This document shows positions 1 through 64,000 of a stretch of 64,000 nucleotides of DNA, one piece after another. The stretch lies in assembly GCA_951406725.2 (NCBI GenBank), contig OX597823.1, forward strand, positions 111,104,001 to 111,168,000, read 5' to 3'. Both the position numbers and the translations under genes were made by a program. The notes beneath the pieces were generated by a model, which searched no databases, had not been told where the DNA came from, and saw nothing but the letters and a program-made list of their open reading frames with translations. This DNA comes from Octopus vulgaris. Its lineage: Eukaryota. Position 1 is the first letter of the stretch. Each line of letters begins with the position of its first letter.

Positions 1-200
1 TTATGGCTGGATGCCCTCTCTAACACTACCCACCCCGCACAGTGGGCTCAGTGCTTTTTATGTGGCACTATCACAGATCAGGTCAGTTTTGGCATGGTTT
101 CTATAGCTGGATGCCCTTCCAAATGCCAACCACTTTACAGTGAGGACTGGATGCTTTTTTCAAGTGGCACCAGCACTGGCTAGGTCACTAAGTAACTTGC
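1..200 (-). repeat. Interspersed repeat family C (RTE-type 3' UTR/SINE-like), degenerate
   Basis: Reverse complement of the 39757-39990 motif (ggctggatgcccttcc..gccaacc..gtgctttttatgtggcac). Confidence 0.65.
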
Positions 201-255
201 AAGACAAGAAATCATTGAGAAGAGAGAGAGCATTGGAGGAGGTGCTCTTGTGTAA

Positions 256-489
256 GGCAGCAATCTGGCAGAAACGTTAGAACACTGGCGAAATGCTTAT
301 CGGTATTTCGCCTGCTGTTACGTTCTGAGTTCAAATTCCGCCGAGGTCAACCTTGCCTTTCATCCTTTCAGGGTCGATAAATAAAGTACCAGTTTCGCAC
401 TGGGGTCGATACAATCGACTTAATCCCTTTGTCTGTCGTTGTTTGTCCTCTCTGTGTTTAGCCCCTTGTGGGTAGTAAAGAAATAAGAA
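256..489 (+). mobile_element. tRNA-derived SINE family A (tail type 1)
   Basis: ggcagaaacgttag..gagttcaaattcc (B-box-like)..gccccttgtgggtagtaaagaaat; recurs at 49612, 60724 and 61733. Confidence 0.85.
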
Positions 490-1237
490 AAGTAGGAGAA
501 GGAAAGTAAAAAAATGCTCCCACTGCAAAGAAGGATTACTTGGGAAGGGGAAGGAGAAGATGGGTGGCTGTATACCAGGTGTCAAAAGGGACAAGTACAG
601 GTATCTTGTTATAGAGGAGATATTGGGATGAAGGAGAGAAGAAGAGGATAGTGATTGGGTGCTAGAGCAAACACTCAAGGAACAAGAAAGTGAGCATAAG
701 AGAGGAGAAGAATGGTGAGTGATGGGAGGAGATGAGGGAGTGGATATTTTCTTAAGAGTGCAAGAAGGGAATAAACAGGTGGAGGTAAGGGTTGGTGCAG
801 TAAGTAAAAAAAACAAAGGTTGGTGTGCAGATGATGGGAAATGCCAGTATGTGGAGGGATCAGGTGGGAAATATAGAAGGAGCTGAGGAAGAGGAGTAGA
901 ACAATGTGTAAAGTGTAGGAGCTGTGAAGAAGAATTGATAAGAATACATAATGGACTAAATGCAGCTAATAAAATTTCAACTTGTTATTTGAATCTCTTG
1001 ATATATATATATATGTATATATTAGAAGATTTGGAGATGATGTACAGGTATTTTATATTAGAAGAAATGAGGTACTTCGAAATTTGGATGGTTTTATATT
1101 TACAGATATTTATTTGTGTATTACATGTTTTTATACATCATATATCATATGTTAGCATTTTCGTCCATTCTAATGAAGTTGTCAAATTGAACTGTATGTA
1201 TGCATACATACATACACATATACATACATATATATAG

Positions 1238-1270
<33 letters not shown>

Positions 1271-1637
1271 CTTGTTTCAGTCATGAGACTTCAGCCATGC
1301 TGGAACACTGCCTCTCCTCAAACAAACTGACCCCAGGACTTATCCTATGTAAGCCTAGTAATTATTTTATCGGTCTCTTTTTCTGTACCACTAATTTATG
1401 GGGATGTAAACACACCAACATCTCTTGTCAAGTGTTGGTGGGGGAGACAAACACAGTCACACAAATTTATATAAACATGTGATGGGCTTCTTTCAGTTAC
1501 CGCCTACCAATGCCACTCACATGGCTTTGGTCAGCACGAGGATATAGTAGGAGACACTTGCCAAAGGTGCTATGAGACCGAACCTGGGACCATATGGTTG
1601 GGAAGCAAGCTTCTTACCACACAGTCACTCCTGTGCA
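1271..1637 (-). mobile_element. tRNA-derived SINE family B, diverged copy
   Basis: Collinear with copies at 19642, 30100, 35419, 40590, 51152 and 51985. Confidence 0.8.
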
Positions 1638-1719
1638 TGTATATATATATATGCATATACACATAGAAATATATAGAAGTAGATAGCTAATAGGTAGATA
1701 GACATAATGACAGAACATG

Positions 1720-1753
<34 letters not shown>

Positions 1754-1868
1754 GAGATAGAGAGAAATATCATAGTCATGCTTTGCATGACTTTACATTT
1801 AAGCAGGAAATATTGTTGGTGTATATATATATATATATATACACACACATATATGTATACATACTTAT

Positions 1869-1914
<46 letters not shown>

Positions 1915-1967
1915 GTGTGTGTATATATATATATACATATATATAAGTGTATATATATATATATATA

Positions 1968-2053
<86 letters not shown>

Positions 2054-2055
2054 AA
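1720..2055. repeat. (AGAT)n and compound (TA)n/(CA)n microsatellites
   Basis: Read directly; source of the YIYI pseudo-ORFs. Confidence 0.95.
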
Positions 2056-2942
2056 CATGCACGTATATTATGTGTGCTTACATATATTGACAAAACATTG
2101 AAAATAATATGCACAACTTTCCTTAAATTCAACATGCAATTCATTGCCATTCTTGTTATCAAAATTCCAGCGATGGGAATTTATGTCTTTGTTAGAAACA
2201 AGCCCCTTCTTTATTGGAAGCTTTCAAAGAATTAAAGAAAGAAAAATAACACACATACACACAAGCACACATGTCTTCTTTGTGTGAATATATGTGTGTG
2301 TGTGTGGTATATATGTGAGTGAGCTTGCATGTGTCTGCGTCTGCACGTGCATGTGTACATGTGTCTGTGTGTAGTTGCATAAAATGTATATAAATACAAC
2401 ACATATATAACAAAATAAAGTTGGGGAAGAACATAATTAAAGCAAACTTTTAAAGAACACCACTTATTTTCCAAGATTCCTCTCATCTCCAGTCTTCAGC
2501 CCCACCCACTTCTCCAGTTCTTTCTGCATCTCTTCACTCCTGAAGTCTACCCCACCCTCCCTTCAATTTTTCCCAAACAATACTCTTTCTGCTGTTCCTC
2601 TTAGCTTACTCCCAAAACGATTCCAAAAGATTTTCAAGTATTTAAGACATTTTAAGCATTAGATTCTATAATCTTTTGTTACTTCTTTGACTGATTTCCT
2701 GAGAATCTCTTTTATGCAATTCCTCAATCAAACAACTTATTTTATTTATATTCTTCACAAAAGACTAACGAGTGAAGCGGTTGTTGCAATGAGAATAAGG
2801 AACAGTCTACCATATGTTTCATATGTATAAATATTTGTGCTTATATGTGCACACTTAGGTGTATGTGTAGATATGTGTATATATGCTTCTATGTTTACAT
2901 ATATGCATATAAGCTTTTGTATCTATATATACATATATAAAC

Positions 2943-2977
<35 letters not shown>

Positions 2978-3699
2978 TACACACACATATATATATATAT
3001 ATATATACATATACATATTCACATAAAATGCACATAGAAACATGTACAAATATAACTGCTGTTATATATTACCTGCACTAAAGTGTCTGTATGTATGAGG
3101 TGTGTTTCTACACTTGTTTAATTGTTTATTTGTTTTTATTATCTAACATAGTTGCATTTAAAAACACCTTGTGCATATGCAATTGCTTTCCTGTGTAAGC
3201 ATGTATGTGTGTATTATATCTTGGAGTTTATATGTATCTCTATATAAATGTATACATTATACATATATGTGTATATGTACATGTGTACATATGCATGTAT
3301 GTATATATGTATGTATGTATGTACAAATGCATTTATGTATCATCATGATGGCATGGTTTGCATCTATTGATGAGATTGGACAGATTATAGAACAGCACCA
3401 GACTCAAATGTCTATGTTACCATAGTTTTTATGACTGGTTGTGTTTTCTTAATTTTACAGACTATACTGGGTACTTTTATAATGGCACCTGTAGTACTGA
3501 AGTCAGCTTGTAACCACGAGAAGCCACTTGACCGAGTGGAGAGCATAAGTGAGAGGAAGTTAGCTGCATGTTAGATGTTGAGAGGCTAAAGTACAACAGA
3601 GAGACAGAAATAGGTGCCCTGCCATAGGGGAGATACATTGCTATCGCAGATGGAAAGAGGGAGAAAAATGGTAGCAATGAAATGTAGTGTCATGCACTC

Positions 3700-4270
3700 T
3701 CAAAGTATAAAAACATGATTATAAAAAAGAATAAGGACAAAGATTTGAGATGGGTAGGTGAGTAAGTTTGAAAGGGTATGAAAGGACAGGAAGACACAGT
3801 TTGAGAGAATTGGGATAGAGGTGAATGTTGTGAATGGTGAAGAATTTTGAAGATATGGTCAACGGTGAATATTTGTTTGAAGGGAAGATGGAAGAAATAG
3901 GAATATGCCAGGGAGGAAGAGTTGGAAGTCCTAAAACATGTGTGTAATGAACAGAAGATATAATAAAATAGTAGAGAAATGAGAAATAAGATGATCTGAA
4001 ATCTGATAGGGGAAGATGGATGTATAGTGATGAAACTGAAGGTTAGAGGTACATAGGGTTGGATATAGTAAGTGATGAAGAAAGTAGGATGTATAGATGG
4101 AAGACACAAGTGAGTGTTGAGAATGATGTATGAGAGGGTACACAGTGTTAAGAAAGAGGTGTGGTGGTCATAATATGTAGATCTATGAAAAGGGTTTTCA
4201 GTGGGAGATAAGGTGGGAAGGAATGATCCTGAGAATGAGGGATGCATGACAAACAAATGTGGGTCCAAGG
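3700..4270 (-). pseudogene. Possible heavily decayed Penelope-like GIY-YIG region
   Basis: Minus ORF LLFYYIFCSLH...VDHIFKILHHSQHSPLSQF weakly resembles the PLE motif LIYCI.C..C...EH; weak support. Confidence 0.3.
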
Positions 4271-4439
4271 TGAAGGATGCAAAAGGGATATGTGCAGTTC
4301 TTCTCTTATATACTTAAAACAGCTCAGGGAATAATGATGTAATTAGAAGAGTGATGGAGGTATGAGATGTTGGGAAGGGATGATGAGGGCAGTTTGAGTA
4401 TAGGGCATAAAATATGAAAAATTTGCTTTTAGGATCTCT

Positions 4440-4700
4440 TTTAGGTCTTGTGAAGCACAGAGAGTTGCACATCATTTTAGTCATCTCATTCACAAGGCTC
4501 AGCATCCTGAGGTCAGTGTTCACTACTTCATCCCATGTTTTCATCTTCTTCAGGCTCCATCCACATTTTGGGGATTGGCACATCTTAATGCAGCTGTGCT
4601 CTTCAATATGAATTATATGTCCATAGCAGCACTGTCTCCTCTCTTGCACATTTCTTCTGATTCCACTTAAGACCAATTTTTCTCTTAGCACGTTTGCATA
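4440..4700 (-). pseudogene. RTE-clade LINE ORF2 C-terminal fragment
   Basis: LREKLVLSGIRRNVQERRQCCYGHI...KTWDEVVNTDL matches the RTE C-terminal pattern RRL.W.GH..R...KTW...V..DL. Confidence 0.75.
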
Positions 4701-4716
4701 AACACACACACACACA

Positions 4717-4753
<37 letters not shown>

Positions 4754-6235
4754 TCACACACAAACAAGCTGAAAAACTTCCATCCACAGACATACATATA
4801 TGTGAAACATAGAGTAACACTTTACAAAGTTTTGTCAGCTTCAATAAAATTTTATACTTGACTCTACCTTTGATATTTGAAATCTATTTTCTCCAATTGT
4901 ATACACACCCAACACTTCCCCCCTCCCCCCCACACACACGAGGAGCGAGAATGAAAGAGAGTGTCTCCAATATCTTATAACAAGCCTGAAAAATACTGAA
5001 TTGTGATGAACAGTGAGTCAGATACACCAAATACAATGTTTTGTGTTGACTCTTATAATTCTCTTTCTCCCTTTCTCTTTACAATATGCATGCACATATG
5101 TGTATCATATATCCACATATATGTATGTATGTATGTCTGTATGTATGCATGTAAGTATATATATATATATATATGCATATGCATATATATGCATATATAT
5201 GTATAACTATGTGTGTGAGAGTTTGAATTGATAGATGGGATATAAGTAGAGAGTGTGTGTTGGGCATGAAAGTGAAAGTGAGTTTGAAGAAGAAGAGAGA
5301 CAGTGTATTCAGAATGATAGAAAAAGTGTCAATTTCATCAAGATAAATGACATTTTCTTATCCAAAGAAATAAATCATTTAGATACGTATCAAATCAGTG
5401 AATTTCACAGATTTTCCTGTACATCCTTTAGCCAAGTATTTTACCATTATATTTTACCCAAAATTCTTTCTGGTTTCAAGTTGTACAATATGGATTTCTC
5501 TACAATGATTATTTGGTGCAGCGATTTTCTTCAAGAGATTTTGAAATGTTTTTGGTTTTGTATATTTGCTTGCTTGTTTGTTCTTTTATATATTTTTGTG
5601 GGGTTTTTTCTACCTATTTCTTTCCATCTTATGCTGCTTCCAATCTGTTTTCCATGCTAAGATTTCAAGAATTTTCTTCTTCCTTGTTAGAAACAATTTT
5701 TCTGAATTTCTTTATTTTTGCATTGCTCTTTATTTCTTTTTCTTTTCTTTTTTTATTTTCACGTCAGTCAGACACTCTTTCAACAACTCAACCATGAAGT
5801 AGGAGTAAAACAACTTTTAAAAAATTGTTTTGTTTTCATCAGGTAAATAAGATTCAAAGAATGTAGCTTCAAGATATATTCTTTGTTCATGTACAGGTAT
5901 GATTGGTGTAATCTGGATTAACACATGTCCAGTCCCTGATTTTTGTACAGTTCACTTAATACACAACATTATTACCCTTAAGTAATATACGAGTTTAACC
6001 AAACTCTTCTGCAAAACATTTTTAATTCACAGACAAATCTTACATTATACACTTTCTGCAGAATTAATTTTACATCTATCTTTCTCATGGATGTGTTTTT
6101 TCATGGCCCCAGTTTGTGAGAATTGATAAGGTGAGGAACATGTCGTCATATTTAACAATATTACAGTTTTATAAGTCTTAGATCTTCTCCAACACCATGG
6201 TAAAGCCAGAAAACTTATTCTTTTATGCTTTTATT

Positions 6236-6390
6236 CTTTTATTCTTTTATTTGTTTCAGTCATTTGACCGCAGCCATGCTGGAGCACTGCCTTTAGTTGA
6301 ACAAATCGACTCCAGGATTTATTCTTTGTAAGCCTGGTACTTAATCTATCGGTCTCTTTTGCTGAACCACTAAGTTATGGGGACATAAAT
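6236..6390 (-). mobile_element. SINE family B, 3' part only
   Basis: ttgtttcagtcatttgaccgcagccatgctggagcac.. matches the family B tail. Confidence 0.8.
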
Positions 6391-6685
6391 GCATACATCT
6401 GAAATGTATTCGAAGGAATTTTCGTTAATATCCTTTTTTTTTTCAGAAAGTTATGAGGAAACAAATTCAGTGGTGCACATTTCTGTAGTTATGGCCTAAA
6501 TTTACTTAGCGAATGAGTATAATTAAACAAACAAAAAATTCAAAGGAAAATTAAACGCATCAGAAAAATGACATAAATTAAGAGTTAAATGCGCAATTAT
6601 AATATATAACTGGTAGTTAATAGTTTCTGTTAATTACCTATACGCCATGATAGAGAGCAGCGTGCAGGCAGAAACGTTAGCATGC

Positions 6686-8347
6686 TTCTGGCGTTTTTTT
6701 GTAGTGTTGACATCATCTGTTTTGTTTCAGTACTTTTTTTTAAAAAATGGTTAATTCTTTTTGTGATGCTTTGCAGCGATTTGTTTGTGCTTCCTCTCCT
6801 CTTTTTGAGGAGAGTTAGCTTTGGACAAAAAGAAGTGTATGTTCTATTCAGATCTAAGGGGTGTGGAATTGTCTTCAGAGGAAGAACTGCTTAGAGCAGT
6901 AGAAAAAATGGATAAAATAATTTAAATAGAGGAAAAAAAAGAAAAACTTCGCGGAAGTGACAAGACAAGAGGAAGAGGAGATTGATATCAAGAGAATTAG
7001 TAATTTTAAAAATTTGACTTGTAGAGAGGGATACAACGTGGAATTGGTCCCTCCAAAGGAAATGTTGGAATGCATTAGGAGAAAAACAATTACATACAAA
7101 AAATTTTCTACAAAGGCAGGAAGAATAGAGAATTCAAACACAAGCCAAATAGAAAAGTGCTAAGGCCCATGTGGCAGGATATAGTCTTTTTAAAGAGCGG
7201 TACAAGATTTGGTACAGTAGAGGTGAGGTTCGCAAAAGAACAAAACGCAAAGAAACAGGCAGCAAAGACAATACAGGACAAAGAAGTGGTGTTGTTCCCC
7301 ACTTGCATGGGTAGACGGGCAACTAGGATTAAAGTCGAAGGTATTCCACCTGAAATAGACGTGGCCTGGGTAGCGGCCGCAGTCCTTAAAGGAAGTGAGG
7401 ATGATATAGCAGTGCTCCAGGCCACGAGAACCAGATGCGAGATGTGGAAGGGGAAGACACTTGAGATGACAGTATAAGTTTCAACGGAAATAATCTTGTT
7501 TAATGAAACGGATATGAGGGCCAAGGAGGAGGGCAAAGTCCCAAGATGCTATAAATGTGTCTAAAGGGCCACATTAGAGTGGACTGCCCGAGAAAAGTGG
7601 AAGAACAGTCAAAGAAGGTAGAGGAACCTGCAGAGATAATAGAAAAAGAGGAAAAACTATCAGAAGAAGCATGGAAAGTGGTAAGCGGGAAGAAAAGGAA
7701 GAAGGCACATAATTTGAACTCTGAATCCCAACGCACCCCACACATACCCTCTCAGACCCACCCTTCTCCCACAGACACAGAGCCTACCCATTTCCCTCCG
7801 ACACGAAACCTAAAAAAAAGTGAGACATACACACAAGAAATTTCAAACTCCCTCCCCCAGACAAAAAAGAAATGTACAGTATTCATAAGAGACGATTTAA
7901 ATGAGGAGTTGTGTCAAGAATTGGTGAAATGGTACGATTTTAAGGAAATAGCAACCCATGGGTCTGAAAGTGTTGAGAGGTATCACCGTCGTGTGCTGCC
8001 AACGAAAGAACAATTGGAGAGAGTATTGAAACATAAAAGTGGTTACGGGTGGTGGGAGGTAGAGTTGGACAGAGAGGAACTACCAGAATTATCAACGTAT
8101 GAGGAAATACTAGAACTATATGGAATAGACCTTCTTGAAGGAACGGGGTGCAAAAGGTGATAAAGGGTAGAAATGGGATCGCCCAGACGTGGGGCTGACT
8201 GGCCCCATTCCATTTTTCATTTTCATGTCTATCATTCCTCTTTGTCATACGTTTTTTTCTTTGTTTTTCGTTTTGTGGCCCGACATGTGATATGTAGTCT
8301 CCTCTATGTTGCCCCCCTGGTGGGCAATAAATAAGAATTTAAGAACT
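6686..8347 (+). mobile_element. ORF1-only non-autonomous non-LTR retroposon (HAL1-like architecture)
   Basis: 10-bp TSD gttagcatgc at 6676-6685 and 8348-8357; gag-like ORF; no EN or RT; 3' end gcccccctggtgggcaataaataag. Confidence 0.8.
6957..8160 (+). pseudogene. L1/Tx1-type ORF1 (gag-like, CCHC zinc knuckle) broken by frameshifts and a stop
   Basis: ORFs 6957-7163, 7157-7477 and 7555-8160 tile one protein; PRCYKC/LKGHIRVDCP knuckle at about 7540-7590; WKVVSGKKRKK basic motif. Confidence 0.75.
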
Positions 8348-8759
8348 GTTAGCATGCCGGGCGAAGTGCTTAGCGGTATTTCGTCTGTCTTTACGTTCTG
8401 AGTTCAAATTCCGTCGAGGTCGATAAATTAAGTACCAGTTGCGTACTGTGGTCAAGCTAATCGATTGCCCCCACCCCATCCCCAAAATTCCGGGCCTTGT
8501 GCCTAGAGTAGAAAAGAATATACCATAATAACAATCGGTCTTGTTACATTACTTTCGCTATCTTCAAAACTAGCAGTTTCACTGTTTGGAATTTTCTTTT
8601 TATCTATTGTACCTATATACGTTCATTTATCCAAGTGCCAAGAACTCTTTCTTGATCTATGCTTGATTCAGGACTCTGTGAATGAGACGAACTGCAGAAA
8701 ATCCCGTCTGATAAACAGTGACCACACCTGCTAACTGACAAGAAAGTAGAAGAGTAGCA

Positions 8760-11385
8760 GTTCCAGCTTCATCAGCAATAAAGCAGGGCAAGGGACAACA
8801 CTTAGGCATTAACAGAAGCAGTTTACGGATTCGCCATCTCTACCCGAACCTTCAGGGATAGCTTCTCTGCCTACTTCTGGGTGAAACTGGCCACCCTGAT
8901 TCAGGTGTCAAGCTGCAGGCCCACCAACTTCTGGTTGATCTTTACTCCTGTCATCGCTTCGTACTCTCATAGGGTAATGCCAATCTGTACGATTCCCAAG
9001 ATATCTGACACTATTTTGGTGACGTCTGCATAAGCTAACGTAAATCATCTGGATGCCCCTCAAAACATCCAGCTTTCATGGTAATGGTTAAAAAACGGGC
9101 GAGATTGGAGCATTCTTGATGGACTGAACGTGTGATGCTAAACAATTCCGATTGGTGACCATTTATTTTGACCACCAAACAAATGTTGGTGTACACTGCA
9201 GCGATCCAGCCTCTGAAAATGGGACTAAAACCGGCCTCCTAGTAATGGGACTGAAACTAAAACAGCCTCCTAGTAACGGTAGTCGGCCATTTGATTGATC
9301 AAATTGATCAGGAACCCATCTATGTTAGGTTCATTATCTACCCTCTATGATGTAGCTGTTGAGGTGGAGGTTGTCGTGGATATATCCGTTTGAGATAGCA
9401 CATGTCAGCACGGCATCAATCTCTTGGTTAACTCCTTGACCAAAATTTAGAAATCATCGTCCAGCCTTCAATTATCTATTTTCCCATACTCCACCGTTCG
9501 AGTCTTTCCTTAGCAGCACCACCACTCTACGGCTCACAGAACTGGGAATTCTCCCATTCTGCTACCAAGAGATCACTGAATAAGTCTGGCATATTAAGAT
9601 AAAGATTGAAGGGCAAGCCATCCAGCTCATGGGACTTCTTTGTGCAGCTAGTCCTTCTGTCCTGTGTGTCTTTGGCAGTTATTAGCATTTCGCAGAACGC
9701 TGAATCCCTGGCTGAAAGGCATGGCATGCCATCGAGGTAGAAGGGGTAATCCACCCTCATCTCCAACTCACCACATGCTCCTTATAATTCACCAAAATGC
9801 TACTGAAATTTTGCACACACCAGCTTGGGTTGAAGTAGCATGCACTCACCCCGACCCTGAATTGTGACTTTGCTTAAACGTTTTCCCTCTGCCATCCGAG
9901 CCCATCAAACGGTTTTCTTTTCCTTGTATCCTAGCACAGGCACACAAGCTCTGACAACGAACTCATCATACTTGGCAGTTAAGAATTGATCAAGGGCCTA
10001 TCTTGCTGCCAACACAACAGTCCCTATGGCTCTTCTAAGTGCCTATTTTACCATCTTAGCTCAGACTCCCTCTATTCTAGATTCCTTTAACGCTATTTCT
10101 TTACTAAGCCTCAGCACCTCTACTCTAATGGCTCTTTTCAGAACTATCCACCGTCAATTGTTCATGATTGCCCCCAATTACTTTGGTGGAACAACTTGCT
10201 AACTCTCTCTTGGAAAGACATGCTGGTAAAGACACATACAACTTCCAGTAATTAAATCTAGGTCAACCATGCAGATCTCAAGTTTGTGGTTTGTATAGCT
10301 GACAGCTTTGAATTGTGGACAACTTATGCTACTTTTCTCTAGAAGCAGTCTAGAAGACCTGATGTTGTTTGCCAATGTTCAGAATGGTGCATTCAGTAAA
10401 TCCAGTTGGTACCTGTTAGCCAGTTGGAAGTGACTGAGCAGGTTTGTGAAGCTGTTACACCCACCTCTCCTATCAGCTAGCGCCATCCTATCTTGGCTTG
10501 CATCCAAAATGGCATAGCAGTCGCCCACTAGAATTAATGAGTGAGACATCCCTAGAAAAAACTTCCAAATGTCTGAAGAAATTCAGCTGCCCAGCCCCAA
10601 TTAGGGAGTACACAACAGCTAGTATAAGATCAGCATCTAGGACTATCACCTTACCACCTGGGTCCAGGAAAATCGTCTGTATCTCGAGATCCAGGCCTTT
10701 CCCAAAAGGTACTGCTACTCTGCTTCCCATTCCAGATCAAGACAGAGATGTGTAGATCTCAAAGTCGTCAAAAATTGGGGTAAATGTGTGCATGTCAGAA
10801 ACTCTGGTCTCACTGGTGGCTATCAGATCCAAACCTAGTGACCTGAGGTCATTGAGGGAGTGATCTTGCTTCCAAGACGAGCCCAGGCTACATAAATTTA
10901 TTTAACCTAATTTAATAATTATCATGTTAGTTAGAAATAGTTAAGAGAAAGGGAAAAAGTGGGTTACTTACCCTCTCTGTACATTTGGAAGGCAGGTGGT
11001 CTGACTTCTGAACCAGAATGAGGTTCCTTTGGCAACCTCTTCAAAAGTCTGCTTGTACCTTTTATATTAGAGGTTCCAATGTCATAAGGGAAAAATCTCT
11101 CCGTTTCAGTTCAATTTTAGTGGCATGTGCACTAACATTGAAGTTTCTGGCCCTTAAAAGTGCTGGCGTTACAAATTGCAGCCTCTCTCTCTCAATATCT
11201 TCTTTTGGGAATGAGTTGGAGTTGTGATGGTTTTGATGGTGCTTGTGTTAGCAGTGGTTGTGTTGATGGTTGTGGAGCTGGTGGAGCTGTTGTTGTCATT
11301 GATGTATCTGTGTTTGTTGTGAGAGCATTTTTTTGTGTTTTCTGGTGTGTGTGTGTTGATGTGAAGCAAGGTGTTTTTCCTGTGT
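8760..11385 (-). mobile_element. Decayed Tx1/L1-clade LINE (ORF1 tail plus ORF2 APE endonuclease and RT), 3' end missing
   Basis: ORF2 start near 10925 (..DLIATSETR); DPGGKVIVLD; KSHELDGLPFNLY; IHDNLHL; ITRSVHQ; AYADVT (decayed YADD, about 9020-9035); KLSLKVR. Confidence 0.85.
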
Positions 11386-11389
11386 TATA

Positions 11390-11392
11390 ATG

Positions 11393-11462
<70 letters not shown>

Positions 11463-11487
11463 ACCTCGTTCAGAGATTTATTATTGC

Positions 11488-11537
<50 letters not shown>

Positions 11538-11551
11538 CATGTATTCTCTTT

Positions 11552-11631
<80 letters not shown>

Positions 11632-11650
11632 ACTACTACTACTACTACTC
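11390..11650. repeat. Compound trinucleotide microsatellite (TAA)n-(CTT)n-(ACT)n-(GCT)n
   Basis: Read directly. Confidence 0.95.
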
Positions 11651-11885
11651 CTAACTTTATCATCACTACAATAAACAGAGACCTAGCATATAGGGATATA
11701 AACAATAACACCAGGAGGTTTAAAAGAATGTGTGTTAAAATGGCATATGAGTTCAGTCATTGTATTATTAATTATATGTAATAAGCTTTTTGTTATTAAT
11801 ATCAAAAACTACATTGCAAGTCACATTGGAAATATATTTTCTAAGAATCCATTGCATATATCAGTTAGAAAAGATGTATGTATGC

Positions 11886-11920
<35 letters not shown>

Positions 11921-12449
11921 TGTGTAAATTTATATAAACTATATGGATATACATATACATGCTCACACATACACAGACTCACACATGCATAAAGAAATGG
12001 ATATTCATATGTACATAAATACATAAAAACACATGCACACACACACATACACACACACACATACACACATATATACACAAGCACTTACATATTGATACAA
12101 ATAACCATACATACAAATATGTTCCTATGTTGCATTCCTTTTGGATTTGCCTGCCCACTGGAAGAATTATGGTTCCATTCTGCCGTGGACAAGTGATTTG
12201 CTCCTAAAATGGTTGCAAGGGTGATTCTTAGAAATTCTCAAGACAGCTGCCTGCTTGGCATCAAAAGCTTGCATAGATAAACAGAATAACTAAAGCCATT
12301 TAATTTCCTCTGTAGGAATAAAGGGTTGCTAGCAAAGCACAATTCCAGCCAAAGTCTTTCATTATATGTAACCTGTATTGCAGAATATATTGTAATAAGA
12401 AATACCAAAAAGAAGTAAAGAATCAGAAAAAAAGAAAAAAAAAACACTA

Positions 12450-12450
12450 G

Positions 12451-12481
<31 letters not shown>

Positions 12482-12510
12482 TAATAATAATAATAATAAT
12501 AATAATGATG

Positions 12511-12559
<49 letters not shown>

Positions 12560-12582
12560 TAGTAATAATAATAATAATGATG

Positions 12583-12637
<55 letters not shown>

Positions 12638-12943
12638 TAGTAATAATAATAATTATAATAATAATAATAATAAAAAATAATAATAATAATAATAACAACA
12701 ATAATAATCATTAACAGTAACAAATAAATAAATATGCAAAATAATAAGTATAAAGAAAAGAAAAAAATCATGATGGGAAAAATTGCAACATAAATATTAA
12801 TAATGATGATGATGGTAATGGTGATGATGATGAGGAGGAGGATGATGAGGATGATGATGATGACATCAACGAACATGACGATTATGTTGATGGGGGATAA
12901 TACTGATAGTGGTGGCAGCAGCGACATTGATAATAAATATGAA

Positions 12944-12998
<55 letters not shown>

Positions 12999-13000
12999 TT
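12450..13000. repeat. (TAA)n, (GAT)n and (TAG)n microsatellites
   Basis: Read directly. Confidence 0.95.
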
Positions 13001-13118
13001 AATAGGGGAAGGCCAAAAGCTTAGAATTGCTTGCATGCTCAGGAGAGAATGGAAAATATTACTGAGTAATCTACTCTCTATCTGTACCTTACTTCTCATC
13101 TAACTCTCTCCTTCTCTA

Positions 13119-13590
<472 letters not shown>

Positions 13591-13744
13591 GAAGTTAGTA
13601 TGGAAGTGTGAGAGTTAAGAAAGCAAATTATCGTGATTAAGAAAAAGGGTGAAAAGGAGAATTACACAAGAAAAGAAGGAAAGAGAGTAGGGATTGATAT
13701 CAGTGAAGAAAAAGAAGGGAACGATGTGCGTAGAAGGAAAATGA

Positions 13745-14002
13745 AATGATATGGAATGAAGTGAAAGAAATCATGATGAGGATGTTGGTGATGAGGCTGA
13801 TGATGTTGATGGCGATGATGAGAGCAATGAGAAATATAATATTGATGATGATGATGGTAATGATGGAAATGTTGATGATGATAACGGTGATGACGATGAC
13901 GATGATGATGACGAGGATGAAGAGGGTGGGGATCATACAGATTGCTAGAGGTGGATTTGATGTTGCCAACAACAGTCATAATGAAACTGGAGATGATGGT
14001 GA

Positions 14003-14036
<34 letters not shown>

Positions 14037-14046
14037 GGTGGTGGTG

Positions 14047-14099
<53 letters not shown>

Positions 14100-14112
14100 G
14101 GTGGTGGTAGTG

Positions 14113-14166
<54 letters not shown>

Positions 14167-14400
14167 GTGGTGGTGATGATGATAGTGGTGGTGGTGGTGG
14201 TGGTGCTAAAATAGTGACAAAATATTATCAATGGGCATAATGATTTGATGCTGCTGCTGATGCTGCTGCTGTTGCTGATAATAATGATGATGATACTACT
14301 GGTAATGATGATGCTACTGCTGCTGCTGTTGATGGTGGTGGCTGTGATTGTGGTGAGGGAGGTGGTGGTGGTGGTGGTGGTGGTGGTGGGGAATGAAGGT
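13745..14400. repeat. (GAT)n/(GGT)n/(GCT)n compound microsatellite
   Basis: Read directly. Confidence 0.9.
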
Positions 14401-14619
14401 GGCAATCAAGCTGGTGATAGAAAGCAACATTAAAAGACATGCAAAGTTTTTGGTGACATAAAGACGGCATTGGAACGAGTTTAAGGTCAGATTTAGAGGG
14501 TAGAGCTACGTCCAAAATGGGTGAAAGCTGTGACATGTATAGAACAGGAAGAACTCAACGTGCAACATCACTGAACAGAATGAAAATTACATAGAAAGAA
14601 AGAATAAATTATAAATAAA

Positions 14620-14681
14620 AATGTTTATATATGTGCTTACATACATACATGCATACATATATATATGTGTGTGTGTGTGTG

Positions 14682-14730
<49 letters not shown>

Positions 14731-14940
14731 GTATATGTATATACATATATATATATATATGTATATGTGTATATATATATATATATATGTGCATATATAT
14801 ACATATATGTATATATGTATATGTATATGTGTATATATATATGTATATGTATATATATATATGTATATGTATATATATATGTATATGTATATATATATGT
14901 ATATATGTATATGTATATATGTATACATATACACACACAC

Positions 14941-15000
<60 letters not shown>

Positions 15001-15580
15001 GTGTATATGTGTGTGTGTGTATAAATATACAACACATGTATAATAGATACATATATATCTGTATGTACATACATACATACATATACATAGACATACAAAC
15101 AGACAGAGTGAGAAGCTCATATTCACATACGCAATATCCACACATATATACATGACAATTTAGTATATATGTGTATAATACATGCAAAAATAGAATAAAA
15201 GAAAGTAAATTCGTCATCTTTTCACATCTTCAATATTTTTACTTTGTAACATAAGGCATAGTCTTTCATTTGTACTGCTTCTTCAACCATCTCAGTCGCA
15301 CACTGGAAACTATTTATACGAAATTTGTACAACATGGTTACACATATAAATATAATGTGATATTTAGGTGCAGACATGCAGGCATTTCTTCAAATTTCCT
15401 GTATGTAACCATGCACTCACACATATACCCTGGGAGCAAACACATTATCTAAACTTACATATAGCTCTCTAGTAGTCAAGCAGTATATATATATATATAT
15501 ATAAATATAAATATGTGTGTGTATGTGTATATATGTATACATACATATATTTATATATATATGTATGCATATATATATGT

Positions 15581-15611
<31 letters not shown>

Positions 15612-15955
15612 TACATATATATATATATATGCATATATACATGTATATATATACATATATATATGCATATATATAAATGTATATATATGCAGATATATAT
15701 ATATATATATATATTCACATATTCACATGTATTTTTATTTATCTTTATATATATACACACACACAATCATATATTTGTGTGTATGTGTGAGTGTATATGT
15801 ATATAATATATATATATATACATACATATGTGTGTGTGTGTGTGTTTGCATGTGTGAGTCTACACACATGCCCGCACACATGCACACACACACATGCATA
15901 TACACATACATTATATACATATTTATACACATACATGCACACCCACATATATATT
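14620..15955. repeat. Two (TA)/(TG)/(CA) microsatellite blocks separated by about 300 bp of unique DNA
   Basis: Read directly. Confidence 0.9.
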
Positions 15956-17137
15956 GCAAGTTGCAAGGAGAGGCTAAAAGAAATACCAATATTTTCTTTC
16001 ATTTTCCATTGCATCAATTTAGGGCTGAAATATAGTAAAAATAAGAAGGGATAAGGTAAAAAAAAATACAAGAAAAAATCACAATCACACAACAAAAACA
16101 AAATATCTATAGAAATCATATCAACTCTACCAACAAAATATTAGGCATAAACACATTGGCTATCACTAGAAAAACAAAGGCAAAGGTTACAAAAACGAAA
16201 ATGTTTCATTATTTTCATCATCATCATCATCATCATCACCATCACTACCACCACCATCACTACCATCACCACCGTCATCACCATTATCATCATCATCATC
16301 ACCATAATCATTGATATCATCAGAAAGACTATATATGGTAGCAGGGCAAAAAAATAAAAGTAACGTCAAGATTTTTACCTGTATGAAATTCATCATCTTG
16401 CTTAGCCTTGTCAACGTCATCCGTGACAGTAACATCGTCAGCAACATCAGCATCTTCGCAATCATCATCATCATCATCATAATTTTAAACATCCTCATCA
16501 GCATAATCATTATTGTCTTTATCTTATCTTCCCCGTCATTACATTCACCACACCCAACCTCTTAATCAACATCATCTTCACCGTTTTAATTCTCACACAC
16601 AATATTTCAGTAATAAAGATTTTCACATCCATGAGCATCTCCAACACTACAATCTCAATCATCAAAACTACCACACAAACTAGCACTTCTTTCCATTGTC
16701 AACACCACAGTGCCAACACCAGAACCACCACCCCAGTCACAGTTACTAATGCCAACACTGTCGTCAATATATCCTCCAACAACCTCACTAAAATTACCTC
16801 TACTACTATCATTTCTTCTATCTTCCCCGCAAAAATCACTTCCATCAACTCTGTTACAACCATGATGCTATGACAACCATAACTGCTACCATCACCAGCA
16901 TCAACACCAATACCAACAAAGCAGCAACATTAACATTACCTGCCACTGCCAACTTCGTCAGTACAACTGATGCAGTAATTCTAAATTCTCAAGAAACTAC
17001 AAATTCTACAAGCAGGACTAGAACAACCAATGAACTGGTTAATGAAATGTCATAACATGACAAATGATTGTAAAAAATATGAATTAAAAGCAGTTGAGAA
17101 CCTGGATATGTAATAACAAAAGCTGAGCAATGAAAGC

Positions 17138-17611
17138 ATGCATAAGATCTGGTCATCAAATCTAAGTAGAGACTTCAAACTTGAAATCCTCAAAGCCGCA
17201 GTCGAACCAATTCTACTATATGGCTCAGAAACCTGGACGTTATCAAAGAAGCTTGAGAGGCGGTTGGATGGAACCTACACTCGCCTCCTTATGAGAGTTC
17301 AAAATCTCTTGTGGAAGCGTCATCCAACCAAAGTACAAATATATGGGAAACTACCACCTGTATCATCTCTTATGAAAGGTAGGAGAGTCCAGTTTGCTGG
17401 ACATTGTTGTAGAGCTGAAAACGAGGCAATTTCTACTCTTCTCCTCTGGAAGCCATCTACTTGCAATACCAGAGGACGCACACTCTCCTACCCTGATGTA
17501 ATCTCCAGGGATACAGGCATCCAGCAACAGGACCTCCGTAATGCCATGAAGTCTGGCGCAGCATGGTAAATTCCATTGTCTCGACCACAGTCGAACAATG
17601 ATGAATGATGA
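17138..17611 (+). mobile_element. 5'-truncated RTE-like LINE 3' end
   Basis: ORF 17138-17569 EPILLYGSETWTL..RRLDG..RRVQFAGHC; ends in atgatgaatgatga. Confidence 0.9.
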
Positions 17612-17779
17612 AGGAATTGCCAAATGAAACAATAACAACCAAAAACATCTTAATAAAGCAACATGTAGTCAATGGAAACAATAGCCATATATAAAAGAAT
17701 AAATATATTTTAATGAATATAAAACTAGTCAAATTGAATAATCGAACCTTAAAGGTAAGAGGACTTGCATATGGAATGT

Positions 17780-18120
17780 ATTAGTTTGGTGCTTGGTAAA
17801 GGTGGAAAAAAAGAGAGGGTTTTTGACGTTTCAAGCATAGCTCTTCATCTGAAAGGAAAAGGGAAAAGTCCAGAGAAGGAAAAATATCGCCCACAGCATG
17901 TATGTGGTTACATAGGGGAGGTAATTGAAAGTGGAAAGAGATAGAGGAAGTGGTTTTCTGGGGACAGAAGAGTGCAAAGATGGCTGGTGTATGTGCGTGG
18001 TTGTGTTTTTGTGAGTGATATATGTATATAAAACTAGCCTGAAATACCACAGGAAAACCAGTTCCTTTGATAATTGCATTGGAAGATACTTTTCTACAAG
18101 CCTTTAAAAATATATTAGGG
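17780..18120 (-). mobile_element. Penelope-like terminal (pLTR) remnant with a degenerate minimal hammerhead motif
   Basis: Minus strand 17851-17821 reads cagatga-a-gagc-tat-gctt-gaaac-gtc. Confidence 0.5.
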
Positions 18121-18206
18121 TTTTAGATGAAGCATAAATTGTAGGGTTTATAATTCAGTGGTTGATTCTGAGTCAAACCATTGCAACATCCAAGACACCT
18201 ACAAGC

Positions 18207-18925
18207 TCATTATAATCATTGTTCGACCGTGGTCAAGACAATGGAATTTACCATGCTACGCCAGACTTCACGGTCCATCATAGCATTACGGATGTCCTGT
18301 AGTTGGATGCCTGTATCCCAGGAAATTACATCAGGGTAGAAGAGTGTGCACCCTCTGGTATCGCGAACAGATCGCTTTCAGAGGAGAAGACTAGAAATTA
18401 CCTCGCTTTCAGCTCTACAACAATGTCCAGCAAACTGGACTCTTCTACCTTTCACAAGAGATGACACAGGTGGTAGTTTCCCATATATTTGCATTTTGGT
18501 TGGATGACGCTTCCACGAGAGATTTTGAGCTCTCATAAGGAGGCGAGTGTAGGTTCCATCCAACCGCCTCTCAAGCTTCTTTGATAACGTCCAGGTTTCT
18601 GAGCCATATAGTAGAATTGGTTCGACTGTGGCTTTGAGATTTCAAGTTTGAAGTCTCTACTTAGATTTGATGACCAGATCTTAGGCATATCATTACAGGC
18701 TGACCAAGCCATACCCTTTCTAGTTAGAAAATCTTTGTCAGATGATGATATATATGACCTAAGATATTTGTAATCAGAAACCATATTTAAGAGCGTATTG
18801 TTGAGAGTATGGATGATGCAATCACTGTTGCACAGGCATTTGTTTACATATTCAGTCTTGGCCTCATTTAGGTAAAGACCTACACAACTTGAGGCTTGTT
18901 CGAGAGATTGTAAAAGAGACTGCTA
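18207..18925 (-). mobile_element. RTE-like LINE, same family as 17138-17611, inverted orientation
   Basis: ORFs 18533-18784 (DYKYLRSYI..RKGMAWSAC) and 18378-18563 are near-identical to the plus copy. Confidence 0.9.
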
Positions 18926-18934
18926 CTTTTGCCC

Positions 18935-19420
18935 TAGGCATGACTCTACCACTTTCACTGCTTTATTTGCCTTTCATTCCTCAGTGCAATGATAGCTATG
19001 ACTTCTTCTAGTTATTGCAGTCCTCATACTGTACTTCTCCATCTTAACATAAATTCTTTCGTAGAATCATTGGATGAGAGCTAGAATGTGTTGATGATCC
19101 CATACAGTGCTGCACTACTGAAACTGCAGGCTAACCCCCAATCACTGTGGAGAAAGTTATTGATCTTCCTTATGAGGGATTCTACTGCTATTAACGGAAA
19201 CATGTAAGCCAGCAGAAGTATAGGCCTTTGGGCAAGATAGAATGGTGCTAAATCAAGGCTTTGAATTTGCCATGTATGTCTCACTTGCTGATCTTAGTCA
19301 AAGTTTATGGCCTTTCTTATGGCTGTAGATTCTTTTAAACCCTAGTGTAAATGCTTCCCTAGATTCTTGACTGGTTGCTCTACGATGGAAGGAACTGCAA
19401 CTGAATGAACTGAGAAGAAT
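18935..19420 (-). pseudogene. HERO-like (RLE-type) LINE RT thumb fragment
   Basis: PSIVEQPVKNLGK..HGKFKALI..ESLIRKINNFL..WGLACSFSSAALYG resembles the HERO consensus EKPVKSLG..PGKFKAW..ERKI...RRWLGLP.SLSS.ALYG (consensus from memory). Confidence 0.65.
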
Positions 19421-19641
19421 TTGTCAACAACTTTCACCCTCTTCTGCACTATGGTTCTTGATTTAGCATGCTTAGGACTCATCCTTGCCCTGGTGATAAG
19501 TATATGTATTTACATTAATGTTGGAAAAATTGTATTTACATTGGCAATGGGTGTAAAAATGCTAACTATTCACAGAAAATATCCAAGGTGGATATGTGTC
19601 ATTAGGAATGAAGTGGAAAAACAAAGAATATGATTGTTTTG

Positions 19642-20056
19642 TTACTCTTTACTCTCTTTTACCCTTTTACTTGTTTCAGTCATTTGACTGTGGCCATGCT
19701 GGAGCACCGCCTTTAGTCGAGCAAATCGACCTCAGGACTTATTCTTTGTAAGCCTAGTACTTATTCTATCGGTCTTATTTGCCAAACCGCTAAGTTACGG
19801 TGACGTAAACACACCAGCATCGGTTGCCAAGCGATGTTGGGAGGACAAACACACACACAAACACAAACACACACACACACACATATATATACGACAGGCT
19901 TCTTTTCAGTTTCCATCTACCAAATCCACTCACAAGGCTTTAGTCGGCCCGAGGCTATAGTAGAAGACACTTGCCCAAGGTGCCACGCAGTGGGACTGAA
20001 CCCAGAACCATGTGGTTGGTAAGCAAGCTACTTACCACACAGCCACTCCTATGCCT
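19642..20056 (-). mobile_element. SINE family B, full length
   Basis: tRNA-like head (minus ggagtggctgtgtggtaag..ggttcagtccc), central (CA)n, (taaaagag)n tail. Confidence 0.9.
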
Positions 20057-20729
20057 TTATTTAAGATTTTTTTAAGAATTGTTTTTTTTTTCTTCATTCA
20101 GCTGCTTTGAAACACAGCTTCAAAATATTCTGAAGCCTAACATCTCAAAATGTTCATTCAATTAACAACTTCAAATAAGGTAAGTTCTCTAGAACGGTGA
20201 TTATATGGCTCATAGTCAAACCTAACCTTCTAAACTAAAGTGAATTCTTACATCTATGTTCTTTATTCATTCTGATACCAACAATGATTTGAATCCTGTG
20301 AAATTGAGTGTCCTTATGAGACCAAACTGCAAAATGCTTACAATGAATTTGAACTTGTCACTTATGAGTCAATGATCCATTCTGACAGTCATTCAAGTTT
20401 TTCTTCTGAGACTAAACAATAAATGACAAACAACATTCAAGAGTTGCCAATATAAAGAAAACCTAAAAAATATAAGACAAAAAGAAACCAATCTCTACAG
20501 AGTGCAACGTGTCTGTAATTACATAATGATTATTAAAAATGGATGATAATACAAGACGCTGGACAATAAAACAACTTTCCATTCTCTGATATAATTAGAA
20601 GTAAAGCCATCACACTTAAGTAAAAACGGAAATTACAGAAAATAACTGGTTAATGATTACAAAATCAAGAAACATAGGAGGGTTCAATTTCACTGTTTCT
20701 TTATTTTTATTAATTTCTTTATCATTATG

Positions 20730-20950
20730 AAAGGCAAACAGGTGGCAAGGTGGCGGCATTGTTAGAGCATGTAAAAAATGCTTTGCAATATTTTTCTCCA
20801 CGCTTTGCAATCTGCATTCAGATCCTACCAGGATCAAGTTTTTACCTTTCCTCACACTAGGGTCGATGAAATAAAATATCAGTCAAATACTTGACTCAAT
20901 TGTATTGTCTTATACTCTCCCTCAAAATTGCTGGTCTTGTACCTGAATCA
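20730..20950 (+). mobile_element. SINE family A, old degenerate copy
   Basis: ..tttttacctttc..gggtcgatgaaataaaatatcagtcaaatac..ccctcaaaattgctggtcttgtacct. Confidence 0.6.
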
Positions 20951-21774
20951 GAAGTTTCTAGTATCTGGGGCCAATTTGACATCATTCTGAGATTAAATCC
21001 TAATGAGATCAATTTTCATTTCCTATTTCCAGAGTTGAAAAATCCTGCACCTGCTAAATACTCTGAGAGATTTCAACCACTTTTTTTGATCTACTGTGCT
21101 TATGTAAGAAACCAATATTTTTATTCTATTGAAAGATGAAACTAATCTTTTCCTCAGTACAAATCCTGGTGAAATGATCTCTACTCTATCATTCTGTGTT
21201 TGATAAAGTAGAGGACCGGGCGATTTGACAAGACAGTCAGTCGCCTGCTGACACTCGTTGATGCCACATCGAAGAGGCCAGGGGTCAGAAGAAAGAAGAC
21301 ATGCACCCAACACCAGAACTGAACACACCTCCGAAAGGATGGGGCACACCACGTCAAAACGGTAGAGGAGTAGGGGTCGAAACCAGATGTGGTTCCTCCT
21401 GATGATGTCTTGAGCTAACTGGATCCTATAAAGGAGCTGTTGTGGTAGCAAACCATGAAACACGGTTGTAATTCCTCAGCTAAAGATTCCCCATTCCCCA
21501 TGAAAAATGTGATTAAATGGTAAAATTAGAATCCATTGATGCTGTTCTTGTTCTTGGAATTGGGAGAGTACTGGGCACTTAAATGTGTGAGTGGGCATGG
21601 CTGGATTTGTATATGCATATGTGCATTCACATGTGCACATGCACACATTACATTAAGTTTTCATACTGTGGAAGTGAATTTTACTACATTGTTCATCAGA
21701 TGGAAACCAAGATTAATCTTAATACTGATAATGATAAGAAAGCGACACATTTCATTGATGTTATTTTAACGCCC

Positions 21775-21915
21775 ATAAATTCCGCTGAGTTCAACTTTGC
21801 CTCTTATCCTTTTGGGGTTGGGAAATTAAGTACCAGTTGCATACTGGGGTTGATCTAGTCGACTGGCCCCCACACCCAAAATTTTGAGCCTTGTGCCTAG
21901 AGTAGATAAGATTAT
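21775..21915 (+). mobile_element. SINE family A, 5'-truncated, tail type 2
   Basis: aaattccgctgagttcaactttgcc..ccttgtgcctagagtagataagatt, same tail as 8470-8520. Confidence 0.8.
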
Positions 21916-22855
21916 TTTAATGCTCATGCACTAAGAAAAGTGAGAGGGACATAAGTCTTTCTTAAGTAATTGTTATTTGTTTGAGGTAATTTGCCTCTCT
22001 TAAATTAGCTAAAGACTTGATGAAAGTGTTAAATGCTGAATGATAAAGAAATAAATCATCTGTGTCTATGCCTGCTTTTATATTTTCTATAGGCTTAATA
22101 TAAGTAGTGTTAAATTTGACTTCTCTGAGCTTAGTTGTCTCTTTTGAATGAATATAATTCAAGGGAGATTTCCTTTATTCAAAAGGAAAAAAATCATGTG
22201 AAAGTATTTAAATTTTTTTGATGTATCTTTAAGGTTTATGTTCATTCAGTCAGGTCACATCATATATTTTCAATATTTTGAAATCACTGAAAAAGCTTTT
22301 GGAAAAGATCTGTCTTTATTGAAAATATTTGATCTAACCTTTAAGCTGTATGGCTAACCATATTCAAATAAGTAAGAAGATTTATGGTTTCTATACATTT
22401 TAAAGTTATACAAAGATGAAGATATCACCATTATATTTTTCACCATCACCACAATGGTCCAGCCATCTCACGAATTCCGTAGTAAGGTGCTCCTCTAATA
22501 TGAAACATGAAGTTGAAGGAGTTAGAGTCGATTATTAGTGCCACTACCTGACCAAGTGCCTTCAATAATGATGGCAAATTGTAGTATTTTATATATAAAT
22601 AAGGTATAGAATAAGGTACACAATAATCACACATACAAACTTTCACATACTTCCTTTGTACACGCTCACAGATATACACACATACTGATTTTTTTCACCC
22701 CTTCCTCCCTTATTCATCTATCACTTCTTACTTTCTCCCATCGTCATTACTTTCACTCACTCCCTCTCAGTCAGGGCTATTACTCTCACTACTTCTCCTT
22801 CCCTGAATTACTATTTTCTTTCCTGCTCCACATCTGGCATGATCTTAGACAAATA

Positions 22856-22925
<70 letters not shown>

Positions 22926-23002
22926 GGTGTGATGTATATTAGGATTTGATGAATTGCATGGGGACTTCTATCTCTAAATAACATATATATATATACACAT
23001 AC

Positions 23003-23083
<81 letters not shown>

Positions 23084-23181
23084 TCAATATAAGGGTAGCA
23101 AAAAATTCAATAGAAATTTTTTTGGCCACCAGCGGTCCAGTGAGAAAGAATAAATAGTCAATAGACTATATAATATACATT

Positions 23182-23483
23182 CAACAATTAAGGAATGGCT
23201 TTAATAGGCCATTCAACTCACTAGAACGAGCAGCTAGACTCAAACCGCTAAATAGTAGTAATTCAGAAATCATAGGAAAATTAAAAACATTTACCCTAAT
23301 CATCTTTGGACAATGCATTGTTTCGACGTACTTTTTGGTAAACCAGCCTAATCAAATTAAATTAAATTTAATCAAGTCAATTTACCACTGGCTCGTCTCA
23401 TCGGCAAAGAAGCCAGGAGGTTTGAGTCTAGCTGCTCGTTCTAGTGAGTTGAATGGCCTATTAAAGCCATTCCTTAATTGTTG
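23182..23483. repeat. Perfect 65-bp inverted repeat with a 172-bp spacer, between (TA)n tracts
   Basis: 23182-23246 is the exact reverse complement of 23419-23483. Confidence 0.95.
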
Positions 23484-23487
23484 TATG

Positions 23488-23539
<52 letters not shown>

Positions 23540-24005
23540 AATATATAAAAACACTGCTCTCATTATTATATTAGGGGATAGTAATAATTATTTTACTCAA
23601 CTATATGTATTGAATACTCTCATTTTGCTTGTGACGACACCTATGATTTCATATACATAGAAAGAAAAAGGGAGGAGAAGAAGGAGTGACAGTGGGAAAG
23701 CACTTGGATAAAAAATTAATAAGTTAAAGAAAAGACAAATAAGGTGTAAAATTATACAAACAAAAACATGTTTCCATTGCAGGCATCGTGGGAAAAGGAA
23801 GTTGGATCATAAGATAGTAAGAGCAGAAGTAGTAAAACAAACGAGTGATATGAGGAGTAAATGGAGAGAGAAGGTCAGAGAGGGGACAAGAAAGACATGA
23901 GAGCAAGAGAAGGGAAGGGAGGGATGAATGAAAGGGAGAAGGGGAAGCAAGACTGAGACAGAAAGGGAAAGAATATTCTTAAGGGTGTGTATGTATTGCA
24001 ACCAA

Positions 24006-26030
<2,025 letters not shown>

Positions 26031-27325
26031 GCGTGGGTAGCTTTATGTATACAGGAAAGACGAAAGTCTAGTTTATTATTTAGTAGATTTTGACTATTTG
26101 ATCTCTTTAAAATTCCAAACAGCTTCAAGCAGCAAAGTCTTCAGGCACCTATATGTTCCGATTGGCTAAAATTACCCAAAATTTGCAAACTTTAAAAGCT
26201 ATTGACTCTTTATTCATTATTTATGTTGAAAACGAATTTCATACCAAAGTCGTGACTAACGAATTTCATGCCAATGATTACTGTACAAAACTACATCAAC
26301 TCACCAAATATGCGATGAATTGGAACAAAAACTAAAGAAATTGAAAAGTGGAAGCCAAACAGAATAGCTCCCTTATATAAATATGTGTACTTATTGTAAT
26401 GCTAAATCAAATCTATGCGTCTCGGTTAAGTACACTTTTGCTCATACCTCAATATATCTATTTTGAGTTTTTTCTACATTTGTCCCTATGCATTTCTTCT
26501 GTTGCTAATATTATTAAACGTTTGACATTTTACCTGTACTTTGCCTATCAATGTTTATTTCTTCATGCTATAAAGATCAGAGAATCTTGCGATAGTTTCT
26601 TTTATTGTTTTTGCCTCTTTGTAAACCTGTATCTTCAATATGTTCCTGAATTCTTGATGCACTTGCAACCACTGGTTTACATAATCGTGCTGCTATAATT
26701 GTTGTTACAGCTGCTGTTGATGGCAATGATGATTAAAGATAAAATACGTGTATTCTCCAATATCCTTATGATTACCAAACTAAATATAATCTCAGAGTAT
26801 AGCACAATTGCACGAAAATTTTCTTTGATTATATTAGTTTCCTTTGAAAAAAATTCTTTAGAATACAAGTTAACACATTTGTAGCTTGATTTTTTTTTAT
26901 ACACGTGTGTTACACATTCATATCTATGTGTATACGTGGGTATAAATGTGTAGAATACATCCCCACTGTTGGCACTATTTTGCTAGTAAACAGTACGAAC
27001 TGTGTCTAAAGTATATATGTATTACTACGCCGAATGTTGACAGTTCGTGTAACAAGAAAAAGTAAATAAACACGTAAAATAATAACAATGCCTTCATTGA
27101 GTTGTCTATCAGCCCATCGAGAACGAATAATGTATAACTAAGTGTATCTCGGTTTTTTTGATTGGTAATAACTGTTTCTCGTATTTAATGAATCAGTAAC
27201 ATTCTTTATGTAACTCTCAATGACTATTACTGACTATTTTATTTGATGCATATAGGACAGCATGGGATTAAAAGTTCCCTTTCAACTACATGGCTTCACA
27301 TTAATAGTGCTATAAGACATCTTCG

Positions 27326-27745
27326 GGATCTTTTCGGTTTGAACGGCATTTTTTTCTAGTGATGTCATATGAAATTGTCACCCATAATTATGAACCTAGT
27401 ATCGATCTATTGCATTTCAATCTGTTTCAGAGTTAGTTAGGGTTAGGGGTGGGGGAAAGGGTATCTTTTTTTCTTCACAAATGTAAATAAACCCAATCTG
27501 TTTCTTAAATGAGGGACATATTCATACGGCACAGAATGTGTTTTACCTCAATAGACGTATTTGATTGGTTGAAATTGCAGAAATTGAAGAAAAAAAACAA
27601 CAAATATCTTAGAAACTATAGAATTTTCTCAATAGAGCCAAGAGAAAAAGATGTTTTATAAACACATTCTACCAGTATACGAAGTTTAAAGTTTTTAGTT
27701 ACCTAGAAATTATGTTAAAAACTGCCGTTCAAACCGAAAAGATCC
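27326..27745. mobile_element. Second copy of the same MITE, inverted, no TSD
   Basis: Same TIRs; interior is the reverse complement of 25323-25739; flanks catcttcg and gcaggcgt differ. Confidence 0.9.
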
Positions 27746-29048
27746 GCAGGCGTATTCATAAAGTTTAGGATGTAGCACCGGTAGCTTTGGTCAACATTAC
27801 CAAATATGATGCCCGTGTAGTACCTTTGTTGTATGAAGAAACAACGAGAGACAAAAGAACCAGTGTGTGCTTATGCTTGCTGTGAATACGACAAAAGGTT
27901 ACAATAAATATTTCATCCAAACTAAATTTTTCATATGTCAATTAGTAGAACAGAAAAATTGAAGTGAAGTGAATAGGAAACTGAATGTAAAAATTTTCGT
28001 TTTATGAATTATTCAAAATTTGAAAAACTTTGTTGAATTTACAAGTTAGTAAAAGAAATGTATGTCTAAATATGTTTGAAAGCTTGTGTAGTGAGGCTGC
28101 AGCTTGTGAAAATATTTTCTATGTGATGGAGTCTGTATTCTACTGAGAAAAATTGACGCGCTTCAATTTGTAGCAGTCGGAAATGGAAAGAGTCAAATAG
28201 TAGCTACATGCTTACTATTGTGAAGCTGTGGCTATGATGACGACAAGAGTGATAGTAAACAGCCGGACAGAATATACGAGTTGAGTTGCAATCGAGAACT
28301 TCAGCTTTAATCGTGGCCATAAAAAACACAGAAGTGGAATAGAGTTGATGCTGAAATTGCTGGTATGATGACGAGCAATGATGAAAAAAAAACTATTCTT
28401 CAAGGTTCGTCGTGAAAATGTAAATCACTTGCTTGCCAGAGATGGCAATACAGACTTCTGTTCGTTTAGTGTTCTTTTGTTGGTGATAAAAACAGTATGA
28501 TGGTATGTGTTTGTCAAAGTCGTGATTCGTTGTACTTATTTGGTTGTGCCACAAAAATAGTTGGTGTTTTAAACGTGCAAAGGGAGATGTTTTTCTACAG
28601 GAACAGGTACAATATTTACAGATTCAAATTCATTCAGCCAAACATATGTCAGGCAGTGAGATTAGCTGGATGAAAAGTTCCTTTTGAAGAAGGTATTAGT
28701 AACTGTGAGCTATGATATGGTTATATAATAATGAACTTCCGTTCGTGTGCTCGAAGTTCACGCATTCTGTTGAGGTAGCTTGTGTGGTGCAATGGAACGA
28801 AAATCAAATTAAGTTGTGGTTAGCTGTTGTTAACAGTAAGGCAATGAGAAGCAGGCTTAACAGTATCAAAATCATAGCCTGTACAGTTAAAGGCAGTGAA
28901 CCCGGTTTGCAATAAACCACAAAGCGATTCACATTGATCACCAATATTTATTAGTTGTTATTATGCCTAAATGGTGAAGATGTAATGATATCCCGAGAAC
29001 GGAAGAAAAATTTTCAGCCATAATTTAACAACACTATGGATAATAAAT

Positions 29049-29136
29049 GGAGGTAAAGAATACGCACACCACCCGTTTTCGGCATAGCCCTAACCCTAAA
29101 CGCTGAAAACGGGTGATGTGCGTATTCTATACCTTC
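29049..29136. mobile_element. 88-bp foldback mini-MITE with a telomere-like loop
   Basis: 32-bp arms 29049-29080 and 29105-29136 with 3 mismatches; loop contains ccctaaccctaa. Confidence 0.75.
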
Positions 29137-30020
29137 GCCAAAATAATATATATAATTTACAGTTCGTTGTGTATTTTTGTAACTAAATGATAGGGGAATT
29201 TTCAGAGAAAGTTAAGAGATTTGAGACATTTTATTTACAAGTCCCTGGAGACATATCATCTTTGGACGCAATATAAGAAATTCCAAGGAGAGGAAGCTGA
29301 GCATTGAGACATCTTAGTAAAAATAGGCGGGCCTAAAATCTGTTCACGTATAGCAAAGTCAATCTCTCTCTATATAAAACTGAGAAAGTGTGTGTGTGTG
29401 TGTCTGTCTGTCCGTCTGTCTGTCTGTGTGTTTCCCTAAAACTTGAGAACTACTCAACCAATTTAATTCGAATTTTACACATGCCTTGCTTAGGGTCCGG
29501 GGAGTGTCACAGCGAAAAAAATTTTAAACTTTTTCCCTAGGGCGAACCCACAGCAATATCATATCTTCGCCACTACGATTCCCTAAAACTTGAGAACTAT
29601 ACAACCAATTTCGTTCAAATTTTACACATGCCTTACTTAGGGTCCATGTAGTTTCATGGGCGACAAAAATGTTCAACTTCTTGCCTAGAGCGAGTCCATA
29701 GCAATATCATATCTTCACCACTTTTTCAGTATTACGTGTTAAAAGTGAAACAAAAACATCTCTGTATTTTATGTCAGATACTTTCACTTTAACAATGAAA
29801 ATAATAATAACAATTGAATTATTTGTAGTAAGTAATAATTAAAATCAAACTAAAGTATAATATAATCGTAACATAACAAAAGTAAAAATAGCAATTGGTA
29901 TAAAATTGCATCAATGACTTGAACTTGAATAAGTGGTTTCACATGAATGGGAATAAATAAAAAATAAAATTTAAGTGCAGAAATGGAATAGTCCAGATGG
30001 AGCTGTGCTTTTACATTAGA

Positions 30021-31577
30021 CTAGCATTAAAGACCCGTCGTTGCCGGGTCATAGTGCTGGTGCATGTATATATGTGTACATATTACATGTACATCTATAT
30101 ACTCTTTTACTCTTTTTACTCTTTTACTTGTTTCAGTCATTTGACTGCGGCCATGCTGGAGCACCGCCTTTAGTCGAGCAAATCGACCCCGGGACTTATT
30201 CTTTGTAAGCCCAGTACTTATTCTATCGGTCTCCTTTTGCCGAACCGCTAAGTGACGGGTACGTAAACACACCAGCATCGGTTGTCAAGCAATGCTAGGG
30301 GGACAAACACAGACGCACAAATATATACACACACACTTATATATATACATATAGACGACAGGCTTCTTTCAGTTTCCGTCTACCAAATCCACTCACAAGG
30401 CATTGGTCGTCCCGGGGCTATAGCAGAAGACACTTGCCCAAGATGCCACGCAGTGGGACTGAACCCGGAACCATGTGGTTGGTTAGCAAGCTACTTACCA
30501 CACAGCCACTCCTGCGCCTATATATACATCTACACATAAAATACAAAATACAAAGTTATATCTTGATATCGCTAGTGATAACAATACTCAAAATATTAAC
30601 AGACTGGAATTGTTAGCCCGTCTCTTGTAATTTCGATCAATTGTATCTTGTCCTCCCTCTTGTATAGAAGTGGGGCTACAATCCAGCCTACCTCTACTTC
30701 TGGGGGGACATTTTTAATTTTTATCCTGGACGTCCTACGTCCCAGATATAAAGGTAAAAATAAAATAGTTCCACTTTGCAAGGTTCGAGTCGAGTACCCC
30801 CTTGCACGCTCCGTTGACTCGAACCTTGCTTCTATTGTGGCGAATTTACATAATCACACCAAGACACTTTTCGAAGGTGCTTTCCTCCATGTGTTTAAAT
30901 TTTTTTCTCTACATTGTATATTTTAAAGACAATAGACTTTTCTCTAATTTAATTTTTTATCATCCATCTGGACTATTCCATTTCTGCATGCTAATTTTAT
31001 TTTTAATTTATTCCCATTCATGTGAAACCACTTATTCAAGTTCAAGTCATTGATGCAATTTTATACCAATTGCTACTTTTACTTTTGTTATGTTACGATT
31101 ATATTATACTTTAGTTTGATTTTAATTATTACTTACTACATATAATTCAATTGTTATTATTATATTTATTGTTAAAGTGAAAGTATCTAACATAAAATAG
31201 AGAAACGTTTTTGTTTCACTTTTAACAAGTAATACTGAAATAGTGGAGAAGATATGATATTGCTATGGGCTCGCTCTAGGCAAGAAGTTGAAAATTTTTT
31301 TGCCCATGAAGCTACATGGATATAAGTAAGGCAGGTATAAATTTTGAATGAAATTCGTTGTGTAGTTATCACATCTTAGGGAATCGTAGTGGAGAAGATA
31401 TGATATTGCCGTGGGCTTGCCCTAGGCAAAAAGTTAAAAAAATATGTTGCCGATGACACTCCCGGACCCTAAGTAAGGCATGTGTAAAATTTGAATGAAA
31501 TTGATTGTGTAGTTCTCAAGTTTTAGGGAAACACAAAGACAGACAGACACACATTGTCAGTTTTAAATATATAAAGA
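30021..31577 (-). mobile_element. Same-family Helitron nested antisense in the outer copy; internally deleted and carrying a SINE B
   Basis: CTAG at 30021-30024 with adjacent hairpin; minus-strand TC start at 31577; inserted at a|t with no TSD. Confidence 0.9.
30100..30519 (-). mobile_element. SINE family B, full length, inside the nested Helitron
   Basis: Collinear with other family B copies; lies in the Helitron TA tract. Confidence 0.9.
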
Positions 31578-32719
31578 TTATCTGCTAATTAGCTAGCATT
31601 AAGTATCTATATGAAGTTTGGCTGTACGTAATATCTGTTTTATCGAACAGCCGGTTCTACAGAGTACTGCTGTTGGTTTATTTCTTATACATAAAGGACT
31701 AAAGCTTCAACTGCTTACTGCTTTCTGACTCATCGTAAGGTTTGTTGTTATTATTATTACTGTTTAATTATTGTTATCATGTTTGTTGGTTCCTCGTAAA
31801 GGAAACATTGTTGTGTTGCATTTGTTAAATAATTGTAAACTGTAACCCTCCCCTTTTGGGAGAAGGAGCTTTGGTTATTATTTAAAAATTGAATTGTGTT
31901 TGGGGAAAATGACAATATTTTCACCGTTTACACGGAAGCATTTTTGTTAGAATGCCTTCGATAGAAGAAAGTCAAAAAAGGAATATCGCTGCAGCCGTCG
32001 GTCGGCGCCAAATCATTGAAATTAAAATGGAAGAAATACGGATTGATCACCGACAAAGACAGTGAATCTAGGATAACACCACCAAACGAAATAAAAAATT
32101 AAATTAAAGAAAAGACTATTGTCTATAAAGTATACAATGTAGAAAAAAAATGATTTGAACACCTGGAGGAAAGCACCTTCGAAAAGTGTCTTGGTGCGAC
32201 TATGAAAGATATCTAACCAGAGGCGGTAAATTCGCCACAATAGAAGCAAGGTTCGAGTCAACGGAGCGTGCAAGGGGGTACTCGACTCGAACCTTGCAAA
32301 GTGGAAATATCTTATCTTTACCTTTATATCTGGGACGTAGGACGTCCTGGAAAAAAATTAAAAATGTCCCCCCAGAAGTAGAGGTAGACTGGATTGTAGC
32401 CCCACTTCTATAATAGAGGGAGGACAAGATACAATTGATAGAAATTGCAAGAGACGGGCTTACAATTCTGTTATATATTTTGAGTATTGTAATCACTAGC
32501 GATATCAAGATATAACTTTGTATTTTGCATTTTATGTGTAGATGTATATATATAGATGTACATGTAATATATGTACACATATATATATACACATATATAC
32601 ATGCACTAGCACTATGACCCGGCAACGACGGGTCATAATACTAGTTGTACATATATATATACATGTATGCATACATACATACGCGCGTACTTACGTATGT
32701 ATAATGGAACTACCCTATT

Positions 32720-32910
32720 GCAGGGTTAAATCCCCTCAATTTTGAGGGGAGAGGACAAATCGATTGCATGGACTCCAGTTCTTGATTAGTACTTTATTTT
32801 CTCGACCCTGAAAGGTGGAAAGGCAAAATTGACCTCAGTGGGATTTGAACTCGGAACGTAGAGAGTCGGAAGAAATGCCGCTAAGCATTTTGTCCGATGT
32901 ACCAAAGGTT
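32720..32910 (-). mobile_element. SINE family A, diverged
   Basis: tcgaccctgaaagg..aaggcaaaattgacctc..gatttgaactc..aaatgccgctaagcattttg. Confidence 0.75.
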
Positions 32911-34056
32911 CTCCCAACTTGCCTTACGTATGTATGTATGTATGTATGTATGTTTGTATGTACGTACGTATGTATGTATGTATGTATGTATGTATGGATG
33001 GATGGATGGATGGATGGATGGATGGATGGATGGATGGATGGATGGATGTGTGCATGTATTATACTGACTAATATGATACAGATATTGCACTTTACTAAAA
33101 TTATTTTTTGCTATGAAACGAACCAATAGTTTTGAAATATTTATGTCTTCTACTGGGAGGCGAGGCTTATAGCAGTCAGTTTTAAACCAAGATGAAGTTA
33201 ATGTAAATCATAATCTGATCAACGTTAAGGAATTTCCTAATTATTTTATGTTACAGAAATCAAAGCGAGAGTGACAAGTAATCAGTTGATTTATATGTTA
33301 TTAGTCCAAGTGTTTGATATGTTATTTGATAAAATTTTGTATTTTGCGTTGGAATATATTACCTAGATTTTTGTCACATCGTAGATATATCGTTCTGTCG
33401 CTATAACAGTTGATTTGTATAATGAACTTGCTACGTTTTTTAGATGAGGAAAATTGAGAATTTCGGAGTTTCTGGTGTATAATGGCTCTGATATGAATTG
33501 ATTCAGTACTTCTGTTCGATGACATACTTAAAGTAGGCAAACCATCTCCCACCCTAGCCCCCTCCAAAAGTACTAACATGAGCCTCCGCATCAAATGGTG
33601 TGAATTATTTTTTTCGTCTTCGTTGTGGTCGTTGTCGTTGTTGCTGTTGTTGTTCCCTGTCTGTCCTGAATGAGCAAGACTCAGATCGAAGACATTCAAA
33701 TTCATGGGCAGAAATACGGTGCTCGTAATGACATTTCCTAATATGTCCTGTTTTAAGATAGCAACGCATGATTTTATGAAAGTGTAGCTTGGGAGATCAT
33801 ATCAGTTAGCAGCTTGAGTTACAATATCATTGCTCTTTCAAAGTCTAATTGTTTACATTGCTAGACATTTTGGAACCAAAAACAGACAAATGACCCCTTT
33901 CCTGTTATTCCCTTAATGTTCATGCATTACCGTGAAAGTAGCAAATCGGTGTCAAAGTTTCAAATGATGCCATAAGGTATTTTTTCGGCACACTGCCAAT
34001 TTACCTAGCATCCCCTCCAGATCGAAAAATAAAGTAACAATCCAATATTGATACAT

Positions 34057-34074
34057 TCTTCTTCTTCTTCTTCT

Positions 34075-34108
<34 letters not shown>

Positions 34109-34180
34109 TTTTTTTCTTCTTTTTTTCTTCTTCTTCTTCTTCCTCTTCCTCTTCTTCTTCTTCTTCTCCTCCTCCTCCTC

Positions 34181-34217
<37 letters not shown>

Positions 34218-34230
34218 CACACACACACAG
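34057..34230. repeat. (CTT)n/(CCT)n/(CT)n/(CA)n polypyrimidine tract
   Basis: Read directly. Confidence 0.95.
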
Positions 34231-34363
34231 CTCGTCAGAAAGGAAAAGAGACTCTGTAGGCGTAATTAAAAATCTTCAGAGTAATTAGAGGGGTCATTCC
34301 CAATTAGAAACCTGGGCAGTTGGAGATTACTATTTTTTGATAATTATTTCTGTGGCTCCAATA

Positions 34364-34593
34364 CAGTGTTTGTTTCTCAACTCCTTTTCACCTATGCCCC
34401 CCCCTTGCCATTCAATGTTTTAAAAAGTCCCATTATATCATTATAATTAGATATTATTAGGAATTCTTTTTTAAAAATTGTTAAAATATTTTGTGTGTCT
34501 TTGAAGTATAACCAGTTTATTCTGCATAAATATTAACAACAAAATTTGATATGGATTCTCAGGGACTATATGAACCCTGGTTAAGAACCCCTG
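34364..34593. mobile_element. Possible old hAT/Charlie-like MITE
   Basis: cagtg..tttctcaac left end and ggttaagaacccctg right end; flanks ctccaata/cactaata match at 5 of 8. Confidence 0.5.
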
Positions 34594-34679
34594 CACTAAT
34601 ATTGTGAGACTTGACTCATGGAGACAAAAAGCACCCAGAATCACAGAAAACTGGACAACAATAAATCATGATCCATGTT

Positions 34680-35160
34680 TGGTGTTAATTGCCGTGAAGA
34701 AGGGAGGAGTTTAAGGTTTTGATCTGTTATTGTTCATCAAAGAATAGAAGACGAGGAAAGGGAACTTTGATCAAAGTTACATAGAGTGGTAACAGTGTTA
34801 TAAAGCTGGAGCCTGCTGGGGGTTGGGTGGTGAAGATTTTACACTAGGCTAGGACAATAATGAACACCAAGGCTGTCATTGCGACAGAAACATCAAAAGG
34901 AAAAAGAACTCACTGACCCATAACGGTGAGAAGGGAAACGACGCTGACGTATGCATACAGTAACAACATAAGCGTACCTGTCACTGTGCAGGTAAAAGTA
35001 TATAAGATAATCAAATCAAGGCTAGAAAACATAATGACAAATAGAATGATAGGGATGTGGCATATAGGGTGTGTTGGGAGTCAGTATCAGAGGTTGTTTA
35101 GTCAGATGTTAATGTTATGGTGTGGAGAGGTTCTCAGATAAGAAAGTAATGCATGTTCCT
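34680..35160 (-). pseudogene. Possible decayed Penelope-like GIY-YIG region
   Basis: Minus YTFTCT near 35000 and an L.S..LHG.N-like end near 34700; weak support. Confidence 0.3.
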
Positions 35161-35418
35161 TTTCATGTCCCGAACCAGGGTTCTGTTAAAGAATAACCCA
35201 AACAGCAATGTAGTTATGGAGAGGCCATTTGAATTATTGTAGCAGGATATAGACTTCGACCCCAAAAGCATAACTTAAAAGGTGACCTAATTGAAAGGGT
35301 CTCTACCCTCAACTGTATTCTTATTCTATTAGATGAGCTAATAGCAACAGAATGCTCCGCAAATTTCAAGCTCTGATCATAGAGAATGAATCATAGATTG
35401 TACAATTTCGCTATAGAC

Positions 35419-35818
35419 AGGCGCAGGAGTGGCTGTGTGGTAAGTAGCTTGCTTAGCAACCACATGGTTCCGGGTTCATTCCCACTGTGTGGAACCTTGG
35501 GTAAGTGTCTTCTACTATAGCCTCGGGCTGACCAAAGCCGTGTGAGTGGATTTGGTAGATGGAAACTGAGAGAAGCCCGTCGTATATATGTATATATATG
35601 TATATGTGTTTATGTTTGTGTGTCTGTGTTTGTCCCCCACCATTGCTTGACAACCGATGCTGGTGTGTTTACGTCCCCGTAACGTAGCGGTTCAGCAAAA
35701 GAGGCTGATAGAATAAGTACTAGGCTTACAAAGAATAAGTCCTGGGGTCGATTTACTCGACTAGAAGCCGGTGCTCCAGCATGGCCGCAGTCAAATGACT
35801 GAAACAAGTAAAAGAGAG
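35419..35818 (+). mobile_element. SINE family B, full length
   Basis: aggcgcaggagtggctgtgtggtaag (A-box-like)..ggttcattccc (B-box-like)..ccagcatggccgcagtcaaatgactgaaacaagtaaaag. Confidence 0.9.
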
Positions 35819-36203
35819 ATACACCAAAAAGACAACATGGTCATGAGTGGAAGGCTTTTGGTAATGTGTTTGTTCGGTTCAGGAAAGCAACAATAAACAA
35901 CAACAAGTAAAAACACTGTCTGATGAAGGATGATATATTTCAAATGTTGATCATTTTAACATTCTTTTGCTTTATCTCCATAATTTGCTAAAATTCTAGT
36001 TCTTGTTTGTATAGTTATTGTTGCTGTTGTTGTTATTACCATGGCTGTAAAAGGTGTAAAAGTAGACGACACCACAAAACAAATTGAAATGAAAATGAAA
36101 ATCAGCTATAACAACAACAAAGATGATAACAATAACAATTGCAACAGCAATGACAAGGATGAACGACAATAATCATACTACTACTACTACTAGTAGTAGT
36201 AGC

Positions 36204-36251
<48 letters not shown>

Positions 36252-37079
36252 TGTTGTTGTAGTAGTAGCAGCGGCAAACTCACCATCACTGCAACAACAA
36301 CAACAATAGCAATAAATAATTATTATTATTCCACATCAATCGTAATGTCACATACCTTTTAAACCATAATTTGCACATCTTGGAATCTTTGTTTTCTTGC
36401 ATTTTGGGATAACAATTTTTAAAATTCTTTCTGTTTTTTGTTTTTTTTTAAATAATGTCTATACAATTGTTGATCGTTGATTTTATGTTCTTGTAAAATT
36501 TACCTCCATCTAATCTCAATCTGATCAAATTTGATCGATATTTTCTTCAACAATTATTTTTGTTCATACCTGATGTCTGCCAATCTTTTTCTTATTTGTG
36601 TTATTGTTAGAAAGTACACAAAAATTAAATCAATACCACCTTCCCTGAGGGGAGCCCCAAGTGACCAAGTGGCTCTATAATATTCGAGTGGCCCTATAAT
36701 ATTCAATTCTTGTTGAGATCAATTTGTTTTACTTCCTTCCAGAATCAATAATTGATATACCAGTTAAACTCGTAAAATAATCTATCTTTTCTTCATCCTC
36801 ATTCTCATCCACACATGGGAGCACACTAAGAATATGTATCCTTGTGAGAGTTTCAAAGAGGCTGTGACTCACAATATCTTTGACCTTCTAGAAATGGGGA
36901 AGGTTTGTGCAAGGTTTTGAAGTTGCTAGATTTGAAATTTCTCTGATAAGACTAAGGTACAACCTGAGTATGATTGTATACTATCCACGATATTCAACTT
37001 CAAAGTGGTAGCGACACAACTCTTTCTATCCCAGGATTTGAATGATTGTATTGCTAGCTGCGTACGGTTTTGAAAATGG

Positions 37080-38900
37080 TTGTGCTTCAACCCAAATATA
37101 ATCTCTTGATAACATCTGCTTGTATTATGCTTGTCCTATTCAGACCATGCTTCGGACACGAAATCCTTTTAGTATACAAGTCCATGTGCTATTTGTCTAT
37201 AGCTAGGAAAATATTTTTAATATAGATCTTCTCAGTGTGACAATGGCAACAAGCTTTGTAGTATCTTGAAGTGAGGAATGGTTTTCTCAAGAAAGATTTA
37301 TATTAGTGGAAGATAGTATGAGTTTTTTGCTCTGTGAGTTTCCAGAGAAATTGAGACAGAGATGTAAATGTTGCCCTTAATTTCATTTTTTAGATGTATG
37401 CTGCTGCTGGTAATGATTGCTTCTACAAGTGTTCGAAGGAGAATTGTGTAATTCCATTCAATATCAAGTAAGGGTATTTTTGATGCTCAATATATAACTT
37501 TATAAAAGAAATAATATCCTAAGTGGGCAAATAAAAGAAATGTAACAGTTGTGGTGGTTGTTGAAGTGGGAGCTGCATACATATTATGTTTTCGGTTGTA
37601 GTGTATTATTTGGAAAATGATGATCAGTCGGGAACCTTACTTTCAGGACTTTTATTTTCTGTGTGTTGCAAAGTTCGTTATTGTAAATTAATGGGAAGTG
37701 TTGTCTTCTTAGAGCTATAAACGTCTTGGTCGCGAACATGGTAGCATCCAAGATATATGGAAGGATAAACCAGATTAGTCTTCTCATTGCTTTTACACTG
37801 ATATAAGGGAAGTTGTTATTCATGTCTGCTACCTTTTTACTGAATCGGCTTCTAGTTATGGAACTGTTATAGATGGGACTGTCCAGGGTTAGCTCTGAGG
37901 CTATCTTACTTAATCCAGTTGCAAAATTCATGATCATGGTCATAGGGTTGTTGGATTTTGGGGGTTTGGGTGCTGGGGGTATACAGATTATTTTTGCTTA
38001 GCTTTCTGTAGTATTTATAATTGTATTTAAATCTAGTTATGGCTAGATACACGGCATGATCGTAGTTAAATTCAAATCAAAATCCTCAATTATTTCTATT
38101 AAATCTTTTGTCAATATGTCAAGTTACATGATAATTACTAATCTGCTATCCCTGTGCATATTGGAGCTATGGGAGAAGCGTTTTCTAATTGCATGAAGGA
38201 TAAACAAGGATAAATACAAGATCAACTACCTCAGTGTTATAATTGCTCCTCATCACGATGTCCAAAGATGGGTTGCATTTTCTAATCAAGTAAGAATCAC
38301 CATCAAATAATAGAAATTTCCAAGGGAACATTGTTATTCTAGTATCTAAGTGACTCGTTGAAATAATTTCTCATCAAAAATCCAAACATTTCAGAACAGA
38401 ATTAGAGGTGATTGGATAAAATTCTAAAATATTGAACTGGGTTAATAAGTAAGAAGTGTTTTCAGTTTTGAGAAATGACTTCACAATTATAGCAGCGTAG
38501 TTACATTGTTCTAGTTTCAACGTAACCTGAATTTTGTGTATAATATTGTCGAAAATACGTTTCCAAAATTCTTTCAAGTCTTTTCAGATTCGCTTTCTCC
38601 AGTCCTTCACATTTTCGGGCTGGAGTAAAAAATAATGGTGGCAACTTTTACTTATATTTAGCTTCTGTGTTAATTGTGTGGTATGCAGTATGTCCATTTT
38701 TAATATTTCTAGATCGAACTAGTCTCAGTTTGGATCAAGATAAACAGAGTTGTGTTGAAGGACGAGAATATTTCAACGATATAGGCTTGTTTTGACTTCA
38801 AGTTCCAAATGTACTTGGAAAGTGAAGTAGAAATTTATACATCTGAAGTCGAAGGAGTTGCTATGTTACTTTTACTTGAACATGCATTTAAGTGTTTGAT
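37080..38900 (-). mobile_element. Decayed Penelope-like element (GIY-YIG fragment, RT, linker, GIY-YIG)
   Basis: TQFNILEFYPI (RT); RRLIWFILPY..TKTFIAL.RQHFP..CNTQKIKV (linker); TSLSQFLWKL and CHTEKIYI (EN); second STSLSKYIWNLK at about 38800-38835. Confidence 0.8.
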
Positions 38901-39756
38901 TATTTCTATTACTTCAATTACCAAAGTGGCGATATTACTAGTGCAACAATAAGTAACTCATCAAAGTTTGAAGTAAAGCAATGACAAAGAGCAAAAGCAA
39001 CTGATGAAGAAAACTATTTTATATTTATGTTGTAATTTATATGATTTTTATGCTAATATAATTATTGAATAAGCTTCTTAACCAATAATCATAAATATAG
39101 ACAATGGGTTATAAAATAAAGACGTTTCCAAGTGTTAGTATTTTTTATTTATTGAACTACTACTACTGTTGCTGCTGCTGCTACTACTACTACTACTCAC
39201 GTACTTGCCTACTTCTATTTTAACAAATATTAGATTAGTGAATATCATTTAAAACCTGTCCAGGTGCTCCATGACATCTTGTGAGAAGAAAATAAAAATG
39301 AAATTGATTGATTAGAAATGTAACAATAACGTGAGGCCGTGCAGCTAAAAAGTTCATTTTGCAAACACGTTTCCAAGCTGCTTTCACTGCACAGTACTTT
39401 GGGCAAGAGTTGTCTCTTATAGTTACAAACTGAATGATATGTGAAAGAAATTTAAGAGACTGAAATGTACTGAAGTTCATCATATGTTCGTGTGTATGTG
39501 TAGGAGTGCGTGTAGGAGTGTACATATTTATGTGTGTCAATTGTAAGATGTAAGATATAAAAAGCCTGCTAGTAAACTCCCAAAATAATGCATTACAAAA
39601 TCCCCTATCAAAAGCAATGTAAACTAGTAATTGGTCAATTGCAAATTCGTATCCAATGATATTAATGCTGCCACATTATGATATGATGAATAAATACATA
39701 AAAATTGAAAAGTCTCCCTACCTATCAACGAAAAATCTCTTTATCTATAAATACGT

Positions 39757-39990
39757 TCCGTGTCGGTGGCACGTAAAAAGCACCAACCGATCGTGGCCGT
39801 TGCCAGCCTCGCCTGGCACGTAAAAAGCACCCACTACACTCACGGAGTGGTTGGCGTTAGGAAGGGCATCCGGCTGTAGAAACACAGTTAGATCAGACTG
39901 GATCCCGGTGCAGCCTCATGGCTTCCCAGACCCCGGTCGAACCGTCCAACCCATGCTAGCATGGAAAAAGGACATTAAACGATGATGATG
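39757..39990 (+). mobile_element. Repeat family C (RTE-type 3' UTR/SINE) ending in (gat)n
   Basis: ggcacgtaaaaagcacc twice, ggttggcgttaggaagggcatcc, ..catgctagcatgg..ttaaacgatgatgatg. Confidence 0.75.
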
Positions 39991-40589
39991 AATTATATGG
40001 TTTAGTGAGGGTTAAGAATAAATTGCTATTTCTTCTGTTGAAGTGCGAAGGTTTGAATGATTGACATATTTAAGACAAGTCACAGGTCATTGATCCAGAT
40101 CCTGTGCTGGTGCTTTTCTCGTCCTCTGCCGAAAACAATTTATTGCTCATTTTACAAGGCAGTTGGTAGTTGAAATAGATATTTAGATAATGGTCAGTAT
40201 GGCACTTTAGTAAAGATGAGTGGATCTGGTCGAGGAGGAACGAAAATGACATCCATACTGTTTGAAAACAATATTTTTCTATATTAACTCTAAGGAAATT
40301 AACTCTGAGTGACTCACCGTGAAAGCATTGAAGATTCGCTATGACAACCAACATTATTTCTTCTTTAACTATGAAAACTGAGTCTTTAAGTTTGAAAGCT
40401 GAGTCAACAGAACGGTTTAAATGTAAAAGTCTCCGATATCCAAGTGGCGAAAACGTGTCAGCAACAGGGCACCCAGCAAAAGGTCTCCCATCATGACCTG
40501 GATGCGATACAGCCCCTTGTCTGATAGGGGTTTCTTGTCTGAAGACATATTGCTGTTCAGCTTTCTTGAGAGTTTCTGTCAGATATCAG

Positions 40590-40990
40590 TTACTCTTTTA
40601 CTCTTTTACTTGTTCCAGTCATTTGACTGTGGCCATGCTGGAGCACCGCCTTTAGTCGAGCAAATCGACCCCAGGACTTATTCTTTGTAAACCTAGTACT
40701 TATTCTATCGGTCTCTTTTTGCGGAACCGCTAAGTTACGGGGACGTAAACACACCAGCATCTGTTAATAAACACAGACACACAAACATATACACACACGC
40801 ACAGATGCATCTATATATACATATATACGACAGGCTTCTTTCAGTTTCCGCCTACCAAATCCACTCACAAGGCTTTGGTCAGCCCTAGGCTATACTAGAA
40901 GACAATTGCCCAAGGTGCCACGCAGTGGGACTGAACCCGGAACCATGTAATTCGTAAGCAAGCTACTTACCACACAGCCACTCCTACGCC
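40590..40990 (-). mobile_element. SINE family B with a small internal deletion
   Basis: Collinear with other family B copies. Confidence 0.9.
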
Positions 40991-41179
40991 AATGTTAGTG
41001 AGAGATGTTATTCCATTAGTTGCTGAAAACCATACGATTATTTGTCTTTTCCTTTTGTTGGCCTATATGTTTTGTTTTTGTATGTATTACATTTTTCTAA
41101 AAATTCACTTTATTTTAGAGTATCATTATAGTAATACAAGGTACAATTAAACATTTCTTTGTCATAGAATACATACACT

Positions 41180-41900
41180 GTTCTAAAGTAGCTAATTAGG
41201 TTTTATACTATTGTCTGGTGATGGGTGTTTAGAATTTCTATTAGTGTAGAATATATTTTAGCTTGGCTTTTTATACTGACCGTACTTAACAATGGTTATA
41301 TTGCTGAGGTTACTCTTGGCAGTATTTTTAGGCAGAATCATCTTAAATGTATTTATTAAGTTTTTCTTAAATTTATCCTGATTGTGGCCGTTCATGTATA
41401 GGGAGATTAGCATTCTTTCATCCTTATGTGTTAGGAGATGAATTTTCTTCGAAGTGATTATAGGATTAACAGGCATAACAACTCACACACTTCAAAGAAA
41501 TAGCAATTTTTGTCTACTAATTAACAGCAATTCACCATAAACAATGTGATAGAAAAAGAAAATTTGGAATGGTTTGATGTGGAATGAAAGTTGGGATATA
41601 AATTTCAAGTTTTCAGTAGAGTGGCATGGTCAATAGTCGAGGGTGAATTCCTGAAGTCAACCAGAAAAGAAATATTTAAGTATTTATTTTTTTGCCTCAT
41701 ACTTGGACTTGAGAAAAGAGTCCTATTAATTGTAAGGACAGGCCTTCAGAAAATGGCGATATTGGCTTGTTTAATGCTTAGTAGAGTTGGTAGTAGAGTT
41801 GTACCTTGGAGCATGCTACACCTTCAGAAATAGGTGAGATTATTAGAGTTAATATTTCTCTTAATCAACTGCGAATAGGCAGATGCATTAAAAACATGGA
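41180..41900 (-). pseudogene. Penelope-like RT fragment
   Basis: NGHNQDKFKKNLINTFK..YGQYKKPS..ILH..SKHPS resembles the PLE RT thumb. Confidence 0.6.
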
Positions 41901-42196
41901 TGATGATAGCCAAACTAAATATGTTAACATTTATTAGGTATATTATTACAATCGTAATATAATTCTATGGCTGGTGGATTTCTAGGAGGAGTTACTAAAT
42001 GTTTAATCCGTAGGTGGAATATCAAAAGCAAATAAGACCAACAGCCCCATTACTAGTTATATCATTGACAAATAACATTTTCAATGCCAACTAACAAAGC
42101 TTGAAATAACTAGTATTATATATATTTATCTGTGTGTGTGTGTTTACGCATATAATTTAGTTTCTTCTGAAAGACTTCATAAAATTTCGATATTTA

Positions 42197-42226
42197 TCTC
42201 TATATATATATAAAACTGAGAATGTG

Positions 42227-42261
<35 letters not shown>

Positions 42262-43751
42262 GTGTTTCCCTAAAACTTGAGATCTACACAACCAATTTCA
42301 TTCAAATTTTACACATGACTTACTTAGAAAAAATGTTCAACTTCTTGCCTAGGGCGAGCCCATAGCAATACCATATCTTCTCCACTATTTCAGTATCACG
42401 TGTTAAAAGGGAAACAAAAACATCTCTCTATTTTATGTCAGATACTTTCACTTTAACAATAAAAATCAGAGATAATAATAACAATTAAATTATATGTAGT
42501 AAGTAATAATTAAAATCAAACTAAAGTATGATATAATAATTAAATCGTAACATAACGATTAATAGTAAAAATAGCAATTGGTATAAAATTGCATCAATGA
42601 CTTGAACTTGAATAAAATTTAAGTGCAGAAATAGAATAGTCCAGATGGAGCTGTGCACGGCTTTTACATTAGATTATTTGCTAATTAGCTAGCATTAAGT
42701 ATCTATATGAAGTTTGGCTGTATGTAATGTCTGTTTTCTCGAATAGATGCTTCTACTGAGTATTGCTGTTGGTTTATTTCTGATCCATAAAGGCCTATAG
42801 CTTCAACAGAGTATTGCTTTTTGATTCACTGAAAGGTTTGTTGTTATTATTATTACTGTTTATTGTTATCACGTTTGTTGGTTCCTCGTAAGGGAAGCGA
42901 TGTTGTGTTGCATTTGTTAAATAATTGTAAACTGCAACCCTCCCCCTTTGGGAGAAAGAGCTTTGGTTATTGTTTAAAAATTGAATTGTGTCCCTGTTTG
43001 GGGAAATTGACAATATTTTCACCGTTTACACGGAAGCAATTTTGTTAAAATGTCTTCGATAGAAGAAAGTCCAAAAATGAATTTCGCTGCAGCCGTTGGC
43101 GGGCGGCGAACTCAGTAAAATTAAAATGGAAGAAATACAAACCTATTTCGGATTGATCACCGACTAAGACGGTGAATCTAGCATAACACCACCAAACGAA
43201 ATAAAAAATTAAATTAAAGAAAAGACTATTGTCTATAAAGTATACAATGTAGAGAAAAAAACGATTTGAACACCTGGAGGAAAGCACCATTGAAAAGTGT
43301 CTTGGTGCGACTATGAAAGGTATCAAGTATCTAACCAGAGGCGGTAAATTCGCCACAATAGAAGCAAGGTTCGAGTCAACGGAGCGTGCAAGGGGGTACT
43401 CGACTCGAACCTTGCAAAGTGGAAATATCTTATTTTTACTTTTATATCAGGGACGTAGGACGTCCCGGATAAAAATTTAAAATGTCCCCCCAGAAGTAGA
43501 GGTAGGCTGGATTGTAGCCACACTTCCATACAAGAGGGAGGACAAGATACAATTGATCGAAATTGCAAGAGACGGGCCTACAATTCCAGTCTGTTATATA
43601 TTTTGAGTATTGTTATCACTAGCGATATTAAGATATAACTTTGTATTTTGTATTTTATTTGTAGATGTATATATATAGACGTACATATAATATGTACACA
43701 TATATAAATGCACTAGCACTATGACCCGGCAACGCCGGGTCATAATGCTAA
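42197..43751 (+). mobile_element. Uninterrupted 1.55 kb non-autonomous Helitron with a captured LINE ORF1 fragment
   Basis: a|TC start, (CTGT)n, hairpin atgacccggcaacgccgggtcat, CTAA|t end (CTRR); GGKFATIEARF..GRR..IKI.NVPPEVE at about 43335-43560. Confidence 0.9.
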
Positions 43752-45400
43752 TTATTTATATTTTTGCGTTATTTATCGCTTTATTTAAGAAGCAATATAG
43801 GTTATAATTATCGTAGATCTAAGTTTCTTTTAATTTTACTTTATTTATCGAGTTCTACCTTCTATAAACTACGTAAATAAGGAACATTATTTGTTAATTA
43901 CTTTGAATAATATTTATATCAGTAACTTTAAATAAATGAGAAGTATTGTTACATTTTATCATTATATTGATAATTACTATGTTATTATTATATATAAATT
44001 ATGTATATTTTCTTTGAGTAATTATAAACATTTGAAAAGTATTGCACATAAATCGATAGTTAGTTGATATACTAGAAATATTATTTAGAGTAATGATTGA
44101 TTTACACGATATATCACCGTCTCTGAAACTAAGTTTAAGAGGCGGTAATATATCGTTTAAGTAGGACTCTGATACTTCATTTATTTATACATTATTATTA
44201 TATATTATTAAAATAGCCAGTGATTGTTTTCGACTGAAATCCATTTGAATTGATATTATTGGAGATATATAGAAACATTTTGAAAGTTGTAGATTTTCTT
44301 TAGTCTGTTATTTTTATTCTTTTGTGGTGCTTGTTATGTACTTGAACAGTTAACGCACACGTCGCAAACAAGTATTTTGAATCAGTATTTTGCAACTTGG
44401 AATTTGGCCTGTCTTTGGAACCAAAAACCGGAAGAGATTTGTATACAAGCATATAAATCAAATAATGTTTATAAATCAAATAATGTAAGTCAAAACAAAT
44501 TGTTGCTTCTTTTGGTTTTTTAATATAATTTTGTATTTTGTCTTATATTTATATTATATTTATGGTATGTTATAATATATTATAAATAAATAAATAAATT
44601 GTTAGATTGTCAATTGTATTTCGCCAATTTATTGTTTATATATGTATAAAGTAACAAACTAAGGAAAAGATTTCCTTCAAAGTGGTGTTTAAAACATCCA
44701 ATTCACTGGTACATCAGTTGAATACGATATAAATATGGGTATAATTCAAACTACAAGCAAGAAATTAAATAGAGAGATACAATTGACAACCCAATAATTT
44801 ATTTATATTATAGGATAATATACTATGGATATAATGTAATATAACATGAACAATTATTAAAAAAACAAAAAGCCAACAATTTGTTTCAACTTATATGCAT
44901 TTTTTGATATATAAACAATTTAATTCCTTTATAAAAGTCTCATCAGAGCCAATGGTTTGAAGATAGACGAAATTCCGTGTGAAAGGACGGCTGGATAGTA
45001 AAAAAATTAATTCAAATGCCTATGTATTGTGAGCTTGAGCGTTAACCATTCAACTACATATCAATTCCAATTAAAAACAATAAAATTATAACGGACAAAA
45101 TAATTAAGTAGAATCTACAACTATCGAAATATATTTCTATATATTTCAAATAATATTAATCCAAACTCGTTTATGTTGAAGACAATCTTTCGCTATTACA
45201 ATAACATACAACAACAATATATATGTATATTATTAAGTATCAGGGTCTTACTTAATCTAGAAGATGTAATAAAACGTGTAAAAAATATAAATGATAATTA
45301 TATTTTTAATATATAACTCTTCTATTTATTTAAAGTTATTGATATAAAGAGGATTGTTTAAAGCAACTAATAAAAAGTTTTCTTTATTTATTTCCTATGG
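43752..45400 (+). mobile_element. Decayed Penelope-like element (5' region to RT), truncated
   Basis: 44756-45385 is the inverted homologue of 47670-48240, which continues into recognisable PLE RT and GIY-YIG; the upstream boundary is approximate. Confidence 0.65.
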
Positions 45401-45573
45401 GAGGGAGAATTCCGTAATGAATATGAATAAAAACCTAACAAAAAATGTATTTGTTTACTTAATTTATCGTAGGGAGAATTCCGCAATAAATATGAAGATA
45501 AATTTAGAGCTACAAACGCTATAACATAAAATACCCCATAGATATAGAGTTAGGCAATAATAATGGATATATA

Positions 45574-45790
45574 TGGTTAGAGCGTCGAGCTTACTATCGT
45601 GAAGTTGTGAGTTTGATTCTCAGACCGGACTGCGTGCTGTGTCCTTGAGAAAGACACTTTATTTCATGTTGCTCCAGTTCACTCAGCTGTACAAATGAGT
45701 TGCGACATCAGTGGAGACAAGCTGTATCGGCCCCTTTGCCTTTCCCTTGGATAACATCGGTGGCGTTGAAATGGGAGGCTCGTATGCAAC
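45574..45790 (+). mobile_element. tRNA-derived SINE family D (V/Meta-like central domain)
   Basis: tggttagagcgtc..gagtttgattct head then tgtgtccttgagaaagacactt..ctccagttcactcagctgtacaaatgagt. Confidence 0.7.
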
Positions 45791-45899
45791 TTCTGGACTT
45801 TCATAAAAAAGAACGGTGAGACGACTATCGACCCAGACTTGTACTCCGGAGGAGAACCTCTCAGGTGCACCCATGGTCATTCTTGAGTGACGGAGTCGA

Positions 45900-46435
45900 G
45901 TTATATATACATATACACATACATATATACATACACAAACACACATATACTTTTACACATATTTCTACATCCATATACAAATATATATACATATATATAT
46001 ATACATATATATATACATATGCAGACATATACATACAAGAAAAACGTACATGTATACAAACATACATATACACATAAATATATATACATATATACTCTAT
46101 GCTCTATAGTCGCATTATCGATAAATGATACACACACACACACATATATATATATACATACATACATATGAATATAGGGACTTACATAAACGTACTTGTA
46201 CACGTAAATATAATGCATACACACACATATATACATACACATACACACATACACACATGCACACACACACACGCACACACACACACATATACATATACAA
46301 ATACATACATATGCATAACTACATATATATATAGCATCAGATAGAAATACAAACAACACATCCCATGTATACAAATACATACACATATATACACATGCAT
46401 ACATATAAATGGATACATACAAGTACAGATATACA
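45900..46435. repeat. Degenerate (TA)/(CA) microsatellite block
   Basis: Read directly. Confidence 0.9.
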
Positions 46436-46499
46436 AACTTAAAATTTTCTAAACACATATTTAGACAAGTGTGTACAGGATAGAACACTTTCACATCTT

Positions 46500-48239
46500 T
46501 CATTAAGCAATTTCTTTTTAGATGTTAATATCTGATATAATTAATTTTTCATAGGCTGTCTAGCATCATTTATTTTGTATGATCTAATGATCTAGCATGA
46601 CTGTTTTCCAGTTTATGTTGTATAGTTTCTTAATGTCCTTCAGTTTCCAAATTTGCTTACTTAGACTAATATTGTCAAACCTATCTCTACGCCTAAAGGT
46701 GTGCTCATGGTTTGCAGTCCGTTTTTTTATAAAATTTCCCGTTGACCCTATGTAAAAATGTTTTTTTCGTTTCGAATCCACCTTACTTCTATATACAATA
46801 TTGTTTCTGTAAACAAAGATTACTAAAATGACATTCATCCTTATATCTATAATCACAATTTCTAGCTAGACCATTCCCTGTAATAGTATTATTATTTCTA
46901 TTATTTCTAAATTTTTATTATCAAAGGAAAAGAAAATTCTAAAAACATGTTTAGATACTGAAAAACTTATTCAAATCCTTTCTCTATTAATTATTTTATA
47001 ATATTTATGTTCTTCCTTAAAGTGCTTAGATATGGATCTGTAAAAGTTTGACCAAATTCGTTTTTATTTGCCGTGCGTAAGGAATGATATGCCAAATATA
47101 ATTATCTTTATTATAATTAGCATCATTAAGTATATCTGGGTTCGCATATGGCGTATACTTATTATCATTAGACTGAAGTTTTATTTATATACCTATTTTT
47201 ATACAGAGTATATTTACTATACGTGCTCCTATTGAGATTATTACTATTGTTAATCATATCATTACTACTTACAAACAAATTGGATACATTTCTACAATTA
47301 GATCTACTCACTTTGTTGTCAATAAATTTTCCATTATTATAATAAGGTTTATTGGAGTTCCCATTCTTAATACAATATACTATTATATTCCAGTATCCTA
47401 CCTTTTTAAGTGCATCATTATAATATTCGGCATTATTATTAAAGATTTCATCATTAGAGGATAAATATGAAGCACGTTTCCAAATGTTATTAATCAAAGT
47501 TCTTGCGATCGCTTTAGGATGGTTATTATGAAAGTTGATATATTTTAAATTATAGTTGGATTTATGATATGGACTGTATAGGCCAGTAACAAGGTTCAGA
47601 TTAACATCCAGGTAATTAACTGAATCATGTTCATTTTCTATAGAGATAGATAAATAAACCAAATCATTTAAAGAACACTTTTTATAGGCTATTTTAAATA
47701 GCCTTTTTTTATATCAATAACTTTAATAAATAGAAGAGTTATCATATATTAAAAATATAACTAATATTTATATTTTTTACACGTTTTATTACAGTTTCTA
47801 GATTATACTTAATTATATAATATTTTGGATTAATATTATTTGAAATATATAGAAATATATTTCGACAGTTGTAGATTCTACTTAATTATTTTGTCCGTTA
47901 AAATTTTGTTGTTTTTAATTGGAATTGATATTTAGTCGAATGGCTAACGCTCACGCGCATAATAGATAGGTATTTAGATTAATCTTTTTACAATCTAGCC
48001 ATCCTTTCACACGGAATTTCGTCAATCTTCAAACCAATGGCTCTGATGAGACTTTTATAAGGTAATTGACTTGTTTATATATCAAAAGATGTATATAAGT
48101 TGAAACAAATTACTGGCTTTTTGTTTTTTTAAATAATTGTTCATGTTATATTATACTATATTCGTAGTATATTATGTTAAATTATAATATAAATAAATTA
48201 TTGAGTTGTCATTTGTATCTATCTGCTTAATTTATTGTT

Positions 48240-48240
<1 letters not shown>
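46500..48240 (-). mobile_element. Penelope-like element: RT thumb plus GIY-YIG endonuclease, disrupted
   Basis: ORF 47168-47662 VNYLDVNLNL..YSPYHK..YINFHNNHPK; ORF 46584-46856 NIVYR..FYIGSTG..KKRTANHEHTF..SLSKQIWKLK. Confidence 0.9.
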
Positions 48241-48270
<30 letters not shown>

Positions 48271-48917
48271 GGGTGCTGGACGTCACCAACAGTAAACAAC
48301 ATGAAAACTTGAAATACGAAAACAAATTAATTAAATACGCAAACAACAAGAAAAAAATGGAAAGCAGGACAAGTGATACAGAGAACGACCCTTTATCAGT
48401 TATCGGCTGTCTCTCTACTCCTCAATTCGTGCAATCTACAACAATATGAGTCTTCGAAGACCATTGATCCCATAAATACAAAAATAAAATTTTGGATTTG
48501 TGGAGGGTCAAATCAGGACAGTGGAGACAAACAAGGAAACTGAACTTAAACAAACATGGGGAGTTGTTAGACGAGAACGAGGAGTAAATAGGGAACGCTG
48601 AGAGAAATATTTTCTTTGAAAAAAGAAAAGATAAAAGAGAGCAATAGAAGACGTCTAGTCCTTAGAACGTCCGTGCAGGAAAAGAAATATGGTCACGTAT
48701 GGAAAAGAAGATGGATGATGGTCACGTGTGAGCAACGAGAGAGAGAAAAGAGAAAGAAGGGGATAGAGAAACAGATAGAAAACAGTGAATGGGAGAAAAT
48801 GGAATCAAAGAAGGTGGGGGAGAAGACATTATAGAGTAGAATCGCAGCAAAACGGTTAAGAGAAACGTGGCGTTCAATGAAATAACAATATAAATAATGT
48901 ATATATGTATATATATA

Positions 48918-48994
48918 CTTTATTTAAAGCAGCAGAAAATTCTACAAAACAAAAACTTTTTTTTTTGTAGAATTTTCTGCTGCTTTAAATAAAG
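48918..48994. repeat. Perfect 32-bp-stem hairpin next to (TA)n
   Basis: ctttatttaaagcagcagaaaattctacaaaa pairs with ttttgtagaattttctgctgctttaaataaag. Confidence 0.95.
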
Positions 48995-49065
48995 CATATT
49001 ACTCTACCACTGGTATTTGAGTACTCTTTTTTCCCACCTTGTTTCACATTTATGTGTTTACTCCG

Positions 49066-49114
<49 letters not shown>

Positions 49115-49611
49115 CATAGGACATCATCAAAAGTACACACCAGGAAATACGAATACAAATGAGTTAAATACACAAACAACATAAGAAAAAATGGAAAACA
49201 GGACACATATATAAAATGAACAATAAAAGGAATACTACAGAGTAAACAAAGGTCGATAAATAAGCTAAAAGCTTTAATACTTTAATGAAGAAGAAAGTCT
49301 CCTAATGTTTAGGATGTTAGCCCTTCATTGGAAGAAGGAAAAAAGCATCAGTGGAGTGAAAAATAAAAATAATCATTAAAAAACTGGGCAAGGGTTAGAA
49401 ATCTGGTGAGAATGCTATGTACAAGGGAATTAAGGAGAATGAAAGGGTTTGATGAGTAGAGGAAATATAAGAGTATATTTGGGTCTAGAAGTGGATATAA
49501 GGAGTGGTGGTAGTGGTGTGTGTGTGTATGTGTTATTGTGGGGAATGTACATGTATAGAAGTTTAAAAGTGTGGAAGTGTAGTCGTGTTCCCAAGCGGTA
49601 TGTGTGTCATT

Positions 49612-49845
49612 GAAGGCAGCGAGCTGGCAGAATCATTAGCATGCCGGGCAAAATGCGTAGTCGTATATCGTCTGCCGTTACGTTCTGAGTTCAAATTCCG
49701 CCGTGGTCGACTTTGCTTTTCATCCTTTCGGGGTCGATAAATTAAGTACCAGTTACGCGCTGGTGTCGATGTAATCGACTTAATCCGTTTGTCTGTCCTT
49801 GTTTGTCCCCTCTATGTTTAGCCCCTTGTGGGTAATAAAGAAACA
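49612..49845 (+). mobile_element. SINE family A, full length, with 15-bp TSD
   Basis: ggtatgtgtgtcatt at 49597-49611 and 49846-49860. Confidence 0.92.
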
Positions 49846-50657
49846 GGTATGTGTGTCATTATTTGCTGGGATGATAAAAGAGTGTATATGAGGAGGTGAT
49901 AAGTGGTGTATGCTGGAATAAGGGTATTGTTAAGAACCTGGTTTAGCAAGAATAATGTGGAAGCCGTTGTCAATGCATGTGCAAGCATTTATCAAAAGTG
50001 AGTAGGGATGTGAAGGATTAAATTAAAATTTGAAAATGAGAGAAAGCTGTATGAATTCTACAGAAAAACAAAGTCAAAGAAATTGGAAAAAATGTCAATA
50101 ATGGCAAAGCTCCAAAGAGTTTGGTAAACTGTCCAGAGTATTCCAAAAATCTGGTAAAATCCATAAAGAGAAAGAAATATTTGTGATTGAAAATCTAGTA
50201 AAATCTACATAATGGAAATAACTGTGATGAATTCTAAATATAATAATATACTAAGGCCAAATGCATCGCGTGGTTAGCTGAAGGGAGAGGCAACGAATGA
50301 TAGAAAAAGACAGTGGGAGAAAAGTGTTAATGATGTGTTGTAGTTTGGGGAGGAAAAGGTGAAGAGAAAGAAAGAAATGTTAAAGACATGAAGAGAGGAA
50401 TTACATGGTTAAAAAGTGCTTAGCAGGGGGAAATTTTAAAATCATATAATATATTATTTTGACTGGAAGTGAAATAACTTAGGAAAATAGAAATAAAAAC
50501 CATCCTTTCTTTCTTAAATAGCTTCTCTTAATCTTTATAGTTTGGTTGAATTCCCACAGGTCCCACTAATACATACATACATACATATATATATATATAT
50601 GTATAGATGGATATATATGTATAGATGGATATATATATATATATATAAACACACACG

Positions 50658-50713
<56 letters not shown>

Positions 50714-51151
50714 ATCTGTTTGTTCTTTCACTCGTTATAGATTAGTTAGTTCGAAAGGTGAAGGTGATGTGAGTGAGAGGTGAAGAAGGATGTTGATAGA
50801 GAGAGAGGGAGGAGTGAAGAAAGATGAGAAGTAGAAAAAGGTGATTAATATTAATACACTTAGGCCCAGTGGTCATTTGGTCAGTTGAAGGTAAAGGCAA
50901 AGAATCAGAGAAAAAGGAGAAAGAAGTGTTAATGGCATAGAGTGGGGTGGGGAAGAAATATTTATTACATAGTTAAAAAGTTAGCTGAAGGGAGAGGCAG
51001 ATAGAGAGAGATGGTAGTTATATTGAGAGAATGAGAGAAAGAGAGAGGGAGAGAAAGAGAGAGAGAGAGGCAGATAGCAGTGGTGGGGGTGGTGTGTTGA
51101 TATCGAAAAGTATATTTTTATTGAACTAATTTTTTTATAGCGACCATTGCA

Positions 51152-51568
51152 TACTCTTTTACTCTTTTACTTGTTTCAGTCATTTGACTGCAACCATGCT
51201 GGAGCACCGCCTTTAGTCGAGCAAATTGACCCCGGGACTTATTTTTTGTAAGCCCAGTACTTATCCTATTGGTCTCTTTTTGCCGGAACCGCTAAGTGAC
51301 GGGGACATAAACACACCAGTATCGGTTGTCAAGCAATGCTAGGGGGACAAACACAGACACACAAACACATACACACACATACATATATATATATACATAT
51401 ATACAACAGTCTTCTTTCAGTTTGCGTCTACCAAATCCACTCACAAGGCATTGGTCGGCCCGGGGCTATAGCAGAAGACACTCTGCCCAAGGTGCCACGC
51501 AGTGGGACTGAACCCAGAACCATGTGGTTGGTAAGCAAGCTACTTACCACACAGCCACTCCTGCGCCT
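51152..51568 (-). mobile_element. SINE family B, full length
   Basis: Collinear with other family B copies. Confidence 0.9.
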
Positions 51569-51984
51569 ATGCATAATTTAGCCTAAACTCTGGATTCACA
51601 AGAAACACGGTTGCAAGCTGCTCGAGGAAGGATGCACAGATATAGAGAGCATGGGTCAGAGAGGAAGTGTGAGGAGATAAAAAGAGGAGAAAGACAAATC
51701 CGGGGGGTACTTGATGAAAGGAATGTCGATGAATATAAAGAATATTTAAAGAAAGCTAAATTATGAATGCTATAAAAATGCAAATCATTCCTTCTTTCTT
51801 AAATAGGGCCTCTTAATTTCTTTCCATTCTGTAGAATTTTCATGGGTCCTACTACTATATATATACAAACATACACATATAATATGTTAATATATACCTG
51901 ATAATCTGGGTTCCCTGTTAACAAAGTTGATCTCTTAACATACATCAATAGTTGATCTGTTTGAATCAGAAGTCTTTTTTCATA

Positions 51985-52391
51985 TACTCTTTTACTCTTT
52001 TACTTGTTTCAGTCATTTGACTGTGGCCATGCTGGAGCACCACCTTTAGTCAGGCAAATCGACCCCAGGACTTATTCTTTGTAAGCCTAGTACTTATTCT
52101 ATCGGGCTCTTTTGCCAAACCGCTAAGTGACGGGGATGTCAACACACCAGCATCGGTTGTCAAGCGATGTTGGGGGAACAAACATATACACACACACATA
52201 CATATATATATACATATACATATATACGACTGGCTTCTTTCAGTTTCTGTCTACCAAATCCACTCACAAGGCTTTGGTTGGCCCTGAGGCTATAGTAGAA
52301 GACGCTTGCCCAAGGTGCCACGCAGTGGGATTGAACCCGGAACCATGTGGTTGGTAAGTAAGCTTCTTACCACACAGCCATTCCCATACCT
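51985..52391 (-). mobile_element. SINE family B, full length
   Basis: Collinear with other family B copies. Confidence 0.9.
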
Positions 52392-52589
52392 AATTCAAAC
52401 AACTTACATATGAAAAGCATTATTCATCATAATATATGCCATCATATTCTATTGGGTGTTGCCATTGTCGTATCAGAAGCTCAACTCCACATTTATACTA
52501 TTTGGGTGGTTTAGAGGCAAAAAATCCCTGCACCCAATTTGAACATCAGGCACATTATTGAGCTTCTGTAAGTGCAAGAAATGAGCCAT

Positions 52590-52810
52590 GGTTCAGTAAA
52601 GATGGTAACCTGATGGTGAAAGGTCTGGACGTAAGGCACAGTGATGCAGCATTTCCAGTCCCTCAAGTTTCTCACGTTTATATATATTCATATATATGTG
52701 TATCGGGGCAATGTTGTGCCAAATGCGTGCCCATTTTTGATTGACCAATGCTGGATAGCAGGCTTTCAAAACAACATACACTTGCTGTAGTTGTTGAGTA
52801 TAAGGGTTAC
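52590..52810 (-). pseudogene. Mariner (DD34D) transposase C-terminal fragment
   Basis: WHNIAPIH..EKLEGLEMLHH..RPDLSPSGYHLY corresponds to mariner HDNARPH..HP.YSPDLAPSDYHLF. Confidence 0.8.
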
Positions 52811-52929
52811 CGTTCATAGCATGAGCATCTGGGGGCAATCTCAGCATATCTAGTACTACGACTATAGCTATAATACTATAACTTATAACTCCTATTAAGG
52901 ATCTCATGATATTTATGATTTATAGAAAA

Positions 52930-53237
52930 CTAGCAGTATCGCCCGGTGTTGCACGGGTTTGTAAGGGAAATAACTATATAAGCATTTTTAGAGAGTTACT
53001 TCCCTTATATAAACCGAGCAAAAAATGCATTAAAAATGCGAAAAAATGATGGTAATTTTTTTTATAATCGTAGACTCATCGTAGACGCGCGCTAGTACCC
53101 AGAAGGGCTCGATATGAATCACGACTATAAGATACTCGCTTTTGGTTAAACTGTACCGCAAAATGTGGGAGTAGTTAGGAATCTAAATCGGAGGAGACAT
53201 ACTCTCACACACACAACTTCAGTTTTATATATAAAGA
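52930..53237 (-). mobile_element. Short (308 bp) non-autonomous Helitron
   Basis: Minus 5' tctttatatataaaactg; 3' hairpin cccgtgcaacaccggg then CTAG; inserted between a and t. Confidence 0.85.
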
Positions 53238-53840
53238 TTTGGTGTCTATTACAGAAAACAGTCAAGCTATAGACACTTCTTTTCTCTGGCAGAGATTATA
53301 TTTAAACTTTAATAACTAATCTTACCATTAAACAAATGCTTTAGTTATCTCTGCCTACAGGAAAGTGTGTCTAATGAGAGATAAAAATTCCTTGATTTGT
53401 TCATAGAGGCATTTTTATTTTTTGACTGATGGACTTAAAGAAGTTAATTTACTTACCCTAATTCTCTTCATATACATTACTCACTAATCCTCTCCTTACT
53501 AACAGCATTTTCTAAAGGGAAGCAGCTCTACTGAATATCTTGATCTCTCTCAACCTCTGAGGATACACTGGAGATTCTTCTGGTTCTGGTAAATACGATT
53601 AATTTGAACAATATTTAAAGATCAGTCGAGAAAATCAGCCTTCTCTAGAATTCTTGGCTGTCTCAACACTTAGATTTACAGCATGTGAAAGATAGAACTT
53701 ATTTTTACATCAGTAAAATTTTGAGCAATGTGTATATAAGTCAAAAATTGTTAATATAAATTTATATGCAGTGATACATATTAAATGTATACTTATATCA
53801 CATACACATAAAATGTATACATATATATATATATATATAT

Positions 53841-53972
53841 ATCACAATCAAGAACGCCATAATAGGCCATTCACCCACTAGAAATAACAGCCAAAAGCTT
53901 TAACCTTTTAAAGCTTTTGGCTGTTATTTCTAGTGGGTGAATGGCCTATTATGGCCGTTCCTTGATTGTGAT
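53841..53972. repeat. Near-perfect palindrome (about 63-bp stem, 4-nt loop)
   Basis: Inner 48 bp are perfect with 2 single-base indels outside; loop cctt at 53904-53907. Confidence 0.95.
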
Positions 53973-54003
53973 GTTGAAGTCAAAAATTGTTAATATATTT
54001 TCC

Positions 54004-54034
<31 letters not shown>

Positions 54035-54203
54035 CATATATACATATATATATATAAACATGCACAGACATGTGCACATACATACACACATTTATATACA
54101 TATATACACATAGATATACATACATACATATGCATATATATATACATACACATATATACATATATATATAAACATGCACAGATGCGTGCACACACATGTA
54201 CAC

Positions 54204-54244
<41 letters not shown>

Positions 54245-54440
54245 GATATATATACATACTCTCACATATACATACATCCGTATACATATATACGTATATA
54301 AAGATATACATACACACACACCTATGATATACATACAAAATACAAACTCAATGAGTGAAATTGTTCCTATTTCTTTATCTTCTGTCTTTAGCTATGTAAA
54401 CTGCAATATACACGAATATATATAAGTGTGTGTGTGTGTG

Positions 54441-54485
<45 letters not shown>

Positions 54486-54718
54486 CACATAATTCAACAG
54501 TTCTTATTGGGAAAATCAAATTTACTTCTATATCCTCTCCAGTAATTAAACTACTCTCTCACATCAATATCCAAAACATTGTCACTAGCAACTGAAATTT
54601 ACCATTCCATCTACGTCTCTCTTATATTAATATAAAACAATAAAAGATGGAATTATCGCCAAAGATATTACTTGCAATAGACACAAGTGGGACACTTCCT
54701 GAAATCAATATATATACA

Positions 54719-54752
<34 letters not shown>

Positions 54753-54988
54753 CATACATACATACAAATATACATATACATATATATATGTATGTATATA
54801 TATACATATATATAATATGTATTTGTGTTGGTATGTATTACACTGTCTTTATTTTTGCCTTGGTGTTTATGTATATATATATATATGTGTGAATGCGTAT
54901 AATAAATATATATATACATGTACTTAGGCACACATATATATATCTCTGTATATACGTATATGTATATTTGCATTTATATAGATACACG

Positions 54989-55040
<52 letters not shown>

Positions 55041-55429
55041 CACTCCCAAGAGATTCTTAAACATTTTAGTAATGCTGAAGCAATTCCAAAAGAGAACCCA
55101 GCCATCTTACCGCCATACCATACCTACACTAGCATTGAAATTTCCGATCTCAGGTACGAAACTATTTCCAGATGGCAGACCAGATCGAACGTTTTAGCTG
55201 AGACATATTCCATCATGTGTATCCACAATTACTCCAGGCCTCAGTAAATTCGTTCAGCAAATTTACGTATCATCTCACAGAAGGGCATGACTCTATTTCG
55301 AATTCTCATAAATTAAACGGCTCCCGTCTCACTTGTCAATTATTCTTAACCTTACTTGGAGTCATTGAGGGGTTGGTAAGTACTCCAATATATAATTCTC
55401 TACTCTCGCTAATTTAGTTACGCAAAAAA

Positions 55430-55490
55430 TGTTGTTGTTGTTGTTGTTGTCACTGCTGCTATTATTATTATTGCTATTCTTATTGTTTTT

Positions 55491-55576
<86 letters not shown>

Positions 55577-55680
55577 TATCATCATCATTATTATTATCAT
55601 CATTATTATTATCATCATCATCATTATGATTATTATTATTATTATTGTTATTATTATTATTATTATCATTATTATTATTA
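55430..55680. repeat. (GTT)/(ATC)/(ATT) compound microsatellite
   Basis: Read directly. Confidence 0.95.
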
Positions 55681-56070
55681 CAGAATTTTATTTTTGATTG
55701 AGTATTGGATCCCTATGATGTTTTGAGGCCGTTTATTTATTTATTTATTTTTACCATATGCGAAATATTGAGAGGAGAAGGGACAGTGTTCATGTTCTTT
55801 GCAGTTCCACCCTGTCTAGTTAGATAGATATGACCGATACCCACTCTGAACAAACATCTCTGGGTCAATATCTACACAAAAAAATAAACTGAAACTGATC
55901 TTATTGCTGTATGGCCCTAACTTAATCCTGATTGAATAGTCATATAGCCAAGGGTATTCCAGTTGAAGTCATTCTCTTTTTCCATTTTATAAAGGGAACA
56001 AAAGATCACATTATCAAACCTATACACCACCACCACCACCACAATAATCATTATCCTCATCATCATTTAA

Positions 56071-56291
56071 CCCTTTGGTGTTTAAGCCAGCCATATCCAG
56101 CCCAAATATCCTACATGTTTTACATTCAAACTGGCCATATCTGGCCCCTCACACCTAGCCTACATTGACATTCTAAGAATAAACTATCACACCACTGAAA
56201 CTTCAAACTGTAAGATAATGTATGATTAATGCAAAACAATTTGAGTGAAAAAAAGTTTTACATTTAACAGATTAATCTGAACTCTAAAGGG
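56071..56291. mobile_element. piggyBac-like MITE inserted in a family C tail
   Basis: TTAA|cccttt ... aaaggg|TTAA (TSD at 56067-56070 and 56292-56295). Confidence 0.75.
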
Positions 56292-56295
56292 TTAA

Positions 56296-56640
56296 AGTCT
56301 GTTTTCCATGCTGGCAACATTTGGATGGTTTGACATGATCTGGTGAGGCACAAGGCTGCACCTAGCTTCAGTGTTAGACTTAGCATGGTTTCTATGGCTG
56401 GATGCTCTTTCTAATGCTAACCACCAAACAGTTTACAATGTGTGCTGGAGGTTTTTATTTCGTGCCACCAGTGCTAGTGAGGTTCCCAAGGAACAAGACA
56501 ATAGGAAGGGTGTCCAGTCATAGAAACCATGCCAAAGTAGACAGCAGAGCTTGGTACAGTCTTCCAACTTGTTTTTGTCGTGTAAAGCCATCAAACCCAT
56601 GCCACCATGGAATATGAATGTTAAATTATGATGGTGATGA
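56296..56640. repeat. Two degenerate family C pieces in opposite orientations
   Basis: Minus piece 56296-56480; plus piece ggaagggtgtccag..tagaaacc..ttaaattatgatggtgatg at 56500-56640. Confidence 0.55.
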
Positions 56641-56692
56641 CATATAAATATATATGTATTTATGCATATATATCTGTGTGCATGTGTATTTA

Positions 56693-56725
<33 letters not shown>

Positions 56726-57609
56726 ATATATATATATAGTATAAATAAGATATATATATATATAAGTATAAATAAGATATATATAGTAAATATAAGATAT
56801 ATATATATATATCCTTAAGGATATATGTGTAGAATGTATGTATATATATATATCCTTAAGGAAACATATGTAGAATGTAATAAAAGGAATTCTGTACAAT
56901 CTTCGTTCAACTCCATTTCTTCCATTCACTAATTATATATATATATATAGCGGTGCCCCAGCATGGCCACAGCTTGTGAGCTGAAACTAGATAAAAATAA
57001 AAATAAAAATAAAGTACTGATATTATGATAAAAGCAATTATACATAACAATTAAAAGCTACATCAATGTCTTCCAAACATTCAGTGCTTGATCGACTGAA
57101 ACTAAATGAAGGGCAACTAAAATTTTGTTTTTCTATAATAAATAAATATGGTGAAAAGATGAATATTACAACTTCCTGAAATCTGGAGAATCCCAGAACT
57201 TTAGACCAATTGATTCAGCTTTGCTTGGTACCTTCAGCCAAACACTTTGTTTAACAACAGAAGCACAGATGCAAATGGATGTACAGGATACTTTATATAT
57301 ATATATGAATGTGTGTGTATAAATATCTAAATACAAGCATGGCAGTGCCCCAGCATGGCCACAGCTCGTGAGCTGAAACTAGAATCAATCAATCAATCAA
57401 TACTTACATACATATATACATACAAACTCACACATACAGACAGACATGAAAGTAAGCATTATTTCTATGAAGCCTTGTGAAACAGAATCAAAATAGAAGA
57501 AGTGAGAAGTAAAGAATTGAAAACTACAGCAAAGCAAAAGCAATGATGTAAATTTTTAGCTTAAGATTTAAAAGTCTTTTAACATCAGAAAAATGGAGAC
57601 TATGCTTAG

Positions 57610-57960
57610 ATCTACTAAATTTCTTCAGGTGTATGGTGACGGGGATGTGATATGGACAGATTAGTTGTATTATTGTACTGGACAATTAACATCATACAGC
57701 TTTTGTCTGTTGTTGATGGAAGGTTTCATTTTATTAATAAGGATGGCCTCTTTAAATCTCAAATTACCAATATTCCATTCAGTGAATTTGATAGGGGCTG
57801 TAATGTCCTGGTTGTGACATTTCATCAGCTAATTTTTAATGGTAGAAATATTTCAATGAAAGCACTCTTTAATGTGAATGGACAGTTTATAAACAGCAAT
57901 TTCAATCCATTGCATTTATTAAATGTTGTGTTACGTAATATACTCATACAAACACATAAT
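57610..57960 (-). pseudogene. Penelope-like GIY-YIG C-terminus remnant
   Basis: Minus YKLSIHIKE..STIKN*LMKCH..GNLRFKEAILINKMKPSINNR, then a cctgaaga-type terminus. Confidence 0.7.
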
Positions 57961-58141
57961 GATATCATAAATGGAGGAGTTGATAAGTGTATACACATTG
58001 AGTTTAAAACTTGCTATTTCTGCCCTTGCTTCCTCATATTCATGATCACCTCAAGCATCTGACGAGGAAACAGTCAGCAGATACAGATCTAATGAAACCG
58101 AGGACCATATAAACTTTTAAATGAGACATCTTCTCAAAAAG

Positions 58142-60407
58142 ATCTCTCTCTCTCTTCTCTGTCACACTCTCCCTCTCTTCTCTGTCTCACTCATTCTCTC
58201 ATCTCTGTCTCACTCACTCTCTCTCTTCTGTCTCACTCTTTCTCTCTTCTCTGTCTCACTCATTCTCCCTTCTCTGTCTCACTCTCTCTCGCTTCTCTGC
58301 CTCACTCTCTCTCTTCTCTGTCTCACTCTCTCTCACTTCTCTATCTCACTCTCTCTCTTCTCTGTCTCACAGTCTCCCTTCTCTGTCTCACTCTCTCTCT
58401 TCTCTGTCTCACTCTCTCTCTCTTCTGTCTCACTCTCTCTCTCTTCTCTGTCTCACTCATTCTCTCTTCTCTGTCTCACTCTCTCTCGCTTCTCTGTCTC
58501 ACTCTCTCTCTTCTCTGTCTCACTCTCTCTCTCTTCTCTGTCTCACTCTCTCTCTTCTCTGTCTCACTCTCTCTCTCTTCTCTGTCTCACTCTCTCTCTT
58601 CTCTGTCTCACTCTTTCTCTCTTCTCTGTCTCACTCACTCTCTCTCTTCTGTCTCACTCTTTCTCTCTTCTCTGTCTCACTCATTCTCTCTTCTCTGTCT
58701 CACTCTCTCTCTTCTCTGTCTCACTCTCTCTCTTCTCTGTCTCACTCTCTCACTTCTCTGTCTCACTCTCTCTCTTCTCTGTCTCACTCTCTCTCTCTCT
58801 CATCTGTCTCACTCTCTCTCTTCTGTCTCACTTTCTCTTTCTTCTCTATCTCACTCATTCTCTCTTCTTTGTCTCACTCTCTCTTCTCTGTCTCACTCTC
58901 TCACTTCTCTGTCTCACTCTCTCACTTCTCTGTCTCACTCTCTCTCTCATTTGTCTCACTCTCTCTCTCTTCTCTGTCTCACTCTCTCTTCTCTGTCTCA
59001 CTCTCTCTCTCTTCTCTATCTCACTCTCTCTCTCTCTCTTCTTTGTCTCACTCTCTCTTCTCTGTCTCACTCTCTCTCTTTTCTCTCTCACTCTCTCTCT
59101 CTCTTCTCTGTCTCACTCTCTCTCTCTCTCTTCTCTGTCTCACTCTCTCTCTTTTCTGTCTCACTCTCTCTCTCTTCTCTGTCTCACTCTCTCTTCTCTG
59201 TCTCACTCTCTCTCTCTCTCTGTCTTACTCTCTCTCTCTTATCTGTCTCACTCTCTCTCTTTTCTGTCTCATTCTCTCTCTCTTCTCTGTCTCAATCTCT
59301 CTTCTCTGTCTCACTCTCTCTCTTCTCTGTCTTACTCTCTCTCTCTTCTTTGTCTCACTATCTCTCTTTTCTGTCTCATTCTCTCTTTCTTCTCTGTCTC
59401 ACTCTCTCTTCTCTGTCTTACTCTCTCTCTCTTATCTGTCTCACTCTCTCTCTTTTCTGTCTCACACTCTCTCTCTTCTCTGTCTCAATCTCTCTTCTCT
59501 GCCTCAATCTCTCTTCTCTGTCTCACTCTCTCTCTTCTCTGTCTCACTCTCTCTTCTCTGTCTCACTCTCTCTCTTCTCTCTCACTCTCTCTCTCTCTCT
59601 TCTCTGTCTCACTCTCTCTCTTCTGTCTCATTCTCTCTCTCTTCTCTGTCTCACTCTCTCTCTTTTCTGTCTCATTCTCTCTCTCTTCTCTGTCTCACTC
59701 TCTCTCTTCTCTGTCTTACTCTCTCTCTCTTCTCTGTCTCACTCTCTCTCTTCTCTGTCTCACTCTCTCCCTCTCTTCTCTGTCTCACACTCTCTCTCTC
59801 TTCTCTATCTCACTCTCTCCCTCTCTTCTCTGTCTCACTCTCTCTCTCTTCTCTGTCTCACTCTCTCCCTCTCTTCTCTGTCTCACTCTCTCTCTCTTCT
59901 CTGTCTCACTCTCTCTCTCTCTTCTCTGTCTCACTCTCTCTCTCTCTCTTCTCTGTCTCCCTCTCTCCCTCTCTTCTCTGTCTCACTCTCTCTCTCTTCT
60001 TTGTCTCACTCTCTCCCTCTCTTCTCTGTCTCACTCTCTCACTCTCTTCTCTGTCTCACTCTCTGTCTCTCTCTCTTCTCTGTCTCACACTCTCTCTTTT
60101 CTGTCTCACTCACTCTCTCTCTTCTCTGTCTTACTCTCTCTCTCTTCTCTTTCTCACTCTCTCTCTCTCTTCTCTGTCTCACTCTCTCTCTTCTGTCTCA
60201 CTCTCTCTCTCTCTTCTCTGTCTCACTCTCTCTCTTCTGTCTCATTCTCTCTCTTCTCTGTCTCACTCTCTCACTTCTCTGTCTCACTCTCTCTCTCATT
60301 TGTCTCACTCACTCTCTCTCTTCTGTCTCACTCTCTCTCTTCTGTCTCACTCTCTCTCTCTTCTCTGTCTCACTCTCTTTCTCTCTTCTCTGTCTCATTC
60401 TCTCTCT
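58142..60407. repeat. 2.27 kb CT-rich tandem satellite, unit about (ct)n-tctctgtctca, roughly 19-27 bp
   Basis: Read directly; explains the S/L/F/C/H-rich ORFs in all three plus frames. Confidence 0.97.
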
Positions 60408-60723
60408 GTATGTTTTTGACTCAGTATCACAGATGAGGTATCCATTAATACCATCTTCTATAAAAACATCTATTCATAAAGACCTTAGGCCTTGTGCATT
60501 ATGGGTCGTCCCAATTAACTAGGGCCAAAGTTGCTCATATACAGGAAAAAATTTCCTGTGTGCACAACAAATACAGTGAAGTAAGGTATAGAATCATTAG
60601 CTACAAGCATCTCAGAAATACATCTTAGCTAGACTCTGGTCTGAATATAAGCACCAAAGAAGACTGGTGCATCTGTGATAATACTTGTTTTTTAAAAACA
60701 ATTCCACTTTGATGATAGAAACG

Positions 60724-60952
60724 CTGGCAGAAACGTTAGCACGTCTGGCGAAATGCTTAGTGGTATTTCGTCTGCCGTTACGTTCTGAGTTCAAATTCCG
60801 CCAAGGTCGACTTTGCCTTTCATCATTTCGGGGTCGATAAATTAAGCCCCAGTTACACACTGAGGTCGATGTAATCGACTTAATCCCTTTATCTGTCCTT
60901 GTTTGTCCCCTCTGTGTGTAGCCCCTCTGTGTGGGCAGCAAAGAAATAAGAA
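60724..60952 (+). mobile_element. SINE family A (tail type 1)
   Basis: Collinear with 49612-49845. Confidence 0.9.
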
Positions 60953-61109
60953 ACTCTGAAGCTAGGAGGTGGGAATCAATACAGAGCCAGAGAACTCAGA
61001 GCCTTCTATAAGACAATTCCTGTCTGGGAATTCGCCATCACACAGCAGCAATATATGGACATAGGCCAATGGCCTCATCAACAAAGTAGACACATGTTTA
61101 TAGATCTAC

Positions 61110-61500
61110 ATTGTGTAATGCATAGCACGTAATAAATGTAGTGCATCTCACGTTGGAAGATCAGTTAGTAAACTGCACATTCATGCAGAAATACATTCAG
61201 ATAAATACTTCCTCCATCTGGGAAAATGACATAAACAGGACATTGCAATTACCTTCAAAGCCACACAATAAAAATTATTAGAAATTGAAGAATTAAGCAG
61301 GCTAAATGTATTTATAAATGAAACACTTCCATCAACAACAGACAATAGTTGTGTCATGCTAATTGGCTAATATAACGCTACCAACCTGTGCATGTCACAA
61401 CTCACAAAACCCATCTTCATATATCTGTGTACAATTATTACATCTAAGCTTGTACTTCACTTTCTTCTTGATAAAGGTTTTGTAAATCTGAAATACTGAA
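61110..61500 (+). pseudogene. Penelope-like GIY-YIG remnant related to 57610-57960
   Basis: HVGRSVSKLHIHAE; shares cttccatcaacaacagacaa with the minus copy; ends cttgataaaggttttgtaaatctgaaa. Confidence 0.6.
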
Positions 61501-61531
61501 ATATTATTGCTTTTGTTTGCACTCCTTGGCA

Positions 61532-61578
61532 CACTCAATGGCATACTCAATGGCATACTCAATGGTATACTCAATGGC
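61532..61578. repeat. 12-bp tandem repeat (actcaatggcat) x4
   Basis: Read directly. Confidence 0.9.
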
Positions 61579-61732
61579 TTTTGAAAACAATTTTGACTTT
61601 TGATTTTGCATTATTTCACAAGGCTTTACATGAACTACACAACTCTTATACATGCGTGCATACATTCATATGTATGTATGCATGTATGTATGTGTGTAAG
61701 TGTGTATTGTCTATGTGTTTACATATCTATTT

Positions 61733-62317
61733 CAGAAACGTTAGCGCGCCAGGTGAAATGCTTAGCGGTATTTCGTCTGTCGTTATGTTCTGAGTTCAAA
61801 TTCCGCCGAGGTCAACTTTGTCTTTCATCCCTTCGGGGTCGATGAATTAAGTACCAGTTTCGCACTAGGGTCGATGTAATCGACTTAATCCCTTTATCTG
61901 TCCTTGTTTGTCCCCTCTGTGGTTAGCCCCTTTGTGGGTAGTAAAGAAATAGGCATTTCGTCTGTCATTACGTTCTGAGTTCAAATTCCGCCGAGGTCAA
62001 CTTTGTCTTTCATCCCTTCAGGGTCGATAAATTAAGTACCAGTTTCGCACTAGGGTCGATGTAATCGACTTAATCCCTTTATCTGTCCTTGTTTGTCCCC
62101 TCTGTGGTTAGCCCCTTGAGGGTAGTAAAGAAATAGGTATTTCGTCTGTCGTTATGTTCTGAGTTCAAATTCCGCCGAGGTCAACTTTGTCTTTCATCCC
62201 TTCGGGGTCGATAAATAAAGTACCAGTTTCGCACTGGGGTCGATGTAATCGACTTAATCCCTTTGTCTGTCCTTGCTTGTCCCCTCTATGTTTAGCCCAT
62301 TCTGGGTAGTAAAGAAA
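61733..62317 (+). mobile_element. Head-to-tail trimer of SINE family A
   Basis: One head then three bodies of about 184 bp; junctions aaatag|gcatttcg (about 61952) and aaatag|gtatttcg (about 62136). Confidence 0.92.
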
Positions 62318-63194
62318 TATATATATTTATGTATTTCAGCCACATTTATGCTACTGTTATTCTTCTTTCTGGATTCATTTCCTTTTAGTATCTTTTGCTC
62401 ATTCTCAATATCTTCCCCCCACCACTTTATTTTCTCTTTGTGAGTCAATGATTTGTTGTGTGGACGCCCCCAGATGATGAAGTAGACTAGCCCAATATGT
62501 AGATATAGAGGGAGAAGTCTAGACGTTGAGGAGAGTAGCAGTCGGAGTAGAAGAGTAGAGTTGAGTAGTAGAGGCATCCGAACGTGCGACGTAGCATGTC
62601 TATTTTCCCCTTTCCAATGAACTCCATTATATGACTACCACAACTCATTTTTAATACCTCAAATCTACCCTCAACAACCATCTCCACCTTCATCTGCCAC
62701 TCACTATTTCCAACCTTATGTATCCCTGACCTCCATCTCTGTTTCTACATGTCTTCCTCTTCGCCCACACTCTCTCATCCCATGCATCATTTTCCTATTT
62801 CTTATTTATCTTCACTTTTATTATGCTATTGCTTTCCACCTATCTGTACTGTCAGTTACCATTTCCTTCTTTCTGAAATACTCTTAATTCTTTTAATTTC
62901 TCCCCAACAACTAATATTTACCAATAGCCACATCTACTGCCTTGTCCTCTTATCATTACACTAAGCTCTACCCCCCATCTCTAATCATCTGTCACTCTCC
63001 TCTCACATTATTACGAAATCACCATTCACCCCTACCCCACTCCCTGATGCTCTCTCCGTATTTTCTCCTATACTCACCTTCAAGTACCTCAAGAATATGC
63101 CCTGACATGCAATCACCATCATTTTTATCACCCTTTGCAGCCACTCCCAACCATCCTTATGTAATGATTTCAAGATTTTGCCACAAGGGCAGCT

Positions 63195-63378
63195 TGGGGG
63201 AGGGGATTAAGTCATTACATCGACCCCAGTGCGTAACTGGTACTTATTTAATCGACCTTGAAAGGATTAAAGGCAAAGTCGACCTTGGCAGAATTTGAAC
63301 TCAGATCATAGCAGCAGACGAAATACCGCTAAGCATTTCACCCAATGTGTTAAGGATTCTGCCAGCTCTCTGCCTTGG
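63195..63378 (-). mobile_element. SINE family A
   Basis: atcgaccccagtgcgtaactggtacttattt..aaggcaaagtcgacc..gacgaaataccgctaagcattt. Confidence 0.85.
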
Positions 63379-63597
63379 CCATCCTTATATAATGCATGGA
63401 AGTCATGTGTCTCTTTTACAGTAAGATACATACTCTTGTCCCCCGCCTATTATAGTTTAGCATTCCAATATCTATCATAAACACACCTCTCTTTCTACTA
63501 TTACTACTGCTACTACTACCACTACTACACTCCCATCCAATCTCAAATTTCTTCTGTCTTGCAAAGTACATAATGGTTTCACAAGTGCTGATTCTAT

Positions 63598-63770
63598 GAA
63601 AAAGCACCCAGTACACTCTGCGAAATGGTTGGCATTTGGAAGGGCATCCAGCTATAGAAATAATGCCGAAACAGGCAATGCAGTTGCTTAGCTTGTCAGT
63701 TCTAGCTGAACCATCCAGTTCATGTCAGAATGGAAGATGGATATTAAGTGATGATGATGATTATGATGGT
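63598..63770 (+). repeat. Repeat family C, degenerate
   Basis: aaaagcacccagtacactc..ggttggcatttggaagggcatccagctatagaaa..gatgatgatg. Confidence 0.65.
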
Positions 63771-64000
63771 GGTGTGAACTACAACAGTGATGATGATACT
63801 CATATAAAATATATATGTACACTTACACTCAGACACACACATAAATATATACATGTACACTCATACATACACACACACACACACTGTCCCACTTATATAA
63901 AAATGTTATGGCCATTTTCCTCCATGGTTGTATGGGTCAGATGCTTCAGAGACTGTACTTTGCCAGTGGATGTACTTCATGTTACAAACCCAATTTATTT

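What the first reader, a model, noticed from the sequence alone, without database searches (positions are those of the whole stretch)
6686..8347. ORF1-only retroposon that inserted as a complete unit and shares its 3' tail with SINE family A
Seen: a 1662-bp insert bounded by a 10-bp TSD (gttagcatgc) splits a SINE A head. It carries about 270 bp of leader, one gag-like ORF with a CCHC knuckle and about 190 bp of 3' UTR, with no endonuclease or RT. Its end (cctctatgttgcccccctggtgggcaataaataag, 8301-8335) resembles the SINE A type-1 tail (cctctatgtttagccccttgtgggtaataaagaaa, about 49809-49843). Established: HAL1-type ORF1-only elements exist, and SINEs borrow LINE 3' tails for mobilisation in trans. 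Inference: a three-member system of an autonomous Tx1/L1-like LINE, an ORF1-only parasite and a SINE, all using one 3' stem-loop. I know of no description of this in cephalopods but cannot search to confirm.
Basis: partly seen in the sequence, partly recalled or inferred. Interest (0 to 1): 0.8.

Follow-up and report, generated by a model that had tools for sequence, protein, structure and literature searches.

The report
Dead octopus ORF1-only retroposon inside SINE
A broken 1.66-kb jumping gene with only an RNA-binding-protein gene and no copying enzyme sits inside a short repeat (SINE) in an octopus-like genome and shares its last 38 bases with a sister SINE; it likely belongs to an undescribed family that borrowed a LINE's enzyme, a strategy already known from mammals and insects.

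Summary
Confirmed: a 1,662-bp insert between exact 10-bp duplications splits a tRNA-type SINE head, has no endonuclease/RT or LTRs, and its end matches the type-1 SINE tail (31/38; 0 of 5,000 shuffles reach it). Corrections: the ORF is not intact (four frameshifts, one stop; the CCHC knuckle itself is split), the leader is 150-220 nt, the host SINE carries the other tail type, and the tail hairpin is no better than shuffles. The protein belongs to a large family whose named members are octopod; a relative folds as two RRMs plus a knuckle (Type I LINE ORF1). Public contigs show relatives at 82-89% identity; one runs from ORF end into the tail without ORF2 in 4 of 4 runs, so this is likely a family, not a one-off deletion. 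The insertion is shared by three species labels, hence old. The autonomous LINE and site-specific targeting were not seen here; earlier scan notes (at least 8, same genome, unchecked) report both. Verdict: new member of the HAL1/HeT-A kind; not found in seven paper searches; Repbase/Dfam not searchable.

The parts
6657..6675 (+). 5' part of the host SINE head (A-box-like region; box label recalled)
   Evidence: aligns to SINE heads at 49616 and 60723
6676..6685 (+). left copy of the 10-bp target-site duplication
6686..6907 (+). T-rich leader (41% T); the ORF may start as early as 6839
6908..7546 (+). ORF1 remnant, two predicted RRM-like domains; frameshifts near 6917, 6940, 7152-7163; TAA at 7475
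   Evidence: fold of relative P0010
7547..7588 (+). CCHC zinc knuckle split by a frameshift near 7559
   Evidence: intact zf-CCHC in 6 of 65 aligned relatives
7589..8160 (+). charged/Pro-Thr linker and about 100-residue C-terminal region of unknown fold, ending in TGA at 8158-8160
   Evidence: P0017 matches to 7911; no match for the C-terminal region
8161..8296 (+). 3' UTR; contains a GC hairpin at 8188-8207 and a 10-mer at 8278-8287 that is antisense (9/10) to 8353-8362
   Evidence: 10-mer not significant on its own
8297..8334 (+). 3' tail shared with type-1 SINE copies
   Evidence: SINE-body loose ends begin at 8295-8297 in public contigs
8335..8347 (+). short A/T-rich end, no poly(A)
8348..8357 (+). 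right copy of the target-site duplication
8358..8522 (+). rest of the host SINE, with a 27-nt internal deletion and the type-2 tail
49615..49846 (+). type-1 SINE copy used for the tail comparison

Best explanation
The insert is a decayed copy of a retroposon that carries only a LINE-type ORF1 gene between a 10-bp target duplication and shares its 3' tail with a SINE; it likely belongs to an ORF1-only family that was copied in trans by the endonuclease/reverse transcriptase of a Tx1/L1-like LINE recognising that tail. Shown: structure, duplication, tail match, absence of ORF2, broken frame, a relative with the same ORF-to-tail junction, presence of the same insertion in three species labels. 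Predicted: two RRMs plus a knuckle (from a relative's model). Inferred: the parent RNA made its own ORF1 protein, which packaged it; a partner's ORF2 protein bound the tail, nicked the SINE head, primed reverse transcription at the left edge of the duplication and cut the second strand 10 nt on; the type-1 SINE uses the same partner; the copy then decayed neutrally.
For: TSD and reconstituted SINE head. 205 protein clusters at E<=0.001 for the 133-residue RRM piece; all 14 named among 20 looked up are Octopus or Argonauta gene models, 6 are unnamed. Model of relative P0010: pLDDT 78.7, tandem-RRM proteins fill the Foldseek list, VIA Z 9.7, rmsd 2.4, 81 aligned to the La RRM; second domain Z about 8. 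RRM+CCHC is Type I ORF1, said to be consistent with the Tx1 clade in non-mammalian animals (PMC5203782, passages). A relative spans 8014/8017-8317 at about 82% in 4 of 4 runs; in X5 a contig of the same depth also joins 7473 to 8014 within 1,001 nt. Five contigs other than the orthologue cover the ORF end (8131, 8150) and three cover 8282. ORF1-only LINE derivatives are an established class (PMC5786205, PMC5753468, passages).
Against: No autonomous partner was seen. Continuity from ORF to tail is shown for one relative only; coverage falls by more than half between 8154-8210 and 8211-8267, so some relatives may go on into ORF2 or simply diverge (94 loose ends were not displayed). No intact copy and no dN/dS test, so selection on ORF1 in the ORF1-only lineage is unshown. 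Clade assignment without RT is indirect. Tail hairpin not better than shuffles.
Confidence: 0.72

Rival explanations
1. Sporadic internal deletions of an autonomous LINE (during or after insertion): short copies are dead ends, not a self-propagating family.
For: Only one relative is shown to have the junction; several relatives stop aligning near 8210.
Against: The relative is 18% diverged yet collinear over the whole 3' UTR with 5-6 gap letters; independent deletions would not share the same 187-nt UTR, which has no ORF2 remnant.
Confidence: 0.13
2. The tail came from the SINE, not from a LINE: an ORF1 transcript picked up a type-1 SINE end (template switch or read-through) and was then mobilised by whatever LINE moves that SINE, so ORF1 donor and enzyme donor differ.
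For: The shared stretch is only 38 nt and the SINE is very abundant; no LINE with this tail was seen.
Against: Similarity stops sharply at 8295-8297 with no SINE body upstream, as expected when both took only a LINE's terminal signal; earlier notes report a LINE with this tail (unchecked).
Confidence: 0.1
3. A gag remnant of an LTR element or a fragment moved by a DNA transposon.
For: A CCHC knuckle is gag-like; three other ORF1 fragments in the window ride in a Helitron-like repeat.
Against: No LTRs or inverted ends, a 10-bp duplication, RRM rather than capsid fold in the relative, no Helitron end at 8347.
Confidence: 0.03

Closest known systems
HAL1 (half-L1) of mammals (PMC5753468 and PMC5786205, passages; primary paper not read)
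   Same: Non-autonomous, encodes only ORF1, retroposed with target duplication
   Different: Mammalian L1 ORF1 is Type II (PMC5203782); this one is Type I (two RRMs + CCHC), in an octopod, ends in a SINE-shared tail without poly(A)
HeT-A and other ORF1-only telomeric Jockey-clade elements of Drosophila (PMC5786205, PMC13534243, passages)
   Same: ORF1-only, depends on ORF2 of another family; ORF1-only lineages can give rise to new ones
   Different: Telomere-restricted, Jockey clade; long UTR and no TSD (recalled)
Ag-Sponge of Anopheles (PMC5786205, passage)
   Same: ORF1-present bipartite non-autonomous LINE
   Different: CR1 clade
Tx1-Mar LINEs with SINEU of crocodilians; Tx1L in Tx1D of Xenopus (PMC4494074, passages)
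   Same: Tx1-type machinery and passengers found inside another abundant transposon
   Different: Targets are DNA transposons, passengers are non-coding; targeting is shown there for hundreds of copies, here for one site
Octopus tRNA-derived SINEs, OR2 CORE-SINE (PMC4758252, passage citing Ohshima and Okada 1994)
   Same: Likely the family of the host SINE (recalled resemblance; no sequence comparison possible)
   Different: No ORF1-only partner is mentioned in the passages seen

Membership tests
ORF1-present non-autonomous LINE (HAL1/HeT-A/Ag-Sponge kind) | Encodes an ORF1-type protein and no EN/RT | tested here: met
   remnant is broken in this copy
ORF1-present non-autonomous LINE (HAL1/HeT-A/Ag-Sponge kind) | Inserted as a retroposed unit (TSD, no LTR/TIR) | tested here: met
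ORF1-present non-autonomous LINE (HAL1/HeT-A/Ag-Sponge kind) | Multiple copies share the ORF1-to-3'-end junction | tested here: met
   minimally: this copy plus one 82% relative in 4 of 4 runs; other relatives inconclusive
ORF1-present non-autonomous LINE (HAL1/HeT-A/Ag-Sponge kind) | 5' and 3' parts derive from an autonomous LINE in the same genome | not testable with these tools
   no genome held; none in the window
HAL1 proper | Mammalian L1-derived, Type II (Transposase_22) ORF1 | tested here: not met
   0 of 65 relatives match Transposase_22 at E 0.01, 6 match zf-CCHC; model has two RRM-like domains; named relatives are octopod
Tx1 clade | Type I ORF1 (RRM + CCHC) | tested here: met
   definition from PMC5203782; not exclusive to Tx1
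Tx1 clade | Placement by RT phylogeny | not testable with these tools
   the element has no RT and no partner was retrieved
Tx1 clade (target-specific members) | One repeat type in more than 20% of flanks (criterion of PMC4494074) | tested here: inconclusive
   one site only; of 136 contigs laid in X5 only the 2 orthologous ones reached the ends; SINE-like DNA is 3.1% of the window
LTR retroelement (gag remnant) | Long terminal repeats and 4-6 bp TSD (recalled) | tested here: not met
   no terminal repeats; 10-bp duplication
SINE-LINE pair with common tail | Shared 3' terminal sequence | tested here: met
   between insert and type-1 SINE; the LINE side is unseen
SINE-LINE pair with common tail | Conserved 3' stem-loop | tested here: inconclusive
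   hairpin drawable in all four tails folded, none beats shuffles

The most novel reading that the evidence does not exclude
This copy is one footprint of a three-tier octopod system in which a Tx1-like LINE, its ORF1-only passengers and a SINE share one tail, and the LINE machinery homes into the tRNA-derived head of that same SINE family; a 10-nt stretch just upstream of the shared tail (8278-8287), absent from the SINE, pairs with the target strand across the second-strand cut and so helps set the landing base, an RNA-guided step in target-primed reverse transcription.
Probability: 0.2. Interest if true: 0.8.

Novelty: new member of a known kind. Interest (0 to 1): 0.42.

Why it matters
ORF1-only retroposons are known from mammals, flies and mosquitoes; an octopod family with a Type I ORF1 and a SINE-shared tail extends the class to molluscs and names the likely enzyme donor of a very abundant octopus SINE. 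It also explains many 'uncharacterised' or 'CCHC-type' octopus gene models as transposon remnants. If SINE-head targeting and the antisense 10-mer hold genome-wide, the system would offer a natural test of whether element RNA helps choose the integration site. This single copy is old and dead and does not prove that part.

Tried and rejected
No whole genome is held, so no genome-wide BLAST, copy count or dN/dS. Word-index protein searches of longer proteins with two ORF pieces and with alignment A1 found nothing (weak evidence; one search covered only 1,092-3,115 residues), so no ORF1-ORF2 fusion model was found. Pfam on 95 low-repeat frames of the window: one chance hit, no RT/EN (RTE-like fragments visible by eye also scored nothing, so sensitivity is low). 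Rfam on 6600-8600: 0 matches; ARAGORN: 0 tRNA in the window. C-terminal 101 residues: no significant match to 9 relatives' C-termini, to the 150 hits or in the ESM Atlas. A leader motif that looked shared with the Helitron-borne fragments is not better than shuffles (1,432 and 329 of 2,000). Antisense 10-mer: 455 of 2,000 shuffles of the 3' UTR score as well, duplex energy reached by 203 of 1,000, and relatives differ at 8278 and 8282. A 53-codon frame in the 3' UTR (8173-8331) has no Pfam match. Tail-plus-target pattern in metagenome contigs: 0. No RNA holder listed. Earlier-note look-ups by sequence, near and relatives returned nothing, so I could not confirm that the earlier notes concern the same subfamily or the same base. 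Joints 6682/6683 to 8355/8378 are best read as ordinary intact SINE copies, not empty alleles of this locus.

Full report
Observation. The insert 6686-8347 (1,662 bp) lies between two exact copies of a 10-mer that occurs only there on the + strand. Taking it out restores a continuous tRNA-type SINE head that aligns with the other copies in the window. The host SINE has a 27-nt deletion and the type-2 tail; the tail that the insert resembles belongs to sister copies (49805-49842 and others). That match is real: 31 of 38 bases, E 3e-5 in the window, unmatched by 5,000 shuffles, and in public contigs the SINE body falls away exactly at 8295-8297 (loose ends). The hairpin in the tail can be drawn but is no more stable than shuffles in 4 of 4 tails. 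There are no terminal repeats and no space for ORF2.

The coding region is a ruin, not an open frame: breaks near 6917, 6940, 7152-7163 and 7559, and a stop at 7475. The knuckle is split by the last break. Contigs of a second study cross the 7152-7163 and 7559 breaks with no gaps (X2 records 11 and 12), so the damage is genomic. The likely start (6839 or 6908) makes the leader 153-222 nt; the 3' UTR is 187 nt.

The protein. Pfam saw nothing in the pieces and word-index searches failed, but a full HMMER scan with the 133-residue middle piece found 205 clusters at E<=0.001, 36 at 1e-10. Of 20 looked up, 14 have names, all Octopus (three species) or Argonauta; 6 are unnamed. The 150 listed hits are at most 623 residues; 13 of 150 hold a CCHC pattern and 6 of 65 aligned match zf-CCHC. 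A model of P0010 on the 65-sequence alignment (pLDDT 78.7) matches tandem-RRM proteins (68 Foldseek hits at E<=0.001, best 3.5e-5, low TM-scores) and the La RRM (Z 9.7, rmsd 2.4, 81 aligned); the second domain matches ferredoxin-like folds at Z about 8. The ESM Atlas lists zf-CCHC clusters at 0.92 and a ZCCHC3-type two-RBD cluster at 0.90 (a lead). RRM plus CCHC is Type I LINE ORF1, described as consistent with the Tx1 clade in non-mammalian animals (PMC5203782, passages). The model is of a relative, not of this copy.

Family or accident. No genome is held, so I laid public contigs. In four runs (two of organism A, one each of B and C) the same insertion is bridged at the 5' junction in X2, X5 and X7 and at the 3' junction in X2 and X5; the organism-B copy differs at 41 of about 1,590 bases. 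The insertion is therefore older than the split of these labels. Relatives at 82-89% identity cover all parts of the ORF (records 2-5 and 7). One of them aligns from 8014/8017 through the stop and the whole UTR to 8317 in 4 of 4 runs (53-54 substitutions, 5-6 gap letters), and in X5 a contig of the same depth joins 7473 to 8014, within 1,001 nt. That is a second ORF1-only copy with the same junction. Against: five non-orthologous contigs cover the ORF end and six carry a variant at 8188, but only two to three reach 8259-8282, and 94 loose ends were not shown, so ORF2-bearing relatives are not excluded. Of 136 contigs laid on 6672-8357 only the two orthologous ones reached the ends, so the flanks of relatives are unknown.

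Mechanism. Most likely (0.72) an ORF1-only passenger: its RNA would have supplied ORF1 protein in cis and recruited a partner's ORF2 protein through the tail, which nicked the SINE head and left a 10-bp duplication; the type-1 SINE would use the same partner. The partner was not seen: no RT/EN in 95 frames of the window, no long fusion proteins. Rivals are sporadic deletions (0.13), a SINE-donated tail (0.10) and a non-LINE origin (0.03).

Targeting. The scan has met this kind of element before: at least eight notes on other pieces of the same genome and some in other genomes describe ORF1-only elements and a Tx1-like LINE that stack at one base of a SINE head. They are unchecked AI notes, and sequence look-ups did not link them to this copy. 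Here there is one site, in a window that is 3.1% SINE. Following notes e1-8667107 and e1-8825192 I looked for a tail segment complementary to the landing site: 8278-8287 is antisense at 9 of 10 bases to 8353-8362, five bases either side of the right edge of the duplication, and the SINE tails lack it; but 455 of 2,000 shuffles do as well and relatives differ at two of the ten positions. It stays a lead. Separately, the type-1 SINE tail is joined to one internal SINE base 27 nt further on, twice in the window and in hundreds of contigs per run; repeated insertion and an amplified dimer both fit.

Known systems and novelty. ORF1-only LINE derivatives are established: HeT-A, HAL1, Ag-Sponge (PMC5786205; PMC5753468; PMC13534243; passages only). 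Tx1 families that target other transposons and carry passengers are established (PMC4494074, passages). Seven full-text searches listed no description of an octopod ORF1-only family. Term searches in three octopus TE papers found no ORF1-only element: PMC13282606 (0 for ORF1, non-autonomous, nested; its one supplement 0 for ORF1 and HAL1, 80 L1-Tx1 families listed without sequence), PMC9115989 (ORF1 only for human L1), PMC12988792. PMC4758252 (passage) names OR2 as an octopus CORE-SINE; that the host SINE is OR1/OR2 is my recollection, untested. Repbase, Dfam, subscription papers and deposited repeat libraries could not be searched and may hold the family under a neutral name.

Verdict. Observation partly confirmed, interpretation partly supported. 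New member of a known kind, interest 0.42. The bolder reading (SINE-homing three-tier system with RNA-assisted site choice) is not excluded, probability 0.2, interest 0.8 if true.

Noticed in passing
window 31575-32645 (+), 42671-43750 (+), and a broken copy 30020-30101 / 30519-30960 (-): Three copies (88-89% alike) of a 1.08-kb Helitron-like repeat (3' hairpin then CTAG; label recalled) carry the leader and first 150 or so codons of a distant relative of the same ORF1 family (32-36% protein identity to the insert), cut off in the second RRM. These are passengers of a DNA transposon, not separate retroinsertions.
   Followed up: partly
window 61733-62320: SINE array: one head, then three units of about 185 nt, the second and third restarting at the same internal base directly after a type-1 tail. 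In public contigs the loose ends before the matching base (8375) have the type-1 tail as consensus in 634-1,300 records per run, 4 of 4 runs (agreement 0.52-0.61). This preferred junction lies 27 nt downstream of the start of the insert's duplication.
   Followed up: partly
window 8188-8207: GC-rich hairpin 28 nt after the ORF1 stop; more relatives align here (6 contigs with a variant at 8188) than further downstream.
   Followed up: no
window 29414-30001 and 30963-31548: A 590-bp inverted pair (91%) flanks the broken Helitron-like copy; a further copy at 42199-42676 abuts another Helitron-like copy.
   Followed up: no
window 17117-17569, 47168-47713 (-), 58096-60522: An RTE-like LINE C-terminal fragment, a possible Penelope-like fragment (both labels by eye, no Pfam hit) and a 2.4-kb CT-rich minisatellite of about 21-23 nt period.
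   Followed up: no
P0001, P0010, P0024, P0038, P0106, P0124: Octopus gene models with names such as 'EPM2A-interacting 1-like', 'CCHC-type domain-containing' or 'nek3' contain this transposon ORF1 and are probably mis-annotated remnants.
   Followed up: no
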